Source of the DNA: Anaerolineaceae bacterium
GTDB taxonomy: Bacteria; Chloroflexota; Anaerolineae; Anaerolineales; Anaerolineaceae
Direction: 5' to 3'
NCBI GenBank assembly: GCA_016841445.1
Contig: JAENZD010000003.1
Span: forward strand, 31,212-95,211
DNA: 64,000 nucleotides
Positions 1-64,000 of this stretch are shown here, piece after piece. The notes beneath the pieces are model-generated. The model did no database searches. It saw only the letters and a list, made by a program, of their open reading frames with translations, and was not told where the DNA came from. A program made the position numbers and the translations under genes. Positions within the stretch are counted from its first letter, which is position 1. Every line of letters starts with the position of its first letter.

Positions 1-861
<861 letters not shown>

Positions 862-880
862 TTTTGATTATTGATAGTGG

Positions 881-1032
881 GTAGAGGCGTGGCACGCCTC
901 GCCCAACATTGATATCCTTTGTTGAAGTGGTTGTTTGGTTCCCGAAATTTTACAAGCCAAATGTGATTTTTGTTCGAAAAGACGGGCAAACACAGCCCAT
1001 TTCGTGGGGGCTGCGCACAGGTTTTCCCCTAC
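881..1032. repeat. Inverted pair of degenerate GTAG-type REP-like elements (REPIN-like)
   Basis: GTAGAGGCGTGGCACGCCTCGCCC from 881; GGGCAAACACA...GGTTTTCCCCTAC ending at 1032 (GTAG on minus strand); resembles the 28-bp palindromes at 58307 and 58370. Confidence 0.55.
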
Positions 1033-1075
1033 GCGCGAGCGAGCGGCATAAACTAACTCTTGGTGAATATATTTT

Positions 1076-1181
1076 CCCTCATCCCTCACGTCGTTGTACC
1101 TCCTCAGGGCAGGCCGTCACGCCTGGCGGCGTGCCACCTTCCCCTGCACCTGAAGGTGTTCCGCTTTGCTTCAGGGAAGGC
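1076..1181. repeat. Composite nested palindromic element
   Basis: CCCTCATCC start; stems CACGCC/GGCGTG (1118-1133), CCTTCCC/GGGAAGG (1137-1143/1174-1180), inner CCTGAAG/CTTCAGG; lies between convergent uvrB and dtd. Confidence 0.5.
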
Positions 1182-1248
1182 TTTTTAACCCAATTCCTAA
1201 ACACCTGCTACCTGATACCTAATCGACCATCCCCCACTCACTGTTCAC

Positions 1249-1686
1249 CTAAAGTTCCATCACAATGGTGACCGGGCCGTCATTGATCAACTGGACGTCC
1301 ATGTGTGCGCCGAAGACGCCGGTTTGGGTTGGAATGCCCCGATCCGCTAAAAATGCTGCAAATGTGTCCACAAGAGGTTCAGCCAGGCTTGGTTTGGCTG
1401 CGCCGATAAAGGAAGGGCGGCGGCCGCGGCTGGTATCTGCGAACAGGGTGAACTGTGAGATCACAATGGCAGCACCACCTACATCCCGTATGGAGAGGTT
1501 CATTTTATCGTCGTCATCATTGAAAATCCGCAGGTAAGAGATCTTATCAGCCAGCTGTTCGGCAATCTCCGCTGTATCTTCAGGTCCTATCCCCAGCAAA
1601 ATAACCATTCCACGCGTAATATCAGCCACAGTCTCGCCATTGACAATGACCTGACCCTGTTTTACTCGCTGAATGACTGCGCGCAT
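1249..1686 (-). CDS. dtd: D-aminoacyl-tRNA deacylase
   Basis: MRAVIQRV start, SQFTL motif, NDGPVT C-terminal motif. Confidence 0.97.
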
Positions 1687-1701
1687 GAATTACTCCGTTA
1701 T

Positions 1702-1764
1702 AGTTGGTGGCTGGTGGTTGGTAGCTGATAGCTAAAAGCTAAAAGGTGAAAGGAAATAGCTGAA
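1702..1764. repeat. Degenerate heptamer tandem repeat, 9 units
   Basis: agttggt ggctggt ggttggt agctgat agctaaa agctaaa aggtgaa aggaaat agctgaa. Confidence 0.75.
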
Positions 1765-1989
1765 TGCTCATCGTTGATAGTATCAAATAGTAAAGCAAAC
1801 TGACTTTTAGAATCTGTCATAGATTATAGCATTGTTATTCAGGCTTCATAAATAGGACAATAAATCAGATCAGGTTGATAAAAACGAACCCTGGTCACCT
1901 AATCCCAGATTGCCTCGTTGCCTAAAGCCCGATTCCTATTCCCTTCCTCTCCATTCACTATTCACCATTCCATACGCTATAATCAGAAT

Positions 1990-3138
1990 ATGTTAACATC
2001 ACTAACCAACACTGAACTGGTTTGGGTAGACCAACCCCAAAAACTAGTTGAAATTTCGAAAGAACTCCAAACGCAAGATATCCTGGCTGTGGATACCGAA
2101 TCCAACAGCCTGTATGCGTACAAGGAACAGGTTTGCCTGGTTCAAATCTCATCCAGTGAGAAGGATTACCTGATTGATGCTCTGGTACTGCCGGATCTTT
2201 CAGCACTGGCACCGATCTTTAGCTCAAAAAAGCTTCTGAACGTTTTCCACGCTGCAGAATATGACCTGATCTGTATGTTCAGGGATTATGGATTTCGTTT
2301 CAATTTTCTTTTTGATACGATGATTGCAGCCAGGACGCTTGGATTCAATCATATTGGCTTAGGTTCACTGCTGGAAAAATATTTTGGCGTGCAGGTCAAT
2401 AAAAAATACCAGCGAGCCAATTGGGGAAAGCGCCCACTCAAGGCTGATATGCTTGAATACGCGCGCTTGGACAGCCATTACCTGATTCCGCTGCAGGAAA
2501 AACTGCGGTTAGAACTTGAAGAAGCTGGACGATGGGAACTGGCGCTGGAGGATTTCAGGCGGCTGACCCAAAATATCGAGGATACCACTGAATCCAGCGA
2601 AGAAGACTTCTGGAAACTGCGAGGTGCACGCGATCTAAATCCCCAGCAAGCAGCTGTGTTGAAATCAGTCTATCAATTCCGGGAAACTAAAGCAGAAGAA
2701 CAGGACAAGCCCTCTTTTAAGATCTTCAGCAACCAGGCTATTGTTGATATTGCACAAAACTGTCCCAATCAAAGAGATGATCTTGCCTGCTTATCATCTC
2801 TCAGTGAAAGAGTTGCCCAACGTTACAGTAAAGGGCTGATCCGCGCAGTCCGGGAGGGGCGATCTGCGCCACCAGAATACCCGCCGCATTACGAACGGCC
2901 CGAAAACGGGATTCTTAACCGCATCGAGGAACTGCGTGAATGGCGAAAGATTACAGGGCGGAAGATGGGGGTGCCCTCGGATGTGATCCTGCCGCGGGAT
3001 GTACTTAATCGGATTGCCTGGGCTGAGCCTGACACTATCGGTGAGATCAGAGAAAATATGAAGGACGTCCCTTTTCGCTTCGAACGCTTTGGTGAGGATA
3101 TTTTAAAGGTTCTTAGAAATGGAGCTAGCCAGTTATGA
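1990..3138 (+). CDS. rnd: Ribonuclease D (DEDDy exonuclease plus HRDC domains)
   Basis: AVDTESNS, FHAAEYD, FDTMIAA, ANWGKRPL and YARLD motifs; C-terminal HRDC-like region; start placed at ATG 1990, 6 nt after TATAAT. Confidence 0.9.
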   Translation: MLTSLTNTELVWVDQPQKLVEISKELQTQDILAVDTESNSLYAYKEQVCLVQISSSEKDYLIDALVLPDLSALAPIFSSKKLLNVFHAAEYDLICMFRDYGFRFNFLFDTMIAARTLGFNHIGLGSLLEKYFGVQVNKKYQRANWGKRPLKADMLEYARLDSHYLIPLQEKLRLELEEAGRWELALEDFRRLTQNIEDTTESSEEDFWKLRGARDLNPQQAAVLKSVYQFRETKAEEQDKPSFKIFSNQAIVDIAQNCPNQRDDLACLSSLSERVAQRYSKGLIRAVREGRSAPPEYPPHYERPENGILNRIEELREWRKITGRKMGVPSDVILPRDVLNRIAWAEPDTIGEIRENMKDVPFRFERFGEDILKVLRNGASQL

Positions 3139-4538
3139 GATTGACGATCCATGGCGCAGCCCATACCGTGACCGGTTCGAAATACATCATCGAAATCAAT
3201 AATAAAAAACTGCTGCTGGAATGCGGTTTATTCCAGGGCAAACGCAAGAAAACGTATGAGTACAACCTGAATTTTGATTTTGATCCAAATGACATCGATG
3301 CGGTGATTCTTTCCCATGCCCATATTGACCACAGCGGCAACCTGCCGAATTTAGTCAAACAGGGCTACAGGGGGCCGATTTACGCCACGCATGCGACCCG
3401 TGACCTGGCGGATATTATGCTCAAGGATTCGGGTCACATCCATGAGTACGATGTTAAATATGTTAATAATCGCAGGGCAAAAAAGGATCTTCCCCCTGTT
3501 GAACCCCTTTACACAATGGCAGACGCTGCCCGAACGATCCCTTTGTTCCATGGCGTTGCTTATAATGAACCCTTCGAGCCTGTTCCCGGTGTTAGCGCCA
3601 GGTTCATTGAAGCCGGTCATATCCTGGGCTCGGCTGCTGTGCTGCTGGACCTGGAAGAGGATCACAGGAAAACCCGATTCTGGTTCTCGGGGGATATTGG
3701 ACGCCCGGATAAGCCGCTGCTGCGAGATCCGGTTCTGCCGGGTGGTTATGATGTTGACACCATGATGATGGAATGCACCTATGGGGACCGACCTCATGAC
3801 AATATTAATGAAGTTTATGAGGAATTTCGCCAGGTTGTAAAACAGACCATTGAGCGAGGCGGAAAAGTTATCATCCCGTCTTTTTCAGTTGGGCGAACGC
3901 AAACACTGGTTTATTTATTGAATCAGCTCATATCTGAAGGTGAATTACCAAAAATACCCGTGTTTGTTGACAGTCCTTTGGCTGTATCGGCATCGGAGAT
4001 TTACCGCCGCCATCCTGAGTGTTTTGACCAGGAAACCTGGGATTTTATCTCCAAACACCGTCACCCGGCGCTGGATTTTGACCAGTTGACCTATACGCAT
4101 TCTGTTGAAGAATCAAAGGAACTGAACTATCGGGAAGACCCGATAGTGATCATCAGCGCTTCGGGGATGGTAGAAGCAGGCAGGATACTGCATCATGTCA
4201 AAAATAATATCGATGACGAGCGTAATACCATCCTGATCGTCGGTTGGCAGGCACCCCATACGCTTGGGCGACGGTTAGCTGATCGGGAGCGTGAAATCAG
4301 GATCTTTGGGGAAGAATATTACCGAAAGGCACAGATTGAAACGATCAACGGTCTTTCAGCGCATGCCGGGCAGGGCTTACTGGTGGACTATGCCCGTTCG
4401 GTCGCAGGACAGGCAAAAAAGATTGTCCTGATCCATGGCGAGGAAGACGCAGCAGAGACATTAAAAGAAATGCTGGGGGTTGATAAGAATATACCGCCTA
4501 TTTTCTTCCCGGAGCGGTTGGACTCGTTTGAGCTCTAA
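3135..4538 (+). CDS. MBL-fold beta-CASP RNA-processing nuclease (YSH1/TTHA0252-like)
   Basis: HAHIDH, AGHILGS, FSGDIG, ECTYG, FSVGRTQ, SASGM, SAHA and HGE motifs; 4-nt overlap with rnd. Confidence 0.92.
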   Translation: MRLTIHGAAHTVTGSKYIIEINNKKLLLECGLFQGKRKKTYEYNLNFDFDPNDIDAVILSHAHIDHSGNLPNLVKQGYRGPIYATHATRDLADIMLKDSGHIHEYDVKYVNNRRAKKDLPPVEPLYTMADAARTIPLFHGVAYNEPFEPVPGVSARFIEAGHILGSAAVLLDLEEDHRKTRFWFSGDIGRPDKPLLRDPVLPGGYDVDTMMMECTYGDRPHDNINEVYEEFRQVVKQTIERGGKVIIPSFSVGRTQTLVYLLNQLISEGELPKIPVFVDSPLAVSASEIYRRHPECFDQETWDFISKHRHPALDFDQLTYTHSVEESKELNYREDPIVIISASGMVEAGRILHHVKNNIDDERNTILIVGWQAPHTLGRRLADREREIRIFGEEYYRKAQIETINGLSAHAGQGLLVDYARSVAGQAKKIVLIHGEEDAAETLKEMLGVDKNIPPIFFPERLDSFEL

Positions 4539-4590
4539 CCTTGTTGTACCGGATGTGAATATCTTCGAGTATAATGGATGCCTGCAGTTT

Positions 4591-4678
4591 GGAGAGGTGC
4601 CAGAGTGGACGATTGGGGCGGTCTCGAAAACCGTTGTAGCCCTTGGGGCTACCGAGGGTTCGAATCCCTCCCTCTCCG
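4591..4678 (+). tRNA. tRNA-Ser(CGA)
   Basis: Acceptor GGAGAGG/CCTCTCC, anticodon loop CT-CGA-AA, long variable arm, GGTTCGAATCC T-arm; TATAAT at 4570-4575; CCA not encoded. Confidence 0.96.
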
Positions 4679-4708
4679 CTGAATGATCAGCAATAGGTAT
4701 TGAAAAAC

Positions 4709-4740
4709 ACCGCATGCCTTTAAGCAAGCGGTTTTTGTTT
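4709..4740 (+). terminator. Probable intrinsic terminator after tRNA-Ser(CGA)
   Basis: ACCGC...GCGGT imperfect stem followed by TTTTTGTTT. Confidence 0.55.
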
Positions 4741-4963
4741 GTTATTTGTGGGATCGGGGAAAAGAATTATTCAATCATCAAGCAGGACAGGATAGAAATT
4801 TTGATTTGGCCTAATTGATAATTATCTTTTGACTATCTATTGGTTTTGATTCTGTTACGAGATAGGCAAAATTTAAAATTGAAACAAAAATTGATTTTCA
4901 AGCAGATAGGATTTACAGATAGCAACTGAAAATCTGGTCATACGAAACGATACACCGTGTTAC

Positions 4964-5857
4964 TTAATGCCTGTTCCGTGGAACGATAACACTCAAAGTT
5001 TGTTTTGTAATCCGAAAGGTCACAGGCGTCTGCCCCTGAAGGTCACCATCCGCCTGAAAATCGATTGATCGGTTTGTTGAAATGGTGACCTGGTCATTGA
5101 CAGGCCAATAATGCAGGTGTGGCGCAATCCTGGGTTTGCCGATCAAGCGAAAAGTGATGATACGCAGAATATCCCATAATGTTTTTGATCGGATGGTATA
5201 TAAATCTAAAATTCCATCGTCGAGTTTGACGTCTGCATCAAGATTTTCGTCGATCACGCCAATTTGAGAGGTATTAAACAACGCGATTTCTGCTGCATTG
5301 ATATGGTGCTGATGTCCATCGAGCTCAATATGGAACCAAACAGGTTCAAAGCCCAAAATTTTCTGGATTCCCTTCCAAATGTAAGGGAGCCATCCCAATT
5401 ATTCTTTTTCTTGCCGGCTGACGGCCTCAACGGATTTTGCAGAAACCCCCATACTGCACTCGAGGATATAGTAACGGTCTTGATGCTGAATGACATCAAC
5501 TTTCTTTAAGGCGTTCTCTTGGAATAGAAGTTGGAAAGCATCTGATGGTTTTTCGGGGATGCCGAGCGCTGTGGCAAAGACATTGGCTGTACCAGAAGGT
5601 ATGATCCCAAGAGGAATATCCCTTTCTGCTAATTCGTCTACAACACCGGAAACTGTGCCATCTCCCCCGCACACCAGGAGGAGGTCAAAGCGGTTTTCAA
5701 GCGCTTTATGAACAATATTCTTTAAATCCTCTTCGCCGGTTTTCTCATAGAGGTCATAATCCCATTGATCCCTTGATTTTGCTACCTCGAGCATGGATTT
5801 TATTTGATCAGGGTCACTGTTGCCTGCAACTGGGTTCAAGATGACATAAGCTTTTAT
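4964..5857 (-). pseudogene. Diacylglycerol/lipid kinase family (YegS/BmrU-like), interrupted
   Basis: NPVAG, GGDGTV, PSGTAN and ADGDL motifs across two track ORFs in one frame, separated by a single TAA (5401-5399); AGGAGG followed 6 nt later by ATA at 5857 rather than ATG. Confidence 0.85.
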
Positions 5858-6171
5858 GATTGACCTCCTGAGTGAATAAGTGGATCATAACTTTGAAAAA
5901 TCTCGATTATTTCTACTGATTTGATTATATCCCAAAGGGTTTTTCTTCTGATTTGAAAAATTTTTCATGATGATTTTACAAATTTCGGGGTGGGTTGTTA
6001 AGATGTTGTTGAGGATTGCACCTCTAGACTCTTTTCAATAAAATTGGTATGTTTAAACCCTTGAATCATCCCAGGTCGGTCATTTATTATTAGAATCCGG
6101 TTTTTAATACGATTCAATGAGGTTCATCGAATGGGACATTTATTAGCTCCATCATCTTTGGAGGTAGTGCT

Positions 6172-7281
6172 GTGAAATCTGAACAGTCTGCTCATCGTGA
6201 AAATAAACGCTCAACGAAAAATCGTCAAACAAATTGCCTCACGATTGGCTTTTTGGTGATATTGTCACTCCTTTTTATCCTTTCGAATATCCTGCTGGTG
6301 TTTAGTTTTAATATACAGCGGGTCGTTTTCAACCCTGAAACGCTCACACAATCTATCAATGATCGATTAATGAGCGATCATATGATTGAAAAATCTTTAT
6401 TTACAACCGCTCAAAATTCAGATAAAGTCAGCACACAGACATTGGATATTGGGTCACTGATCACAACAATGTCACCTGAAAACAGGGCGATCGTCCAGCA
6501 GCTGCTCTTCCCCGAAACATTTCTTTATGGTTTGGTTTCGACCAGTGTTGATGCGTTTCTCTTATGGGCGGACTCTGATATGCAAGGTTTACAATTTACC
6601 TGGGATATGACACCCCTAAAAAATCGTTTGGCAGGAGAAGAGGGTCAAGAAGTCCTGAAAATTGCAGCCAGATCTTTACCAGACTGCACCCCTGAAGAAA
6701 TGAATGACATCATCACCCAGATGATGGCCGATCCTTCTGCACCGATAAATTCTGACCGCTTATGCCGGTTTGCTGAGCCTTATAAAGATCAGCAGATGCA
6801 AATCTTCACTACTGCATTAAATGCGGTCAATGGCGGAATCTCACCATCATATACGGTGACCCCAATACAAGAGGGAGTGAGTAGTGCGGGGAGCACGAGA
6901 TTGATTAGAGGGATACTTGGTTTCATCCAGTTTTACGGACGTTGGGGATGGGTGGTTTCTCTTTCACTGCTCAGTCTGATCTTAATTATTGGTGTGCGCT
7001 CCCTGGATACATTGAGCGGCTGGGTTGGCATCCCACTGCTCCTCAGCGGGATTCTGGTCCTGACTTCCGCCGTCATTTCACGGATGTGGATTTTTAACCG
7101 ACTGAATGCCATTTTGACTACTAACCTATCCCCTATCTCAGCAGATCTCAGCAACAGCATCCTGAAAGGCGTCTCTGGTGATATTTTGCTGCCGATGATG
7201 TTCCATGGCATCATTCTGTTGGTGATTGGTGGTGTTTCGTTTGTCATCCTGGTCATCAGAAAAATCATGAAAGCAAAATAA
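6172..7281 (+). CDS. Hypothetical membrane protein (N-terminal TM, large soluble domain, about 3 C-terminal TMs)
   Basis: 369-aa ORF, GGAGG 7 nt before GTG, hydrophobicity pattern. Confidence 0.8.
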   Translation: MKSEQSAHRENKRSTKNRQTNCLTIGFLVILSLLFILSNILLVFSFNIQRVVFNPETLTQSINDRLMSDHMIEKSLFTTAQNSDKVSTQTLDIGSLITTMSPENRAIVQQLLFPETFLYGLVSTSVDAFLLWADSDMQGLQFTWDMTPLKNRLAGEEGQEVLKIAARSLPDCTPEEMNDIITQMMADPSAPINSDRLCRFAEPYKDQQMQIFTTALNAVNGGISPSYTVTPIQEGVSSAGSTRLIRGILGFIQFYGRWGWVVSLSLLSLILIIGVRSLDTLSGWVGIPLLLSGILVLTSAVISRMWIFNRLNAILTTNLSPISADLSNSILKGVSGDILLPMMFHGIILLVIGGVSFVILVIRKIMKAK

Positions 7282-7401
7282 CAAATAGGGAAGAATAGAT
7301 GTCTATTTTGATATAATAGAACAATCAACCCATTCAACAAAAGTGCCTTTATGGGTCCTTTGAAAATTCAGCGTTTATTAATTTAGGAAGGAAAACGGCA
7401 T

Positions 7402-7770
7402 ATGGAAATTGTTATTGCCATTATTGTTATTTTGGTTGGATTATTCCTAATCTCTCTGCCTGTCAAATTGGCTGCTTCTACGATGGGGGCAAAAAGAACG
7501 GGAACATTCTGGTGCCTGGTCGCGCTGGTGGCTGCGTCCATAATGCACGCTTTCGGATTGACGCTCCCTGTTGTCGGGACGATTATCGCATTCCTGTTAT
7601 CTTCTGTGGCATTTGCTGTCGTATTGGGAACGGGTTTCCTGAGAGGGATGGGGATTGCTGTCCTGCATATCATTTTTACAGCAATATTGACTGTGATCGT
7701 GGTAGCCATATTGGGCGTTGGGGTAGGATCAATTATGAGTTTTTCGGCAAATTTGCTTTCTTTCGTTTAA
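7402..7770 (+). CDS. Small hydrophobic multi-TM hypothetical protein
   Basis: 122 aa, about 4 hydrophobic segments, purine-rich SD, downstream terminator. Confidence 0.7.
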   Translation: MEIVIAIIVILVGLFLISLPVKLAASTMGAKRTGTFWCLVALVAASIMHAFGLTLPVVGTIIAFLLSSVAFAVVLGTGFLRGMGIAVLHIIFTAILTVIVVAILGVGVGSIMSFSANLLSFV

Positions 7771-7817
7771 GAATTATTCCGACCTTGATCTACGGGTTAA
7801 CATCGCAAAATATATTA

Positions 7818-7845
7818 AAAAACTCGTGCTGATGCACGAGTTTTT
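7818..7845. terminator. Bidirectional intrinsic terminator
   Basis: AAAAACTCGTGC-TGAT-GCACGAGTTTTT between the convergent ORF and tRNA pair. Confidence 0.85.
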
Positions 7846-7853
7846 CGTTCAGG

Positions 7854-7943
7854 CGGGGAGGGAGGGATTCGAACCCTCGGTTGAGCTAAACACCCAACAA
7901 CCACTTAGCAGGCGGCCCCATTCAACCACTCTGGCACCTCCCC
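7854..7943 (-). tRNA. tRNA-Ser(GCT)
   Basis: Acceptor GGGGAGG/CCTCCCC, loop CT-GCT-AA, long variable arm, canonical T-arm. Confidence 0.96.
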
Positions 7944-7976
7944 AGACATAAATAATACCCCACTTATTAATTAAGG

Positions 7977-8063
7977 CGGAGGGAGAGGGATTCGAACCCA
8001 CGGTGGGCGTGAACCCACACCTGTTTTCAAGACAGGCGCCATCGTCCACTCGGCCATCCCTCC
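7977..8063 (-). tRNA. tRNA-Ser(TGA)
   Basis: Acceptor GGAGGGA/TCCCTCC, loop CT-TGA-AA, long variable arm; one T-T mismatch in the T-stem. Confidence 0.94.
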
Positions 8064-8181
8064 AGAAGTCACATTTTACCACATGACACCGGATTAATAC
8101 TAGCATCATAGGGACGAGATGCAATAAAGCTATTGACCAGCCTCAGACAAAAAAGAAAACGTCAGGCGGGTGAAGAGCATT

Positions 8182-8790
8182 TTACGCCTGGAAAATATCA
8201 ATACTATCCCCATTATCTTGAACTAGGATATCTTTTGGCCGCCGGAGCAGCCAGAATGCAGTCAGAAAATCTCCGGGAGATGTGGCAAAATCCATCGCAA
8301 CCAGCAGCATTACGCCTGGAACCATGTTGAGGGGAACCAGCGGCAAGGCACCCAGGCCAAGGATGGTGACAATTAAAATGGGTAACAGTCGAATTATCAG
8401 GTACGCCCAGCGAGGCAGTAACCATTTTGATGCATAATCGGTTTGAAAGAAACCGCGCAGTTTGATCTTTGGAAGGCGGAGGGTTATGATTAGGAAGATC
8501 AAGCCGCGAATGCTTTCATTTAGGAGGATCATCAAGCCAAGGGATGCAACCAGCAGCAGTACCCCACGCCAGAACTCGCGCATTCCCGTAATTACCAGGA
8601 CATTTTCAGAAGAAAGGTATTCCGGCCTCAGCAGTGCAAGGCTCTGGACCAGCAGCCAACCTACCCCAAACAGGACACCTAAACCGACCAGGTTGATGAT
8701 CAACACCAGGCCGCGGTTTTCGTTCAAATCAAACTGATCAATCTTCTGATAGTCCTCAGGTAAATTTTGAAATGCAATACTCTTTTTCAT
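8182..8790 (-). CDS. DUF3267-like (putative zincin) membrane protein with degenerate HExxH
   Basis: Overall layout and C-terminal GD...D motifs fit the family; LNESIRG where LHExxHG is expected. Confidence 0.7.
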   Translation of the reverse strand: MKKSIAFQNLPEDYQKIDQFDLNENRGLVLIINLVGLGVLFGVGWLLVQSLALLRPEYLSSENVLVITGMREFWRGVLLLVASLGLMILLNESIRGLIFLIITLRLPKIKLRGFFQTDYASKWLLPRWAYLIIRLLPILIVTILGLGALPLVPLNMVPGVMLLVAMDFATSPGDFLTAFWLLRRPKDILVQDNGDSIDIFQA

Positions 8791-8835
8791 TGTTCCCTCT
8801 TTTTAAAAATAGGCTGATATTTGAACTTGCTTTTT

Positions 8836-9948
8836 TCAAGGTGCTGGCGTGTGGGTTGGCCAGGGTGTGATCGTGTATTGGGGGGGAATAAATTCAGTTG
8901 AGTTTAAATTTGAATCGGTGGTTATCGGTGAGAGGATGGGGGCGATATCCCCGGTTGGTTCCAATAAACCCGGATCATTGGCCATCGTGGGGGTCGGGGT
9001 TGGCATTGAATCTTGCTGCACCCTCCCGTTCAGAAAGCAAACAACCAATACAACCGCTGCGATTACAGTTATAAGAAGGATTAAAACCCCAAAACAACCG
9101 GCAGCCACCTGACGTTTCTTTGAGTCCTTGATCAGCTCATTCTTGGGTTGTGGTTGGATTAAAACCACAGTCGTGTTGTCGTAGCCCCCGCGCTGGTTTG
9201 CCAGCTCAATCAACATATCCGGTACTTGTGTTATGGGATTTGACTGAACAGCCTCAAAGATTTCATGGTCCGCTACCAAATCCGTCAGGCCATCACTGCA
9301 TAAAAGTAAAGTATCACCTGGTTTGATCTTCATTCCCTGGTTCTGAAAAGCATCGTTATCTTGTTCGCCTTCAAAGTACCAAAGCCTGAAATCGGGTTCG
9401 GGTGGTGATTTTGAACCCAGGTAGCGACGAATCACATGGGCATTGGGATGGCCCTCATAATCATCCCCATTAATGACGCCTGCATCGAGCGCTTCCTGGA
9501 CCCAGGTATGATCCGTCGTGAGCTGAATAATTTGCCCACGCCGTAATATGTAAATTCTCGAGTCACCGAGGTTTGCGGTATAGAGTTGATCTCCAATCAA
9601 CCAGGCAACAGCACAGGTCGCACCCATACCGGAAAATTTTGCATCAGTAAGAGAGGTTTGGAAGATAGCCTCGCCGGCTTTTGTCACAGCCGCTTGAATG
9701 GATGCCAACGGATCAGTCGGATCGCTGCCAGTGATCACCTCAGTGATGATTGAAACGCCCATTTCCGCTGCTTTTTCCCCTGCATGATGTCCGCCAATGC
9801 CATCACACAACACAGAAAGCAGGCAGGGAATTCTCTTTTCACCTGCCAAAAATGTTGTTGAACCATACCGATCTTCGTTCTGCTTCCCGGTTATTCCAGG
9901 GTGGGTGGCTGATTCAATTTTGAAGGAGAACTTCTGGGTATTTTTCAT
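8836..9948 (-). CDS. PP2C/PrpC-type Ser/Thr protein phosphatase with C-terminal TM and Thr/Pro-rich tail
   Basis: NED, CDGIGGH, ANLGDSR, LTTDH, CSDGL and DNTT motifs. Confidence 0.93.
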   Translation of the reverse strand: MKNTQKFSFKIESATHPGITGKQNEDRYGSTTFLAGEKRIPCLLSVLCDGIGGHHAGEKAAEMGVSIITEVITGSDPTDPLASIQAAVTKAGEAIFQTSLTDAKFSGMGATCAVAWLIGDQLYTANLGDSRIYILRRGQIIQLTTDHTWVQEALDAGVINGDDYEGHPNAHVIRRYLGSKSPPEPDFRLWYFEGEQDNDAFQNQGMKIKPGDTLLLCSDGLTDLVADHEIFEAVQSNPITQVPDMLIELANQRGGYDNTTVVLIQPQPKNELIKDSKKRQVAAGCFGVLILLITVIAAVVLVVCFLNGRVQQDSMPTPTPTMANDPGLLEPTGDIAPILSPITTDSNLNSTEFIPPQYTITPWPTHTPAP

Positions 9949-11864
9949 GAATAGGGTTCATATACTTTGAAATGAACAGGTGGTGGGTTGGAAGGTTCTA
10001 TTATTGTAAACCGAAAACCTGTATTTCCAAAATGGATGATATCACCGGGATGAACTTCAAGGGGATTTGTCCCTATTCTTTCATAGTTCAACCAGGTACC
10101 ACCTGAGGAATCAAGATCATTGATCCAAAATGAATTGTCCTTGATCTTGATTTGAGCATGGAATGGGTCAATTCCCTCTCCACTCAATACCAAACCGACT
10201 CTGAAAGAGTCACTTCCCACATATGTTTGTGTTTGGGTGAGGTGGGGCAGGGTTTGTTCTTTATCATCCACATAAATTTCATTTAATGGGATTAACGTTG
10301 CGAAAACCGCTGATAGATATTCATCACCAGGCGAGCGATCTTTGGTCTTCCTCTTGAATCGTGAAAAGAGCCTTTGTGTGAGGGCAGAAAAACGAGGGGA
10401 TACCCAGAATTGTCGGAACCCCCAGACCAGCAGGATGAGTAACGCGGCAAGAAGAATGGCACCGGAAATCAGCAGACCAGTTCGCTGGCGGGGCAGAGTC
10501 TCTGGTGCCGTGGATGATGAAGAGATGACTTCGACAATGACTGGTAATTCAATGGTTCGTGATGATAACCCCAGTGTGTCCATTATTTCCACCTGGATGG
10601 TGTAATCACCTGATTGGGTGATCGATGAGAGATCCCAGGTCATCGAGACAAATGGGGGAACGGTGTTTACTTCAGCAAGGGCGCCGTCTATGAATAAGCG
10701 GGATTCAACGATCTCTCGAGGTCTGCCATCCGGGAATTCAACGATAAATTCTATGATCGTGGATTGAGGTTCAAGGGATTCTAATGGGTTGACCGCGTTG
10801 GCGGGTGCCTGGCGGGATATGGATGTTGGTGGAGACAGGAGAATTGGTTTTGGTGGGCTGACTTCGATGTACAATGAGATGCTTTCAGCGCTCAATGGGC
10901 CTTCAGGGGTATCGACTGTCAATATTAAAGGATAGGTTCCAGTTTGCCTGATTTCTGACTCATAGGTGAGATGAAAATATCCACCCAGATGGGTTAGCAT
11001 CATTTCTGGATCCGGCAGGGTTTCAGTGCCGGTGTAATGGAAAAACTGTCCCCCCGTGAGCGATGCCATGTCGATCAATGCACCACCCTGGTCATTGGTT
11101 AAGAAATAACCGTCGCCAATCATCCACACAGTAATGTCAATCCCAGCAACAACCGCTTCCTGGGTGAGAGCACGAATGCTTTCAATTTGGTCAGCAGAGG
11201 GCGGAACGGTGATATAAACGAGAGCTTTATCCACCCCAAAGGGTACTGTCCAATCTTTCAACATTTGGATGGATAGTTCGAGAGAGGCAAGGTCTGATTC
11301 CAGGTTGCGAAAATTAGGTTGGTAATTTCTCAGCGCGGTCACCCATCCGCTGCTGGAGAGTGTATTACGGATCACAATGCCATCATTTGTGACAAAAGTC
11401 CAGGTGTCCTCTGGTAAAAATTTACGCTCTGAAGCCCAGTCAATGATCCCGGTTGTCATTTTTTGATAAGGTGAGACCCCGTTTGCATCCCGTAGATCAA
11501 AGTCCCTGCCGCCATTGACCGCTAACGCAAAATGGACCCCTGTTTTTACAGGTTCAAATGATGATATTTGGATATCCTGCCCATTTTCAAGCAGGTTTAA
11601 TTGGTCGATTTCAAGTTCAAATGGTCCCTGGCTTGGACTATTGATGATATCAAACGACATTGAGAGAATGGGGAAATCTTCAGTCTCAGGGGCTAATACA
11701 ACCAGGTCAGCCTCACCCTGCGAAAGAGCAGAGTCGCTTTGAGGAATGCCAAAGACGAACAATAAGACCAGGAGGGCGCATACCCATTTATTGATTGATC
11801 TGCCGCGCCTCAACTTAGAGATACGGCAGATCATTTTGGTTATTTGGCTTATAGAGAACTTCAT
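9945..11864 (-). CDS. Membrane protein with extracellular vWA-like and Ig-like regions and C-terminal FHA-fold domain
   Basis: Signal-like N-terminus, TM near residue 465, C-terminal HAQI...DLDSSGGTWLN...HPGDIIHFG pattern; 4-nt overlap with PP2C. Confidence 0.8.
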   Translation of the reverse strand: MKFSISQITKMICRISKLRRGRSINKWVCALLVLLFVFGIPQSDSALSQGEADLVVLAPETEDFPILSMSFDIINSPSQGPFELEIDQLNLLENGQDIQISSFEPVKTGVHFALAVNGGRDFDLRDANGVSPYQKMTTGIIDWASERKFLPEDTWTFVTNDGIVIRNTLSSSGWVTALRNYQPNFRNLESDLASLELSIQMLKDWTVPFGVDKALVYITVPPSADQIESIRALTQEAVVAGIDITVWMIGDGYFLTNDQGGALIDMASLTGGQFFHYTGTETLPDPEMMLTHLGGYFHLTYESEIRQTGTYPLILTVDTPEGPLSAESISLYIEVSPPKPILLSPPTSISRQAPANAVNPLESLEPQSTIIEFIVEFPDGRPREIVESRLFIDGALAEVNTVPPFVSMTWDLSSITQSGDYTIQVEIMDTLGLSSRTIELPVIVEVISSSSTAPETLPRQRTGLLISGAILLAALLILLVWGFRQFWVSPRFSALTQRLFSRFKRKTKDRSPGDEYLSAVFATLIPLNEIYVDDKEQTLPHLTQTQTYVGSDSFRVGLVLSGEGIDPFHAQIKIKDNSFWINDLDSSGGTWLNYERIGTNPLEVHPGDIIHFGNTGFRFTIIEPSNPPPVHFKVYEPYS

Positions 11865-11881
11865 ACTAACCTTTGAACAGG

Positions 11882-12847
11882 TTACACCACTTCTTCTTCG
11901 CTGAGTTCTTCTTCAGTCATAATGGTTGGTTCAAGTTCTTCTTTTTCAATCAATTGATGATAGGTCAGAGTCCAGCTTGCCAGTGCAAACGCTCTCAATC
12001 CGCCACTTAACAGGATGACCAAAGGCAGCAAGATCAGGAACAAAATCCCGCTGATGATCAATCCCACGCCTAATGCGTCACCACCTGTGGCTGCCAGGTT
12101 GATTGCGACCGGTACAACCGTCAGGAACAATGGGGCAGCAAGGAGGATCGAAAGGATGAACTGGCCAATGCCAAGAATGAGCGTCATCAAAATGGTGTGA
12201 CCTAAATTCCGGGTTATGACGTGCCATGCACGGGCGATCCCATCAAAGATACCTTTGTCCTCTTCAATGATAGCAACGGTTGTGAAAATTAACATCAAAT
12301 TGAGCAACCATCCGATCGGTATGCCTAGAAGCCAGATCAACCCGCAGGTACAAAGGGTGAGGAAGATCATGGGTAAGAAGAAAACCGCAACCAGGATTAA
12401 GCTGGCAACCAGGTAACCGACATCCAGTAGAAACACCTTCCAGAAGTAGGGTTTCACAGCTTTGAAAATGGTTTTGAGTGACAGCGGTTTTGATTCAGGT
12501 TCTTCTGCTAAGGATAAACCTGTTCCCTTAATCACCCCGGAAACGCCCAGCGTTCCTGCCATCAGGAAGAGGATTGATAAGATGAAAGCCCCTGCAATGA
12601 TCCCAAGGGCAATGCCAACCCATACCCCAGCTGGAATATCAGCCAGGGTCTCAAAGAAATCCTCAACGGCGGGGACTCCGGAAAAAGACATGCCTGCATT
12701 GCCTGCACCGCCGCCACCGCCACCGCCCCCACCTCTGCTGCCCATACCAGTGGTCGTACTGCAGCCTGCCAGAATGCCGAAAAGCCACAGGATTTTTTGC
12801 TTCCATATCACTTTCCAAGCTTTGGAAAAAATTTTACCAAAATTCAT
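11882..12847 (-). CDS. Multi-pass membrane protein with Gly-rich loop
   Basis: FSKAWKVIW start, repeated hydrophobic helices, second AW-xxI motif, poly-Gly stretch. Confidence 0.8.
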   Translation of the reverse strand: MNFGKIFSKAWKVIWKQKILWLFGILAGCSTTTGMGSRGGGGGGGGGAGNAGMSFSGVPAVEDFFETLADIPAGVWVGIALGIIAGAFILSILFLMAGTLGVSGVIKGTGLSLAEEPESKPLSLKTIFKAVKPYFWKVFLLDVGYLVASLILVAVFFLPMIFLTLCTCGLIWLLGIPIGWLLNLMLIFTTVAIIEEDKGIFDGIARAWHVITRNLGHTILMTLILGIGQFILSILLAAPLFLTVVPVAINLAATGGDALGVGLIISGILFLILLPLVILLSGGLRAFALASWTLTYHQLIEKEELEPTIMTEEELSEEEVV

Positions 12848-12960
12848 TTTCCTTCTCCTTTCAGATTTTCATTTGTCGAAAAAAATGATCCCCAATTAAT
12901 TATATAGTGATTTCAGCTTAAATCCCAAGAAAATGATCAATTTTTACAAATGAACAATAC

Positions 12961-14526
12961 TTATTCCCATTCAATGGTGGCAGGGGGTTTGCTGGTGACA
13001 TCAAACACCACCCGGTTTACACCCTGTACCTCATTAACGATCCGGTTTGAAACTTCAGCCAGGAGATCATAGGGCAGACGTGCCCAATCCGCTGTCATAA
13101 AGTCATCCGTGGTGATGGCTCGTAAGGCAATCACCTCCTCATAAGTGCGTTGATCCCCCATGACACCCACAGCTTTAACAGGCAGTAAGACCGCAAAGGA
13201 TTGGGCTGTACCTTCCATGGGCGCGTCATCCCCGGTGCGCTGTATCAATAAACCAGCATTGGACAGCACCTCTGTAAAAATGGCATCTGCTTTTTGGAGT
13301 TTTGAGACCCTTTCCGGTGTAAGGGCGCCCAGGCAGCGAACCGCTAAACCTGGCCCCGGGAAGGGCTGCCGCCATACCAGCTCAGACGGTAAGCCCAAAT
13401 ATTCACCGATGATGCGCACTTCATCTTTAAAGAGATACCTCAATGGTTCAACCAGGTCGAAATTCATACGCTCCGGCAGACCGCCCACATTATGGTGGGT
13501 TTTTATACGCTGCGCCTGTTTCCGTTCCGCAGCCCGGGATTCTATCACATCGGGATAGATGGTCCCTTGAACTAAAAATGGGGGATTACCTAATTCACGG
13601 GCTTTTGATTCAAAGATGCGAATGAATGTCTCACCGATGATCGAACGCTTTAATTCAGGGTCCGTAACACCTGAAAGGTTTGAAAAAAAGGTCTGGCTGG
13701 CATCCATCATGATAAGGTTTGAGCCAAGGTTTTTTCTGAAGGCTTGATCCACCCATCTGTTTTCATTCTTACGCATTAACCCTGTATCAACATAAACAGC
13801 AGTCAGTTGATTCCCAACGGCTTTTTGAACCAGCGCCGTTGCGACGCTGGAGTCAACCCCGCCGCTTACTGCAGAGAGTACCTTGGCATTGCCCACCTGA
13901 TTTTGAATACGGTTAACCGTTTGATCGATGATTGATTCCGGGTACCAATCCCCGTTGCATTTGCAAATATCCAGGACAAAACGCCCTAATATTTTTGCAC
14001 CTGATGGTGTATGTCGAACTTCAGGATGAAACTGCAGGCCGTAGTAGGCGCGAGCTTCGTCACCCATCGCTGCAATTGGGCTGTTGGCGGTTCTTGCCAA
14101 TACCTCAAAACCCGGAGGTACTTCTTCGATCCGGTCCCCATGGGACATCCATACTGATGGGCCATCATTTCCATTGAGAAGCAAGGAGGGTTTGATGCCC
14201 AATAATTCAGCGGAGCCAAATTCCCGGTTATAGGCCGGGGCGACCTTGCCGCCAAGCGCTTTCGTCAGGGCTTGCAAGCCGTAACAAATCCCTAGCAATG
14301 GGAGGTTGGATTGGATGATGAAATCTTGAATATAAGGTGCTTCTGGATCATAGACCGAGAGCGGTCCACCAGAGAGGATAAAACCTTTTGGTTGATACGC
14401 CAAAACCTGCTCTTGGGGTGTATCCCATGGCAGCAAAACAGCATAAACATGGGTTTCGCGGACTCTTCGCGCAATCAACTGGCTGTATTGCGAACCAAAA
14501 TCTAAAACGATGATCGTGTCAGTCAT
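12961..14526 (-). CDS. guaA: Glutamine-hydrolyzing GMP synthase
   Basis: LDFGSQY, GICYG, QFHPE, SGGVDS, IKTHHNVGG and KPPATIEWE motifs. Confidence 0.98.
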   Translation of the reverse strand: MTDTIIVLDFGSQYSQLIARRVRETHVYAVLLPWDTPQEQVLAYQPKGFILSGGPLSVYDPEAPYIQDFIIQSNLPLLGICYGLQALTKALGGKVAPAYNREFGSAELLGIKPSLLLNGNDGPSVWMSHGDRIEEVPPGFEVLARTANSPIAAMGDEARAYYGLQFHPEVRHTPSGAKILGRFVLDICKCNGDWYPESIIDQTVNRIQNQVGNAKVLSAVSGGVDSSVATALVQKAVGNQLTAVYVDTGLMRKNENRWVDQAFRKNLGSNLIMMDASQTFFSNLSGVTDPELKRSIIGETFIRIFESKARELGNPPFLVQGTIYPDVIESRAAERKQAQRIKTHHNVGGLPERMNFDLVEPLRYLFKDEVRIIGEYLGLPSELVWRQPFPGPGLAVRCLGALTPERVSKLQKADAIFTEVLSNAGLLIQRTGDDAPMEGTAQSFAVLLPVKAVGVMGDQRTYEEVIALRAITTDDFMTADWARLPYDLLAEVSNRIVNEVQGVNRVVFDVTSKPPATIEWE

Positions 14527-14628
14527 CAGGTTATCCTGTAAAAGTTTTCAGTGGATGAAACAATGATTGGGTTCTGGTCAGGCTTTCAGAATTTAAATGA
14601 GAGTCTGCTGAACTTGTCCGTCAATATT

Positions 14629-15207
14629 TCACGCTTCAGAAAATAGAATTTGTCCATTTTCCATCGAGGCGATTGCGACAAGAGAATGAATAGGGACGTT
14701 CAGGAAAGACAGCATATTCCGCCCTTCCTCGAAAGCCTTTTCGATCAAGGTGCCAATCCCGACCAGTGTCGCGCCTGCGGTTTGGGTCAGGCGGACCAGA
14801 CCTGAAATTGTTGCACCGGAGGCGAGAAAATCGTCTATGATCAATACCCGTTCTCCATGGGACAGGTATTCAGGGGAGACGATCAGTTCCGTCAGGTTCC
14901 CTTTGGTGTGCGAAGGTGCAACGGTCAGATAAACATTATTTGACATAGTGATAGGTTTATGCTTGCGTGCATAAACAACAGGGATTCCCAGGAATTTGGC
15001 TGTCATCAACGCTGGTGCAATGCCTGAGATTTCAGCTGTCAGAATTTTTGTAGGCTTGGTAGATATAAAAAGCTCTGCCAGCGCTTGACCGCAGGCTTCC
15101 ATTAATACGGGATCAACCTGGTGATTGATGAATGGATCAACTTTGAGGATGCCGTTTCCTAAATTTAACCCCTCCAGTTGAATACGCTTTTTCAACGGTT
15201 CAAACAA
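14629..15207 (-). CDS. xpt: Xanthine phosphoribosyltransferase, paralog 1
   Basis: LKVDPFINHQ, GIAPA, VLIIDDFLASG PRPP loop, IEK; GGAGG before TTG. Confidence 0.9.
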   Translation of the reverse strand: MFEPLKKRIQLEGLNLGNGILKVDPFINHQVDPVLMEACGQALAELFISTKPTKILTAEISGIAPALMTAKFLGIPVVYARKHKPITMSNNVYLTVAPSHTKGNLTELIVSPEYLSHGERVLIIDDFLASGATISGLVRLTQTAGATLVGIGTLIEKAFEEGRNMLSFLNVPIHSLVAIASMENGQILFSEA

Positions 15208-15296
15208 TGCTTACCTCCGAAATATCGAGCCTAACTTGTATGGACAATTGAAATTATACACCTCGGGGTGAGTGAAAATTAACATTTAACAAAATA

Positions 15297-15719
15297 TTAA
15301 ACATCCTCTGAGGATTCTGTAAAGATTTTGTTTTCGCTGATCAGATGCCAATGCCATTGGGGGATGGTCTGGTTTGAACCGCCGTTAGTGATCAAGCGGT
15401 AGCCGTGTTCTGATTGATGAAATTCAAGGATAAGCGTTTGGAAAAGCTTGAATAAATCGGAAAAGAACCTGGGTTCATTGTCAGGCGCATTAATTAACGA
15501 TCCAATACTGCGCTTGGGGAGAATGATAATATGAAGCGGATAAACCGGTTTGGGGTGATAGAACGCGATCCAATGCTCATTCTCATTGATCTTATCCACC
15601 GGCAGCAAGTTTGTCATATGGTTGAAAAAATATTTGACGAAAGGCTGAAAAATAGCCAGCCGGCTGATTTTCAACAGACAGCCGCTGATCCTATGCTTCA
15701 GCGAATTCAATTTTTCCAT
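15297..15719 (-). CDS. HIT-domain protein with variant motif
   Basis: AFYHPKP...HIIILPK, RLITNGG and PQWHWH; start uncertain (ATG 15719 overlaps the xpt paralog 2 stop). Confidence 0.75.
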   Translation of the reverse strand: MEKLNSLKHRISGCLLKISRLAIFQPFVKYFFNHMTNLLPVDKINENEHWIAFYHPKPVYPLHIIILPKRSIGSLINAPDNEPRFFSDLFKLFQTLILEFHQSEHGYRLITNGGSNQTIPQWHWHLISENKIFTESSEDV

Positions 15720-16269
15720 TCTCCAGGGCGGAGACCGGTACCAGGGATTCAACAGGGATATTGAGATTGGATAAGTTTTCCCGGCCAGACTCAAATGTCT
15801 TTTCGATCAGGGTACCAATACCGACGAGTGTTGCACCCGCGGTTTGTGCTAAACGAACCAGACCAATGATGGTCGAACCCGATGAAAGGAAGTCGTCAAT
15901 GATCAAAACCCGTTCACCGGGGGTGAGGTATTCGGGTGAGACGATCAATTCGACCATGCGGCCTGAGTGTGGCGAGGAGGCGACGGTCAGATAAATTGTG
16001 TCTGGCATCATCACAGGTTTATGTTTCCGGGCATAAACCACCGGGATGTCCAGATATTTTGCTGTCATCAGGGCTGGGGCGATCCCGGAGATCTCAACGG
16101 TGAGGATTTTTGTTGGCTGTGTGTCCCTGAACCGCTTGGCCAATTCCTGCCCGCATTTATCCATCAATGCTGGTTCAACCTGGTGACTGATGAATGAATC
16201 AACTTTCAGAATATCGCCATTGAGATATTGACTCTCTTGTTCAATTCGTTGTCGTAATGGTTCAAACAA
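15691..16269 (-). CDS. xpt: Xanthine phosphoribosyltransferase-like protein, paralog 2
   Basis: LKVDSFISHQ, GIAPA, VLIIDDFLSSG; same length and SD context as paralog 1. Confidence 0.85.
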   Translation of the reverse strand: MFEPLRQRIEQESQYLNGDILKVDSFISHQVEPALMDKCGQELAKRFRDTQPTKILTVEISGIAPALMTAKYLDIPVVYARKHKPVMMPDTIYLTVASSPHSGRMVELIVSPEYLTPGERVLIIDDFLSSGSTIIGLVRLAQTAGATLVGIGTLIEKTFESGRENLSNLNIPVESLVPVSALENGKIEFAEA

Positions 16270-16344
16270 ATGTTACCTCCATCAGTGTTGTGCTGCATTG
16301 CAGGGAGAATAATGGTCCATCTGGATTGATCAGAAATAAGGGAA

Positions 16345-17331
16345 TCAGAGTTGATCTTTTGGGGGCTGTTGATCGGATTGAGACGGCGTGCTGCTGTCTC
16401 TCCGGCGCAATCGAATCAGGACCTCTTCCAGGATTTTCCGGTTGAAACTGACCAGGTCAGCAATTAACCCGATCAGGAAGGTTACAAAGCCCACGATCAG
16501 GAATACAGCAGCCAAAATTAAGGACTGCACCATCCCGCTGCCTTCACCACGCAGATAAAAGAAAATAAACCGCCCGCCGATGATAACGCCGACCAGGATT
16601 AATAGTAAGCTGATAACGGTAAAAATCCGCAGCGAACGGTACATGGTGAAAGATCGCATGATCGTCACGGACGAATTGACGAGGTAGTTCCGGATGCTGC
16701 GGAACAGGCGGGAAGGCCTTTCAGGCGGGTTGGTTTCAATAGGCAAGAATGAAACCCGGACTTTCCTGGCACCAGCCTGGATCAGGGTTTCAAGCGTATA
16801 AGAATAATTGCTGAGCACCATTGTTTCGAGCGCGACTTCTCGTGTCAGGGCGCGAAATCCGCTCGTCGCATCCGGGATTGGAAAACCAGCTGTGGCGGAT
16901 ACAACACGGCTGCCAAGTTTCTGCAAGGCTCGCTTATGGATGGGGAAATGCTTTACTGAATTTACGCCGCGGTCACCGATCACCATTTCTGCTTTGCCAT
17001 CAAGGATAGGCTTGACCAGCTTCTGGATATCTTCGGCGCGATACTGGTTATCAGCGTCGGTGTTGACGATCACATCCGCACCTAATTGTAAGCAAGCATC
17101 CAACCCGTGTGAAAAAGCTTGTGCCAATCCTAGATGCCGTGTCAGGTGGACAATATGGTCTGCGCCGCTTTCGCGCGCCACCCTTGCTGTGTTGTCGCTG
17201 CTGCCGTCATCGATGATCAGTGTTTCCACAACATCGAAACCTTCAACAGCTTTTGGCATCTGCATAAGGGTTTTGGCCAGAATTTCGGCTTCATTGAAGC
17301 ATGGGATTTGGATGATCAGTTTCATATGCAT
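16345..17331 (-). CDS. Glycosyltransferase family 2 protein with C-terminal TM pair
   Basis: IPCFNE, IDDGSSD, DADNQY and DATSGFR motifs. Confidence 0.92.
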
Positions 17332-17398
17332 TTAGTATTGTTTGATTTCACTAACAAGTATATCACGCAGGGGTGATTTACTGGCTTCTTTTCATCCT

Positions 17399-18277
17399 TC
17401 AGCTCCCTGCCAGCCGCGCTGCCTTGAGGGTGTTGCTGAGTAGCATGGCAATCGTCATCGGACCTACACCGCCGGGAACAGGGGTGATTGCACCGGCGAC
17501 TGCTGAGACTTCTTCAAAATTGACGTCACCCACCAGACGGTAGCCGCGTTTGCTGGTTTCATCTTCCACCCTGTTGACACCCACATCAATCACAGTCGCG
17601 CCAGGCTTGATCCAATCGCCGCGGACATATTCCGGAATTCCTACAGCTGCGATCAGGATATCAGCTTGACGAATGATTTTTGGGATATCTTTTGTATGGG
17701 AGTGGCAGATGGTTACCGTGGCATTGGCGTCCACCAGTAAAAGACTGACCGGCATCCCAACAATATTTGATCGCCCCAGGACAACCGCATTTGCGCCGTC
17801 GATAAGCGTACCGCTCTTTTCTAACAAAACCATCACACCGGATGGGGTCGCCGGGACAAATAATGGCGTCCGGCCTTTTTGGGCTAAGCGTCCAATATTG
17901 ATAGGATGGAACCCATCGACATCTTTTTTTAGGCTGATCGTACTGAGAACGGCTTCTTCATCCAAACCTGCAGGGAGGGGCAGTTGGACGAGTATCCCGT
18001 GAATTTTTGGATCATTGTTCAGCTCTTTGATCAATGCTTCTACGTCTTCTTGTGGGGTATCGGATGATAATTCATGCCCAACGGAGAGAATGCCTGCCTC
18101 TTCACAAGCTTTGTGTTTCATCCGGACGTAAACTTTGGAAGCCGGGTTATTCCCAACGATCACCGTTGCCAGCCCGGGTGCGATTAATCCCTTCGCTAAC
18201 CGGTCGCTGACCTGCTTTTTGACATCTTCGCGAATTCTTTCAGCAATGACCTTTCCATTGATCAATTTTGCTGGCAT
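17399..18277 (-). CDS. folD: Methylenetetrahydrofolate dehydrogenase/cyclohydrolase
   Basis: YVRMK, KDVDG, GRSNIVG and TPVPGGVGPMT motifs; GGAGG before ATG 18277. Confidence 0.97.
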   Translation of the reverse strand: MPAKLINGKVIAERIREDVKKQVSDRLAKGLIAPGLATVIVGNNPASKVYVRMKHKACEEAGILSVGHELSSDTPQEDVEALIKELNNDPKIHGILVQLPLPAGLDEEAVLSTISLKKDVDGFHPINIGRLAQKGRTPLFVPATPSGVMVLLEKSGTLIDGANAVVLGRSNIVGMPVSLLLVDANATVTICHSHTKDIPKIIRQADILIAAVGIPEYVRGDWIKPGATVIDVGVNRVEDETSKRGYRLVGDVNFEEVSAVAGAITPVPGGVGPMTIAMLLSNTLKAARLAGS

Positions 18278-18584
18278 ATTTCCTCCAAACTTCATGAATA
18301 TTCTATGGATTATACCTGAAGGAGGTGATTTCATTCGATTGTGATGAAGAAATTGAAGCAAAAAACTTTTGTGCCGCGAATTTGGCAGATTCCTAGTTGT
18401 AAAAGTAGACTAATTGTATAGAAAATGTCAGCTATTAGATCATTTGGACTGTTGATTGAAGAACTTTTTCATTAAGTCACTCATCCTACCGTGCATCCGT
18501 CAGAAGAATTTGCAGGTGAAGCAGCCGAGGCGATAGAGAAGGTTTAATAGCAAGATAGACCCACAATTAATAGATAAAGAGGTC

Positions 18585-19064
18585 ATGATGAACCCTAAAA
18601 AAGAAAATGAAATAAAGGAACGTGTGCAAAACAAAGGGCAAAATCCCGTTGGTTTCTCAGAAGAGGAACGCGCAGCAATGAAAGAGCGCGCCAAAGAATT
18701 GAAGGCGGAAGCGCGTGCTGAAAAGAAAAGGGAAGAAGGAGAAAGCGACATTCAAGAGAAAATTGCTGAAATGCCTGAATCCGAACAGGAAATGGCCAGG
18801 CGGATCCATCAGATTATCAAAGACAGTGCACCGGACTTGATGCCAAAAACATGGTATGGGATGCCAGCTTATGCAAAAGGCGGAGATGTTATTTGCTTTT
18901 TCCAAGCTGCCTCCAAGTTTAAGTCAAGGTATACGTCATTAGGTTTTAACGACTCAGCCAAACTTGATGATGGTGATATGTGGCCAACTGCGTTTGCGGT
19001 GAAGAAACTTAACTCATCCGTTGAAAAACAGATCGTTGCTCTTGTCAGGAAAGCAATGCGATGA
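18585..19064 (+). CDS. DUF1801 (YdhG-like) protein
   Basis: APDLMPKTWYGMPAY, FFQAASKF and MWPTAF pattern. Confidence 0.85.
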   Translation: MMNPKKENEIKERVQNKGQNPVGFSEEERAAMKERAKELKAEARAEKKREEGESDIQEKIAEMPESEQEMARRIHQIIKDSAPDLMPKTWYGMPAYAKGGDVICFFQAASKFKSRYTSLGFNDSAKLDDGDMWPTAFAVKKLNSSVEKQIVALVRKAMR

Positions 19065-19249
19065 GGCTTGACTGCAGTTGATATTGCCCCCGGTGATCAT
19101 ACCGTCAGGTTTTATTTCTCTGCCTGCCAATGCCCATTGCAGGAGAGGGTCGCTATTCACCTGTCCAACTTGCTTATTCGCAAATATTCTTATTTGATTT
19201 CGATGATTCACAGCCATAATGCAAGATAAGCGGTTATAATTTCAGCATT

Positions 19250-19900
19250 ATGCATACTGATGAAAACACACCAATGGTAGTTGGTATTGCGGGTGGTACC
19301 GGATCCGGAAAGACGACCCTCTCTGAACAAATTTTGAATCGGCTGGGACGCGATAAGATCGCCTATTTGCCACATGATGCTTATTACAGGGATCAGAAGT
19401 ATTTACCACTGGAAGAGCGGAAAAAGGTCAACTACGACCATCCTGATTCACTTGAAACAGAATTATTGGTAAGGCATATTGAGCAGCTCAAATCTGGCCA
19501 GCCGATTGAAATGCCTGTGTATGATTTCACAATCCATAATCGTGTCGAGCAGACCATCCGCGTTGAACCAAGGCGGGTAATCCTTGTTGAAGGGATCCTG
19601 GTTTTTGTTGAGAAGATCTTGAGAACGATTTTTGATATGAAGATTTATGTGGACACTGATGCGGATATCCGCTTCATCAGAAGATTGACCCGTGATATCG
19701 AGGAGCGAGGCCGGACGATGCGTTCCGTGATCAACCAATACTTAGGGACTGTGCGCCCGATGCACCTAGAATTTGTCGAGAACTCGAAACGCTATGCGGA
19801 TATCATCGTACCACAGGGCGGGTTAAATACAGTTGCCCTTGATATGGTGATCGCTCGTTTGCAATCCCTTTTAAGCGGAGAACATTCTCTTGGCAGTTGA
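19250..19900 (+). CDS. udk: Uridine kinase
   Basis: GIAGGTGSGKTT P-loop, NYDHPD, RDIEERGR and ADII motifs. Confidence 0.96.
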   Translation: MHTDENTPMVVGIAGGTGSGKTTLSEQILNRLGRDKIAYLPHDAYYRDQKYLPLEERKKVNYDHPDSLETELLVRHIEQLKSGQPIEMPVYDFTIHNRVEQTIRVEPRRVILVEGILVFVEKILRTIFDMKIYVDTDADIRFIRRLTRDIEERGRTMRSVINQYLGTVRPMHLEFVENSKRYADIIVPQGGLNTVALDMVIARLQSLLSGEHSLGS

Positions 19901-20501
19901 TGGTCAAGAAGTCCCGGCGAAAGATGTGGATGGTTCTGAAACCTTCCCTCCTGAAAGAAAATTTTCAAAAAGTACGCTGAATATCATTCGTATCATCGTG
20001 TTGATCGTGGTGATTGTTTTAACGATCATCCTGGTGGTCAACCGAGATCAGATTCAAAAACTGCAAGCTTATGGCTACCCGGGCATTTTTGTTTTTTCAA
20101 TACTTGCAAATGCAACAATATTGATCCCGTTACCCGGGGTTGTAGTGACATCCGCTTTTGGGGCAGTTTTCAACCCATTTTTTGTTTCACTTGCTGCCGG
20201 ATCCGGTGCTGCCCTGGGGGAGCTCTCAGGCTATTTGGCGGGTTTCAGCGGTCGAGCGGTTGTTGAAAATTCTAAAAAATATGACCGAGTTGTCCGGTGG
20301 ATGAAAAAATATGGTGATATTACTGTCCTGGTATTGGCTTTCATCCCCAACCCTTTATTTGACCTGGCAGGGATCGTGGCGGGTATTCTTAAAATGCCAG
20401 TTGGCAAATTCCTTCTTTATTGTGTGATTGGTAAAATCTTAAAAATGATGATGTTTGCCTATGCAGGCAATTGGGTCATCAATCTCTTGGTAAATATTTA
20501 A
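19890..20501 (+). CDS. DedA/VTT-domain membrane protein
   Basis: GAALGE...YLAG and FIPNPLFD pattern; multiple TMs; start uncertain. Confidence 0.85.
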   Translation: MAVDGQEVPAKDVDGSETFPPERKFSKSTLNIIRIIVLIVVIVLTIILVVNRDQIQKLQAYGYPGIFVFSILANATILIPLPGVVVTSAFGAVFNPFFVSLAAGSGAALGELSGYLAGFSGRAVVENSKKYDRVVRWMKKYGDITVLVLAFIPNPLFDLAGIVAGILKMPVGKFLLYCVIGKILKMMMFAYAGNWVINLLVNI

Positions 20502-20557
20502 TAAGTTGAGCGTTAATCAATTGGGTTGTTTATCGATTTTACATCCAAGGAGAATCA

Positions 20558-21916
20558 ATGGATATTAAAGCAGTTGACCGATATATTGAGGACAATCTCG
20601 AGACCAGCATTAGTGAACTATCTGAATTGTTATCGCAGCCCAGTGTTGCAGCCCAAAACGTGGGCATTGAAGAATGTGCTGAAATGGTGGCATCCAAGTT
20701 GAAGGCGCGTGGCTTTGATGTGCGAATCATGCCAACGGGTGGTTCACCGGTGGTGTTTGGAGAACGCAAGGGGCGAAGCGACAAGACATTAATCGCTTAC
20801 GACCATTATGATGTTCAACCCCCAGAGCCTTTAGATCTCTGGGATAGCCCTGCCTTTGAACCCAGTGTGCGGGATGGCCGCCTCTATGCCCGCGGTGCTG
20901 CTGATAATAAAGGAAACTTTATCGAAAGGCTGTATGCCATTGACGCCATCCTCGCAGCAGAGGGTGAGCTGCCCTGCAATGTCAAATTCATCGTCGAGGG
21001 TGAGGAAGAGATCGGCAGTGTCCACCTGGAACCATTCATACGTGAGAACCAGGAATTGCTTTCCGGGGATGTGTGCGTGTGGGAAATTGGAGGGGTGGAC
21101 CATGAAGGTGTGCCCATTCAGCAGGTAGGCTTGCGTGGGATTTGCTACGTTGAACTTCGTTCGAAAACAGCTAACCAGGATATTCATTCAGGTCTGGGAG
21201 GTTCGATTTTCCCAAATGCTGCCTGGCGGCTGGTTTGGGCACTGGCGACCTTGAAGGATAAGGATGAAAATATCCTGCTGCCGGGTTTCTATGAGGACGT
21301 GATCCCGCCAACAGCTCGTGAAAAAGAGCTTCTAGCCCAACAACCAGACATGAACGAATATTATCAAGAAAAATTTGACCTTTCAGGTTTCCTAAAAGGG
21401 ATCAAAGATCCCCTGGCATTGGCTATTGAAGGTGTGTATGAACCGACCTGCACAATTTGTGGGTTGACATCCGGCTACCAGGGCGAGGGTTCGAAAACTG
21501 TACTGCCGGCGGAAGCCAGGGCGAAGGTAGACTTCCGGCTAGTCCCCAACCAAACCCCAGAAAAAGTGCTGGCTCAACTCAGAACTCATCTGGACTCTCA
21601 CGGTTTTAAGGATATCGAGATCATCGATTTGGGTGGGAATCCGCCAGCAAAAACTGACCCGGACCATCCTGCTGTAAAGCTTGCCGTTAAAGCCGCTGAG
21701 GATGTTTACGAAAAGCCTACCCGGGTTATCCCCATGATTGGCGGTTCTGGACCTAATTTCATGTTCCAAAAATACCTGGGCGTCCCGATCATCTCCTCAG
21801 GTGCTGGAGATGCAGAGAGTCGGGCACATGCACCGAACGAGTCGATAAGTCTCGATCTGTATGTCAAAGGAGCCAAGCACTTTGCCCGAATCTTGATGCT
21901 AATGGGTCAGGACTGA
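20558..21916 (+). CDS. M20/M25/M40 family metallopeptidase
   Basis: YDHYDVQP, ARGAADNKG, EGEEEIGS and AHAPNE motifs. Confidence 0.92.
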   Translation: MDIKAVDRYIEDNLETSISELSELLSQPSVAAQNVGIEECAEMVASKLKARGFDVRIMPTGGSPVVFGERKGRSDKTLIAYDHYDVQPPEPLDLWDSPAFEPSVRDGRLYARGAADNKGNFIERLYAIDAILAAEGELPCNVKFIVEGEEEIGSVHLEPFIRENQELLSGDVCVWEIGGVDHEGVPIQQVGLRGICYVELRSKTANQDIHSGLGGSIFPNAAWRLVWALATLKDKDENILLPGFYEDVIPPTAREKELLAQQPDMNEYYQEKFDLSGFLKGIKDPLALAIEGVYEPTCTICGLTSGYQGEGSKTVLPAEARAKVDFRLVPNQTPEKVLAQLRTHLDSHGFKDIEIIDLGGNPPAKTDPDHPAVKLAVKAAEDVYEKPTRVIPMIGGSGPNFMFQKYLGVPIISSGAGDAESRAHAPNESISLDLYVKGAKHFARILMLMGQD

Positions 21917-22151
21917 TTTCGATTGTCTCTTTAACCTCATTGGTCGTATCCTCACTAGCTTCAGATTGATTGCGGGAGATTCTTTCGTATAGGTATCATT
22001 GGGTTTTAGATCCCCAGATGACTCGTTTTGAGGTTCCAATGCACGGTTCTTATGGTATGCTTATTCACTGAATTTTTAAATCCAGTCTGAGGAAAAAATA
22101 GACAGGAAATAAGGAATCAAAGAACATATCTGTATCAGGATTTGGATAATC

Positions 22152-23012
22152 ATGGAAACGAACGAGAGAATAACAAAAACAAATGGATTAATTGATTGGA
22201 TACTCCGCCTGCTGAAAGGCGTTTTTGTGGGTATAGGATTTATTACACCTGGCCTTTCCGGCGGTGTATTGGCGGTTGTTTTTGGTATTTATGAACCCCT
22301 GATGCGATTCCTGGGAAACCTGAGAAATAAGTTTTTCAAGAACCTGGTTTATTTTATCCCGGTGGGTATTGGGGGCGTGGTTGGTGTCGTCGCATTTTCT
22401 GCAGTCGTTGATTTCGCCTTCAGCAATTTCCCCGCACAATTTACCTGGCTTTTTATCGGTTTCATCGCCGGCACATTCCCATCCCTATTTAAGACTTCTG
22501 GAAAGCAGGGCAGAAAATGGTGGCACTGGCTGATGCTTGTCCTGATATCCGGCGGCACCTTTTTCTTAATGCGCTGGATGGAGGCCATCCGCAGTGTTCA
22601 ATTGATACCCTCATTCTTCAACTGGGTGCTGAGCGGTGCGTTGATCGGATTAGGCGTGGTAGTTCCCGGAATGAGCCCCTCTAATTTCTTGATCTATATC
22701 GGTCTTTATCAGCCCATGGCATCCGGCATCCGTCACCTTGATCTGGGTGTGATTGTCCCCCTCATGCTGGGTGGGTTAGCCTGTGTTTTGCTTTTGGCGA
22801 GATTCATTTCCTGGTTGTTCAAGAAGTTCTATGCGACCATGTACCACATTATCCTGGGAATTGTGATCGGTTCAACGATTGCGATCATCCCTTCAGGCGT
22901 GACCGGTTGGGTGATAGCAGTCTGTGCGGGTCTCTTTATTGCTGGGGCTATCATCTCCTTTGCACTGGCAAAGTTGGACGAGAAATATTCCCGTGAGGAA
23001 GCAGAAATTTAA
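22152..23012 (+). CDS. DUF368 membrane protein
   Basis: Twin PGLSGG / PGMSPS motifs, multi-TM. Confidence 0.85.
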   Translation: METNERITKTNGLIDWILRLLKGVFVGIGFITPGLSGGVLAVVFGIYEPLMRFLGNLRNKFFKNLVYFIPVGIGGVVGVVAFSAVVDFAFSNFPAQFTWLFIGFIAGTFPSLFKTSGKQGRKWWHWLMLVLISGGTFFLMRWMEAIRSVQLIPSFFNWVLSGALIGLGVVVPGMSPSNFLIYIGLYQPMASGIRHLDLGVIVPLMLGGLACVLLLARFISWLFKKFYATMYHIILGIVIGSTIAIIPSGVTGWVIAVCAGLFIAGAIISFALAKLDEKYSREEAEI

Positions 23013-23113
23013 ACCTTCTTCGCCAACAGTATATTTGGTGAGGGTAACTAAAGGAGTTAACATTCCATTTCTTCGGCTCAAAGCGAAACCGTTGAGATAG
23101 TGAAGTTAATTCA

Positions 23114-23896
23114 TTGCCATCCTTAATCATGGAGGGTGCATTGCCAGTCTATGATCGATTTGCATCAATTTATCAGCGGGGGCCTTACCTGCGGTTTTCT
23201 CAGAATATAGCCGAAACGGTTCTCCCACAATACCTTAAAGAAATGGGTATCAAGCCAACTGGTATCCTGGATATTGCTTGCGGAGAAGGCAGTTTTGCAG
23301 TTGAAATGTCCAAACAGGGCTATCACGTAACAGGTACTGACCGGTCATACCAGATGATCGACCTGGCCAAGAAACGGGCTTTTGAGAATGACCAGCCAGT
23401 AAAATTTATTGTCGAGGATATGCGGTCGCTGCCGTTTGAAGCGGATTTTGACCTAGTGACTTGCTTCTTTGACAGCTTGAACTATTTGCTCACCATTAAA
23501 GATTTGAATGATACTTTTCTGAATGTATACAGGGCACTGCGGCCGGGGGGAACCTTTATATTTGATATGAATACCATTTATGGCTTAGCGGTAGACTGGA
23601 TGCGCCAGGAAACCTATATCCAGAATGAGGGTGAGGATTTCATGGAAATCCACCGGCACGAGTTTGATTACGAAAACCAAATCGCGACGGTAGAGATAAC
23701 GGTATTCCAAAAACAAGAGAAATTTTGGGACCGGTTTGATGAAACACATCGTGAGCGGGGGTATCCAATCGCCGATCTTCAATTCCTCTTGCTCGAGGCT
23801 GGGTTCGAAATCACGGGGATATACGGCAATATAAGTAAGCAGTCTGAGGTACGATCGAACTCGCCCAGGGTATGGTTCTCCGCACTAAAACCATAG
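23114..23896 (+). CDS. Class I SAM-dependent methyltransferase
   Basis: LDIACGEG, DMR, DSLNY and LRPGGTFIFD motifs; start may be 23129. Confidence 0.9.
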   Translation: MPSLIMEGALPVYDRFASIYQRGPYLRFSQNIAETVLPQYLKEMGIKPTGILDIACGEGSFAVEMSKQGYHVTGTDRSYQMIDLAKKRAFENDQPVKFIVEDMRSLPFEADFDLVTCFFDSLNYLLTIKDLNDTFLNVYRALRPGGTFIFDMNTIYGLAVDWMRQETYIQNEGEDFMEIHRHEFDYENQIATVEITVFQKQEKFWDRFDETHRERGYPIADLQFLLLEAGFEITGIYGNISKQSEVRSNSPRVWFSALKP

Positions 23897-24152
23897 GTGG
23901 GCGATTGTTTCTTGGATGGCTTAAGTAGCATAAATAGTTTTCATCCATTTTTATGATAAAATTGAGCAATCGACTCTTAATGGAGTGTTTTCTGTTTTAC
24001 GACCTGACATCCAGGCTTATGACCTGTATGATCTGATGCCCGAATGTCTGGCCTGATATATTTTACAGCCAGATCAACTTAACAATTCAATAATTTCATT
24101 TTTGGATACCTTGCCGCTTATTCAGTCTTGACGCTTAGCCAGGAGGTAAATT

Positions 24153-25433
24153 TTGTTAAAAGAGACAACCTATCCAATTCGGAACCGTACACGCATCACA
24201 ATCCTGGTGGGGCTTCTCAGTTTGTCCATGATCGTGATTGCTTTTATTGTGAATACGCCAGCGGAAGTTTTTCAGGGTGAACTTGCAATCATCAAATCGC
24301 CGAGTGTACTCATCACGGACTATATCGCTTATGCCAACCTGGGTTCCGCTTTTTTTAATGCCGGCCTGGTCACATTGATTGGTTTGGGACTGGCCTGGCT
24401 AATCCATGCAAGGTTTAACGGTTATTTTCTCTCTGCGGTGTTTACGCTGGCAGGGTTCGCATTCTTTGGCAAGAATGTATTCAATATCCTACCGATTTTC
24501 CTGGGGGTCTTCCTTTACGACCGCATTTTCAGCCACCAGCCGATGCGGGATTTGATCGCACCGCTCCTGTTTGGAACCACAGTTGGGCCAGTTGTAAGCC
24601 AGGTCGCATTTGGCTTTGATCTGGGTTGGTGGGGGCTGGCAGGTGGTATTCTCCTCGGTGTGCTGTTAGGCACAATTTTGGCTGCCCTTATGAATCACAT
24701 CTACAGTTTTCACCTGGGCTATAACCTCTACAACACGGGGACGACCGGCGGGTTTGTGGCAACTGTAGCATATATCACCATGCGCGGGTTCGGTTTGGAA
24801 ATACAACCTGCATTTTACTGGTCAACAGAACATACTGGATTTCTCTCCTGGTATGTTCTGGCTGTGCTTGCGTTCTTGATCGTCCTTGGTTTTCTATGTG
24901 GTGCCAGGTTCAAGGGTTATAAAGAGATTTGGAAGAGTTCGGGACGGCTTGCTTCGGATTATGTCGTAATGACGGATTTGGGAACAACGCTCGTAAATAT
25001 GGGTTTGGTGGGTTTAATCGCCTTAGGTTATGTGCATTTCGTTGGTGGAGATGTTAACGGACCGATCCTGGCGGGTATCTTCACCGTGACTGGGTTCGGT
25101 GCATTAGGCAAACACCCGAGGAACATCGTCCCAATTATGATTGGTGTATTTCTATTCTGCATTCCAAATGTTTGGGAGCATGCTGATCCAGGGCCTTTAC
25201 TTGCAGCGCTTTTCTGTACAACACTGGCACCATTGGCTGGAAAATTTGGATTTCTTGCTGGTGTCATAGCCGGTGCGCTCCATCTACCCATGGTGATGCA
25301 TGTCGGCAGTGTTCACGGTTTTATGAACCTTTACAATAATGGGTTTGCAGGCGGGTTAGCGATGCTGATCATTATCGGGTTCATCAAAGGCTTTAAGCCA
25401 AAATTACTGTTGGATGAAGAAATGGCTGGTTGA
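24153..25433 (+). CDS. DUF1576-like multi-pass membrane protein
   Basis: Internal duplication GFAFFGKN / GFGALGKH and GYNLYNTG / NLYNNGF; AGGAGG SD. Confidence 0.8.
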   Translation: MLKETTYPIRNRTRITILVGLLSLSMIVIAFIVNTPAEVFQGELAIIKSPSVLITDYIAYANLGSAFFNAGLVTLIGLGLAWLIHARFNGYFLSAVFTLAGFAFFGKNVFNILPIFLGVFLYDRIFSHQPMRDLIAPLLFGTTVGPVVSQVAFGFDLGWWGLAGGILLGVLLGTILAALMNHIYSFHLGYNLYNTGTTGGFVATVAYITMRGFGLEIQPAFYWSTEHTGFLSWYVLAVLAFLIVLGFLCGARFKGYKEIWKSSGRLASDYVVMTDLGTTLVNMGLVGLIALGYVHFVGGDVNGPILAGIFTVTGFGALGKHPRNIVPIMIGVFLFCIPNVWEHADPGPLLAALFCTTLAPLAGKFGFLAGVIAGALHLPMVMHVGSVHGFMNLYNNGFAGGLAMLIIIGFIKGFKPKLLLDEEMAG

Positions 25434-25516
25434 TCCTACGGAAAACAGGCGCTCTAATTCTTTTTAACTTGCCTAGCCTTGTTCGTGGTGATATGATTTG
25501 AGTTGTTGGAGGCATA

Positions 25517-25894
25517 TTGAAGGATCTGAGCCGAAGAAAAAGAATTCGCTATCTTCTTTTATTAGTCATCATCATCACCCTGCCCTGCTACTGCCTGGGC
25601 TTGGTTGTTTTGCGGATTAACCGTTCGCAGCCTGATGTTTTACCGCCAACCGCTACTCAAACAGCAACAAAAACGCCGACCATCACGCTGACACCTTACA
25701 TTACATATACCCTGACCATTACGCCGACATCGACCCAAACATGGACGGAAACGCCCACTGCAACCGGGACACTCACACCAAACCCTTCCAGGACCTTCAC
25801 GCAAACAGTGACGCCATCCTTTACCCCATCTCCGACTGATATCACTGTGCCAACGGCAACCATCACTGAAATACCACCGACTGAAGAACCTTAA
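25517..25894 (+). CDS. Membrane-anchored Thr/Pro-rich protein
   Basis: Basic N-terminus, TM helix, TP-rich tail; GGAGG before TTG. Confidence 0.7.
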   Translation: MKDLSRRKRIRYLLLLVIIITLPCYCLGLVVLRINRSQPDVLPPTATQTATKTPTITLTPYITYTLTITPTSTQTWTETPTATGTLTPNPSRTFTQTVTPSFTPSPTDITVPTATITEIPPTEEP

Positions 25895-25921
25895 TTCAGA
25901 TTTACTGAGGATTGAATTTTT

Positions 25922-26980
25922 ATGAATGATTTGCAGAATTTGCTGAAAGAAATGTTATCTGTTTCAGGTCTTTCCGGCTTTGAAGCACCGATCCGGAAGA
26001 TTGTTGAAAAAGCATGGGAACCTCTGACCGATGAAATATCCGTGAGTAAAATCGGAAGCCTGCACGGTTTGAAGAGGGGAAAGCCTAGCGATCCCAGAAA
26101 AAAGGTCATGATCTCTGCCCACATGGATGCGATCGGGATGATGGTCACACATATTCAGGATGGTTTCCTGCATGTCACGGAGGTGGGCGGCATTGACCAC
26201 CGGATCTTGCCAGGCCAACCTGTGGTCGTGCATGGAAGGGAAGAGCTCCCGGGATTGGTTGTCCAACCGCCATCGCATCTCCTGCCTGAATCAGTGGGCA
26301 GCGGACCGGTCGTGATGAAATACTTGCTGGTGGATGTTGGTTTGAGACCTGACGATGTCTCAGAAAAAGTGCGGATCGGTGATGTTGTATCTTACGATCA
26401 GGTACCCCTTGATCTGACAGGTGAGGCGATGGCAGGGCATACCCTCGATAACCGGGTATCTGTTGCCGCCACCACAATCTGTTTGGAAGAGCTTCAGAGC
26501 CGCTCACATGATTGGGATGTTTGGGCGGTAGCTTCAGCCCAGGAAGAGGAAACCCTGGGCGGTGCGCTAACATCTCCTTTTGATATTAAGCCAGATATCG
26601 CCATTATTGTTGATGTTTGTTTTGCAAAGAGTGAGGGTGCAACAGATTGGCGTAATTTGCCATTTGGTGAGGGCGTTGGCCTTGGTTATGGTCCGAACAT
26701 TCACCCGGCGTTATATGATATGTTTGAAAAGAAAGCGAAAGAGCTCGAAATACCTTTTAATCGTGACCTTATGCCGAAAATGTCAGGAACGGATGCCATG
26801 GCAGTTCAAATAGTCGCTGAAGGAATCCCATGCGCTGTTTTAGGTATCCCTTTGCGTTATATGCACACACCGGTTGAAACCGTTTCTTTGAAAGATATTC
26901 GGCGCACCGGTAGGCTGATGGCGGAATTCATTGCTGACCTCAAGCCAGACACCCTGGAACAGATAGGATGGGAAGCGTAA
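25922..26980 (+). CDS. M42 family aminopeptidase, copy 1
   Basis: AHMD, LDNR, QEE, VDV and RYMH ligands. Confidence 0.92.
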   Translation: MNDLQNLLKEMLSVSGLSGFEAPIRKIVEKAWEPLTDEISVSKIGSLHGLKRGKPSDPRKKVMISAHMDAIGMMVTHIQDGFLHVTEVGGIDHRILPGQPVVVHGREELPGLVVQPPSHLLPESVGSGPVVMKYLLVDVGLRPDDVSEKVRIGDVVSYDQVPLDLTGEAMAGHTLDNRVSVAATTICLEELQSRSHDWDVWAVASAQEEETLGGALTSPFDIKPDIAIIVDVCFAKSEGATDWRNLPFGEGVGLGYGPNIHPALYDMFEKKAKELEIPFNRDLMPKMSGTDAMAVQIVAEGIPCAVLGIPLRYMHTPVETVSLKDIRRTGRLMAEFIADLKPDTLEQIGWEA

Positions 26981-26984
26981 ATCA

Positions 26985-28082
26985 ATGACAAAGAAAACAG
27001 AAGAATTGAGCCAAAAATTGCATATTGGAAGCGATCAATTAGAATTATTGGAAAAACTCTGTAATGCGACGGCAGTATCCGGGGATGAACATGAAGTTCG
27101 CCAAATCGTAATGGAAGAAGTCAAGGCGCTTGCAGACGATGTTAAGGTTGATGCCCTTGGGAACGTGTTGGTGACCAAGCGGGGTAGTGGGGAAAATCGG
27201 GTGCGTGTCATGCTGGCTGCCCATATGGATGAGATTGGGATGATGATCGTCAAGAAGCATGATGACGACCTTTTCCAGTTTGAGATTGTGGGTGGTATTG
27301 ATGAACGCCAGCTGCCAGGGAAAGCGGTTTTGGTTGGACGTGACCACTTGCCGGGTGTGATCGGGGCTAAGCCGATCCATATGACCACAGCAAAAGAACG
27401 AGAAAATAAAATCGAAACGTCTTCAATGCGGATTGATCTTGGTCCGGATATTGGTGAAAAAGTAAAGCCCGGTGACCGGGCAACCTTTGCGACCCGCTTT
27501 AGAGTGGTGGGACCGAGTATTTTTGCCAAAGCTCTGGATAATCGCTTCGGCGTTGCCACACTGATCGAACTCTTGAAAAACCCACTACCGAATATCGATC
27601 TTTTGGTTGCCTTCACTGTCCAGGAGGAAGTCGGGTTGCGGGGCGCACAGGTCGCAGCCTATACCTTCAACCCGGATGTTGGCATTGCTGTTGATTCAAC
27701 GCCTGCTTATGACCTGCCGCATTGGGATGAGGAAGAAGAGAACTTTCAGTACAACACAAAATTGGATGAAGGCCCGGCGGTATACGTGATGGATCGTGCG
27801 ACCATTGCTGACCAGCGGATTGTCCGTTTATTCAGGGAAACAGCTGTGGAATGGGGCATTCCATACCAGATCCGGCAACCCGGCGGCGGGGGGACGGATG
27901 CTGGTGTGATTCATAAATCCCGCAGCGGCGTTCCAAGCATATCGATCTCGGTTCCTTCTCGCTATGCGCATACTGCTGCGAGTATCGCAAGGATAGATGA
28001 TTGGCAGAACACATTGAACCTCATCCACGCTGTATTAAGCAACATGTCACCTGATAAGATCGCCGGCGAGCGGCGTGATTGA
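26985..28082 (+). CDS. M42 family aminopeptidase, copy 2
   Basis: AHMDE, LDNR, QEE, VDS and RYAH ligands. Confidence 0.92.
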   Translation: MTKKTEELSQKLHIGSDQLELLEKLCNATAVSGDEHEVRQIVMEEVKALADDVKVDALGNVLVTKRGSGENRVRVMLAAHMDEIGMMIVKKHDDDLFQFEIVGGIDERQLPGKAVLVGRDHLPGVIGAKPIHMTTAKERENKIETSSMRIDLGPDIGEKVKPGDRATFATRFRVVGPSIFAKALDNRFGVATLIELLKNPLPNIDLLVAFTVQEEVGLRGAQVAAYTFNPDVGIAVDSTPAYDLPHWDEEEENFQYNTKLDEGPAVYVMDRATIADQRIVRLFRETAVEWGIPYQIRQPGGGGTDAGVIHKSRSGVPSISISVPSRYAHTAASIARIDDWQNTLNLIHAVLSNMSPDKIAGERRD

Positions 28083-28135
28083 TCCGGTTAGCTTTTTGAT
28101 GACTTGACCCATGAACATTATTTTCCAGGAGCATT

Positions 28136-29134
28136 TTGATGAAATCTTTAGTACAAAAACTTGTTGAGACTCCCGGTCCTTCCGGGTTCGAATACGAAAT
28201 CCGGGATGTTATTCGCGAGGCGATTAGCGACTTTGCGGATGAAATACGGGTTGATACCCTGGGCAACCTGATTGCCAGGAAAGGTGCCAAATCTGGTAAA
28301 GGGGTGCGAGTGATGGTCTCAGCCCATATTGATGAAATTGGGTTAATGGCAACCCATATCAGCGAGGAAGGCTTTATTCGTTTCACGAATATCGGCGGTA
28401 TCAACCCCCTGACGTGCTACGGCGGCCGTGTGCTTTTTATGAATGGAACACGCGGCGTGATTGGCATGGAAGGTGTTGAAGCCGGAAAGACCCCAAAACT
28501 TTCCAACCTGTTCATTGATGTTGGCGCAACCAGCAAAGAAGATTGCCCGGTGAAAGTTGGGAATGTATGTGGATTTGAAAGGCCCTTCCTTGACCTTGGA
28601 AAGCGTTGGGTTGCAAAATCAATGGATGACCGAATTGCTGCCGTGATTGCGATCGAAGCATTGAAGCGAATCGAAAAAACACCCCATGAAATCTTCTTTG
28701 TCTTCAGTACACAGGAAGAAGTCGGGTTGCGAGGTGCAACGACTGCAGCTTATGGGGTTGACCCTGATGTCGGTTTTGCGGTAGATGTTACTCGCAGCGG
28801 TGATACGCCAAAACCGAGTGCGAAGATGGCAACTGCACTTGGCGATGGTGCTGCGATTAAAGTCAGGGATGCCAGTTTTATTGCTGATCCCCGCCTGGTC
28901 GATTTTATGGTGAAAACTGCAGAAGATGCTGATATTCCCTACCAGCTTGAAGTTCTGGAAGCAGGGGGAACAGACGGGCGAGCGATTCAGCTGACTAGAA
29001 GCGGTGTCCCGGCTGGATGTATTTCGGTCGTTTGCCGGTATATTCATTCCCCTTCTGAAATGGTTGATGCAGATGATGTTGAAAATTCTATCAAACTTCT
29101 GGTAAAACTACTGAGTAATGAAATCGTGCTGTAA
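28136..29134 (+). CDS. M42 family aminopeptidase, copy 3
   Basis: AHIDE, MDDR, QEE, VDV and RYIH ligands. Confidence 0.92.
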   Translation: MMKSLVQKLVETPGPSGFEYEIRDVIREAISDFADEIRVDTLGNLIARKGAKSGKGVRVMVSAHIDEIGLMATHISEEGFIRFTNIGGINPLTCYGGRVLFMNGTRGVIGMEGVEAGKTPKLSNLFIDVGATSKEDCPVKVGNVCGFERPFLDLGKRWVAKSMDDRIAAVIAIEALKRIEKTPHEIFFVFSTQEEVGLRGATTAAYGVDPDVGFAVDVTRSGDTPKPSAKMATALGDGAAIKVRDASFIADPRLVDFMVKTAEDADIPYQLEVLEAGGTDGRAIQLTRSGVPAGCISVVCRYIHSPSEMVDADDVENSIKLLVKLLSNEIVL

Positions 29135-29163
29135 TTCCTTTTGAAAGGAAGCGTAAAATAATT

Positions 29164-30474
29164 TTGAAGAAAATCAGAATCCTGTTTGGCTTGGGGATGC
29201 TCATGGTGTTGATACTCACTGGGTGTGATGGCTTACCTGTTAATATCCCCGGTCTGGTAGGTGAGGATGCAACACTGACAGCCTCCGCGGTTATTCCCGG
29301 AGATGCGACACTAACGCCGCAGGTGACAACAACAACAGCAGAAACACCATCTCCCGTAACTGAGATGACGTTGTGGGTCCCACCTGAGATGGACCCTTCA
29401 CTGGAGACAGAAGCAAGCCGGTTATTTGAAAATCGGCTCCGGATTTTCTCAGAGATGCATGGTGATCTGGATATCCATGTGCGCGTTAAAGCTGCCGATG
29501 GGGTCAGCGGGTTATTGAACGCACTGACGGCAACCAGTGCTTCAGCACCCGAGATCATTCCTGACCTGGTCGTGCTTTCCCGGCCTGATCTCGAAACGGC
29601 TGCATTAAAAGGATTGATTTATCCACTGGACGAGCTGACAGAAATTCCTGATGATCCTGATTGGTATCCTTTTGCAAAAGAGATGGCGCTTCTGCAGGGC
29701 AGCACCTTTGGTCTTCCCTTTGCAGGTGATGCTTTAGCGCTGGTTTATCGTCCATCCAACCTGCCTGAATTCTCCGGAGAATGGGGATACCTGGCAGAAG
29801 AGAATATTCATCTGACCTTTCCAGCAGGCAGCGATCTTGCATTTTGGCCCCTTGCCCTATATCTATCTGAAGGTGGAACGATTCAGGATAACCAACGCAG
29901 GCCAACTTTGGATGCAGAACCGCTAACAGAAATATTACGGGTTATCCAGGCGGGGGTGGAATCGAATGTTTTTTCTGAATCTTTACTGGAATTTCAGACT
30001 GATAATCAATCATGGGCTGCTTTTAATGACGGTCAAACGGATGCGGTCATCACGATGATCTCAAATTTCTTAAAAGAAGGCCCTGCGGATTCCAGCCTGG
30101 TTCCCTTGTTTACATTTTCAGAAAGTAGCATCACAATTGGTGGCGGACACAGTTGGGCTGTTGCCGCGCCGCAAGCAAACCGGCAGACACTTGCGGTGGA
30201 GCTTGCAGAATTCCTTGTGGAGCCCAATTTTCTTGAACAGTGGACATGGGCTGCTGGTTATATTCCGCCCCGGCCGTCTGCTCTGCAAGGTTGGCATGAT
30301 CAAAACTTACGTTCCACAGTCGGGCAGATCGCCCTGACAACGCAGTTACGACCATCGATTGATCTTATGACGAGTATTGGGCCTGTTCTGAAGGAATCCA
30401 CCCAGCAAATCTTAATGAATATGATGGACCCTGCCCAGGCAGCGCTCTTAGCGGTAGAAAGTTTAGAGGATTAA
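29164..30474 (+). CDS. Extracellular solute-binding lipoprotein (sugar-type fold), no adjacent permease
   Basis: Lipobox LTGC, Thr/Pro linker, PDLV, TFGLPFAGD and GYIPPR motifs. Confidence 0.8.
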   Translation: MKKIRILFGLGMLMVLILTGCDGLPVNIPGLVGEDATLTASAVIPGDATLTPQVTTTTAETPSPVTEMTLWVPPEMDPSLETEASRLFENRLRIFSEMHGDLDIHVRVKAADGVSGLLNALTATSASAPEIIPDLVVLSRPDLETAALKGLIYPLDELTEIPDDPDWYPFAKEMALLQGSTFGLPFAGDALALVYRPSNLPEFSGEWGYLAEENIHLTFPAGSDLAFWPLALYLSEGGTIQDNQRRPTLDAEPLTEILRVIQAGVESNVFSESLLEFQTDNQSWAAFNDGQTDAVITMISNFLKEGPADSSLVPLFTFSESSITIGGGHSWAVAAPQANRQTLAVELAEFLVEPNFLEQWTWAAGYIPPRPSALQGWHDQNLRSTVGQIALTTQLRPSIDLMTSIGPVLKESTQQILMNMMDPAQAALLAVESLED

Positions 30475-30476
30475 GT

Positions 30477-30824
30477 ATGCCAGACCAGAATCTCACAAAG
30501 AGGAAGTTGAACCTGAGGATTTTTCCCCACGGTATCATGCTGGTTTTGGTCCTAAGCGTGATTTTCCTGTCTGTGATGGCTTTTGTAAATCCTGTTGCCC
30601 AAGGTGCAACTACAACACCTGCTCCTTCCAGCACTTTTTCTGCGACCGATGTCGATACCGATGTCACGCAACAAGCAGATCAAACACAAACAGAGGAGAT
30701 TTTACCGCCGCCGACACCTGAGGAGATTGGCTCAACAAACGGTATCATTTTCTGGAGCACGATTTTGGTCTTGATTTTATTAATTGGCACCCTGAGAGAG
30801 ACCATTCTACGCAAAGATAAATAG
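30477..30824 (+). CDS. Small membrane protein with Thr/Pro-rich linker between two hydrophobic segments
   Basis: 115-aa ORF starting 2 nt after the upstream stop. Confidence 0.65.
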   Translation: MPDQNLTKRKLNLRIFPHGIMLVLVLSVIFLSVMAFVNPVAQGATTTPAPSSTFSATDVDTDVTQQADQTQTEEILPPPTPEEIGSTNGIIFWSTILVLILLIGTLRETILRKDK

Positions 30825-30852
30825 GTTCTGCGTTTATTCAGAAGGAGTTTCT

Positions 30853-31200
30853 ATGTCAGATCGACTGGCAGAATTTGAAAATTACCGAAAAAAGATGAAT
30901 GAACGTATTGACGCTATCGATCACCTGGGGATCAAACGCTTCTTCAACCTGGATACTAAGGCTTATGATGATGGGGCATTAAGTGCAAAAACAAAGGAAT
31001 TATTAGGCCTGGTTGCTTCGATGGTCCTGCGCTGTAATGACTGCATTGACTACCATATCCTGCAGTGTGTGGATGCGGGGTGGACCGATGAAGAGCTTCA
31101 CGAAGCGTTTAATGTTGGTTTGGTCGTCGGGGGAAGTATCGTGATCCCACATCTGCGCCATGCCGTAGAATCACTTGATCTCTACCGTTCACGCAATTAA
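30853..31200 (+). CDS. Carboxymuconolactone decarboxylase/AhpD-like protein
   Basis: KTKELLGL...LRCNDCIDYH (CxxC...H); GAAGGAG SD. Confidence 0.88.
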   Translation: MSDRLAEFENYRKKMNERIDAIDHLGIKRFFNLDTKAYDDGALSAKTKELLGLVASMVLRCNDCIDYHILQCVDAGWTDEELHEAFNVGLVVGGSIVIPHLRHAVESLDLYRSRN

Positions 31201-31208
31201 ATAATGAC

Positions 31209-31235
31209 AAAAAGCCCAATTAGTTTGGGTTTTTT
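31209..31235. terminator. Bidirectional intrinsic terminator
   Basis: AAAAAGCCCAA-TTAGT-TTGGGTTTTTT between convergent genes. Confidence 0.75.
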
Positions 31236-31275
31236 ATTAGAAACGTCAATACCAACCTCACAACTGATATTCAAT

Positions 31276-32037
31276 TTATATGCTGAAATCTGTTCCTATC
31301 CAGTAACCTTCCTCATCGGTATGGATGTGGGGTTCTTCACGGACCTGTAATTTTTCCTCAAGGTAATCCAACCTGGCCAGGACTTGCTGGAGGGATTGAC
31401 CGATGGTGTCAGGCAGCCTGTCATGGTGAAGGTCTGGTGCATCCGATAATCGCTTATGACTGCGCTTAACAACCTGGCCGGGGATCCCGACTACTACAGA
31501 ATCAGGCGGGACTGTTTTTACGACCACAGCGTTTGCCCCAACACGGCTGCCCTCACCAATTTCGATTGCGCCAAGTATCTTTGCCCCTGCGCCGACCACG
31601 ACCTTATCTCCCAGGGTTGGGTGGCGCTTCCCTTTTTCAAGGCTGACACCCCCCAATGTAACATCGTGATAAAGGGTGACATCATTGCCTATTTCGGATG
31701 TTTCACCAATCACAACCCCCATTCCATGATCAATGAAGAATCTCCGTCCGATGACGGCACCTGGATGAATTTCAATCCCTGTCAACCATCGAACAATTTG
31801 GGAAATCCAGCGCGCCAGGAAATAGACTTTTTTAATCCAAAGCCAGTGAGTGATTCGATAACCCCAAATGGCATGCAGTCCGGAATAATTAAAGAGAACC
31901 TCAATCCAATTCCTGGCAGCAGGGTCACGCTGAAGTGCGCAGCGGATATCCTCAATGATCATTCGTAACAGTCCAATCTCTTTTGTGCCTTCATAGCTAT
32001 ATGAAAGTGGTGTTTCGATAATTGTTGTGTTTTGCAT
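31276..32037 (-). CDS. cysE: Serine O-acetyltransferase
   Basis: [32 protein letters not shown] and hexapeptide repeats. Confidence 0.96.
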
Positions 32038-32060
32038 TATCCTTCTCCTTTGACTCTACT

Positions 32061-32993
32061 TCATTCACGGATGTCGTCAAACATCGGTGTGCTGAGATAG
32101 CGTTCAGCAAAGGATGGGATTATGACCACGATCAATTTGCCTTTATTTTCAGACCGTTTTGACACTTGAAGGGCAGCCCATGTGGCAGCACCCGATGAAA
32201 TCCCAACCGGAATACCTTCTTCGGTAGCCAGCAGGCGGGCGGTTTGGTATGAGTCGTCTCCCGTCACCTGGATGATTTCATCATAGATGGAGGTGTTGAG
32301 GATAGGTGGGATGAAACCGGCACCAATGCCCATGATCGGATGTGGCCCTTTTTCACCACCTGAAAGGACTGGTGAGGCTTCAGGCTCGACTGCGACAACT
32401 TTAATATTTGAATTAAGTGCTTTTAATGCTTCTCCTGTCCCTGTGATGGTACCGCCGGTGCCGATACCGGCAACAAGCATATCCACCTTGCCGTCCGTAT
32501 CTCGCCAGATTTCTTTTGCTGTTGTTTGCCGATGGATTTCAGGGTTGGCAGGATTGTCAAATTGGTTTGGCATGTAATAGCGCGGATCAGAATCTACCAA
32601 CGCTTTGGCCTTTGCGATCGCACCTCCCATACCTTCTTCACCCGGGGTTAAAATTATCTCGGCTCCCAGGACTTTCATCATCATCTTGCGTTCGTGGCTC
32701 ACGCCTTCGGGCATGGTCAGGATGCATTTATATCCCCTGGCAGCGGCGACAAAGGCCAGGGCAACGCCAGTATTTCCACTGGTGGGCTCAACGATGACAC
32801 TGTTGGGGGTTAGCAACCCCTGATCTTCCGCTGCATTGATCATTGCCACACCAATGCGGTCTTTAACGCTGTGAGCCGGATTAAAATACTCCAGCTTCAG
32901 CGCGATATCGGCGTAGCCGTCATTGTTTAACCGACTTAACCGGACCAGCGGTGTATTTCCGATAAGTTCTGTTATATTGTTATAGATTTTCAT
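32061..32993 (-). CDS. cysK: Cysteine synthase A
   Basis: SVKDRIG PLP lysine, [13 protein letters not shown] and SFAERYLST motifs. Confidence 0.97.
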
Positions 32994-33030
32994 TCTCGAT
33001 CTCCAAAATTATTCATTTATATTTATTCTT

Positions 33031-33164
33031 AAAAACAAAACCAGCCTGATCTTTGAAATTAGCAGCGGGGCTGAGTCCGCAAATGATCTTTAATCATTGC
33101 GGAAGTAACCGCCGCCCAGATCGACTGGTTGAAAGAATTTCCAGTTAGATTGTCCGAGCGGTGG
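33031..33164 (-). promoter_or_regulatory. Structured attenuator-like leader RNA upstream of cysK
   Basis: AACCAGTCGATCT pairs with AGATCAGGCTGGTT then TTGTTTTT; inner GGCGGCGG/CCGCTGCT and CCGCAATGAT/ATCATTTGCGG; competing ACTGG/CCAGT stem. Confidence 0.65.
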
Positions 33165-33203
33165 CTAGCGGCCCCGCCTCAGACATAAGCACTTAAATAT
33201 CAT
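33165..33203 (-). CDS. Putative Cys leader peptide MIFKCLCLRRGR
   Basis: GGAG 5 nt before ATG 33203; TGC and TGT codons at positions 5 and 7; TAG at 33167-33165. Confidence 0.7.
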   Translation of the reverse strand: MIFKCLCLRRGR

Positions 33204-33238
33204 TGAATCTCCAAGGTAATATGACAATAATTATCATA

Positions 33239-33266
33239 ATTATATTGAAAAAACAGATAATGTCAA
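33239..33266 (-). promoter_or_regulatory. Sigma70-type promoter for leader-cysK-cysE
   Basis: TTGACA (33266-33261), 16 nt, TATAAT (33244-33239). Confidence 0.8.
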
Positions 33267-33515
33267 GAGGGTGTGGAAGAAAATGGGAATAGTGAATGGT
33301 GCGTGGTGAGTAGAAGGTAATCAAGCAATTAGGAGATCAGGCAAACAGGAAATTAGAAATGATCAGATCAAAAACTATGACCTATCAGTTATCGGGTAAA
33401 AGCGAATACTTTTCGGCTTTAAACTATCCGCACCAGCTGCACCCTACAAGGTGCCACGGTTCACCATGCACTAGATCAATAGATTATAATAATCTCCATT
33501 AACATTAATGGAGGC

Positions 33516-34634
33516 ATGATGAACGAGCGTTTAGAAAAACTTACAGGTTTAACGGGAAAAATTGGGCTGGAAGGGGCTGCCATCAATCCTGGTCCGACAC
33601 TCATTTATCTAACAGGTTTGAGCTTTCATTTAATGGAGCGCCCGACACTTTTGCTTGTGACCAAAGCAGGGGGTGGTGTAATAATCCTTCCCCGACTAGA
33701 AAAAGGAAAACTTGAGGGGAAAGATGACCTGTTCCAGTCCTTTACGTATGACGATGACCCGGCGACATGGCATGGTGCGTTTGAAAAGGCGGTTGAAACA
33801 CTAAACATCAGTAATGGAAAGATCGGGGTTGAACCGACCAGGCTCAGATTTCTGGAATTATCTTATCTCAAAGCGGTAATGCCCACCCTTGATTTCGTTG
33901 ATGCCAGCGAGGTTTTCTCAACCCTCCGGATGAACAAAGATGAAGAAGAAATTCAAAAAATGAAGAAGGCAGCAAGCATAGCTCAAAACGCCATGCTTGC
34001 GACATTAAGAAAAATCCGGAGCGGGATGACAGAAAAGGAAGTCGCTAACGAACTCCTTATCCAACTATTACGAGCAGGGGGGGATCCTGAAATGCCATTT
34101 GCGCCCATTGTTGCAATCGGGGATCACAGCGCCAACCCCCACGCTGTTCCTACTGATCGAAAGCTGCAGCGCGGAGATCTGCTTTTGATGGATTGGGGTG
34201 CCAGCTATGAAGGTTATTTCTCTGATATTACCCGCACGTTCACATTTGGTGATGTCGATCCGGAATTAAAGGAGATTAGCCATGTTGTTCTGGAAGCAAA
34301 CACGGCAGCAAGAAATGCGGGCAAGCCAGGAATTGCTGCAGGCACGATTGACCGTGCTGCACGGTCTGTTATCAGCAATGCCGGCTTCGGGGAATACTTT
34401 ATCCACCGCACAGGGCACGGATTGGGAATGGAAGCACATGAGGCACCTTATATCTTCGCAGAAAATGACCTGATCTTATCTCCCGGGGCTGTTTTCACGA
34501 TTGAACCAGGGATCTACCTCCCGGGAAAAGGCGGCGTCAGGATCGAAGACGATGTGGTGATAACTGAAGACGGTTTGGAATCCCTGACTGACATGCCGCG
34601 CCAGGTGCTGCCTCTCGAAAGTTTTATGGATTAA
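33516..34634 (+). CDS. Xaa-Pro peptidase (M24 family)
   Basis: ANPH, DWGA, SDITRT, HRTGHGLG, EPGIY and GVRIEDD motifs. Confidence 0.94.
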   Translation: MMNERLEKLTGLTGKIGLEGAAINPGPTLIYLTGLSFHLMERPTLLLVTKAGGGVIILPRLEKGKLEGKDDLFQSFTYDDDPATWHGAFEKAVETLNISNGKIGVEPTRLRFLELSYLKAVMPTLDFVDASEVFSTLRMNKDEEEIQKMKKAASIAQNAMLATLRKIRSGMTEKEVANELLIQLLRAGGDPEMPFAPIVAIGDHSANPHAVPTDRKLQRGDLLLMDWGASYEGYFSDITRTFTFGDVDPELKEISHVVLEANTAARNAGKPGIAAGTIDRAARSVISNAGFGEYFIHRTGHGLGMEAHEAPYIFAENDLILSPGAVFTIEPGIYLPGKGGVRIEDDVVITEDGLESLTDMPRQVLPLESFMD

Positions 34635-34646
34635 AGGCGAATATCT

Positions 34647-35816
34647 GTGTCTCGTGATTTGAAGGTCGTTTCAGCTGCAATGTTGATTTGGGGTTTTGGG
34701 GAAGGAATGTTCTTTATTTTTCAACCCCTCTACATCCAGCAGTTGGGGGCCAGTCCTATATTAATCGGAACCATTCTCGGTATCAATGGCCTGGTGATGG
34801 CCCTCTTCCAGATGCCTGCAGGCTACCTTTCAGATAAAATTGGACGCCGCCCGATGATCCGGTTCTCATTCATCGCCGGGGCGGTTGCAACCTTTGTGAT
34901 GGCACTTGCGCCATCATTAGCATTGTTCGTGGTCGGTTTATTGTTTTATGGTTTGACATCTTCCGTGATGGCACCCCTCAACACCTATATCCAGGGTGCC
35001 CGTGGAAAGTGGTCTGTGGGTAGAGCACTTAGTTTTGTTTCAGCGGCATATCAATTGGGTGGTGTATTAGGCCCATTGGTTGGGGGAGTGATTGGTGAAA
35101 ATATAAGCTTACGGTCGGTCTATTTTTTCTCTGGTTTTGTTTTTGTCCTGTCTGCTATCATCGTCCTTTTCGCGAGGAAACAGTCTTTTTCGGAAATGAC
35201 TTCGCTTGCAAGCGACGGACATTTATTGCAAAACAAACGCTACCTGGGCATGCTGGTTGTTATATTGTTTGTGATGTTCGCCGTTACGCTGCCCCAGTCT
35301 TTGAGTGCCAACTTCTTGCAGAACCGGCGGGGATTATCAGTCAGGGAGATCGGCGAGATCGGTTCGATTGGCGCTGTGGGCAGCGTCATGATCATGTTGA
35401 TCTTTGGGCATTTGCATGCAGGGGGTGCGATGTTGGTCGGCCAGGTCGGGGTACTGCTGTTCACGCTGCTGCTGTGGCAGGGAAGAGCCCCTGTATGGTA
35501 TGGTTTGGGTTATATATTTTTAGGCGGATTCCGGCTTTGCAGGGCAATGACGGTTGCCTGGGTCCAGCCGGTGGTACGGGAGCATGAGGTCGGGCTTGCT
35601 TTTGGGATTGTTGAATCGCTGAATGCGTTTGCGATGATGATCGCACCGATCATTGCGGGTTTTCTCTATGATTGGCAGCCAGCATCGATTTTTTGGATGG
35701 GCTCAGTCGTGCTGATCTTAACCTTATCCGTTACAGCAGGAACTGTGTTGAAAAAGCACAGACCTGCATTAGAGGTCTCGTTAATGAATAGTGACGAAGT
35801 GAGAGAAGATGCTTGA
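34647..35816 (+). CDS. MFS transporter
   Basis: GYLSDKIGRR motif A; about 12 TMs. Confidence 0.9.
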   Translation: MSRDLKVVSAAMLIWGFGEGMFFIFQPLYIQQLGASPILIGTILGINGLVMALFQMPAGYLSDKIGRRPMIRFSFIAGAVATFVMALAPSLALFVVGLLFYGLTSSVMAPLNTYIQGARGKWSVGRALSFVSAAYQLGGVLGPLVGGVIGENISLRSVYFFSGFVFVLSAIIVLFARKQSFSEMTSLASDGHLLQNKRYLGMLVVILFVMFAVTLPQSLSANFLQNRRGLSVREIGEIGSIGAVGSVMIMLIFGHLHAGGAMLVGQVGVLLFTLLLWQGRAPVWYGLGYIFLGGFRLCRAMTVAWVQPVVREHEVGLAFGIVESLNAFAMMIAPIIAGFLYDWQPASIFWMGSVVLILTLSVTAGTVLKKHRPALEVSLMNSDEVREDA

Positions 35817-36453
35817 AATATTAAGGCTTACATTAGGCCCATTGCCCAATAATGTTTATCTGCTGGCAGATACTGATACGAAAGATGCCGTGGTGATTGA
35901 TCCGAGTTACGATGCGAAGGTTTTGCTCCAGAGAGCGACACAACGAGGATGGACCTTAAAGCAGATCTGGCTGACCCATGCTCATTTTGACCATATTGCA
36001 GGCGCGAGCGAAATTGCCAACGCTTTTGATCCACCGCTGCCGGTTGGGCTACATCCTGCAGATGGAGATTGGTATAGAGATGGTGGGGGTGCATCGCGGT
36101 TTGGATTAACCATTCCACAACCGCCGGAACCCTTGATTTGGTTTGAACACGGACAGCATCTATCCATTGCAGCGGGAGGTGACCACGTGGTCGCTGTCCG
36201 CCACGCACCAGGTCACAGCCCGGGTCACGTGATGTTTTACTGCGAGCCATCAGGTGTTTTATTCTGCGGTGATGTGATCTTTCGGCAGGGGATTGGACGA
36301 ACCGATTTAACCGGTGGGGATTTGGAAATTTTGCTGAAAAGCATCAGGGAAGAGGTGTTTTCATTGCCAAACGAGACTCGGCTGCTGCCGGGTCATGGAC
36401 CGGAGAGCACGGTCGGTTACGAGAAGAGGCATAATCCATTTGTAATAAATTGA
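35809..36453 (+). CDS. MBL-fold hydrolase (glyoxalase II/YcbL-like)
   Basis: THAHFDH, PGHSPG, GD and PGHG motifs. Confidence 0.9.
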   Translation: MLEILRLTLGPLPNNVYLLADTDTKDAVVIDPSYDAKVLLQRATQRGWTLKQIWLTHAHFDHIAGASEIANAFDPPLPVGLHPADGDWYRDGGGASRFGLTIPQPPEPLIWFEHGQHLSIAAGGDHVVAVRHAPGHSPGHVMFYCEPSGVLFCGDVIFRQGIGRTDLTGGDLEILLKSIREEVFSLPNETRLLPGHGPESTVGYEKRHNPFVIN

Positions 36454-36476
36454 TGTAAACGCGGATTTTTAAGTAA

Positions 36477-36507
36477 AATGGCGGGATGCAACCTGCATCC
36501 CGCCATT
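36477..36507. terminator. 14-bp perfect hairpin between convergent genes
   Basis: AATGGCGGGATGCA-ACC-TGCATCCCGCCATT; weak U-tract. Confidence 0.65.
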
Positions 36508-36517
36508 GATAAGTTTG

Positions 36518-38047
36518 TTATTTTGCGTATTCCGTTGCCCGGCTTTCGCGGATCACTGTCACCCGGATCTGACCGGGGTACTGCATCGTTTCCTCGATTT
36601 GCTGGGCGATGTTCTTTGCCATGCGGTTTGCTTCCACATCATCGATTTCTTCTGGTTTGACGATGATTCGGACTTCACGACCGGCCTGAATGGCAAAACT
36701 CTGCTCCACACCGTTGTAGCCGTTGGCAATGTTTTCAAGAGACCGCAGGCGTTTGATATATTGTTCAAGGTCTTCACGCCGTGCCCCAGGGCGAGCACCA
36801 GAAATAGCATCTGAGGCTTCGACAATCACCGCTTCAACAGACTCCTGGTCGACCTCATGGTGGTGTGCTGCAATGATGTTGACGACTTTGCTGTTGACAC
36901 CGTACCGGGCTGCGAATTCTGCGCCGAGCTGGGCGTGGGTTCCTTCGGTGTTGTGATCCATGGCTTTACCGAGGTCATGGAGCAAGGCACCTGCCTTTGA
37001 AATTTCTACATTCGCGCCAAGTTCTGCTGCAATCACGCTGGCGATCTTGGCCGTTTCAACAGCATGGGCTAATTGGTTCTGACCATACGACGTTCGGAAT
37101 TTCAGGCGTCCCATTTTTTTAAGGATTTCGTTGTGCAAACCGGCGACACCAGCTTCATAAGCAGCTTCTTCACCAGCCTCAACGATATCATCTTCCATTT
37201 GCTCATTTTCCTCTTTGATGATCTTTTCAATATTGGCCGGATGAATGCGCCCATCGATCACCAGCCTGGAAAGAGCACGCCGGGCGATCTCTCTGCGAAC
37301 GGAATCAAAGCAAGAAACTGTGACAGCTTCCGGGGTATCGTCTACGATCACATCCACACCTGAAACCTGTTCGAACGCTCGAATATTGCGTCCATTGCGT
37401 CCGACGATCCTGCCTTTCATTTCTTCATTCGGGAGGTTGACGACTGACGTTGTGACCTCCGCGACCTTTTCGGAAGCGACTCTCTGGATGGCATCTGCGA
37501 TTAATTCCCGAGCGCGGGCATTTCCCTTTTCACGGGCTTCACTCTCGATTTGCCGGATGATCCGGGCCATATCTGCCCGGGATTCCTTCTCGGTTTCCGC
37601 CAGGATGACTTCCCGAGCTTCTTCTGTTGTCATCTGGGCAACCTTTTGGAGCTCTTCTGTGACATCTTCATACAGCTTGTCAATCTCATTTGTGCGTTTG
37701 TCAATACTGGACTGGCGTTTGTTCAGACGCTGTTCACGGTCCTCATATTTTTCCAGACGGCGGTCTAATTCCTCACGTCTTTTCTGTAAGCGGTCATCTT
37801 CCCTGCTCAGCTCATTGCGGCGGTTGTTAAGTTCTACTTCAGCTTTTTGTGTAATGCTGAGCGCGGTGTCCTTTGCCTCTAATTCAATCTCTCGTGCTTT
37901 TTCTCGGGCTTCTGTGATGATATGATCTGCTTTGAGATTTTGTGCTTTACGTTTGTTTTCGGCAATGGTTTGTTTGATTAAATATCCAATCAAACCGCCC
38001 ACGACGAGCGCGGCTGCGCCAATGATGATAATTAATTCGGGTCTCAT
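36518..38047 (-). CDS. rny: Ribonuclease Y
   Basis: N-terminal TM, coiled coil, KH (GRIVGRNG), HD (LLHDLGK), ISGARPGAR; start ATG 38047. Confidence 0.97.
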   Translation of the reverse strand: MRPELIIIIGAAALVVGGLIGYLIKQTIAENKRKAQNLKADHIITEAREKAREIELEAKDTALSITQKAEVELNNRRNELSREDDRLQKRREELDRRLEKYEDREQRLNKRQSSIDKRTNEIDKLYEDVTEELQKVAQMTTEEAREVILAETEKESRADMARIIRQIESEAREKGNARARELIADAIQRVASEKVAEVTTSVVNLPNEEMKGRIVGRNGRNIRAFEQVSGVDVIVDDTPEAVTVSCFDSVRREIARRALSRLVIDGRIHPANIEKIIKEENEQMEDDIVEAGEEAAYEAGVAGLHNEILKKMGRLKFRTSYGQNQLAHAVETAKIASVIAAELGANVEISKAGALLHDLGKAMDHNTEGTHAQLGAEFAARYGVNSKVVNIIAAHHHEVDQESVEAVIVEASDAISGARPGARREDLEQYIKRLRSLENIANGYNGVEQSFAIQAGREVRIIVKPEEIDDVEANRMAKNIAQQIEETMQYPGQIRVTVIRESRATEYAK

Positions 38048-38063
38048 AACTTCACTCCAATTT

Positions 38064-38720
38064 TTAATGATCAGGCAAGCGCTCATCAAGAGGTGATGAA
38101 AATTCTTTCCAAAGGCGTTCGACGGCAGGTTTGACGATACCGTAATGGAATCCACGGCGACCTAAGAAACCGCCAACTTTCTTTTGAAAATCGAACTTGC
38201 TTTCATGCTGGCATTGTTTTGCTTTCTTAATCCCAGCTTGGTAGGCCAGTTCATTTTCATCACCAGCATACTTTTCAAGCGCTTGTTTTATTTTGTCCTC
38301 TGCAAGACCTTTAAGTCTTAGTTCATATGCCAGGAGCCGTTCGCTGCGTGGGCGGAATGTGTTTCTGTTCTCGATCCACTGTCTTGCAAAATCGAGGTCA
38401 TCCAGCCATTTCTTCTCAAGCAGTTTATCAATCGTGGTCTCTATCACATCGCTGCTGAAGCCTTTTTCATTAAGACGACGACGGGTCTCTTCAATTGATC
38501 TGGGTCTGTACTGGATAAATTGAAGCGCTTTTTGAAATGCGACTTCATAAGTATCCTTTATCAAGAGGGTTTCAATCTCAGCCTGGGATAATTTCCGTCC
38601 AGGTTCTAGCCAGCCAGCAACAAATCGGGATAATCCAAAAGCGAATTCGCCATCCAGGTAAATACTCACCCGTTGATGGTTCCGTTTCTGTGCTTTTATG
38701 GCAGTGATCTCACGTTCCAT
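38064..38720 (-). CDS. recX: Regulatory protein RecX
   Basis: RVSIYLDG, RPRS repeats, WLDDLDFA and FLGRRGF motifs. Confidence 0.9.
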   Translation of the reverse strand: MEREITAIKAQKRNHQRVSIYLDGEFAFGLSRFVAGWLEPGRKLSQAEIETLLIKDTYEVAFQKALQFIQYRPRSIEETRRRLNEKGFSSDVIETTIDKLLEKKWLDDLDFARQWIENRNTFRPRSERLLAYELRLKGLAEDKIKQALEKYAGDENELAYQAGIKKAKQCQHESKFDFQKKVGGFLGRRGFHYGIVKPAVERLWKEFSSPLDERLPDH

Positions 38721-38744
38721 CGTCAACTTCTTAAATAAAAGACA

Positions 38745-38772
38745 GCCGTAACGCTCCCTGAGCGGCTACGGC
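38745..38772 (-). terminator. Terminator-like hairpin just upstream of recX
   Basis: GCCGTAGCCGCTC-AGG-GAGCGTTACGGC followed by TGTCTTTTATTT on the minus strand. Confidence 0.5.
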
Positions 38773-39334
38773 CGTTATATCAGTTAGGTTCCCTGATGGT
38801 TTAATGATGAGAGAATAGACTAAAATCTAAACTGGTAACTGATACTATGTTCCAAATCCAAACGGTCGGTTAAGATGACACATTTGAGATGAGATGACCA
38901 TATCTATCCTAAACATCATATTTGACTCAAACCTTGTTAACGATGAATTATTTTTTAAACTGACTTCGTACTGTTATCAAAGACAAGTTTGAGATCATAC
39001 AAAAATTCCAATACCAGGCGGGACGCCGGCGAACAATTTGCGTGCGGTTCTTTATGATATTATGATCGCAGCCAGAACTTCTCAGGCGGCAGAAAACAAA
39101 TTTTTAATTTTTTTCTAAGTCTTTCGACTTATTTACGTTTTTAATTATACAATAAAAAATCATTAAATGAAGCCCTACCATGAATTTGCTAAAAGCAGCT
39201 TATTCATCATTAAAACCTATGACGCGTGCATGAAGTTAGCTCATTAAATTCTAAAGGGATTGTATTGACAGATGGTGATGGTGGATATTGAAAAAATTTT
39301 GGTTATTTCTTCAAGTCATGTTAAAATAAAGACT

Positions 39335-39793
39335 ATGGATACAAATAGAAATAAAATTGATCATGAATTGCAAAAAAGGGAAAGCTATCTACGTCACCGC
39401 AGGCAGCGTTTCTGGCAAATCTGGGTACCGTTGATCATTATTACGCTGGTCATCCTGGGCGCAGCAGCGTTAATGATCATGACCTTAACAGGAACGAATA
39501 CGGGTATCAGCTTATCTCAATATGGGGACACCGCTCTGATCTGGATTTTCGTACCACTGCTCTTAATCGCTGTGGTTATTGCTGTGGCGCTAGCTGGGGT
39601 CATCATTCTGAACGGCAAGGTCCTAAGAAACCTGCCCCGTTACGCCCATCCCGTGCAGAAAGTATTTTCACAGGTCTCTGGGAAAGTTGGCAACCTGGCT
39701 CAGAAGGTGGTAAAGCCTATCATCAGCATCAAAAGCATTGGTGCTGGTGTGAGCAAAGCATTCTCTTCGATATCAGGTCTTTTCAAGAAATAA
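39335..39793 (+). CDS. Hypothetical two-TM membrane protein
   Basis: Two hydrophobic helices plus amphipathic tail; start at ATG 39335, 7 nt after TGtTAAAAT. Confidence 0.7.
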   Translation: MDTNRNKIDHELQKRESYLRHRRQRFWQIWVPLIIITLVILGAAALMIMTLTGTNTGISLSQYGDTALIWIFVPLLLIAVVIAVALAGVIILNGKVLRNLPRYAHPVQKVFSQVSGKVGNLAQKVVKPIISIKSIGAGVSKAFSSISGLFKK

Positions 39794-39853
39794 GGTAGCC
39801 TATTTCTTGGAACTTATGATAGTTAATGATCCGAATTATGAAAAGGAATAAAA

Positions 39854-40054
39854 ATGGAAAACAATGGGAAATCAAAAATCATTATCTTAGGCACGATTTT
39901 AGGTGCGCTTGTTGGTGCAGCCTCAGCGTTTTTATTGGTTAAAAGAGCGGAAAGCGCAAATCAGGATCCAAAACTATCCCCAGGTGAGGGGATCCAGGTT
40001 GGTCTGGGGGTATTAGGCGTGATGCGATTAATTGCCGGGTTTGGTAAAGAGTAA
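39854..40054 (+). CDS. Small hypothetical protein
   Basis: 66 aa, AAGGA SD, hydrophobic GALVGAA helix. Confidence 0.65.
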   Translation: MENNGKSKIIILGTILGALVGAASAFLLVKRAESANQDPKLSPGEGIQVGLGVLGVMRLIAGFGKE

Positions 40055-40079
40055 TCAGTTATAGACCTGGGCTTTTCAA

Positions 40080-41006
40080 TTGTTTGATATCGTATTTTTA
40101 GGCACATCAGCCTCAGCACCGTCGGTGCATCGTGGACTATCTTCATTGCTGGTTCAGCATGATGAGTTCCGTTTCCTGATCGACTGTGGTGAAGGTACGC
40201 AGCGCCAGATTTTGCGCTCCGGTGTTGGTTTCAAGCGGCTTAACCAGATTCTGCTGACCCATGGACACCTTGATCATATCCTGGGTTTGGGGGGCCTGGT
40301 TTCAACCTTCCTGCGGTGGGAGGTGATGGAAGAGATCGAAATTTATGGCACGCAGCATACATTAAGCCGGGTTTATGATCTGATTTTTGGCGTAGTCTTA
40401 CGCGGCTATCACGGTAAACCACCTGTTCTACTGCACGAGCTTGAACCGGGGTTGTTCCTTGAAACGGAGAAATTTACCATTAGCGCATTTCCTGTGGCTC
40501 ATCGCGGCTCAGATTCTCTCGGCTATGTTTTCGAAGAGAAAAGCAGGCGTCCTTTTTTACCAGAGAAAGCAGAAGCATTGAAAATCCCGCCGGGTCCCTG
40601 GCGGAAAGACCTGGTCGTAGGCAAAGAGGTATCGCTGCCTGATGGCAGGATCATTCACCCTGATCAGGTGCTGGGTGAATCTCGCAAGGGTATTTCGCTG
40701 GTCGTTGTGGGGGATACCGGAAAACCTGATAAGCTCCTGCCGTATATTGAAGATGCTGATGCCCTGGTGATTGAATCAACATATACCCAGGAGGAACGAG
40801 ATCTTGCCGACCGGTTCGACCATCTCACAGCTGCGCAAGCAGCAGAATTAGCAAAACAAGCCGGGGTCAGGCAGCTATACCTGACTCATCTTTCCCGTCG
40901 CTACCGGGAAAAAGACGTACTGGAAGAAGCCCAAACAATCTTTGAAAATGTCTGTGTTGCTCGAGATTTTGACCACTTCCAGGTTCGCCGAGAAGATGAC
41001 AACTAA
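40080..41006 (+). CDS. rnz: Ribonuclease Z
   Basis: FLGT...P, DCGEGTQ, THGHLDH, PPGP exosite, GDT, ESTY and LTHLSRRY motifs. Confidence 0.93.
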   Translation: MFDIVFLGTSASAPSVHRGLSSLLVQHDEFRFLIDCGEGTQRQILRSGVGFKRLNQILLTHGHLDHILGLGGLVSTFLRWEVMEEIEIYGTQHTLSRVYDLIFGVVLRGYHGKPPVLLHELEPGLFLETEKFTISAFPVAHRGSDSLGYVFEEKSRRPFLPEKAEALKIPPGPWRKDLVVGKEVSLPDGRIIHPDQVLGESRKGISLVVVGDTGKPDKLLPYIEDADALVIESTYTQEERDLADRFDHLTAAQAAELAKQAGVRQLYLTHLSRRYREKDVLEEAQTIFENVCVARDFDHFQVRREDDN

Positions 41007-41649
41007 AAAGATAATCCTGGCTTCAAATTCACCCCGCAGAAAAGAACTCTTTTCATTATTCGGTTGGCCATTTATGGTATTGCCAGCTGATATTGATGAA
41101 AAGCGCAATCTGGGAGAAAACCCCCGCAATTATGTAAGTCGATTAGCATGTGAAAAAGCGCAAAAGGTGTCATCTGGTAATCAAGGGCTGATCATTGCCG
41201 CAGATACGATTGTTGTTGACCGGGATGAATTATTGGGCAAACCGGTGGATGAAGCGCAAGCACGGCAGATGCTGCAGCAATTAAGAGGGCGGGTTCACCA
41301 GGTTTATACAGGCATTGCCCTGGTGGATACGGAAATGCAGAAATCCTTCTCAGACGTTTGCAGGACGGATGTTCTCATGCGGGACTATTTCGATGAGGAA
41401 ATCGAGGAATACATAAAGACCGGAGACCCGATGGACAAGGCGGGAGCATACGCAATTCAGCATCCGGGTTTCAAACCCGTTGAGGATTTATCCGATTGTT
41501 ATGCCTGTGTCATGGGATTACCGCTCTGTAACCTGGCCGTTGGGCTCAGGAAGTTCGGGCTGCAAATCTCTGAAGATTTGCCCCAGCGCTGTCAGGAACT
41601 TCTGAAATATAATTGCCCAAATCTATCCAATGTGCTAAACCAGGATTGA
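40996..41649 (+). CDS. maf: Maf family nucleoside triphosphate pyrophosphatase
   Basis: ILASNSPRR, ADTIV, DKAGAY and VMGLP motifs. Confidence 0.93.
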   Translation: MTTKKIILASNSPRRKELFSLFGWPFMVLPADIDEKRNLGENPRNYVSRLACEKAQKVSSGNQGLIIAADTIVVDRDELLGKPVDEAQARQMLQQLRGRVHQVYTGIALVDTEMQKSFSDVCRTDVLMRDYFDEEIEEYIKTGDPMDKAGAYAIQHPGFKPVEDLSDCYACVMGLPLCNLAVGLRKFGLQISEDLPQRCQELLKYNCPNLSNVLNQD

Positions 41650-41660
41650 ACACATTAAAA

Positions 41661-43868
41661 ATGGTGCACCATCTGCTGTCTTTCAAGAAGATATTAATCG
41701 GCTTATTCATTTTGGGGATAGTCAGCGCGTGCCAACCCGTTTCTGTAAATACACCTACACTGATACCCGAAAAAGATTCAAATATTTATGACGCTGCTGC
41801 AGCCCAATCTGCTGCCGAGCGGTTTTTGTCAGCCTGGCAGGCTGAGGACTATGTTGGGATGTACAGTGAGCTTTCATTGTTAAGTCAGGATGCCACCAGC
41901 CAGGAATCTTTCGAGGAAGTTTATCACCAGGTGGCAAATGCGCTGACCCTGAAGAGTATTGATTACCAGGTCTTATCCGCGATGGCCGGCGAACATTACG
42001 CAGAGGTGGCTTTGAAAACCACGCTCTCGACACGCTTATTTGGCGATCTCTCGCGGGAGCTTGTGATGGGGTTGGAAAGGGAAAACGATGCCTGGGGAGT
42101 CCAGTGGGGGCAGGGATTGATCCTGCCGGAATTGGATGAAGGAAACTCACTTGAATTCATCGCCCAAGTGCCGTCGCGCGGCCGAATTTTTGACCAATAT
42201 GGCGCACCTTTAGCAGCCTATGAAAACGCGATTTCAATCGGGCTCGTACCAGGAGAGATCCTTCCTGAACAAACTGATCAAATTTATGAGACACTATCAA
42301 CGATGAGCAGCTATGATCCACAAACCCTGGCAGCCATGGTTGATCGAACCCCGGACGATTGGTATCTGCCGGTGGTTACCCTTGCTCAGGCTGATGCTGC
42401 GCCTTATCTTGAGGCGCTTCAGGGGTTGAGCGGGATCCAATTGAACGAGTTTCGCTCCCGTTTTTATGTGGATGGCGGAGTGGCACCCCATGCCCTTGGG
42501 TACCTGCTGTATATTCCGGAAGAGGAACTGGAAGATTATTTGAGGTTGGGATACAGGCAAGATGAACGGATTGGTGCTTCAGGATTGGAGGCGACCTACG
42601 AGAGTGAACTTTCAGGCCAGCGGGGGGGCACGCTCTATCTTAAAGATTCGGAAGGCCAAATCATTTCATTGATTGCCAGCAGCGAACCGGTGCCAGGCGA
42701 GTCATTATTTACGACACTGGACAAAAAATTACAGGCGCAGATCCAGGATTCCCTGGGTGATTTACGGGCAGCTGTCGTCGTCATGGAAGTGGACACAGGC
42801 CGCATCCTGTCACTCGTCTCTAATCCTGATTTCGATCCCAACGCCTTCGATATGGCGGAGATTGACCGAAGCCTGATGGAGTCTTATTTTACAGACGAAG
42901 ATCAGCCCCTATTTAATCGGGCAACCCAGGGGCAGTATCCATTGGGATCTGTTTTTAAAACGATATCCATGGCAGCAGCCCTTGAAACCGGGGTTTATTC
43001 CATTTATTCATCCATTTACTGCGGCCATTCTCTTTGGGTCTGCGACCGGGCGACCTTGTACGATTGGACCCTTGCTTACGGTACATCAGCAAGCGGCCAG
43101 CTCAGCCTGCCGGAGGGGTTAATGCGATCCTGCAACCCCTGGTTCTATACCATCGGTGAGACGCTGTATGAGTCGGAACTGCCCGATGCGCTGACAAATA
43201 TGGCTTATGGTTTCGGGCTGGGTATTGAGACAGGTATTGAAATCCCCGAAGCGTCAGGGAATATCCCCCTGACAGCCAGCACCTGCCTGGAGAATGCCCA
43301 GATGGCGATTGGACAGGGAGAAATCCTGGTTACCCCGGTACAGGTTGCGACATTTTTTGCGGCTTTGGCAAATGGCGGCACCTTATATCAACCGACGCTG
43401 GTCGAGAAGATTGAATCTTCATCAGGTGATGTCACGTACGAATTTGAGCCAGTATCCAAAGGGAACTTGCCGATTTCTTCTGAAACCCTTTCTGAAGTCA
43501 GGGAGGCACTCCGTTTGGTGGTGGAGGAACCCCGCGGCACAGGTTATTGGGCAATGGGAGACCTGCAAATCCCGGTTTCCGGTAAGACGGGCACTGCCCA
43601 AACGCCCACAGGAAATTCGCACGCCTGGTTTGCGGGGTATTCCCGTCAAAATGATCCCGAGCGACCGGATATTGCAGTGGTTGTCCTGATCGAAAATGGC
43701 GGTGAGGGATCTGCCATGGCAGCACCCGTCTTCAGGCGGGTGATCTCGCTCTATTTTTCCAATTATGAAAACCCGAGCGGTGTTATGCCATGGGAGTCAG
43801 AACCTTTCATCCCGCAAGAACCGACAGCAACACCCACCCCCGACGAAGATTCCCAAAGCGGCGATTGA
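41661..43868 (+). CDS. Class B PBP-type transpeptidase lipoprotein with NTF2/MecA-like N-domain, copy 1
   Basis: Lipobox VSAC; SVFK, SCN and KTG catalytic motifs. Confidence 0.9.
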   Translation: MVHHLLSFKKILIGLFILGIVSACQPVSVNTPTLIPEKDSNIYDAAAAQSAAERFLSAWQAEDYVGMYSELSLLSQDATSQESFEEVYHQVANALTLKSIDYQVLSAMAGEHYAEVALKTTLSTRLFGDLSRELVMGLERENDAWGVQWGQGLILPELDEGNSLEFIAQVPSRGRIFDQYGAPLAAYENAISIGLVPGEILPEQTDQIYETLSTMSSYDPQTLAAMVDRTPDDWYLPVVTLAQADAAPYLEALQGLSGIQLNEFRSRFYVDGGVAPHALGYLLYIPEEELEDYLRLGYRQDERIGASGLEATYESELSGQRGGTLYLKDSEGQIISLIASSEPVPGESLFTTLDKKLQAQIQDSLGDLRAAVVVMEVDTGRILSLVSNPDFDPNAFDMAEIDRSLMESYFTDEDQPLFNRATQGQYPLGSVFKTISMAAALETGVYSIYSSIYCGHSLWVCDRATLYDWTLAYGTSASGQLSLPEGLMRSCNPWFYTIGETLYESELPDALTNMAYGFGLGIETGIEIPEASGNIPLTASTCLENAQMAIGQGEILVTPVQVATFFAALANGGTLYQPTLVEKIESSSGDVTYEFEPVSKGNLPISSETLSEVREALRLVVEEPRGTGYWAMGDLQIPVSGKTGTAQTPTGNSHAWFAGYSRQNDPERPDIAVVVLIENGGEGSAMAAPVFRRVISLYFSNYENPSGVMPWESEPFIPQEPTATPTPDEDSQSGD

Positions 43869-43937
43869 CACAGTATAATCTATCGATAATGAAAAAGAAG
43901 AATGCGTGATTGAATACGCATTCATTGGAGTTTACTG

Positions 43938-46208
43938 ATGAAGAAAAAAATTGCCATATTACTATTGGCTTTTATCCTTGTTATCTCAGGATGTACACCC
44001 AATCCTACTGCTGACTTAACAGAAGAGGCAGCACCTGGTACACCGACTCTGCCATCACCACAGATTGGGGTTACGCCCGCGCCCGGTGTTGAAAATGCTG
44101 TTAATGCCTTTTTGAATGCCTGGCAGGTTGAAGATTACCCTGTGATGTATGCCATGTTGTCCAGTGAGAGCCGCAGCATGATCTCTGAGGAAGATTTCAC
44201 CACGCGATATCTCGAGACAGCGGCAGCAATGACGCTTCAATTTAATACCGGCATTGACTACGAAGTCCTCTCCACAATGACCAATCCCCAAACGGCAACG
44301 GCTAAGGTTCAGGTTAATTACAATACCAATTTGTTCGGTACGTTTTCTCGAGAGATTGAACTTGCGATGGTGAAGGAATCAGGGGAGTGGGTCATGCAGT
44401 GGGGGGAAGGGATGATCCTGCCTGAACTGGCGGGTGGAAATGCGCTTGACACGGTACGTTCTTCATCACCCAGGGGAAATATCTATGCCAGTGATGGCTA
44501 CCCCATCGCAGCCCAGGATGATGCTGTGGCAATCGGGTTTGTCCCGGGGGACCTGGATTATGATTTGATCAGTTTGTTCTACAGCACAATGGCGGATCTC
44601 ACAATCTACCAGGTGGATGAGATTGTGGAGATGGTGAACAATACGTATCCCACCGATTATGTTTCTTTGGGCGAGGTTCTTCAATCTGATGTTGATCGAC
44701 GGATGGGCACCCTGAGCGCGTTGAGCGGTGTTTATTTGAATTATTATTCATCCCGTTTTTATTATGATGGCGGCCTTGCACCCCAAGCTGTTGGTCACCT
44801 GAACTATATCTCGGCTGAAGACCTGAATACCTATCTTCGGTTGGGCTATGGGTCTAATGAGCGATACGGCAGCACCGGTTTGGAAAGAGCGTTTGAAGAT
44901 GAGCTTTCTGGCGAGAAAGGCGCATCGCTTTATTTAAAAGATCCTAACGGGCAGATCATTTCACTGCTGGCTGAAAAGGGTGCAACTTCTGGTCAGTCTA
45001 TCACCACAACGATCGATCCTAGGCTGCAGTACCTCCTCCAGCAATCCCTGGGTGAGTACAGGGGTGCGATTGTTGTGATGGAAGTCGATACCGGTCGAGT
45101 CCTGGCGATGGTCTCCAACCCCCAGTTTGACCCGAACCTTTTTGATATCAACAACCAGAATATTGTTTATACTAATAACCCATACTTCGAAGAAGACGAT
45201 CCAGTATTCAACCGTGCGACAAACGGCCAATACCCGTTGGGTTCTGTTTTCAAGATCATCACCATGGCAGCAGGGCTTGAAACAGGTGTTTTTACAGAGT
45301 CCTCGGAAATATACTGCGGGCACTCAGTAGTAGCTTGCGGAAATGAACTTTTCGACTGGACTTATGAAAAGGAAAAACCACCGAGCGGCGACCTGACATT
45401 GCCGGAAGGCCTGATGCGCTCCTGCAACCCCTGGTTTTATACCATCGGCGAGCAGCTTTTTCTCGAAGGGTATTCGAATGCGATTGCAGATATGGCTCGC
45501 GATTTTGGGTTAGGGCGGGAGACGGGGATTGAGATTGCTGAACAGCCCGGGAACATCCCTGCTGAGGTTGCCTCCTGCGAAGTCAATACGCAATTAGCTA
45601 TCGGCCAGGGAGAAATGATCGTCACCCCCCTGCAGGTGGCCAGTTTTATTGCTGCGATCGGGAATGGCGGCACACTTTACCGGCCAGCGCTGGTGGAAGA
45701 AATTGGCCCGGAGAACGGTGATCCGACCTACATTTTTGAACCTGAAATCCAGGGGACGCTGCCTATTTCTGACTATAATATGAACATCATTACCGAAGCG
45801 ATGCGCAGTGTGATTTCCAATGGCAGGGGAACCGCACACACCCAATTGGCAACCATGCAGTACCGTGCGTACGGGAAAACGGGCACAGCGACCAATCCCT
45901 TTGGGGAATCCCATGCCTGGTTTGCAGGTTACACGTCGGTAGGCAATGAAAATCGTCCTGATATTGCTGTGGCCGTTATCCTTGAGAATGCCGGTGAAGG
46001 TTCCGAGATGGCAGCGCCAGTGTTCCGCCGGGTTGTTTCGCTGTATTTCTCGAATTATGTCAATTATGGCTACATACTGCCCTGGGAAGCCTATCCCTAT
46101 GTTGTGGCTTCAGAAACGCCGATTCCCTCCGAAACGCCGATTCCAACCAATACGCCGATTCCCACGGACACACCTGTTGGTGGTGAAGAAGCAACGGAAT
46201 CGCCTTAG
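43938..46208 (+). CDS. Class B PBP-type transpeptidase lipoprotein, copy 2
   Basis: Lipobox ISGC; SVFK, SCN and KTG motifs; colinear paralog of copy 1. Confidence 0.9.
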   Translation: MKKKIAILLLAFILVISGCTPNPTADLTEEAAPGTPTLPSPQIGVTPAPGVENAVNAFLNAWQVEDYPVMYAMLSSESRSMISEEDFTTRYLETAAAMTLQFNTGIDYEVLSTMTNPQTATAKVQVNYNTNLFGTFSREIELAMVKESGEWVMQWGEGMILPELAGGNALDTVRSSSPRGNIYASDGYPIAAQDDAVAIGFVPGDLDYDLISLFYSTMADLTIYQVDEIVEMVNNTYPTDYVSLGEVLQSDVDRRMGTLSALSGVYLNYYSSRFYYDGGLAPQAVGHLNYISAEDLNTYLRLGYGSNERYGSTGLERAFEDELSGEKGASLYLKDPNGQIISLLAEKGATSGQSITTTIDPRLQYLLQQSLGEYRGAIVVMEVDTGRVLAMVSNPQFDPNLFDINNQNIVYTNNPYFEEDDPVFNRATNGQYPLGSVFKIITMAAGLETGVFTESSEIYCGHSVVACGNELFDWTYEKEKPPSGDLTLPEGLMRSCNPWFYTIGEQLFLEGYSNAIADMARDFGLGRETGIEIAEQPGNIPAEVASCEVNTQLAIGQGEMIVTPLQVASFIAAIGNGGTLYRPALVEEIGPENGDPTYIFEPEIQGTLPISDYNMNIITEAMRSVISNGRGTAHTQLATMQYRAYGKTGTATNPFGESHAWFAGYTSVGNENRPDIAVAVILENAGEGSEMAAPVFRRVVSLYFSNYVNYGYILPWEAYPYVVASETPIPSETPIPTNTPIPTDTPVGGEEATESP

Positions 46209-46214
46209 GAGGGT

Positions 46215-47162
46215 GTGCTTTTGACAGATAAACTGCAAGGCCTGGTCATCCGCTCCCAATCGGGTTTCCTGACGGTCCAGACAGATTCGGGGGTGTATGT
46301 CTGCCGTTTGAGGGGCCGTTTGAAACAAGAAGGAGCGGAAGGGGATATCGTTGCGGTTGGTGATCACGTGACAGTTGTGCCCGATCAGGATGGCTCCGGT
46401 GTCATTGATGCTGTCCACGAAAGAAAAGGCGCCATATCCCGTTTACGGTCAGGCATTAAAAAAGACTTCCGGCAGATCCTGCTGGCGAATCCCGATCAAA
46501 TGGTGATCGTGTTTGCGTGTGCAAATCCTGATCCCCACCTGCGGATGATGGACCGCTTCCTGGTGATCGCTGAAAAGCAAGACGTGGATGCTGTTATTGT
46601 CGCCAATAAAGTAGACCTCGTTACACCGGCAGAAGCTGAGACCGTTTTTGGGTTGTACGAATCATTGGGGTATCCTGTTCTTTATACATCCGCGCATACC
46701 GGGCAAGGCCTGGAAGAACTGAACAAAGCTTTGAAAGATAAAATTTCCATCCTGACAGGGCCTTCCGGCGTCGGCAAATCCAGTTTGTTGAATGCTATCC
46801 AACCGGATCTCGGGCTGCATGTGCGTACTGTCAGTGAAGCGACGTCTAAAGGACGCCATACGACCCACGTAAGGGAGCTCTTCCCTTTAGATGAGGGCGG
46901 TTATGTTGCTGACACGCCAGGTATCCGCTCCCTGGCACTTTGGGATACAGAACCTGAGGAACTGGACGCTTATTTCGTTGAAATGAGAGAGCTGGTTTCA
47001 GGATGTAAGTTCAGTGACTGCACCCATACCCATGAGCCAGGCTGCGCTGTGCGCAAAGCGGTTGATTCTGGGAAAGTCGCAAAAGAACGGTATTATTCTT
47101 ATCTCAGGCTGCGGTTTGAAGATCAAGCTGAGACGCTTGCAGAAGATATTGATGAAATTTAA
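46215..47162 (+). CDS. rsgA: Ribosome small subunit-dependent GTPase A
   Basis: NKVD, GPSGVGKSS, GRHTT, DTPG and C-x4-C-x-H-x5-C zinc motif. Confidence 0.96.
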   Translation: MLLTDKLQGLVIRSQSGFLTVQTDSGVYVCRLRGRLKQEGAEGDIVAVGDHVTVVPDQDGSGVIDAVHERKGAISRLRSGIKKDFRQILLANPDQMVIVFACANPDPHLRMMDRFLVIAEKQDVDAVIVANKVDLVTPAEAETVFGLYESLGYPVLYTSAHTGQGLEELNKALKDKISILTGPSGVGKSSLLNAIQPDLGLHVRTVSEATSKGRHTTHVRELFPLDEGGYVADTPGIRSLALWDTEPEELDAYFVEMRELVSGCKFSDCTHTHEPGCAVRKAVDSGKVAKERYYSYLRLRFEDQAETLAEDIDEI

Positions 47163-47183
47163 ACGATCCTTTTTAATGATGAA

Positions 47184-49127
47184 ATGCAATCACAAATGAA
47201 AAAATTATTTGCTTTTACAATCATCATATTTTTTTTAGTCTCTTGTGCCTCACCCAGCCAGGTGGAGATAACACAAACCTCCACAGAGGCAACCCTGGGG
47301 GACCCAACCAATGTTTCTTCACCTACGGAAACACCTGAACCCGAGGAGACCCTGACAATTTGCACCCGTGTCCTGCCTGAAAGTTTATTTCCCTACGATG
47401 GCGTCCAAACACAGATCAAAGATCATCTCCTTTCTCTGTTCCTGGAAGCGCCTTATGAAAACCAGGGGGATTCGCTGGTAATGAACTTCTTAGAAAAGAT
47501 GCCCTCGATTGCGAATGGCGATATTCGCCTGGAGGCGGTCACTGTGCAGGGGGGGCAGACGATTGTTGACGCTTATGGCGAGGTGATCGTTTTGAAGCAA
47601 GGCGTGGTTGTGCGCCCCAGTGGATGTCGCGGATCCGACTGCGCTGTTGAATGGGATGGGGAAACTGGACTGCAGATGGACAGACTGGTCGTGGATTATA
47701 GGCTGCGGGAAGATCTTGCCTGGTCAGATGGCACACCTGTGACCGCCGCTGATGTCCTTTTTAGCTATGATCTGGCAAATGATCCTGACGCACCCGGGCT
47801 CAGGTGGGCGGCAGACCGGACGGAACAGGTGCTGGCGCAGGATCCCAATACCTACGAGTGGGTTGGACGTCCCGGCTTTACAACATCGAATCTGGATCAA
47901 TTCTTATGGCTTCCCCTACCATCACATCTGTTCGATGAAACGGAGACATGGCCTACAATTGCCACGAGCGACCTTCTGGCGGTAACGCCGCTCAGCTATG
48001 GCCCTTTCATGCTGGTGGGATGGGACCAAGCCAGGATGACCTTTGCCCCGAACCCATATTACTACCGTGTAGATGAAGGGCTTCCGATACTGGATCAAGT
48101 GACCGTTCAGGTGATGGACGGCGGCGCAAGTGCTGCGTGGGAGGCGATGAAATCCGGGACTTGTGATGTGCTGGACGACTCATTTGGGTTTGAGAGCAAG
48201 CCGGATTTACTGGCAGAAATTCAATCTGATGAAAGATTTTCTGAGAGCATAGCCCAGGGTGATAGCTGGGTACAGCTCGTATTTGGAATTCAACCTGCAT
48301 CCTATGATGAATTCTACAACCCCATTTATGGCGATCGCCCTGATTTCTTTGGTGACCCCAGGACAAGGCAAGCCATCGCGTCCTGTTTGGATAGAGAGCT
48401 TATGCTCAGTACGACAATCAATGGAATGGGTAACCTCTGGCCGAGTTTTCTCGCACCGGATCAATCCCGACTCAGTAGCGAGGATGTTCTTTCATATAAT
48501 ACAGCACTCAGCAAGCAGTTATTGACTGAGGTGGGATGGGTTGATTATGATAACAATTCTCAAACGCCATTGCAGGCCTGGGGTGTACCAAATATTCCCA
48601 GCGGAACACCTTTCTCGGTGACCTTGTTAACCGATCAATCTGGTTTTCATCAAGCGTTAAGCGAGATTGTCCAATCCTCGCTGAATCAATGCGGGATTGA
48701 AGTGGTTATCACACAACTTCCGGCATCTGACCTTTATGCTCCGGGACCTTCCGGACCCCTGTTTGGGCGTGCGTTTGACCTGACGCTGCTTTCCTGGATG
48801 CCAATGCCTGATGTGGACTGCCGGTATTATATGAGTTCGCTGGTTCCCAACACAGCTAATAATTGGATCGGAACGAATATTACCGGTTTAATGGATGAAG
48901 GGTATGATGCTGCCTGCAGCACAGCTTCGCTTTCCTTGCCAGCAGAGCAGGAAGATGCTTTACAACAGAGTGAACTGGTTTTCCTTAACTTCCACCCTGC
49001 CGTTCCTTTGTTTTCTGTGCCATCCGTAATGGTATTATTAGACGAAATTTGCAGTGATGGCAGCTTTTCTGGCGAGACGTTCTTCCAGGCATTGGAAGGT
49101 TTGTCAATTGAGGACGTTTGTCCGTAA
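47184..49127 (+). CDS. Peptide ABC transporter substrate-binding lipoprotein (family 5)
   Basis: Lipobox LVSC, WSDGTPVTAAD, GPF, NPYY and RQAIA motifs. Confidence 0.88.
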   Translation: MQSQMKKLFAFTIIIFFLVSCASPSQVEITQTSTEATLGDPTNVSSPTETPEPEETLTICTRVLPESLFPYDGVQTQIKDHLLSLFLEAPYENQGDSLVMNFLEKMPSIANGDIRLEAVTVQGGQTIVDAYGEVIVLKQGVVVRPSGCRGSDCAVEWDGETGLQMDRLVVDYRLREDLAWSDGTPVTAADVLFSYDLANDPDAPGLRWAADRTEQVLAQDPNTYEWVGRPGFTTSNLDQFLWLPLPSHLFDETETWPTIATSDLLAVTPLSYGPFMLVGWDQARMTFAPNPYYYRVDEGLPILDQVTVQVMDGGASAAWEAMKSGTCDVLDDSFGFESKPDLLAEIQSDERFSESIAQGDSWVQLVFGIQPASYDEFYNPIYGDRPDFFGDPRTRQAIASCLDRELMLSTTINGMGNLWPSFLAPDQSRLSSEDVLSYNTALSKQLLTEVGWVDYDNNSQTPLQAWGVPNIPSGTPFSVTLLTDQSGFHQALSEIVQSSLNQCGIEVVITQLPASDLYAPGPSGPLFGRAFDLTLLSWMPMPDVDCRYYMSSLVPNTANNWIGTNITGLMDEGYDAACSTASLSLPAEQEDALQQSELVFLNFHPAVPLFSVPSVMVLLDEICSDGSFSGETFFQALEGLSIEDVCP

Positions 49128-49218
49128 GACCATAAGTAATAAAAAAGTAAGCCATTTTAATGATTGAGCAATTGTAAAATGATTAGGCGATATATAGTAT
49201 AAAAAATGTTAATGGTAA

Positions 49219-49319
49219 CCCTCACCTCAATCCTCTCCCTGGTAATGCTCCCCTGAGCATTTACACATCGATGATGTGCCAGGACGGCACTCATCTCGAG
49301 GGAGAGGGCAGGGTGAGGG
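49219..49319. repeat. CCCTCACC...GGGTGAGGG palindromic element with inserted hairpins
   Basis: CCCTCACC (49219)/GGGTGAGGG (49319); CCTCTCCC/GGGAGAGG (49232-49239/49300-49307); inner ATGCTC/GAGCAT and CACATC/GATGTG stems. Confidence 0.65.
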
Positions 49320-49371
49320 TGTGGACCTTGCTTAAGATTTATTTTGAAAAAATTGTGAATTAGGTGATGTT

Positions 49372-49911
49372 ATGAAAAGATATGCTGATGATTATAAGAT
49401 CGTCGTTGAAGTTGATAAAAAAGGAAAAGAAAGAAAAAAAGCTGTATATAACGGGAACTATTTTTCCGTTTCATTAGACGAGCAGGGTTTGAAGAATCTA
49501 AAGCGTAACAGTTTAATTTTGTTTGCCTTGATCGTTGTTTTGCATGTTACTGCAGGATTTCTGTCCAGCCAGGGGATGTACCAATTTTATGTTGCCTTCC
49601 CTTATGTTTTTGCCTTTTTGCCTTTTTACTTCTTGATCACCGGTATCTTGAGATTGCCGAGTGAAAAACGACCCTACCGGCGGGATGAAACAGGGCTTTC
49701 TTTTAAACGAATTAAAAAGAACAGCCTGGCCCTTTTTATACTTTTAGCGATCGCAGTATTAGGGGAGATCGTCTTTTTAGTCTTTTTCTATTTACTACCA
49801 AATTCTCAAGAATACCCGTTTCTGTTTTCTGAAGCAGTGGCTGGTATCCTGGCTTACTTCCTGGTCAGACTTCAATTGCAGGTTCAAATCTCAGAAATTG
49901 CAGAAAAATAG
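49372..49911 (+). CDS. Hypothetical membrane protein (about 4 TM, charged N-terminus)
   Basis: 179-aa ORF, AGGTG SD, hydrophobic helices. Confidence 0.75.
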   Translation: MKRYADDYKIVVEVDKKGKERKKAVYNGNYFSVSLDEQGLKNLKRNSLILFALIVVLHVTAGFLSSQGMYQFYVAFPYVFAFLPFYFLITGILRLPSEKRPYRRDETGLSFKRIKKNSLALFILLAIAVLGEIVFLVFFYLLPNSQEYPFLFSEAVAGILAYFLVRLQLQVQISEIAEK

Positions 49912-50106
49912 AGATCAATCGGAGAAGGAACTTAAACTCAATCGTTTTTTACCCTGATTGATTGTTTCTATTCAGTTCGATTTTAGAGAATGGAGGAGAA
50001 TAGAATAACCAAAATTTTATCAAAAATTGTGAATAATTAAGTCTGTTTTACAGGTAAAAAACCCAATGGTTATAATTTCAGGGTTTAATACCATAATTGA
50101 GTACTA

Positions 50107-50135
50107 TTGCAAAATATCCAGATATCCACTATAAT
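50107..50135 (+). promoter_or_regulatory. Sigma70-type promoter of the opp operon
   Basis: TTGCAA, 17 nt, TATAAT; flanked by inverted GAGTAC / GTACTC. Confidence 0.65.
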
Positions 50136-50187
50136 TTGTACTCGTTCAGTCGTCAAATATTTTTTAATTAGGAGATTAGGAGAAAAT

Positions 50188-52740
50188 ATGCACAAACTTA
50201 GTAAGATCCTTTCCATTTTGGTCGTAAGCATCATGCTTGCTGGCCTGTTCGCTGCTTGTGCTCCACAAGAAGAGACAGCCGCACCGACCGAAGAAGTCGT
50301 AGAAGAAACTGAAGAAGTTGTCGAAGAGACAGAAGAAGTTGTCGAAGAGACAGAAGAAGTTGTCGAAGAGACAGAAGTTGTCTTTGAAGAACAGCCCTTC
50401 GGTGAGAACCTCCCCACTGAACCAACCATTGATACCCCATTGGTTGTAACATACACAGAGTTCTCACAGAAATTCAGCCCCTTCTTCTCAGAGTCCGGAT
50501 ATGATGCTGATGTTGCAGCAATGACGCAAATTGCTCTGCTGACAACCGACCGTGTCGGGGGCATTGTTAGCAATGCCATCGAAGGTGAAACCCGCGAATA
50601 TAACGGCACCCCCTATGAATACAAAGGCGCCGCCGATACCAGCGTGGTTTATGATGAAGCAACAGACACCACCAAGTACACCGCAAATCTGCGCGTTGGG
50701 ATGAAATTCTCCGACGGCACACCTGTGACCGCTGATGATGTCATCTTCACCTATTACACCTTCCTTGATCCCTCATATGTAGGGACAACCAGCCTTTATT
50801 CCTTCGATATTGTTGGTTTAAAGGACTACCAGACTCAGACAACAACTGAGGTGTATGACAAATACAACGAACTCTTTGATGCGATCCTGGCTGCTGGCGC
50901 AGACCACGAGTGGTCAGAAGATGATGCCTGGACCCAGGAACTGCAGGATGATTTCTGGACACGCTGGAACGAAGAGATCAATGCAGCAACCCAATCCATC
51001 ACCAATTACGTGATGGCAAATTACGCGGACGCTTATGCGGAAGCGATCATGGGTTTAACCCCGGATGAGATCAAGGGAAATGACGGCCTCGAGCAGGCTT
51101 TCTCGATCGCACTATGGTCCTATGGCACCTACGAAGATGGCGTATTAACCACGGTTTGTACAGAAGAAACATTTGACCTGGTTGAAACCTTCCCGACCGT
51201 CGAAGATCAGGCTGAATCCCTGATTTGCTATTATGATGGTGATGCTGCAGCAGCTATGGCATCTGAAACCCCTGATGGCATCGACATTGTCTCCAATGTC
51301 CGGACTGATTTCATTGGTTACTGGGGTCCATTAGATGAATCCATGGGCGACGAAGGTGTGCCAAATATTGCTGGTATCAAGAAACTTGACGATTTCACCG
51401 TTGAGGTGACCGTGAATGGTTTCTCCGCTCCTGCGGTTTACTCCATCCTCGGCGTTCAGGTTACACCCCTGCACTATTATGGTGATGTTGAGAAATATGA
51501 TTACGAAAACAATATGTTCGGCTTCGATTTTGGTGACCTGTCCAAGCAGCAAAGCCTGACCCCCACCCCGATGGGTGCTGGTCCATACAAGTACGTCACC
51601 TTTGAAAACAAGGTTGTTTACTTTGAAGCCAACGAGAATTACTATCGCGGCTGCCCCAAGATTGCTGAAATTCAATTCCGTGAGACTGAATCCGCTGAGG
51701 TTCCCTCCGCTGTTCAGACCGGCACCGCTGACGTAGGTGAGATGACCTACTCCGCAGAACGCTATGCAGAGGTCCAATCCTACAATGCTAACGGCGAAAT
51801 GACCGGTGATGTGATCACATCCATCATGGTCGACAACCAGGGCTACGGCTATATCGGCATCAATGCCAGCACTGTTAAGGTTGGCGAAGATCCTGGTTCA
51901 GAAGCCTCAAAGAACCTGCGTAAAGCATTCGCAACCATTATTGCAGTACACCGCGACCTGTCCATTGACAGCTACTACGGTGAAGGTGCTTCGGTTATCA
52001 ACTACCCGATCTCCAACACCTCCTGGGCTGCCCCACAACCCACCGATGAAGATTATCGTGTGGCGTACTCCGTGGACGTGAATGGCGATCCCATTTACTC
52101 CGCAGATATGACCCTTGAAGAAAAAGTTGCTGCTGCTGAAGCGGCTGCCCTTGGCTTCTTTGAAGCTGCCGGCTTCACTGTTGAAAATGGTGTTTTGACG
52201 GCTGCCCCCGAAGGCGCAAAACTGAGCTACGAAGGCTTTGTTCCCGCTGACGGTACAGGCGACCACCCGAACTTCCAGATCTTCACATCGACACGTGATT
52301 CGATGGCAAAATTGGGTATGGAATTCTTGATCAACGATCCCGCTGACTGGAACGTCATGCTTGATGCCATTGATGCCAACGAACAGGAAATCTGGACGAT
52401 GGCCTGGGGTACAACCATTGACCCCGACATGTACCAGATCTACTACAGTTCCAACATCCCCGGCGGCGAAGGTAGCGGTTCAAACTACTATCACGTCCAG
52501 GATGCTGAGCTCGACCAGTTGATCATGGATGCCCGTGTGAGCGATGACCAGGGCTACCGCAAAGCTGTTTACAAGCAGGCTTTGGAAGTCCTTCTTGACT
52601 GGGCTGTCGAAGTCCCAAGCTACCAGCGTCTGAATGTTATCATCTTCAGCACTGAACGAGTGAACATCGACACCATCACCCCCGATATGACGACTTTCTG
52701 GGGTTGGCTCAACGATGTTGAACTGCTTGAGATGAACTAA
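50188..52740 (+). CDS. oppA: Oligopeptide-type ABC substrate-binding lipoprotein (family 5), enlarged
   Basis: Lipobox FAAC, KFSPFF, KFSDGTPVTADD, GAGPYK and LRKAF motifs; AGGAG SD. Confidence 0.88.
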   Translation: MHKLSKILSILVVSIMLAGLFAACAPQEETAAPTEEVVEETEEVVEETEEVVEETEEVVEETEVVFEEQPFGENLPTEPTIDTPLVVTYTEFSQKFSPFFSESGYDADVAAMTQIALLTTDRVGGIVSNAIEGETREYNGTPYEYKGAADTSVVYDEATDTTKYTANLRVGMKFSDGTPVTADDVIFTYYTFLDPSYVGTTSLYSFDIVGLKDYQTQTTTEVYDKYNELFDAILAAGADHEWSEDDAWTQELQDDFWTRWNEEINAATQSITNYVMANYADAYAEAIMGLTPDEIKGNDGLEQAFSIALWSYGTYEDGVLTTVCTEETFDLVETFPTVEDQAESLICYYDGDAAAAMASETPDGIDIVSNVRTDFIGYWGPLDESMGDEGVPNIAGIKKLDDFTVEVTVNGFSAPAVYSILGVQVTPLHYYGDVEKYDYENNMFGFDFGDLSKQQSLTPTPMGAGPYKYVTFENKVVYFEANENYYRGCPKIAEIQFRETESAEVPSAVQTGTADVGEMTYSAERYAEVQSYNANGEMTGDVITSIMVDNQGYGYIGINASTVKVGEDPGSEASKNLRKAFATIIAVHRDLSIDSYYGEGASVINYPISNTSWAAPQPTDEDYRVAYSVDVNGDPIYSADMTLEEKVAAAEAAALGFFEAAGFTVENGVLTAAPEGAKLSYEGFVPADGTGDHPNFQIFTSTRDSMAKLGMEFLINDPADWNVMLDAIDANEQEIWTMAWGTTIDPDMYQIYYSSNIPGGEGSGSNYYHVQDAELDQLIMDARVSDDQGYRKAVYKQALEVLLDWAVEVPSYQRLNVIIFSTERVNIDTITPDMTTFWGWLNDVELLEMN
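50290..50373 (+). repeat. 21-nt coding tandem repeat x4 (EEVVEET)
   Basis: gaagaagtcgtagaagaaact then three identical gaagaagttgtcgaagagaca units. Confidence 0.95.
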
Positions 52741-52765
52741 CTATCAATAACTAGTTTGTAGGACC

Positions 52766-52797
52766 TGTGAGCCCACCCACGGGTGGGCTCACATTTT
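52766..52797 (+). terminator. Strong hairpin after oppA (terminator or mRNA stabiliser)
   Basis: TGTGAGCCCACCC-AC-GGGTGGGCTCACA-TTTT. Confidence 0.8.
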
Positions 52798-52851
52798 GAT
52801 ATATAAAATGGGCTTTTGAGAAAGCCATATCTTTACAGAATTGGGAACGAT

Positions 52852-53841
52852 ATGAAAAATTTTATTATCAGGAGACTCTTTTTAGCCATTTTCATTGCCT
52901 TTTTCGGCGCAATGATCATTTACACAACTGTTCGCTCCTTGCCTGCTTCTTACGTGGACCAGATCGCAAGGCAGCGCGCCAGCAATCCCTTGAGTACGAA
53001 ATCTTACCAGGAATGGCTTGAAGAACTGAACTCTGTTTACCATCTTGACGTTGGCATTATCCCCGGTTATTTTGGATGGCTGAGTAATGCTGTTAGAGGT
53101 GATTTTGGTGAATCCTGGCATTACGGCATCCCGGTAACAGAGAAGTTTAACCAGGTTGTCTGGTATTCTTTCATCATTAATATCATCACATTTGGCGTAC
53201 AGTTGGTGATATCGATTCCACTAGGGATCCTGGCCGCAAGAAAACAGTACAGCAGGACGGATTATGCGATCACTGTGTTCGCCCTGGCTGGGATATCGCT
53301 GCCGACGTTTTTCCTGGCGACGATATTGAAATATGTGTTTTCAATCCGTTTAGGCTGGTTTGATCTATATGGCTTAACGGGGCGGTTCCACACTTCGATG
53401 ACTGATTTCCAGCAGATACTGGATATTGGTTATCATATGATTTTACCGGTTATTACCCTGATGATGCTCTCAATCGGGGGCCTGATGCGCTATACCCGCA
53501 CGAATATGCTGGAAGTGCTGAATTCGGACTATATCCGGACGGCTCGTGCGAAAGGTCTTTCTGAAAAGGTTGTCATCAATAAACATGCCTTTCGGAACAC
53601 ATTGATCCCGCTTGTTTCATATATGAGTTACCTGATCCCTTCAATGTTTGGCGGCGCCCAGATCACGGAGACGCTTTACCAGATCCCCGGGATTGGTTAC
53701 ATCTCGTATACTGCGATGATCAGGGGGGATATCCCCTTTGCCATGTTCTATACAACCTTTTTAATCGTCCTGACCCAGGTCAGCTTGATCATTGCTGATA
53801 TTATGTATGCGATAGTTGACCCACGGGTAAGAGTAAATTGA
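52852..53841 (+). CDS. oppB: Oligopeptide ABC permease B
   Basis: GDFGESW, EAA loop TARAKGL, HAFRN and DPRV motifs; start 52852 or 52816. Confidence 0.92.
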   Translation: MKNFIIRRLFLAIFIAFFGAMIIYTTVRSLPASYVDQIARQRASNPLSTKSYQEWLEELNSVYHLDVGIIPGYFGWLSNAVRGDFGESWHYGIPVTEKFNQVVWYSFIINIITFGVQLVISIPLGILAARKQYSRTDYAITVFALAGISLPTFFLATILKYVFSIRLGWFDLYGLTGRFHTSMTDFQQILDIGYHMILPVITLMMLSIGGLMRYTRTNMLEVLNSDYIRTARAKGLSEKVVINKHAFRNTLIPLVSYMSYLIPSMFGGAQITETLYQIPGIGYISYTAMIRGDIPFAMFYTTFLIVLTQVSLIIADIMYAIVDPRVRVN

Positions 53842-53853
53842 TGGTGGTGAATT

Positions 53854-55692
53854 ATGTCAGATGAAAAAAATCGTTTACCGGATCAAAGTCCTATTATCGA
53901 AGAGCCCATTCTAGAAGACATTGAGGAAGCTGAAGAAGGGAAAATGATCCTTGATGAAGAAAGGCAGGAAGATATTCCTGCTGATTTCCAGGATGAAGAA
54001 ATGGCATTGGATGATGCCCGGCGTATTAAAAGCCTCTCTCCTGGCATGCTGGTGTTCAAGCGCTTCATTCGAAACAAACTGGCGGTGATTGGGTTTGCCA
54101 TTCTTGTATTCATGTTCACATTTGCTTTCCTGGGCCCTTTGTTCATGCCCTATGAACAGGATCAATATTTTACCCATGTCGGATATCAGAGCAAGGATTA
54201 TGCAGGGGCGATTTATAACACTGAATTGCGTTATACTGTCGCAGATGGAGAGGAATTTGGCAGCTATGAACGGGCACAATTCTTATTGGCTTTGGGTAAA
54301 GATAATGAGATATTTTCACTGGGTGAGGATACGCATTACATTCAAACCATTGCTGATGGTACCTACCGGATCATTGACCTGGATAAGGTTGCAGGTGAAT
54401 TAATGCGTATGGGGTTAACCCCCGAAGCTGGCGTTACGTTACCCGAAGGCTTTGAGGAAGCGTATTTCGCTGCTAAGGATGCGGGTGAAGAAAGCTTTGA
54501 GCATGATGGTGTTTTATACCGTATTAGTAGCGAAAAGAAAGAAATTATCATTTCAACAGAAGAAAATATTGCGCTTGCATCGCTCAATGTTTTTGATCCC
54601 TATAATGAAGAAGATTTGGACGTTGTAGACTCATTTAAATTCAAGCTAGCCGGTGAGGAAGCAATAGCTGCAGAGATGAACGAATTCACAGTGGAAAACC
54701 AATCATATGAGGTTCAATATGATGAAGGGCAAATCACTATTTTTGATGCAGAAGGTCAGCCCTTTGCTGGGGTTTCGGAAATCATCGTCAATCCACTGGA
54801 TAAAAATGAGTATTTATCATTCGAATTTAAATCAGCGATTCGCCAGGCGATCAGAGACCTTAAGGATCGAGTCGTCATTCCCGATGCTGATGGCACGGAA
54901 GTTGAATACCGCATTGCCAGGGTCAATGCGAACTACTATATTCGAAGGCAAACACCCACTGCACTGATCAGTATCTATGAACTCCCGTCTGCTGAACATC
55001 CGCTTGGATTGGATAACAACGGTATGGACAACCTGACCCGATTAATGTATGGTGGTCGGATTTCACTGATGGTGGGTTTTGTGGTTGTGATCCTGGAAAT
55101 GATCATCGGTGTCATTATCGGCGGTGTCTCCGGTTATTTTGGCGGTGCTGTGGACACTGGGTTGATGCGTTTTGTTGACCTGTTCAACAGTATCCCGTTT
55201 TACCCGGTTGTGATCATCTTCGGTTCGGTGATGGATACGCTGGACGTTGAACCGATCACGAGAATTTTCCTTTTGATGGCTATCCTGGGTGTTCTGGGTT
55301 GGACCGGTATTGCCCGAGTGGTTCGCGGCCAGATCCTCTCACTTCGAGAGCAGGACTTTATGGTGGCTGCAGAAGCAACCGGTATTCGAACCAGCCGAAG
55401 GATCTTCCGTCACCTGGTCCCGAACGTGATGCCCTTATTGATCGTATCTGCGACGGGTTCACTGGGTGGAATCATTATTACGGAGGCAACCTTAGGTTTC
55501 CTTGGCCTGGGCGTCAGGTTCCCCCTGGCTTCATGGGGCAGTATTATCAACGTCGCTTCAGACCCATACGTGATGACCAATTTCTGGTTTATGTGGCTGC
55601 CTGCAGGATTGTTGATCTTGCTGACTGTACTCGGTTTTAACTTTGTTGGTGACGGCCTTCGGGATGCATTTGACCCGAGGATGAAAAGGTAG
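53854..55692 (+). CDS. oppC: Oligopeptide ABC permease C with large loop insertion
   Basis: RFIRNKLA, HPLGLD, GGRISL, EAA loop and GDGLRDAFDP; about 270-aa insertion after TM1. Confidence 0.9.
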   Translation: MSDEKNRLPDQSPIIEEPILEDIEEAEEGKMILDEERQEDIPADFQDEEMALDDARRIKSLSPGMLVFKRFIRNKLAVIGFAILVFMFTFAFLGPLFMPYEQDQYFTHVGYQSKDYAGAIYNTELRYTVADGEEFGSYERAQFLLALGKDNEIFSLGEDTHYIQTIADGTYRIIDLDKVAGELMRMGLTPEAGVTLPEGFEEAYFAAKDAGEESFEHDGVLYRISSEKKEIIISTEENIALASLNVFDPYNEEDLDVVDSFKFKLAGEEAIAAEMNEFTVENQSYEVQYDEGQITIFDAEGQPFAGVSEIIVNPLDKNEYLSFEFKSAIRQAIRDLKDRVVIPDADGTEVEYRIARVNANYYIRRQTPTALISIYELPSAEHPLGLDNNGMDNLTRLMYGGRISLMVGFVVVILEMIIGVIIGGVSGYFGGAVDTGLMRFVDLFNSIPFYPVVIIFGSVMDTLDVEPITRIFLLMAILGVLGWTGIARVVRGQILSLREQDFMVAAEATGIRTSRRIFRHLVPNVMPLLIVSATGSLGGIIITEATLGFLGLGVRFPLASWGSIINVASDPYVMTNFWFMWLPAGLLILLTVLGFNFVGDGLRDAFDPRMKR

Positions 55693-55700
55693 GAGATGCA

Positions 55701-56903
55701 ATGGATCAAGATACTTTAGACTTGATGCAGAAAATTGAAAAGATAACAAAAAGAAAGAAAATCAGCACCCGGCTGAACGCGCAGGAATCTGCACAAATTA
55801 CACGCGCAAACAGAAAAATTACGGACGCCATTGAAAGACAACGTAAGCGCAGAAATGTTTCTGAGAGCAAATATACAACCGAAATGAAGGATCCAAACAA
55901 CGTGGTTGAGTTTGATAACCTGCATACCTACTTTTTTACGGATATTGGTACGGTGAAAGCGGTTGATGGCGTTTCGTTTGAGATTCCCAAGGGCGCTTCG
56001 GTTGGTGTTGTCGGTGAATCAGGATGCGGTAAGTCTGTGACAGCATTGTCATTAATGCAGCTGGTGCAGCGACCACAGGGGCAAATTGTTGAAGGATTCA
56101 TCCGTTTTGATGGTGGTGATAAGGTCTATGAAATTTCAAAAACCCCGACCCAGGTAATGGAAACGTTACGAGGCGCCAAGATCTCTATGATCTTCCAGGA
56201 GCCAATGACCAGCCTGAACCCGGTTTTTAAAGCTGGGGACCAGGTGGATGAAGTGGTTAGGCTGCATAATCCCGAAATGAATGAGCATGAGGTCAAGCAG
56301 CTAACGCTTGATATGATTGACCTGGTAGGCATCGCGAATAATACCGGTGTTTATAATATGTACCCCCATGAGCTTTCGGGCGGTATGCGGCAGCGTATCA
56401 TGATTGCTATGGCGCTTGCCTGCAACCCCAAATTGATCATTGCAGACGAACCCACAACAGCGTTGGATGTCACGATCCAGGCTCAGATTCTCGATTTGCT
56501 CCGGAATCTTAAAGATAAAATTAACTCCAGCATCATGTTGATCACGCACGACCTTGGTGTGATTGCTGAGATGGCGGATTATGTGGTAGTAATGTATTCA
56601 GGGCGGATCGTTGAAAAAGGAACCGCAGAAGAAGTTTTCCTGAACCCATTGCACCCTTATACGGTTGGCCTGATGGCTTCTAAACCGGTTGTGAATAAAG
56701 AAGTTGATCGGCTTTATACCATCCCCGGGAGCGTACCAAACCCGGTTAACATGCCGGATTACTGCTACTTTAAGGATCGCTGCAAACGCCGTATGGATGT
56801 TTGCAACGGAACTTACCCCAAAGAAGTTTATGTGACACCTACCCATATGGTGACCTGCTATCATTACATCGATGAACAAGGTAAGGTTGATAATGGAAAA
56901 TAA
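55701..56903 (+). CDS. oppD: Oligopeptide ABC ATPase D with N-terminal extension
   Basis: [21 protein letters not shown] and C-terminal Cys cluster. Confidence 0.93.
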
Positions 56904-57921
56904 GGAAAAAGATATGACGTCTCAAGGACAGATGACAGAGAATTTACTTGAGGTAAATAACCTTAAACAATATTTTCCAATTAAAGCAGGCTTGCTGCAG
57001 CGAGTGGTTGGAAACGTAAAAGCTGTTGATGGTATCACATTCTCGATCAAGCGCGGCACAACCATGGGCCTGGTGGGTGAATCAGGCTGTGGGAAGACGA
57101 CGGTTGGGAAAACAATCTTACGATTAAATGATAAGACGGATGGCGAGGTTTATTTCAACGGAATTAATATCTTTGATCTGGACCATAAGGAATTACGGGC
57201 AATTCGTCCGAAAATGCAGATCATTTTCCAGGACCCCTACTCCAGCCTTTCGCCACGCTTGCCTGTGAGCGAGATCATCGGTGAGGCTGTTAAAGAGCAT
57301 GGACTCATACCTGAAAAAGGTTTCAATGAATATATCGATCACACAATGAAGATTTGTGGTCTTCAACCGTATCACAAAGATCGCTACCCGCATGAGTTCT
57401 CCGGTGGGCAGCGGCAGCGTATTTGTATTGCCAGGGCGTTAGCACTATTACCAGAGTTTGTGGTTTGTGACGAACCTGTATCCGCTTTGGATGTTTCGAT
57501 TCAGGCGCAGATCATCAACCTGCTGAAAGACCTGCAGCGAGAATTTGAATTAACTTTCTTATTCATCTCCCATGATCTTTCGGTTGTGGAACATATCTCC
57601 GACACGGTCGGTGTGATGTACCTGGGTGACCTCGTCGAATTTGGAACAAAGAAGCAGATCTTTAGAAACCCGCTGCACCCCTATACAGAAGCATTGTTAA
57701 GCGCAGCGCCAGTACCAGATCCAACTGTCAAACGAGACCGGATCATCCTCGAGGGGAGCATTCCCTCACCTGCGAACCCGCCCTCTGGTTGTAAATTCCA
57801 CACTCGTTGTCCAAAAGTGATGGATAGATGCAGCAAATATATCCCAGAAATCAGGGAAGTAGAACCTGGACACACCGTTGCTTGCCACTTGTACTATGAT
57901 CATCTTGAAACACTGGATTAA
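56893..57921 (+). CDS. oppF: Oligopeptide ABC ATPase F
   Basis: [21 protein letters not shown] and GCKFHTRC motifs. Confidence 0.94.
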
Positions 57922-57967
57922 TAAACAGTATAATACTTAAAAAGTTGAAAAATAAAGGTAGTTATAC

Positions 57968-58237
57968 ATGGCAAGACAACCAAAGCAATATGATGACGAT
58001 GACGGGCGTGTGATCGTTGACATGGATCTCGAGGGGATGAGTTGGCATGACCGCCGCATCCGCAAAGAGACCCGGGCAGAAAAACGATCAAACCGTCCAG
58101 CCGGTGCGCAACTAACCAAGAGGGAAGCAAGGCGCTTCACCTGGTATGCGGTTCTGGCTGGGCTGACGATCGTAGCGGTTTATGCCGTGGCATGGGCTGC
58201 GATTCTGCTCTTTATGACACAGGTCTGGTTTAAGTAA
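57968..58237 (+). CDS. Small hypothetical protein with C-terminal TM
   Basis: DDDDGRVIVDM N-terminus, hydrophobic C-terminus, downstream hairpin. Confidence 0.7.
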   Translation: MARQPKQYDDDDGRVIVDMDLEGMSWHDRRIRKETRAEKRSNRPAGAQLTKREARRFTWYAVLAGLTIVAVYAVAWAAILLFMTQVWFK

Positions 58238-58267
58238 CAATTTAGATCAAATAAGTAAATTTAGTAA

Positions 58268-58294
58268 AAGGCCGTTATTGAACGCGGCCTTCTT
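58268..58294 (+). terminator. Probable terminator
   Basis: AAGGCCG...CGGCCTT followed by CTTATTATTT. Confidence 0.55.
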
Positions 58295-58306
58295 ATTATT
58301 TAAACC

Positions 58307-58334
58307 GTAGAGACGTTGCATGCAACGTCTCTAC
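58307..58334. repeat. GTAG-type REP-like perfect 28-bp palindrome
   Basis: GTAGAGACGTTGCATGCAACGTCTCTAC. Confidence 0.85.
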
Positions 58335-58369
58335 ATGGATATTGTTATTAAGTGAAACTTGCTGATCAA

Positions 58370-58397
58370 GTAGGGGCTCAGTATGCTGAGCCCCTAC
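58370..58397. repeat. GTAG-type REP-like 28-bp palindrome
   Basis: GTAGGGGCTCAG-TATG-CTGAGCCCCTAC. Confidence 0.85.
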
Positions 58398-58521
58398 TGA
58401 ACGAATTACCCACCTTAAATATTTTTCATTTTCGGCGTATAATTACCATCTTGCTGTAAAATGGACTAAAAAATAGCATCCCAACTATTGGTGAGTAACT
58501 CTTAAACTCTACGGAAAAATG

Positions 58522-58530
58522 TGCTAAAAT
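58522..58530 (+). promoter_or_regulatory. Extended -10 promoter preceding the tRNA-Gln fragment
   Basis: TGcTAAAAT, 14 nt upstream of the tRNA-like 5' end. Confidence 0.55.
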
Positions 58531-58544
58531 AAGTCCTATCATTC

Positions 58545-58583
58545 TGGGGCATGGTGCAATGGCAGCACAGCGGACTTTGAATC
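58545..58583 (+). pseudogene. 5' half of tRNA-Gln(TTG); probable attL junction
   Basis: TGGGGCA acceptor strand, GTGC/GCAC D-stem, GCGGA stem, CT-TTG-AA loop, TC, then loss of tRNA structure; no T-arm or 3' acceptor strand nearby. Confidence 0.85.
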
Positions 58584-58709
58584 GAAGCCCAAAAGTGGAT
58601 TCATTACTATCCTTAACCACATACCAGAAAATGCACTAGATGTAGCTGAACAATAACACATTACCCCCATATTTTGGATGACTCGGCACACTTAAAAGGA
58701 GTGTGCTTT

Positions 58710-59669
58710 ATGTTTTTAAATGACCAAACACAGCGGACTAATATCAATTCTGCAGTTGATGATGCAATAATATCTTGGGCAGAAGCTTTCTTAATTGACC
58801 GAAAAGCAAGGGGCTGTGCTAAGGGGACAATGCGTTTCTATCAACAGAAATTGAAAGAATTTCTAGATTATTGTCAATCTCAAGTTATCTCTGAAATTTC
58901 CCAAATCACACCGACTCTCATACGTCAATACCTTCTATATCTTGAAGAAACAGACCATAATCCTGGTGGGCGACATGCTTCTTTTCGAACTGTTCGTGCT
59001 TTCTTGTATTGGTTTGAAGATGAGGTCGAGCCAGAAAATTGGACCAATCCAATTCGAAAAGTTAAGGCACCACGTGTACCCGAAGAGCCTCTAGAACCAG
59101 TGGAATTTGAAACTGTATCACGAATGCTTGATGCCTGTAAATCAGATAACTTCCTGGATGTTCGTGATAAAGCTATTTTACTATTCATGTTGGATACAGG
59201 AGTTCGTGCAGGTGAGTTGTTATCGATTAATATCGAAGATGTAAATCAAGCTAGGGGTGAAATACTTATTCGCCATGGAAAGGGGAAAAAACCTCGTTTT
59301 GTTTATATTGGCAGACATACAAAGCGAGCCCTCCGGAAATATCTCAGAACACGGAAAGATGATAATCCAGCGCTTTGGGTGACCAATCGTCGCCATGGGT
59401 CTTTTCGGGTAGATTATCAAGGGCTGAGGGCGATTATTAATAAACGGGCAAAGAAAGGTGGAGTGGAATCGCCTTCCGCTCATGATTTCCGAAGGGCATT
59501 TGCTTTATCAATGCTTAGAAGTGGTACGGATATCTTCACTTTGGCTAAATTAATGGGGCATAAGGGTATACATGTTTTGCAGCGTTATCTAAAACAGACG
59601 AATGAAGATGCTGAAATTGCGCATCGGAAGGCTAGTCCTGTTGAAGTGGGATTACATCAATCTCGATAA
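58710..59669 (+). CDS. Tyrosine recombinase/integrase (XerD-like with SAM-like N-domain)
   Basis: TGVRAGE (R), GKGKK (K), HDFRR (HxxR), LMGH and QRY (Y); AAGGAG SD before ATG 58710. Confidence 0.95.
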   Translation: MFLNDQTQRTNINSAVDDAIISWAEAFLIDRKARGCAKGTMRFYQQKLKEFLDYCQSQVISEISQITPTLIRQYLLYLEETDHNPGGRHASFRTVRAFLYWFEDEVEPENWTNPIRKVKAPRVPEEPLEPVEFETVSRMLDACKSDNFLDVRDKAILLFMLDTGVRAGELLSINIEDVNQARGEILIRHGKGKKPRFVYIGRHTKRALRKYLRTRKDDNPALWVTNRRHGSFRVDYQGLRAIINKRAKKGGVESPSAHDFRRAFALSMLRSGTDIFTLAKLMGHKGIHVLQRYLKQTNEDAEIAHRKASPVEVGLHQSR

Positions 59670-60037
59670 ATCAAATTATTGATAATGATTAACTTGATGG
59701 ATGTAATATCTACTGATAGGTTATGCTGATTTGAAGGTCTTAAGAATGTATCTCACTTAGGCTGATAGGGATTTACACATATCTTATCAGTTTTCAGTTC
59801 AGTTGATAAATCATTTCTGCTGTTACTGAGAAACCCATAGGATGTATGAAAAGTAAAGGGTGATAATTTGGTATGGGTGATGTTTTCTTTTGATGTTCCG
59901 GTAATTAAATTCTTATTACTTACATAATTAAAAGGTTCAAAGAATCTTAAATTACTAAACAACCATGTCAATAATTGGATGATAAAAAAAACTTAATTCA
60001 ATGTATAATAATTTTAGAATCCCTTGGAGGGTGAACC

Positions 60038-61303
60038 ATGAAAATCAAAATGCTTCTAATTGTTTTTTTAATTCTTTTCATTGTTGCCTGTAGTCCATCA
60101 GAAGAATCAATACAGAAGGCAATTGAGCAAACTCAAATAGCTCAAGTCTCAAATTTTACACCTTCTGTAACTGCCACAATTGAACCATCAAAGACAATAA
60201 CCCCCACTTCTACCAACACATTTATACCAACAAACACGCCGTTACCTACTAGTACACCTACTCCTCTTAGTACAGCTATGTTTCATGGTAATCCACAACA
60301 TTCGGGGGAATATTCAGGAAGTTTGATTGATGAATTACCAGATATATTATGGGAGTATAAGTCTGTTTTCGGTATATTCTCCTCTCCAGCAGTGGTAGAT
60401 GGCGTCGTGTACTTCGGTGATTTGTTGGGTAATTTTATTGCTGTAGATGCTAATAATGGGCGTGAACTTTGGAACTTTATGGCTCGAGATAGTATTGTTT
60501 CTTCACCATCAGTAGTTGATGAAGTTGTATATTTTGGTAGTTATGATAGCTATTTTTATGCGTTAGATGCAATAACAGGAAAAGAAAAATGGGAATACAG
60601 AACCCAAGATATGATATTTTCCTCACCTTCAGTAGTAAATGGCATTGTGTATTTTAGTAGTTTCGATGGTTATTTATATGCCTTAAATGCAAAAACCGGA
60701 GGATTGTCTTGGAAGTTTGACACGCAAGGAATGAATTTTTCCTCTCCAGCAGTATCTGACGGAGTAGTATATATTGGTAGCTCTGAAGGTCTTTTATTCG
60801 CAATTAAAGCCGATAATGGGCAGGAAATTTGGCAATTTGAACTTCAAGATGGAACTGGGTCATCTCCAACAGTGATTGATAATGTTATATATCTTGGTGA
60901 TTTTGAAGGTTATTTTTATGCTGTCAATGCAAATACAGGTGATGAAATCTGGAGGTTTAAAACCCAGTATAGTATAGAGTCATCACCAGCTGTGGCTGGC
61001 GGAGTTGTATTTATCAGTAGCTGTGATAGTTATTTATATGCTGTGGATATTATAACTGGGCAGGAGATTTGGAAATTTAAAACACAGGATATGATTCATT
61101 CTTCACCAATTGTGGTTAACGATATTGTGATTTTTGGCAGCAGTGATGATTATCTTTATGCATTGGATGCAACCACAGGTCAAGTGCTTTGGAAATTCTT
61201 AACGCAAGGTGATATAACCTCGTCACCAGTAGTCGTGGAAGATGTTATATATTTTGGTAGTTTTGATAGCTATTTATACGCTTTGAAAACAAAAACAAAT
61301 TAA
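60038..61303 (+). CDS. Lipoprotein with 8-bladed PQQ-like beta-propeller
   Basis: Lipobox IVAC, T/P linker, eight 40-aa repeats SSPxVxxxxVYxG...YAxxAxxGxxxW. Confidence 0.92.
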   Translation: MKIKMLLIVFLILFIVACSPSEESIQKAIEQTQIAQVSNFTPSVTATIEPSKTITPTSTNTFIPTNTPLPTSTPTPLSTAMFHGNPQHSGEYSGSLIDELPDILWEYKSVFGIFSSPAVVDGVVYFGDLLGNFIAVDANNGRELWNFMARDSIVSSPSVVDEVVYFGSYDSYFYALDAITGKEKWEYRTQDMIFSSPSVVNGIVYFSSFDGYLYALNAKTGGLSWKFDTQGMNFSSPAVSDGVVYIGSSEGLLFAIKADNGQEIWQFELQDGTGSSPTVIDNVIYLGDFEGYFYAVNANTGDEIWRFKTQYSIESSPAVAGGVVFISSCDSYLYAVDIITGQEIWKFKTQDMIHSSPIVVNDIVIFGSSDDYLYALDATTGQVLWKFLTQGDITSSPVVVEDVIYFGSFDSYLYALKTKTN

Positions 61304-61375
61304 TACATATAAGATAAATAAGGCTCTTATTATTTCTCAAAGTTTTGCTGTCCCAACCTTTAACAATTCTTTCAG

Positions 61376-62014
61376 CTAATAACCAGCCTCCTCAAGTTTA
61401 AGATATTGTTTTTGCGCATAAGCTTCTGCAATAACCACATATTCTCTTGCAACATAAATTATTGGAATGTATAAACCAATATTCACATATATCTGTGATT
61501 GACAAAAATCTAACCAAATGACATTGTTTTCTATGCCTTCATAAATAAATGTATTTGAAGGGAGCTCAATATTACCAGTGGAAATTAATTCATAACTAGC
61601 GTTTGTGGATTTTTCATAATTAAGTTTTAAAAGGCAATTTCCATTTGTGTCGTATTCCATTAATAAGAGAGATAAATTAGGATATAACGGTTCTCCCCAA
61701 AACCAACCTGTAAAAATATCAACAACATTCTTAACATCGTTTACATTTAAATCCACTTCTGTTTTTTCAGATTTGAAGGCATCTGGGATAATGGTATCTA
61801 TATCGTCTAAAGAGATTACTAAATCGCGCAATGGTATTTTGGGCGTTGGGGTTATCGTCGATGTACTTGTTGCACTAGGGTTTGGAGAAGCATATGTTTG
61901 TTTTGCTATTTCTGTTTGAAATAATGCAAATTGAATATCTTCTTCAGTTGGTTTACATGCTGACAAAGAAAATATGGTCAACAAAAGAATCATTAAATAA
62001 AAGCTGTTTTTCAT
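61376..62014 (-). CDS. Hypothetical lipoprotein
   Basis: Lipobox LSAC, EDIQFALFQT helix, T/P linker. Confidence 0.8.
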   Translation of the reverse strand: MKNSFYLMILLLTIFSLSACKPTEEDIQFALFQTEIAKQTYASPNPSATSTSTITPTPKIPLRDLVISLDDIDTIIPDAFKSEKTEVDLNVNDVKNVVDIFTGWFWGEPLYPNLSLLLMEYDTNGNCLLKLNYEKSTNASYELISTGNIELPSNTFIYEGIENNVIWLDFCQSQIYVNIGLYIPIIYVAREYVVIAEAYAQKQYLKLEEAGY

Positions 62015-62154
62015 TTGAATATTTCCTTATATTATTTATATCCATTTTATTATTAGTGATAAAAAGATAAGTAATCGATGACATTGAAAAGTTACATTTC
62101 CTATTAACTTCTCGGAAGGTTTTCTAAATGTTACCATTTTACATATTCGGTTGG

Positions 62155-62700
62155 TTACAATGGTTTTGTGTACCAAGCATCTTTTATAACGGTTGCATAT
62201 ACAATGTTTCCATAGATATTCACACCACATTGCATACCGTAAACGACACCATATACTGTGATTTAATCATCATAAATTCCTAAAGAAGGTTCTCTTAACT
62301 TAACATATAAATCGTCATAAGTCCCAGCAATCATAATTTATAAATGGTCGTTATGAATTGAGAAAATCCTGCCCCTAAGAACTACCTTTTCTCCCGTATG
62401 ATTGTCCGGATATGTAGATAATTCTATCCAATAAATCTCTTCATACGAAGCAATTTCTGTAGCTGTGGTATTTCGGGATTCTGCAGTTTTTGTTAGCATT
62501 TCCGCATTCTTAGCCACGACTCATTAATTGCATTTTGTGTTTGTGTTGGAAGGGGCAATGGTATATGTGCTTGTTTGACTCTCTTGAGCAAAGTCAGTCT
62601 TGGCTATTGCTGTTTGAACAGCTGACAATTTAGGATTGGGAGTACAAGCTTGTAAAATTATTAAAATACCAATCAAGAATATAAATATATTTTCACTCAT
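62155..62700 (-). pseudogene. Decayed lipoprotein gene (possible OB-fold C-domain)
   Basis: GAGG SD, MSENIFIFLIGILIILQAC lipobox, VQTAIAKT; stops in the start frame at codons 59, 60, 121 and 146; C-part YPDNHTGEKVVLRGRI...ITVYG. Confidence 0.8.
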
Positions 62701-62737
62701 TTAAACACCTCTCAATCCTTACTTTAATCAAAAAAAA

Positions 62738-62839
62738 TCAAGCCTCCTCCATCCCCACAAACCAGTAATCTCCAGCGTAGTTGCCTGACCCATAAAAGGT
62801 GGTCATGAAATGTTCAAGCAAAGTATCATCTAGTTTCAT
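62738..62839 (-). pseudogene. 33-codon N-terminal gene remnant
   Basis: MKLDDTLLEHFMTTFYGSGNYAGDYWFVGMEEA then TGA before a poly-T run; family assignment from recollection only. Confidence 0.4.
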
Positions 62840-63109
62840 GCGTTTATTCGAATTTCACTAAGGAAGAATGTACATTGTGTTGATATGTGTAATCCCTTCA
62901 ACTATTTTACTTTGGTATTTTCCTGAAATTTCCCTTGGAATAGTTGAAAGTGAGTTTATTTATCATAATACCCCCGTGAAAATGATTAATAAGAGGGGGA
63001 TAGATATGATTCGTGTAGATTTTACCTTTTCCCTACCGCAGAATAACAAAATGCAACAAAATTGGCATACTCCACTGGTGGAGTTAGTATTATTGATTTA
63101 TCATCCCTA

Positions 63110-63838
63110 TTACGGAAAAAGTTCAAACCATATTCCATCATCTAATTCAGGATGAAAAGAAAAGTTCAAACCATATCCTAATAATGGATTAGAGTCATCA
63201 GTAAAAACTCTAGAAACTATCCATCCTTCTCCCGATGTTCCAGGTGTGCCAATGGATAATTCTAGCGTGTCATAACCTAAATTTTCAGTGCAACATGGCC
63301 TATACAAAACTGCATCACCAGATATTAATCCAAACAATTGACCTTTTGAGTAGACCACAAAATCCCTATAACTTATATTAAGTAGACTTCCTTCATGAAA
63401 ATTTATTCTTACTTTGATAAAGATATAGGAAATTCCATCCCCTGGAGATTTACTATATTTATTTGCTGCTGCAATTATAAAATTTGCTTCTTCTCCGCGA
63501 ATTATATCTAATATCTCCAAAGAAAAACAAGAATTTCCATGACAAACTCCCCCAAAATCACTGCGTTTATAAGGATTATTTACCCTCCCTAATATATCGC
63601 TTCGATTTAACGTAATTGTAGCTGTAGGAAATTTTGGGGTTTCCGGTGTACTTGTACTTCTGGTTATCTCTTGAGTTTGTGTTAATTCCGCAACAAACGT
63701 TGATACAATACTAGTTTCCTTTAATGTGTCTGCAACAGCAGTTTGGAGTTGGCTTTCAGATATTGTTCCTTCTTGGTTACACGCAGTAATTATTATGAAA
63801 AATAGAAAAATCACAAAAATTAATAATATTTTCCTCAT
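63110..63838 (-). CDS. Hypothetical lipoprotein, possible DUF4352-like Ig fold
   Basis: Lipobox ITAC, QLQTAVADT helix, T/P linker, beta-rich C-domain; GGAGG before ATG 63838. Confidence 0.75.
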   Translation of the reverse strand: MRKILLIFVIFLFFIIITACNQEGTISESQLQTAVADTLKETSIVSTFVAELTQTQEITRSTSTPETPKFPTATITLNRSDILGRVNNPYKRSDFGGVCHGNSCFSLEILDIIRGEEANFIIAAANKYSKSPGDGISYIFIKVRINFHEGSLLNISYRDFVVYSKGQLFGLISGDAVLYRPCCTENLGYDTLELSIGTPGTSGEGWIVSRVFTDDSNPLLGYGLNFSFHPELDDGIWFELFP

Positions 63839-64000
63839 AAGCCCCTCCAATGTATTCCTATCTTTACTAATTTATTATCGTTATACTTTGGCCTAAATAT
63901 TAATCGTTAATCCTGTTGTGAAAACATTTTAATCTTATTTTTTCATTATATGAATTTAATCTAGTTATATCAATAGTAGAAACGGCCAATTCTGAACTTG

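What the first reader, a model, noticed from the sequence alone, without database searches (positions are those of the whole stretch)
33031..33266. Cys-codon leader peptide and alternative hairpins: candidate cysteine attenuator for cysK-cysE
Seen on the minus strand, in order: TTGACA-16-TATAAT; GGAG-5 nt-ATG; the ORF MIFKCLCLRRGR with TGC and TGT; a long stem AACCAGTCGATCT/AGATCAGGCTGGTT ending in TTGTTTTT. The leader's GCGGGGC (33177-33171) is complementary to GCCCCGC (33071-33065) in the 3' arm, and ACTGG/CCAGT competes for the 5' arm, so the folds are mutually exclusive. Known: ribosome-stalling attenuation controls amino-acid operons; Bacillus cysE uses a T-box, which is absent here. Inference: Cys-tRNA-sensing attenuation. 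I do not recall this being described for Anaerolineae, and the 60-aa ORF track misses it.
Basis: partly seen in the sequence, partly recalled or inferred. Interest (0 to 1): 0.8.

Follow-up and report, generated by a model that had tools for sequence, protein, structure and literature searches.

The report
Cysteine-sensing leader-peptide attenuator before cysK
A 12-codon mini-gene with two cysteine codons, followed by RNA hairpins that cannot form together, sits in front of the cysteine-synthesis genes cysK and cysE; it very likely switches them on when cysteine runs short, and it represents a large, apparently undescribed family of such switches in Anaerolineae.

Summary
On the minus strand the window carries, in order, a perfect sigma-70-type promoter, GGAG-5-ATG, the small ORF MIFKCLCLRRGR, a structured leader ending in a U tract, and then cysK and cysE.

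I collected 135 distinct relatives of this leader from Anaerolineae genomes and metagenomes.
- **The small ORF is kept as an ORF.** ATG triplets just upstream of the first Cys codon are in frame 134 times, against 3 and 4 in the other frames. All three stop codons are used at one fixed position. The first Cys codon is present in 104 of 105 leaders found without requiring it, while its neighbours vary.
- **Three helices that exclude each other each show compensatory changes.** They are a hairpin made of the ORF's 3' end, a long antiterminator, and a nested double terminator.
- **The downstream genes are almost all cysteine or sulfur genes:** cysK, a cysM-like paralog, cystathionine beta-synthase, a rhodanese, and DUF4395-thioredoxin-cysK.

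Rfam 15 has no match, and I found no paper describing this in Chloroflexota. The mechanism is a known kind: Cys-codon leader ORFs have been tested in mycobacteria and predicted upstream of cysS in Rhodobacterales. I file it as a well-supported new member of a known kind. There is no experimental evidence for it.

The parts
33239..33266 (-). Sigma-70-type promoter: TTGACA (33266-33261), 16 nt, TATAAT (33244-33239)
   Evidence: 12/12 consensus match. A TTGAC-N16-19-TAnWWT motif lies upstream of 117 of 126 related leaders.
33209..33212 (-). Shine-Dalgarno GGAG, 5 nt before the leader ATG
   Evidence: A core of at least 4 nt of GGAG, GAGG or AGGA precedes the chosen start in 86 of 135 leaders.
33165..33203 (-). 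Leader ORF MIFKCLCLRRGR plus stop. Cys codons are TGC 33191-33189 and TGT 33185-33183; the stop TAG is at 33167-33165.
   Evidence: In-frame ATG 134 against 3 and 4. Cys1 present in 104 of 105 unbiased leaders. Stop at the same columns in 33 of 35 leaders, using UAG, UAA and UGA.
33152..33184 (-). Hairpin P1 (anti-antiterminator): GUCUGAGGCGG in the ORF pairs with CCGCUCGGAC after the stop
   Evidence: Present in the MFE structure. Core helix 94.9% paired across 91 leaders, and pair 31-55 covaries as GC, AU, CG and GU.
33152..33177 (-). Block A, the 5' strand of the antiterminator: GCGGGGCCGC-UAG-CCACCGCUCGGAC
   Evidence: Covaries with block B. Cognate duplexes are more stable than non-cognate ones. 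The window's own pairing is shown.
33124..33145 (-). Variable hairpin P2: ACUGG (33145-33141) pairs with CCAGU (33128-33124). Here it overlaps the outer-stem 5' arm.
   Evidence: The hairpin sits at this position with different sequences in relatives, read by eye. It is not in the consensus structure.
33099..33125 (-). Block B: GUCGAUCUGGGCGGCGGUUACUUCCGC. It is the 3' strand of the antiterminator and also the 5' strand of both terminator stems.
   Evidence: Alignment columns 155-161 pair with block A and, alternatively, with the terminator 3' arm.
33076..33103 (-). Apical hairpin UCCGCAAUGAU...AUCAUUUGCGGA inside the terminator
33062..33071 (-). Inner terminator 3' arm. CCCCGCUGC (33070-33062) pairs with GCGGCGG (33115-33109).
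   Evidence: Helix 5 is 91% paired and all 6 pairs covary. In this window it is followed by AUUUCAAAG, a weak U tract.
33031..33052 (-). Outer terminator 3' arm AGAUCAGGCUGGUU (pairs with 33130-33118) and the U tract UUUUGUUUUU
   Evidence: Outer stem 97.8% paired, 8 of 8 pairs with compensatory changes. U tract read.
32061..32993 (-). cysK, cysteine synthase A, with its own GGAG at 33004-33001
   Evidence: TIGR01139, 460.8 bits against a cut-off of 351.
31276..32037 (-). cysE, serine O-acetyltransferase, 23 nt after cysK. A terminator-like site follows at 31229-31215.
   Evidence: TIGR01172, 252.4 bits against a cut-off of 210.7. Terminator-like site.

Best explanation
This is a classical ribosome-mediated (leader-peptide) transcription attenuator that reads the supply of charged tRNA-Cys and controls the cysK-cysE operon.

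Transcription starts just after the TATAAT box. A ribosome then translates the 12-codon leader. The leader's last five sense codons, its stop codon and the next ~15 nt form block A. Block A can do one of two things.
- It can fold on itself as hairpin P1.
- It can pair along its whole length with block B downstream, which is the antiterminator.

Block B is also the 5' strand of a nested double terminator: an inner stem and an outer stem, each followed by U's.

**Cysteine plentiful.** The ribosome runs to the stop codon and covers block A while RNA polymerase makes B and the terminator's 3' strands. When the ribosome leaves, block A snaps into P1. B therefore pairs with the 3' strands and transcription ends at about 33031.

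**Cys-tRNA scarce.** The ribosome stalls with UGC or UGU in its A site. This covers the 5' arm of P1 but leaves the rest of block A free. Block A pairs with B, the terminator cannot form, and polymerase reads into cysK.

**Shown here:** the ORF, the Cys codons, the three competing helices and the gene context. **Inferred:** the stalling, the timing and the cysteine response.
For: 1. **The ORF is under selection as an ORF.** In 135 distinct leaders, ATG triplets in the 24 nt before Cys1 fall in frame 134 times, against 3 and 4 in the other frames, while the N-terminal residues vary freely. In the 35 aligned leaders from the window and the CysK-neighbourhood loci (L001-L061; all but the window found without any DNA pattern), 33 have a stop at the same columns, as UAG 17, UAA 14 and UGA 2.
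2. **The Cys codons are conserved.** The metagenome pattern began at Cys2. Even so, the codon two positions upstream is TGC or TGT in 104 of 105 matches, while the codon between the two Cys codons takes 13 forms. Some leaders carry a third Cys codon in the variable part, for example L017, L026 and L145.
3. **The off-state structure covaries.** P1, outer stem and inner terminator are 90.4% paired. 22 pairs show double changes and 0 of 500 shuffles reach the observed values. The outer stem has 8 of 8 covarying pairs and the inner stem 6 of 6.
4. **The antiterminator covaries.** It is 85.5% paired, with 11 pairs and 67 cells showing double changes, 0 of 500 shuffles, and at most 54% paired when partners are slid. 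Pair 42-174 is CG 17, UA 16, UG 10; pair 43-173 is CG 16, UA 11. Neither pair belongs to any off-state helix. Each leader's own block A-block B duplex averages -34.1 kcal/mol, against -29.0 when the blocks come from different leaders. The own-leader duplex is the more stable in 120 of 133 cases, p = 4e-16.
5. **The geometry fits.** I folded transcripts cut just before the terminator's 3' arm. The antiterminator is the best fold in 122 of 123 leaders with a ribosome mask at Cys1, in 117 of 123 with a mask at Cys2, and in only 8 of 123 with a mask at the stop codon.
6. **The regulon fits.** Downstream genes are cysK 61, a cysM-like paralog 48, cystathionine beta-synthase 5, rhodanese 5, and DUF4395 (followed by thioredoxin and cysK) 8.
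7. **The leaders have their own promoters.** A promoter-like motif precedes 117 of 126 leaders.
Against: - There is no experimental or transcriptomic evidence. The RNA runs that share sequence with the window gave only sparse contigs from related organisms.
- There are only two Cys codons and they are not adjacent.
- Codon choice is almost fixed: TGC 102 against TGT 2 at Cys1, and TGT at Cys2. Some nucleotide-level constraint therefore acts there as well.
- At equilibrium the full-length leader keeps the terminator whatever the ribosome mask (88-100% of terminator pairs kept). The switch must therefore be kinetic.
- A naked truncated transcript already prefers the antiterminator over P1 (120 of 123). 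P1's role as a trap rests on folding order, which I cannot compute.
- In the Brevefilum subgroup one antiterminator pair (columns 50-163) is an A-C mismatch.
- Alignment A2 was fitted to the off-state structure, which flatters.
Confidence: 0.75

Rival explanations
1. The small ORF is translated and its translation drives the terminator/antiterminator choice, but the signal is not specifically Cys-tRNA. It could be general translation capacity, or an arrest caused by the conserved nascent peptide C-x-C-[LM]-x-R-G.
For: The peptide tail C[LM]xRG is highly conserved. Codon choice at the two Cys positions is nearly fixed. There are only two Cys codons and they are not adjacent.
Against: The conserved tail coincides with nucleotides used in two alternative helices, which is enough to explain its conservation. 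Cys1 lies outside the helices and is still near-invariant. The downstream genes are specifically cysteine or sulfur genes.
Confidence: 0.1
2. A ligand-binding riboswitch or a protein-binding leader RNA (for O-acetylserine, sulfide, cysteine or similar), in which the small ORF is incidental.
For: The leader is strongly structured (z = -4.5). It has very conserved G/C-rich boxes and no Rfam match, so an unknown aptamer cannot be formally excluded.
Against: In-frame ATG 134 against 3 and 4, Shine-Dalgarno sequences, a fixed stop position using all three stop codons, and a conserved Cys codon outside any helix all point to translation. Essentially every conserved nucleotide is accounted for by one of the three competing helices, which leaves no conserved unpaired pocket.
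Confidence: 0.06
3. The element acts after transcription (mRNA stability or cysK translation) or is a plain constitutive leader. Cysteine control would instead come from a transcription factor bound at the conserved palindrome next to the -10 box.
For: A conserved palindromic element (GATAnAAATTATC and variants) lies just after the -10 box in many leaders. One relative (L035) has what looks like a regulator gene instead of the leader.
Against: U tracts follow both covarying terminator stems: a median of 6 U in 9 nt after each. The cysK Shine-Dalgarno lies about 27 nt downstream of the terminator's U tract and is not sequestered. A transcription-factor site would be an extra layer of control and does not explain the covarying antiterminator.
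Confidence: 0.06

Closest known systems
Classical leader-peptide transcription attenuators of enterobacterial amino-acid operons (trp, his, leu, thr, phe, ilv); from established knowledge
   Same: A short translated leader holds codons for the regulated amino acid. The 1:2, 2:3 and 3:4 pairings compete. An intrinsic terminator precedes the first structural gene. The stop codon is placed so that a terminating ribosome covers segment 2.
   Different: The amino acid is cysteine and the phylum is Chloroflexota. There are only two regulatory codons, spaced C-x-C. The antiterminator is a very long helix of about 18-25 bp that runs through the stop codon. The terminator is nested and double, with inner and outer stems each followed by U's.
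uORFC-8-2 motif upstream of cysS in Rhodobacterales (Brewer et al. 2021, PMC8632094)
   Same: A predicted ribosome-mediated transcription attenuator with a conserved uORF, two Cys codons and a terminator stem with a U run.
   Different: In uORFC-8-2 the Cys codons are tandem, at about positions 14-15. It has two stems, occurs only before cysS, and is found in alphaproteobacteria. The leader here is 11-15 codons with C-x-C, has a different architecture, precedes biosynthetic genes (cysK, cysM-like, CBS, rhodanese), and shows no sequence relation (no Rfam hit).
Polycysteine leaderless sORF attenuators of mycobacteria (Canestrari et al. 2020, 10.1101/834739); Cys leader peptides predicted in Actinobacteria (Seliverstov et al. 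2005, PMC1262725)
   Same: Ribosome stalling at Cys codons in a leader ORF de-represses cysteine-metabolism operons. Several loci in one genome share the device, which those authors call a 'ribulon'.
   Different: The one mycobacterial locus analysed in detail is leaderless, has two or more consecutive Cys codons and acts on translation by unmasking a Shine-Dalgarno sequence. No conserved terminators were found there. The window's leader is led by a Shine-Dalgarno sequence and built on a terminator. A few relatives (L034, L038, L040, L061, L113) do look leaderless.
T-box leaders (for example the Bacillus cysE-cysS operon; from established knowledge)
   Same: They sense tRNA-Cys charging and control a terminator in a cysteine-gene leader.
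   Different: A T-box binds uncharged tRNA directly and needs no translation. No T-box match was found here.

Membership tests
Leader-peptide (ribosome-mediated) transcription attenuator | A short ORF with translation signals in the 5' leader | tested here: met
   GGAG-5-ATG in the window. In-frame ATG 134 against 3 and 4 across 135 leaders. Conserved stop position using all three stop codons.
Leader-peptide (ribosome-mediated) transcription attenuator | Regulatory codons for the amino acid made by the downstream genes | tested here: met
   Two Cys codons. Cys1 is present in 104 of 105 leaders found without requiring it. Downstream genes are cysK, cysE, cysM-like, CBS and rhodanese.
Leader-peptide (ribosome-mediated) transcription attenuator | An intrinsic terminator between the leader ORF and the first structural gene | tested here: met
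   Covarying outer stem (8 of 8 pairs) and inner stem (6 of 6 pairs), each followed by U-rich tracts. In the window the tract is UUUUGUUUUU at 33040-33031.
Leader-peptide (ribosome-mediated) transcription attenuator | An antiterminator that excludes the terminator and whose availability depends on ribosome position | tested here: met
   Covariation. Cognate against non-cognate duplexes. Masked folding gives 122/123 and 117/123 against 8/123. Only the structural part is shown; the dependence on the ribosome is modelled.
Leader-peptide (ribosome-mediated) transcription attenuator | Read-through rises when the cognate aminoacyl-tRNA is limiting | not testable with these tools
   This needs Term-seq, reporters or in vitro coupled assays. 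The RNA runs were uninformative.
T-box riboswitch | Stem I with specifier loop, the conserved T-box sequence and an antiterminator bulge pairing with the tRNA 3' end (Rfam RF00230) | tested here: not met
   cmscan of 32900-33550 with all Rfam 15 models at E <= 10 returned only two chance snoRNA hits.
Known metabolite riboswitches of sulfur metabolism (SAM classes and others in Rfam 15) | A match to the family covariance model | tested here: not met
   No match at E <= 10.
Mycobacterial polycysteine leaderless sORF attenuators | A leaderless start, two or more consecutive Cys codons, and control by Shine-Dalgarno sequestration | tested here: not met
   The window has a Shine-Dalgarno sequence and a 5' UTR. 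The Cys codons are separated by one codon. The cysK Shine-Dalgarno is not in the structure and a terminator is present. The system is analogous but is not a member of this family.
uORFC-8-2 (cysS leader, Rhodobacterales) | A uORF with tandem Cys codons at about positions 14-15, two stems, upstream of cysS | tested here: not met
   The leader here is 11-15 codons with C-x-C at positions 4-8 and has a different helix layout and gene context. I compared against the description in PMC8632094. That family's alignment was not available to me.

The most novel reading that the evidence does not exclude
Anaerolineae may run a phylum-wide 'cysteine ribulon'. One leader family, copied in front of at least five kinds of cysteine or sulfur genes, sometimes twice in one locus, would read Cys-tRNA charging through a C-x-C mini-ORF. 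It would act through a single long antiterminator that disables a nested pair of terminators. If so, it would be the first terminator-based cysteine attenuator for biosynthetic genes and the first classical attenuator family described in Chloroflexota.
Probability: 0.6. Interest if true: 0.6.

Novelty: new member of a known kind. Interest (0 to 1): 0.55.

Why it matters
Cysteine biosynthesis control in Chloroflexota is essentially uncharted. Classical leader-peptide attenuation has been worked out mainly in Proteobacteria and a few Gram-positive groups.

This family offers three things.
- A compact, comparatively well-defined regulon marker for cysteine and sulfur genes in uncultured Anaerolineae. 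It helps annotate genes such as DUF4395 and the cysM-like paralog.
- A natural example of one antiterminator controlling two nested terminators.
- A simple system for testing how few regulatory codons, here two that are not adjacent, are enough for amino-acid sensing.

It is also a concrete case of a functional 12-codon ORF that gene callers miss.

Tried and rejected
- **Rfam.** A scan of the leader with permissive thresholds gave only two chance snoRNA hits. This rules out a T-box and the known riboswitches.
- **Expression evidence.** DNA runs hold the locus, but the only RNA runs share 6-9% of its words. Laying them down gave scattered contigs from relatives, nothing over the promoter, the leader ORF or the terminator's U tract, and only one 34-nt piece inside the leader that runs on into unrelated sequence. 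This is uninformative.
- **Equilibrium folding of the full leader with ribosome masks.** The terminator wins in nearly all cases. I rejected this as a test because attenuators are kinetic, and used transcripts truncated before the terminator's 3' arm instead.
- **RNAalifold on the 18 closest leaders.** They are too similar to show much covariation, with 5 compensatory pairs. I therefore widened the set with a metagenome pattern scan and a covariance model.
- **The covariance-model alignment.** The model was built from the Brevefilum group only, so it aligns block B poorly or not at all in about a third of distant members. Those cells count as gaps or mismatches, which makes conservative.
It is a variable hairpin that overlaps the terminator arm in only some members. 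I rejected it as the conserved switch.
- **Literature.** I searched for a prior description in Chloroflexi or Anaerolineae and found none in the held library. From memory only, Russian-language surveys of attenuation across phyla by the Lyubetsky/Seliverstov group (around 2010) exist. I could not check them.

Full report
**What is in the window**

Read on the minus strand, the region holds the following, in order.
- TTGACA (33266-33261), 16 nt, TATAAT (33244-33239). This is the only 12/12 sigma-70-type match in the 3 kb scanned.
- GGAG (33212-33209), 5 nt, ATG (33203-33201).
- A 12-codon ORF, MIFKCLCLRRGR, with TGC at 33191-33189, TGT at 33185-33183 and the TAG stop at 33167-33165.
- About 135 nt of structured RNA ending in UUUUGUUUUU (33040-33031).
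- A second GGAG (33004-33001) and cysK (32993-32061).
- cysE, 23 nt further on (32037-31276).

Both enzymes score above NCBIfam's curated cut-offs for TIGR01139 and TIGR01172. The leader folds much better than shuffled versions of itself (z = -4.5). No Rfam 15 family matches it, including T-box and the SAM classes, even at E <= 10.

**Relatives**

A scan of one genome per species with the CysK protein returned 80 loci.
- All 16 closest loci have the same leader upstream of cysK. They are Brevefilum and Anaerolineaceae MAGs with 78-83% CysK identity.
- Many more distant Anaerolineae and Anaerolineales loci have recognisable versions.
- The non-Chloroflexota loci whose upstream regions I read (L021, L023, L031, L043, L044) do not have it, and a motif scan of all 80 loci found none in the others.

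I then ran a metagenome scan with a pattern that starts at the second Cys codon. In total I collected 135 distinct leaders. A covariance model built from the closest 18 finds exactly one copy in the 64-kb window (E = 7e-34). It finds 91 copies in the 100 sources searched.

**The small ORF is real**

- Across the 135 leaders, ATG triplets in the 24 nt before the first Cys codon are in frame 134 times, against 3 and 4 in the other two frames. The residues between Met and Cys vary freely, and a Shine-Dalgarno core precedes most starts.
- The peptide consensus is M-x(2-6)-C-x-C-[LM]-x-R-G-x-stop.
- In the 35 aligned leaders from the window and the CysK-neighbourhood loci (L001-L061; apart from the window, found independently of any DNA pattern), 33 have a stop at the same alignment columns: UAG 17, UAA 14, UGA 2. 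Of the other two, L033's in-frame UAA is displaced by an alignment shift and L017 has a longer ORF.
- The metagenome pattern did not include the first Cys codon. Yet 104 of 105 matches have TGC or TGT there, while the codon between the two Cys codons takes 13 different forms.
- Several leaders add a third Cys codon in the variable part.

**Three competing helices**

Block A runs from the last five sense codons through the stop to about 15 nt beyond it.
- *P1.* Block A folds on itself. In the window GUCUGAGGCGG pairs with CCGCUCGGAC (33184-33152).
- *The terminator.* It lies downstream and is nested. The inner stem pairs GCGGCGG (33115-33109) with CCCCGCUGC (33070-33062) and encloses an apical hairpin (33103-33076). 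The outer stem pairs 33130-33118 with 33052-33039. Across the family each stem is followed by a U-rich tract, with a median of 6 U in 9 nt for both. In this window only the outer tract is good.
- *The antiterminator.* Block B (33125-33099) is the 5' strand of the terminator and is also complementary to the whole of block A. In the window UAGCCACCGCUCGGA (33167-33153) pairs with UCUGGGCGGCGGUUA (33120-33106). The small hairpin ACUGG/CCAGU stacks inside it, so the 5' arms of both terminator stems are sequestered.

**Covariation**

All counts are on the model-based alignment of 91 leaders.
- *Off state (P1 plus both terminator stems).* 90.4% of cells are paired, 22 pairs show changes on both sides, and no shuffle in 500 reaches the observed values. 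Compensatory changes occur in 8 of 8 outer-stem pairs and 6 of 6 inner-stem pairs. That alignment was fitted to this structure, which favours it.
- *Antiterminator.* The model knew nothing of this structure. It is 85.5% paired, with 11 pairs and 67 cells showing double changes, 0 of 500 shuffles, and at most 54% paired when partners are slid by one to three columns.
- *The most telling pairs.* Pair 42-174 (CG 17, UA 16, UG 10) and pair 43-173 (CG 16, UA 11) lie in the P1 loop and in the unpaired stretch before the CCCCGC box. Only the A:B helix explains them.
- *An alignment-free test.* Each leader's own block A-block B duplex averages -34.1 kcal/mol, against -29.0 when block A is paired with other leaders' block B. 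The own-leader duplex is the more stable in 120 of 133 cases, p = 4e-16.

Examples are GCGGGAUUUGU with ACAAAUCCCGC, and GCGGGUUUC with GAAGCCCGC. In this window the box at the usual position has become UUCCGC, which still pairs through two G-U pairs.

**Geometry and mechanism**

I folded transcripts cut just before the terminator's 3' arm, with about 28 nt masked to stand for a ribosome.

| Ribosome position (codon in the A site) | Leaders in which the antiterminator is the best fold |
|---|---|
| Cys1 | 122 of 123 |
| Cys2 | 117 of 123 |
| Stop codon | 8 of 123 |

At equilibrium the full-length leader keeps the terminator whatever the mask. A naked truncated transcript already prefers the antiterminator (120 of 123). 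The switch must therefore be kinetic, as in the trp attenuator.

The proposed sequence is this. A ribosome that reaches the stop codon hides block A while B and the 3' arms are made, and P1 then traps block A, so transcription terminates. A ribosome stalled at a Cys codon hides only P1's 5' arm, so block A pairs with B and polymerase reads through. The stalling and its dependence on Cys-tRNA are inferred and have not been shown.

**Regulon**

| Gene after the leader | Number of leaders |
|---|---|
| cysK | 61 |
| cysM-like paralog (best NCBIfam hit TIGR01138, below its cut-off) | 48 |
| Cystathionine beta-synthase (above its cut-off) | 5 |
| Rhodanese / 3-mercaptopyruvate-sulfurtransferase-like | 5 |
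| DUF4395 membrane protein, followed by a thioredoxin-like gene (identified by eye) and cysK | 8 |

A few further cases could not be classified. Several loci carry two copies, one before cysK and one before the cysM-like gene. A promoter-like motif precedes 117 of 126 leaders. This gene set is what a cysteine-responsive device would be expected to control.

**Comparison with what is known**

The logic is that of classical leader-peptide attenuation. Cys-specific versions already exist.
- Leader peptides with runs of Cys codons were predicted in Actinobacteria, without terminators (PMC1262725).
- Polycysteine leaderless sORFs were shown experimentally in Mycobacterium smegmatis to act on translation (10.1101/834739).
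- The uORFC-8-2 motif, with two tandem Cys codons and a terminator, was predicted upstream of cysS in Rhodobacterales (PMC8632094).

The family here differs from all three in sequence, phylum, codon arrangement (C-x-C), target genes and architecture (an antiterminator running through the stop codon, and nested double terminators). I found no description of it in Rfam 15 or in the held literature. It is therefore a new member of a known kind, and an unusually clean one. It is not a new mechanism.

**Limits**

- No expression data bear on it.
- The metagenome set was selected by a pattern that fixes Cys2, the GCGGGG box, the stop position and the CCRCCGC box. Statements about those features therefore rest on the 35 aligned leaders from the window and the CysK-neighbourhood loci.
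- The shuffle controls ignore phylogeny.
- The literature library is incomplete.

Noticed in passing
window 33223-33235 (-), and the same position in L001-L016, L022, L024-L030 and others: A conserved palindromic element lies directly after the -10 box, at or near the predicted transcript start. It reads GATAATTATTGTC here, GATAnAAATTATC in close relatives, TAGAAYAAATTCTAG before the cysM-like genes, and TTACGAAATTTGTCATAA in others. It could be a 5'-terminal RNA hairpin or the operator of a transcription factor, which would add a second layer of control.
   Followed up: partly
L034:~1880, L038:~1855, L040:~1875, L061:~1795, L113: In the subgroup that precedes DUF4395-thioredoxin-cysK, the leader ATG lies about 7 nt after the -10 box and has no Shine-Dalgarno sequence. 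These leaders look leaderless, like the mycobacterial Cys sORFs.
   Followed up: no
L024:4926, L025:5075, L026:4891, L027:4806, L028:4711, L110:5121, L163:5040, L194: A second copy of the leader sits in the same locus, just downstream of cysK and in front of a cysM-like paralog. Its block A-block B flanks differ from those of the first copy, so each copy is internally matched.
   Followed up: partly
L035:2600-2910: This Anaerolineae cysK lacks the leader. It is instead preceded by an ORF that looks, by eye only, like an Rrf2/CymR-type regulator. It may be an alternative mode of cysteine control in the same class.
   Followed up: no
L039 and L051, about 100-200 nt upstream of cysK: These carry a different conserved leader (CCTCATCGCTTGCGGCT.CGCGC...GATGAGG followed by T's) in place of the Cys-codon leader. 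It may be another cis-regulatory RNA.
   Followed up: no
L019:2781 and L020:2777: A variant has three Cys codons (C-C-I-C) and an open frame that runs on for about 40 more codons with no nearby ATG. The GGGCGGG box is kept, but the architecture seems different.
   Followed up: no
window 30853-31200 (+) and 33516-34634 (+): The operon's neighbours are a CMD-family (carboxymuconolactone decarboxylase-like) protein, convergent with cysE, and an M24 Xaa-Pro peptidase, divergent from the leader promoter. No other copy of the leader exists in the 64-kb window.
   Followed up: yes
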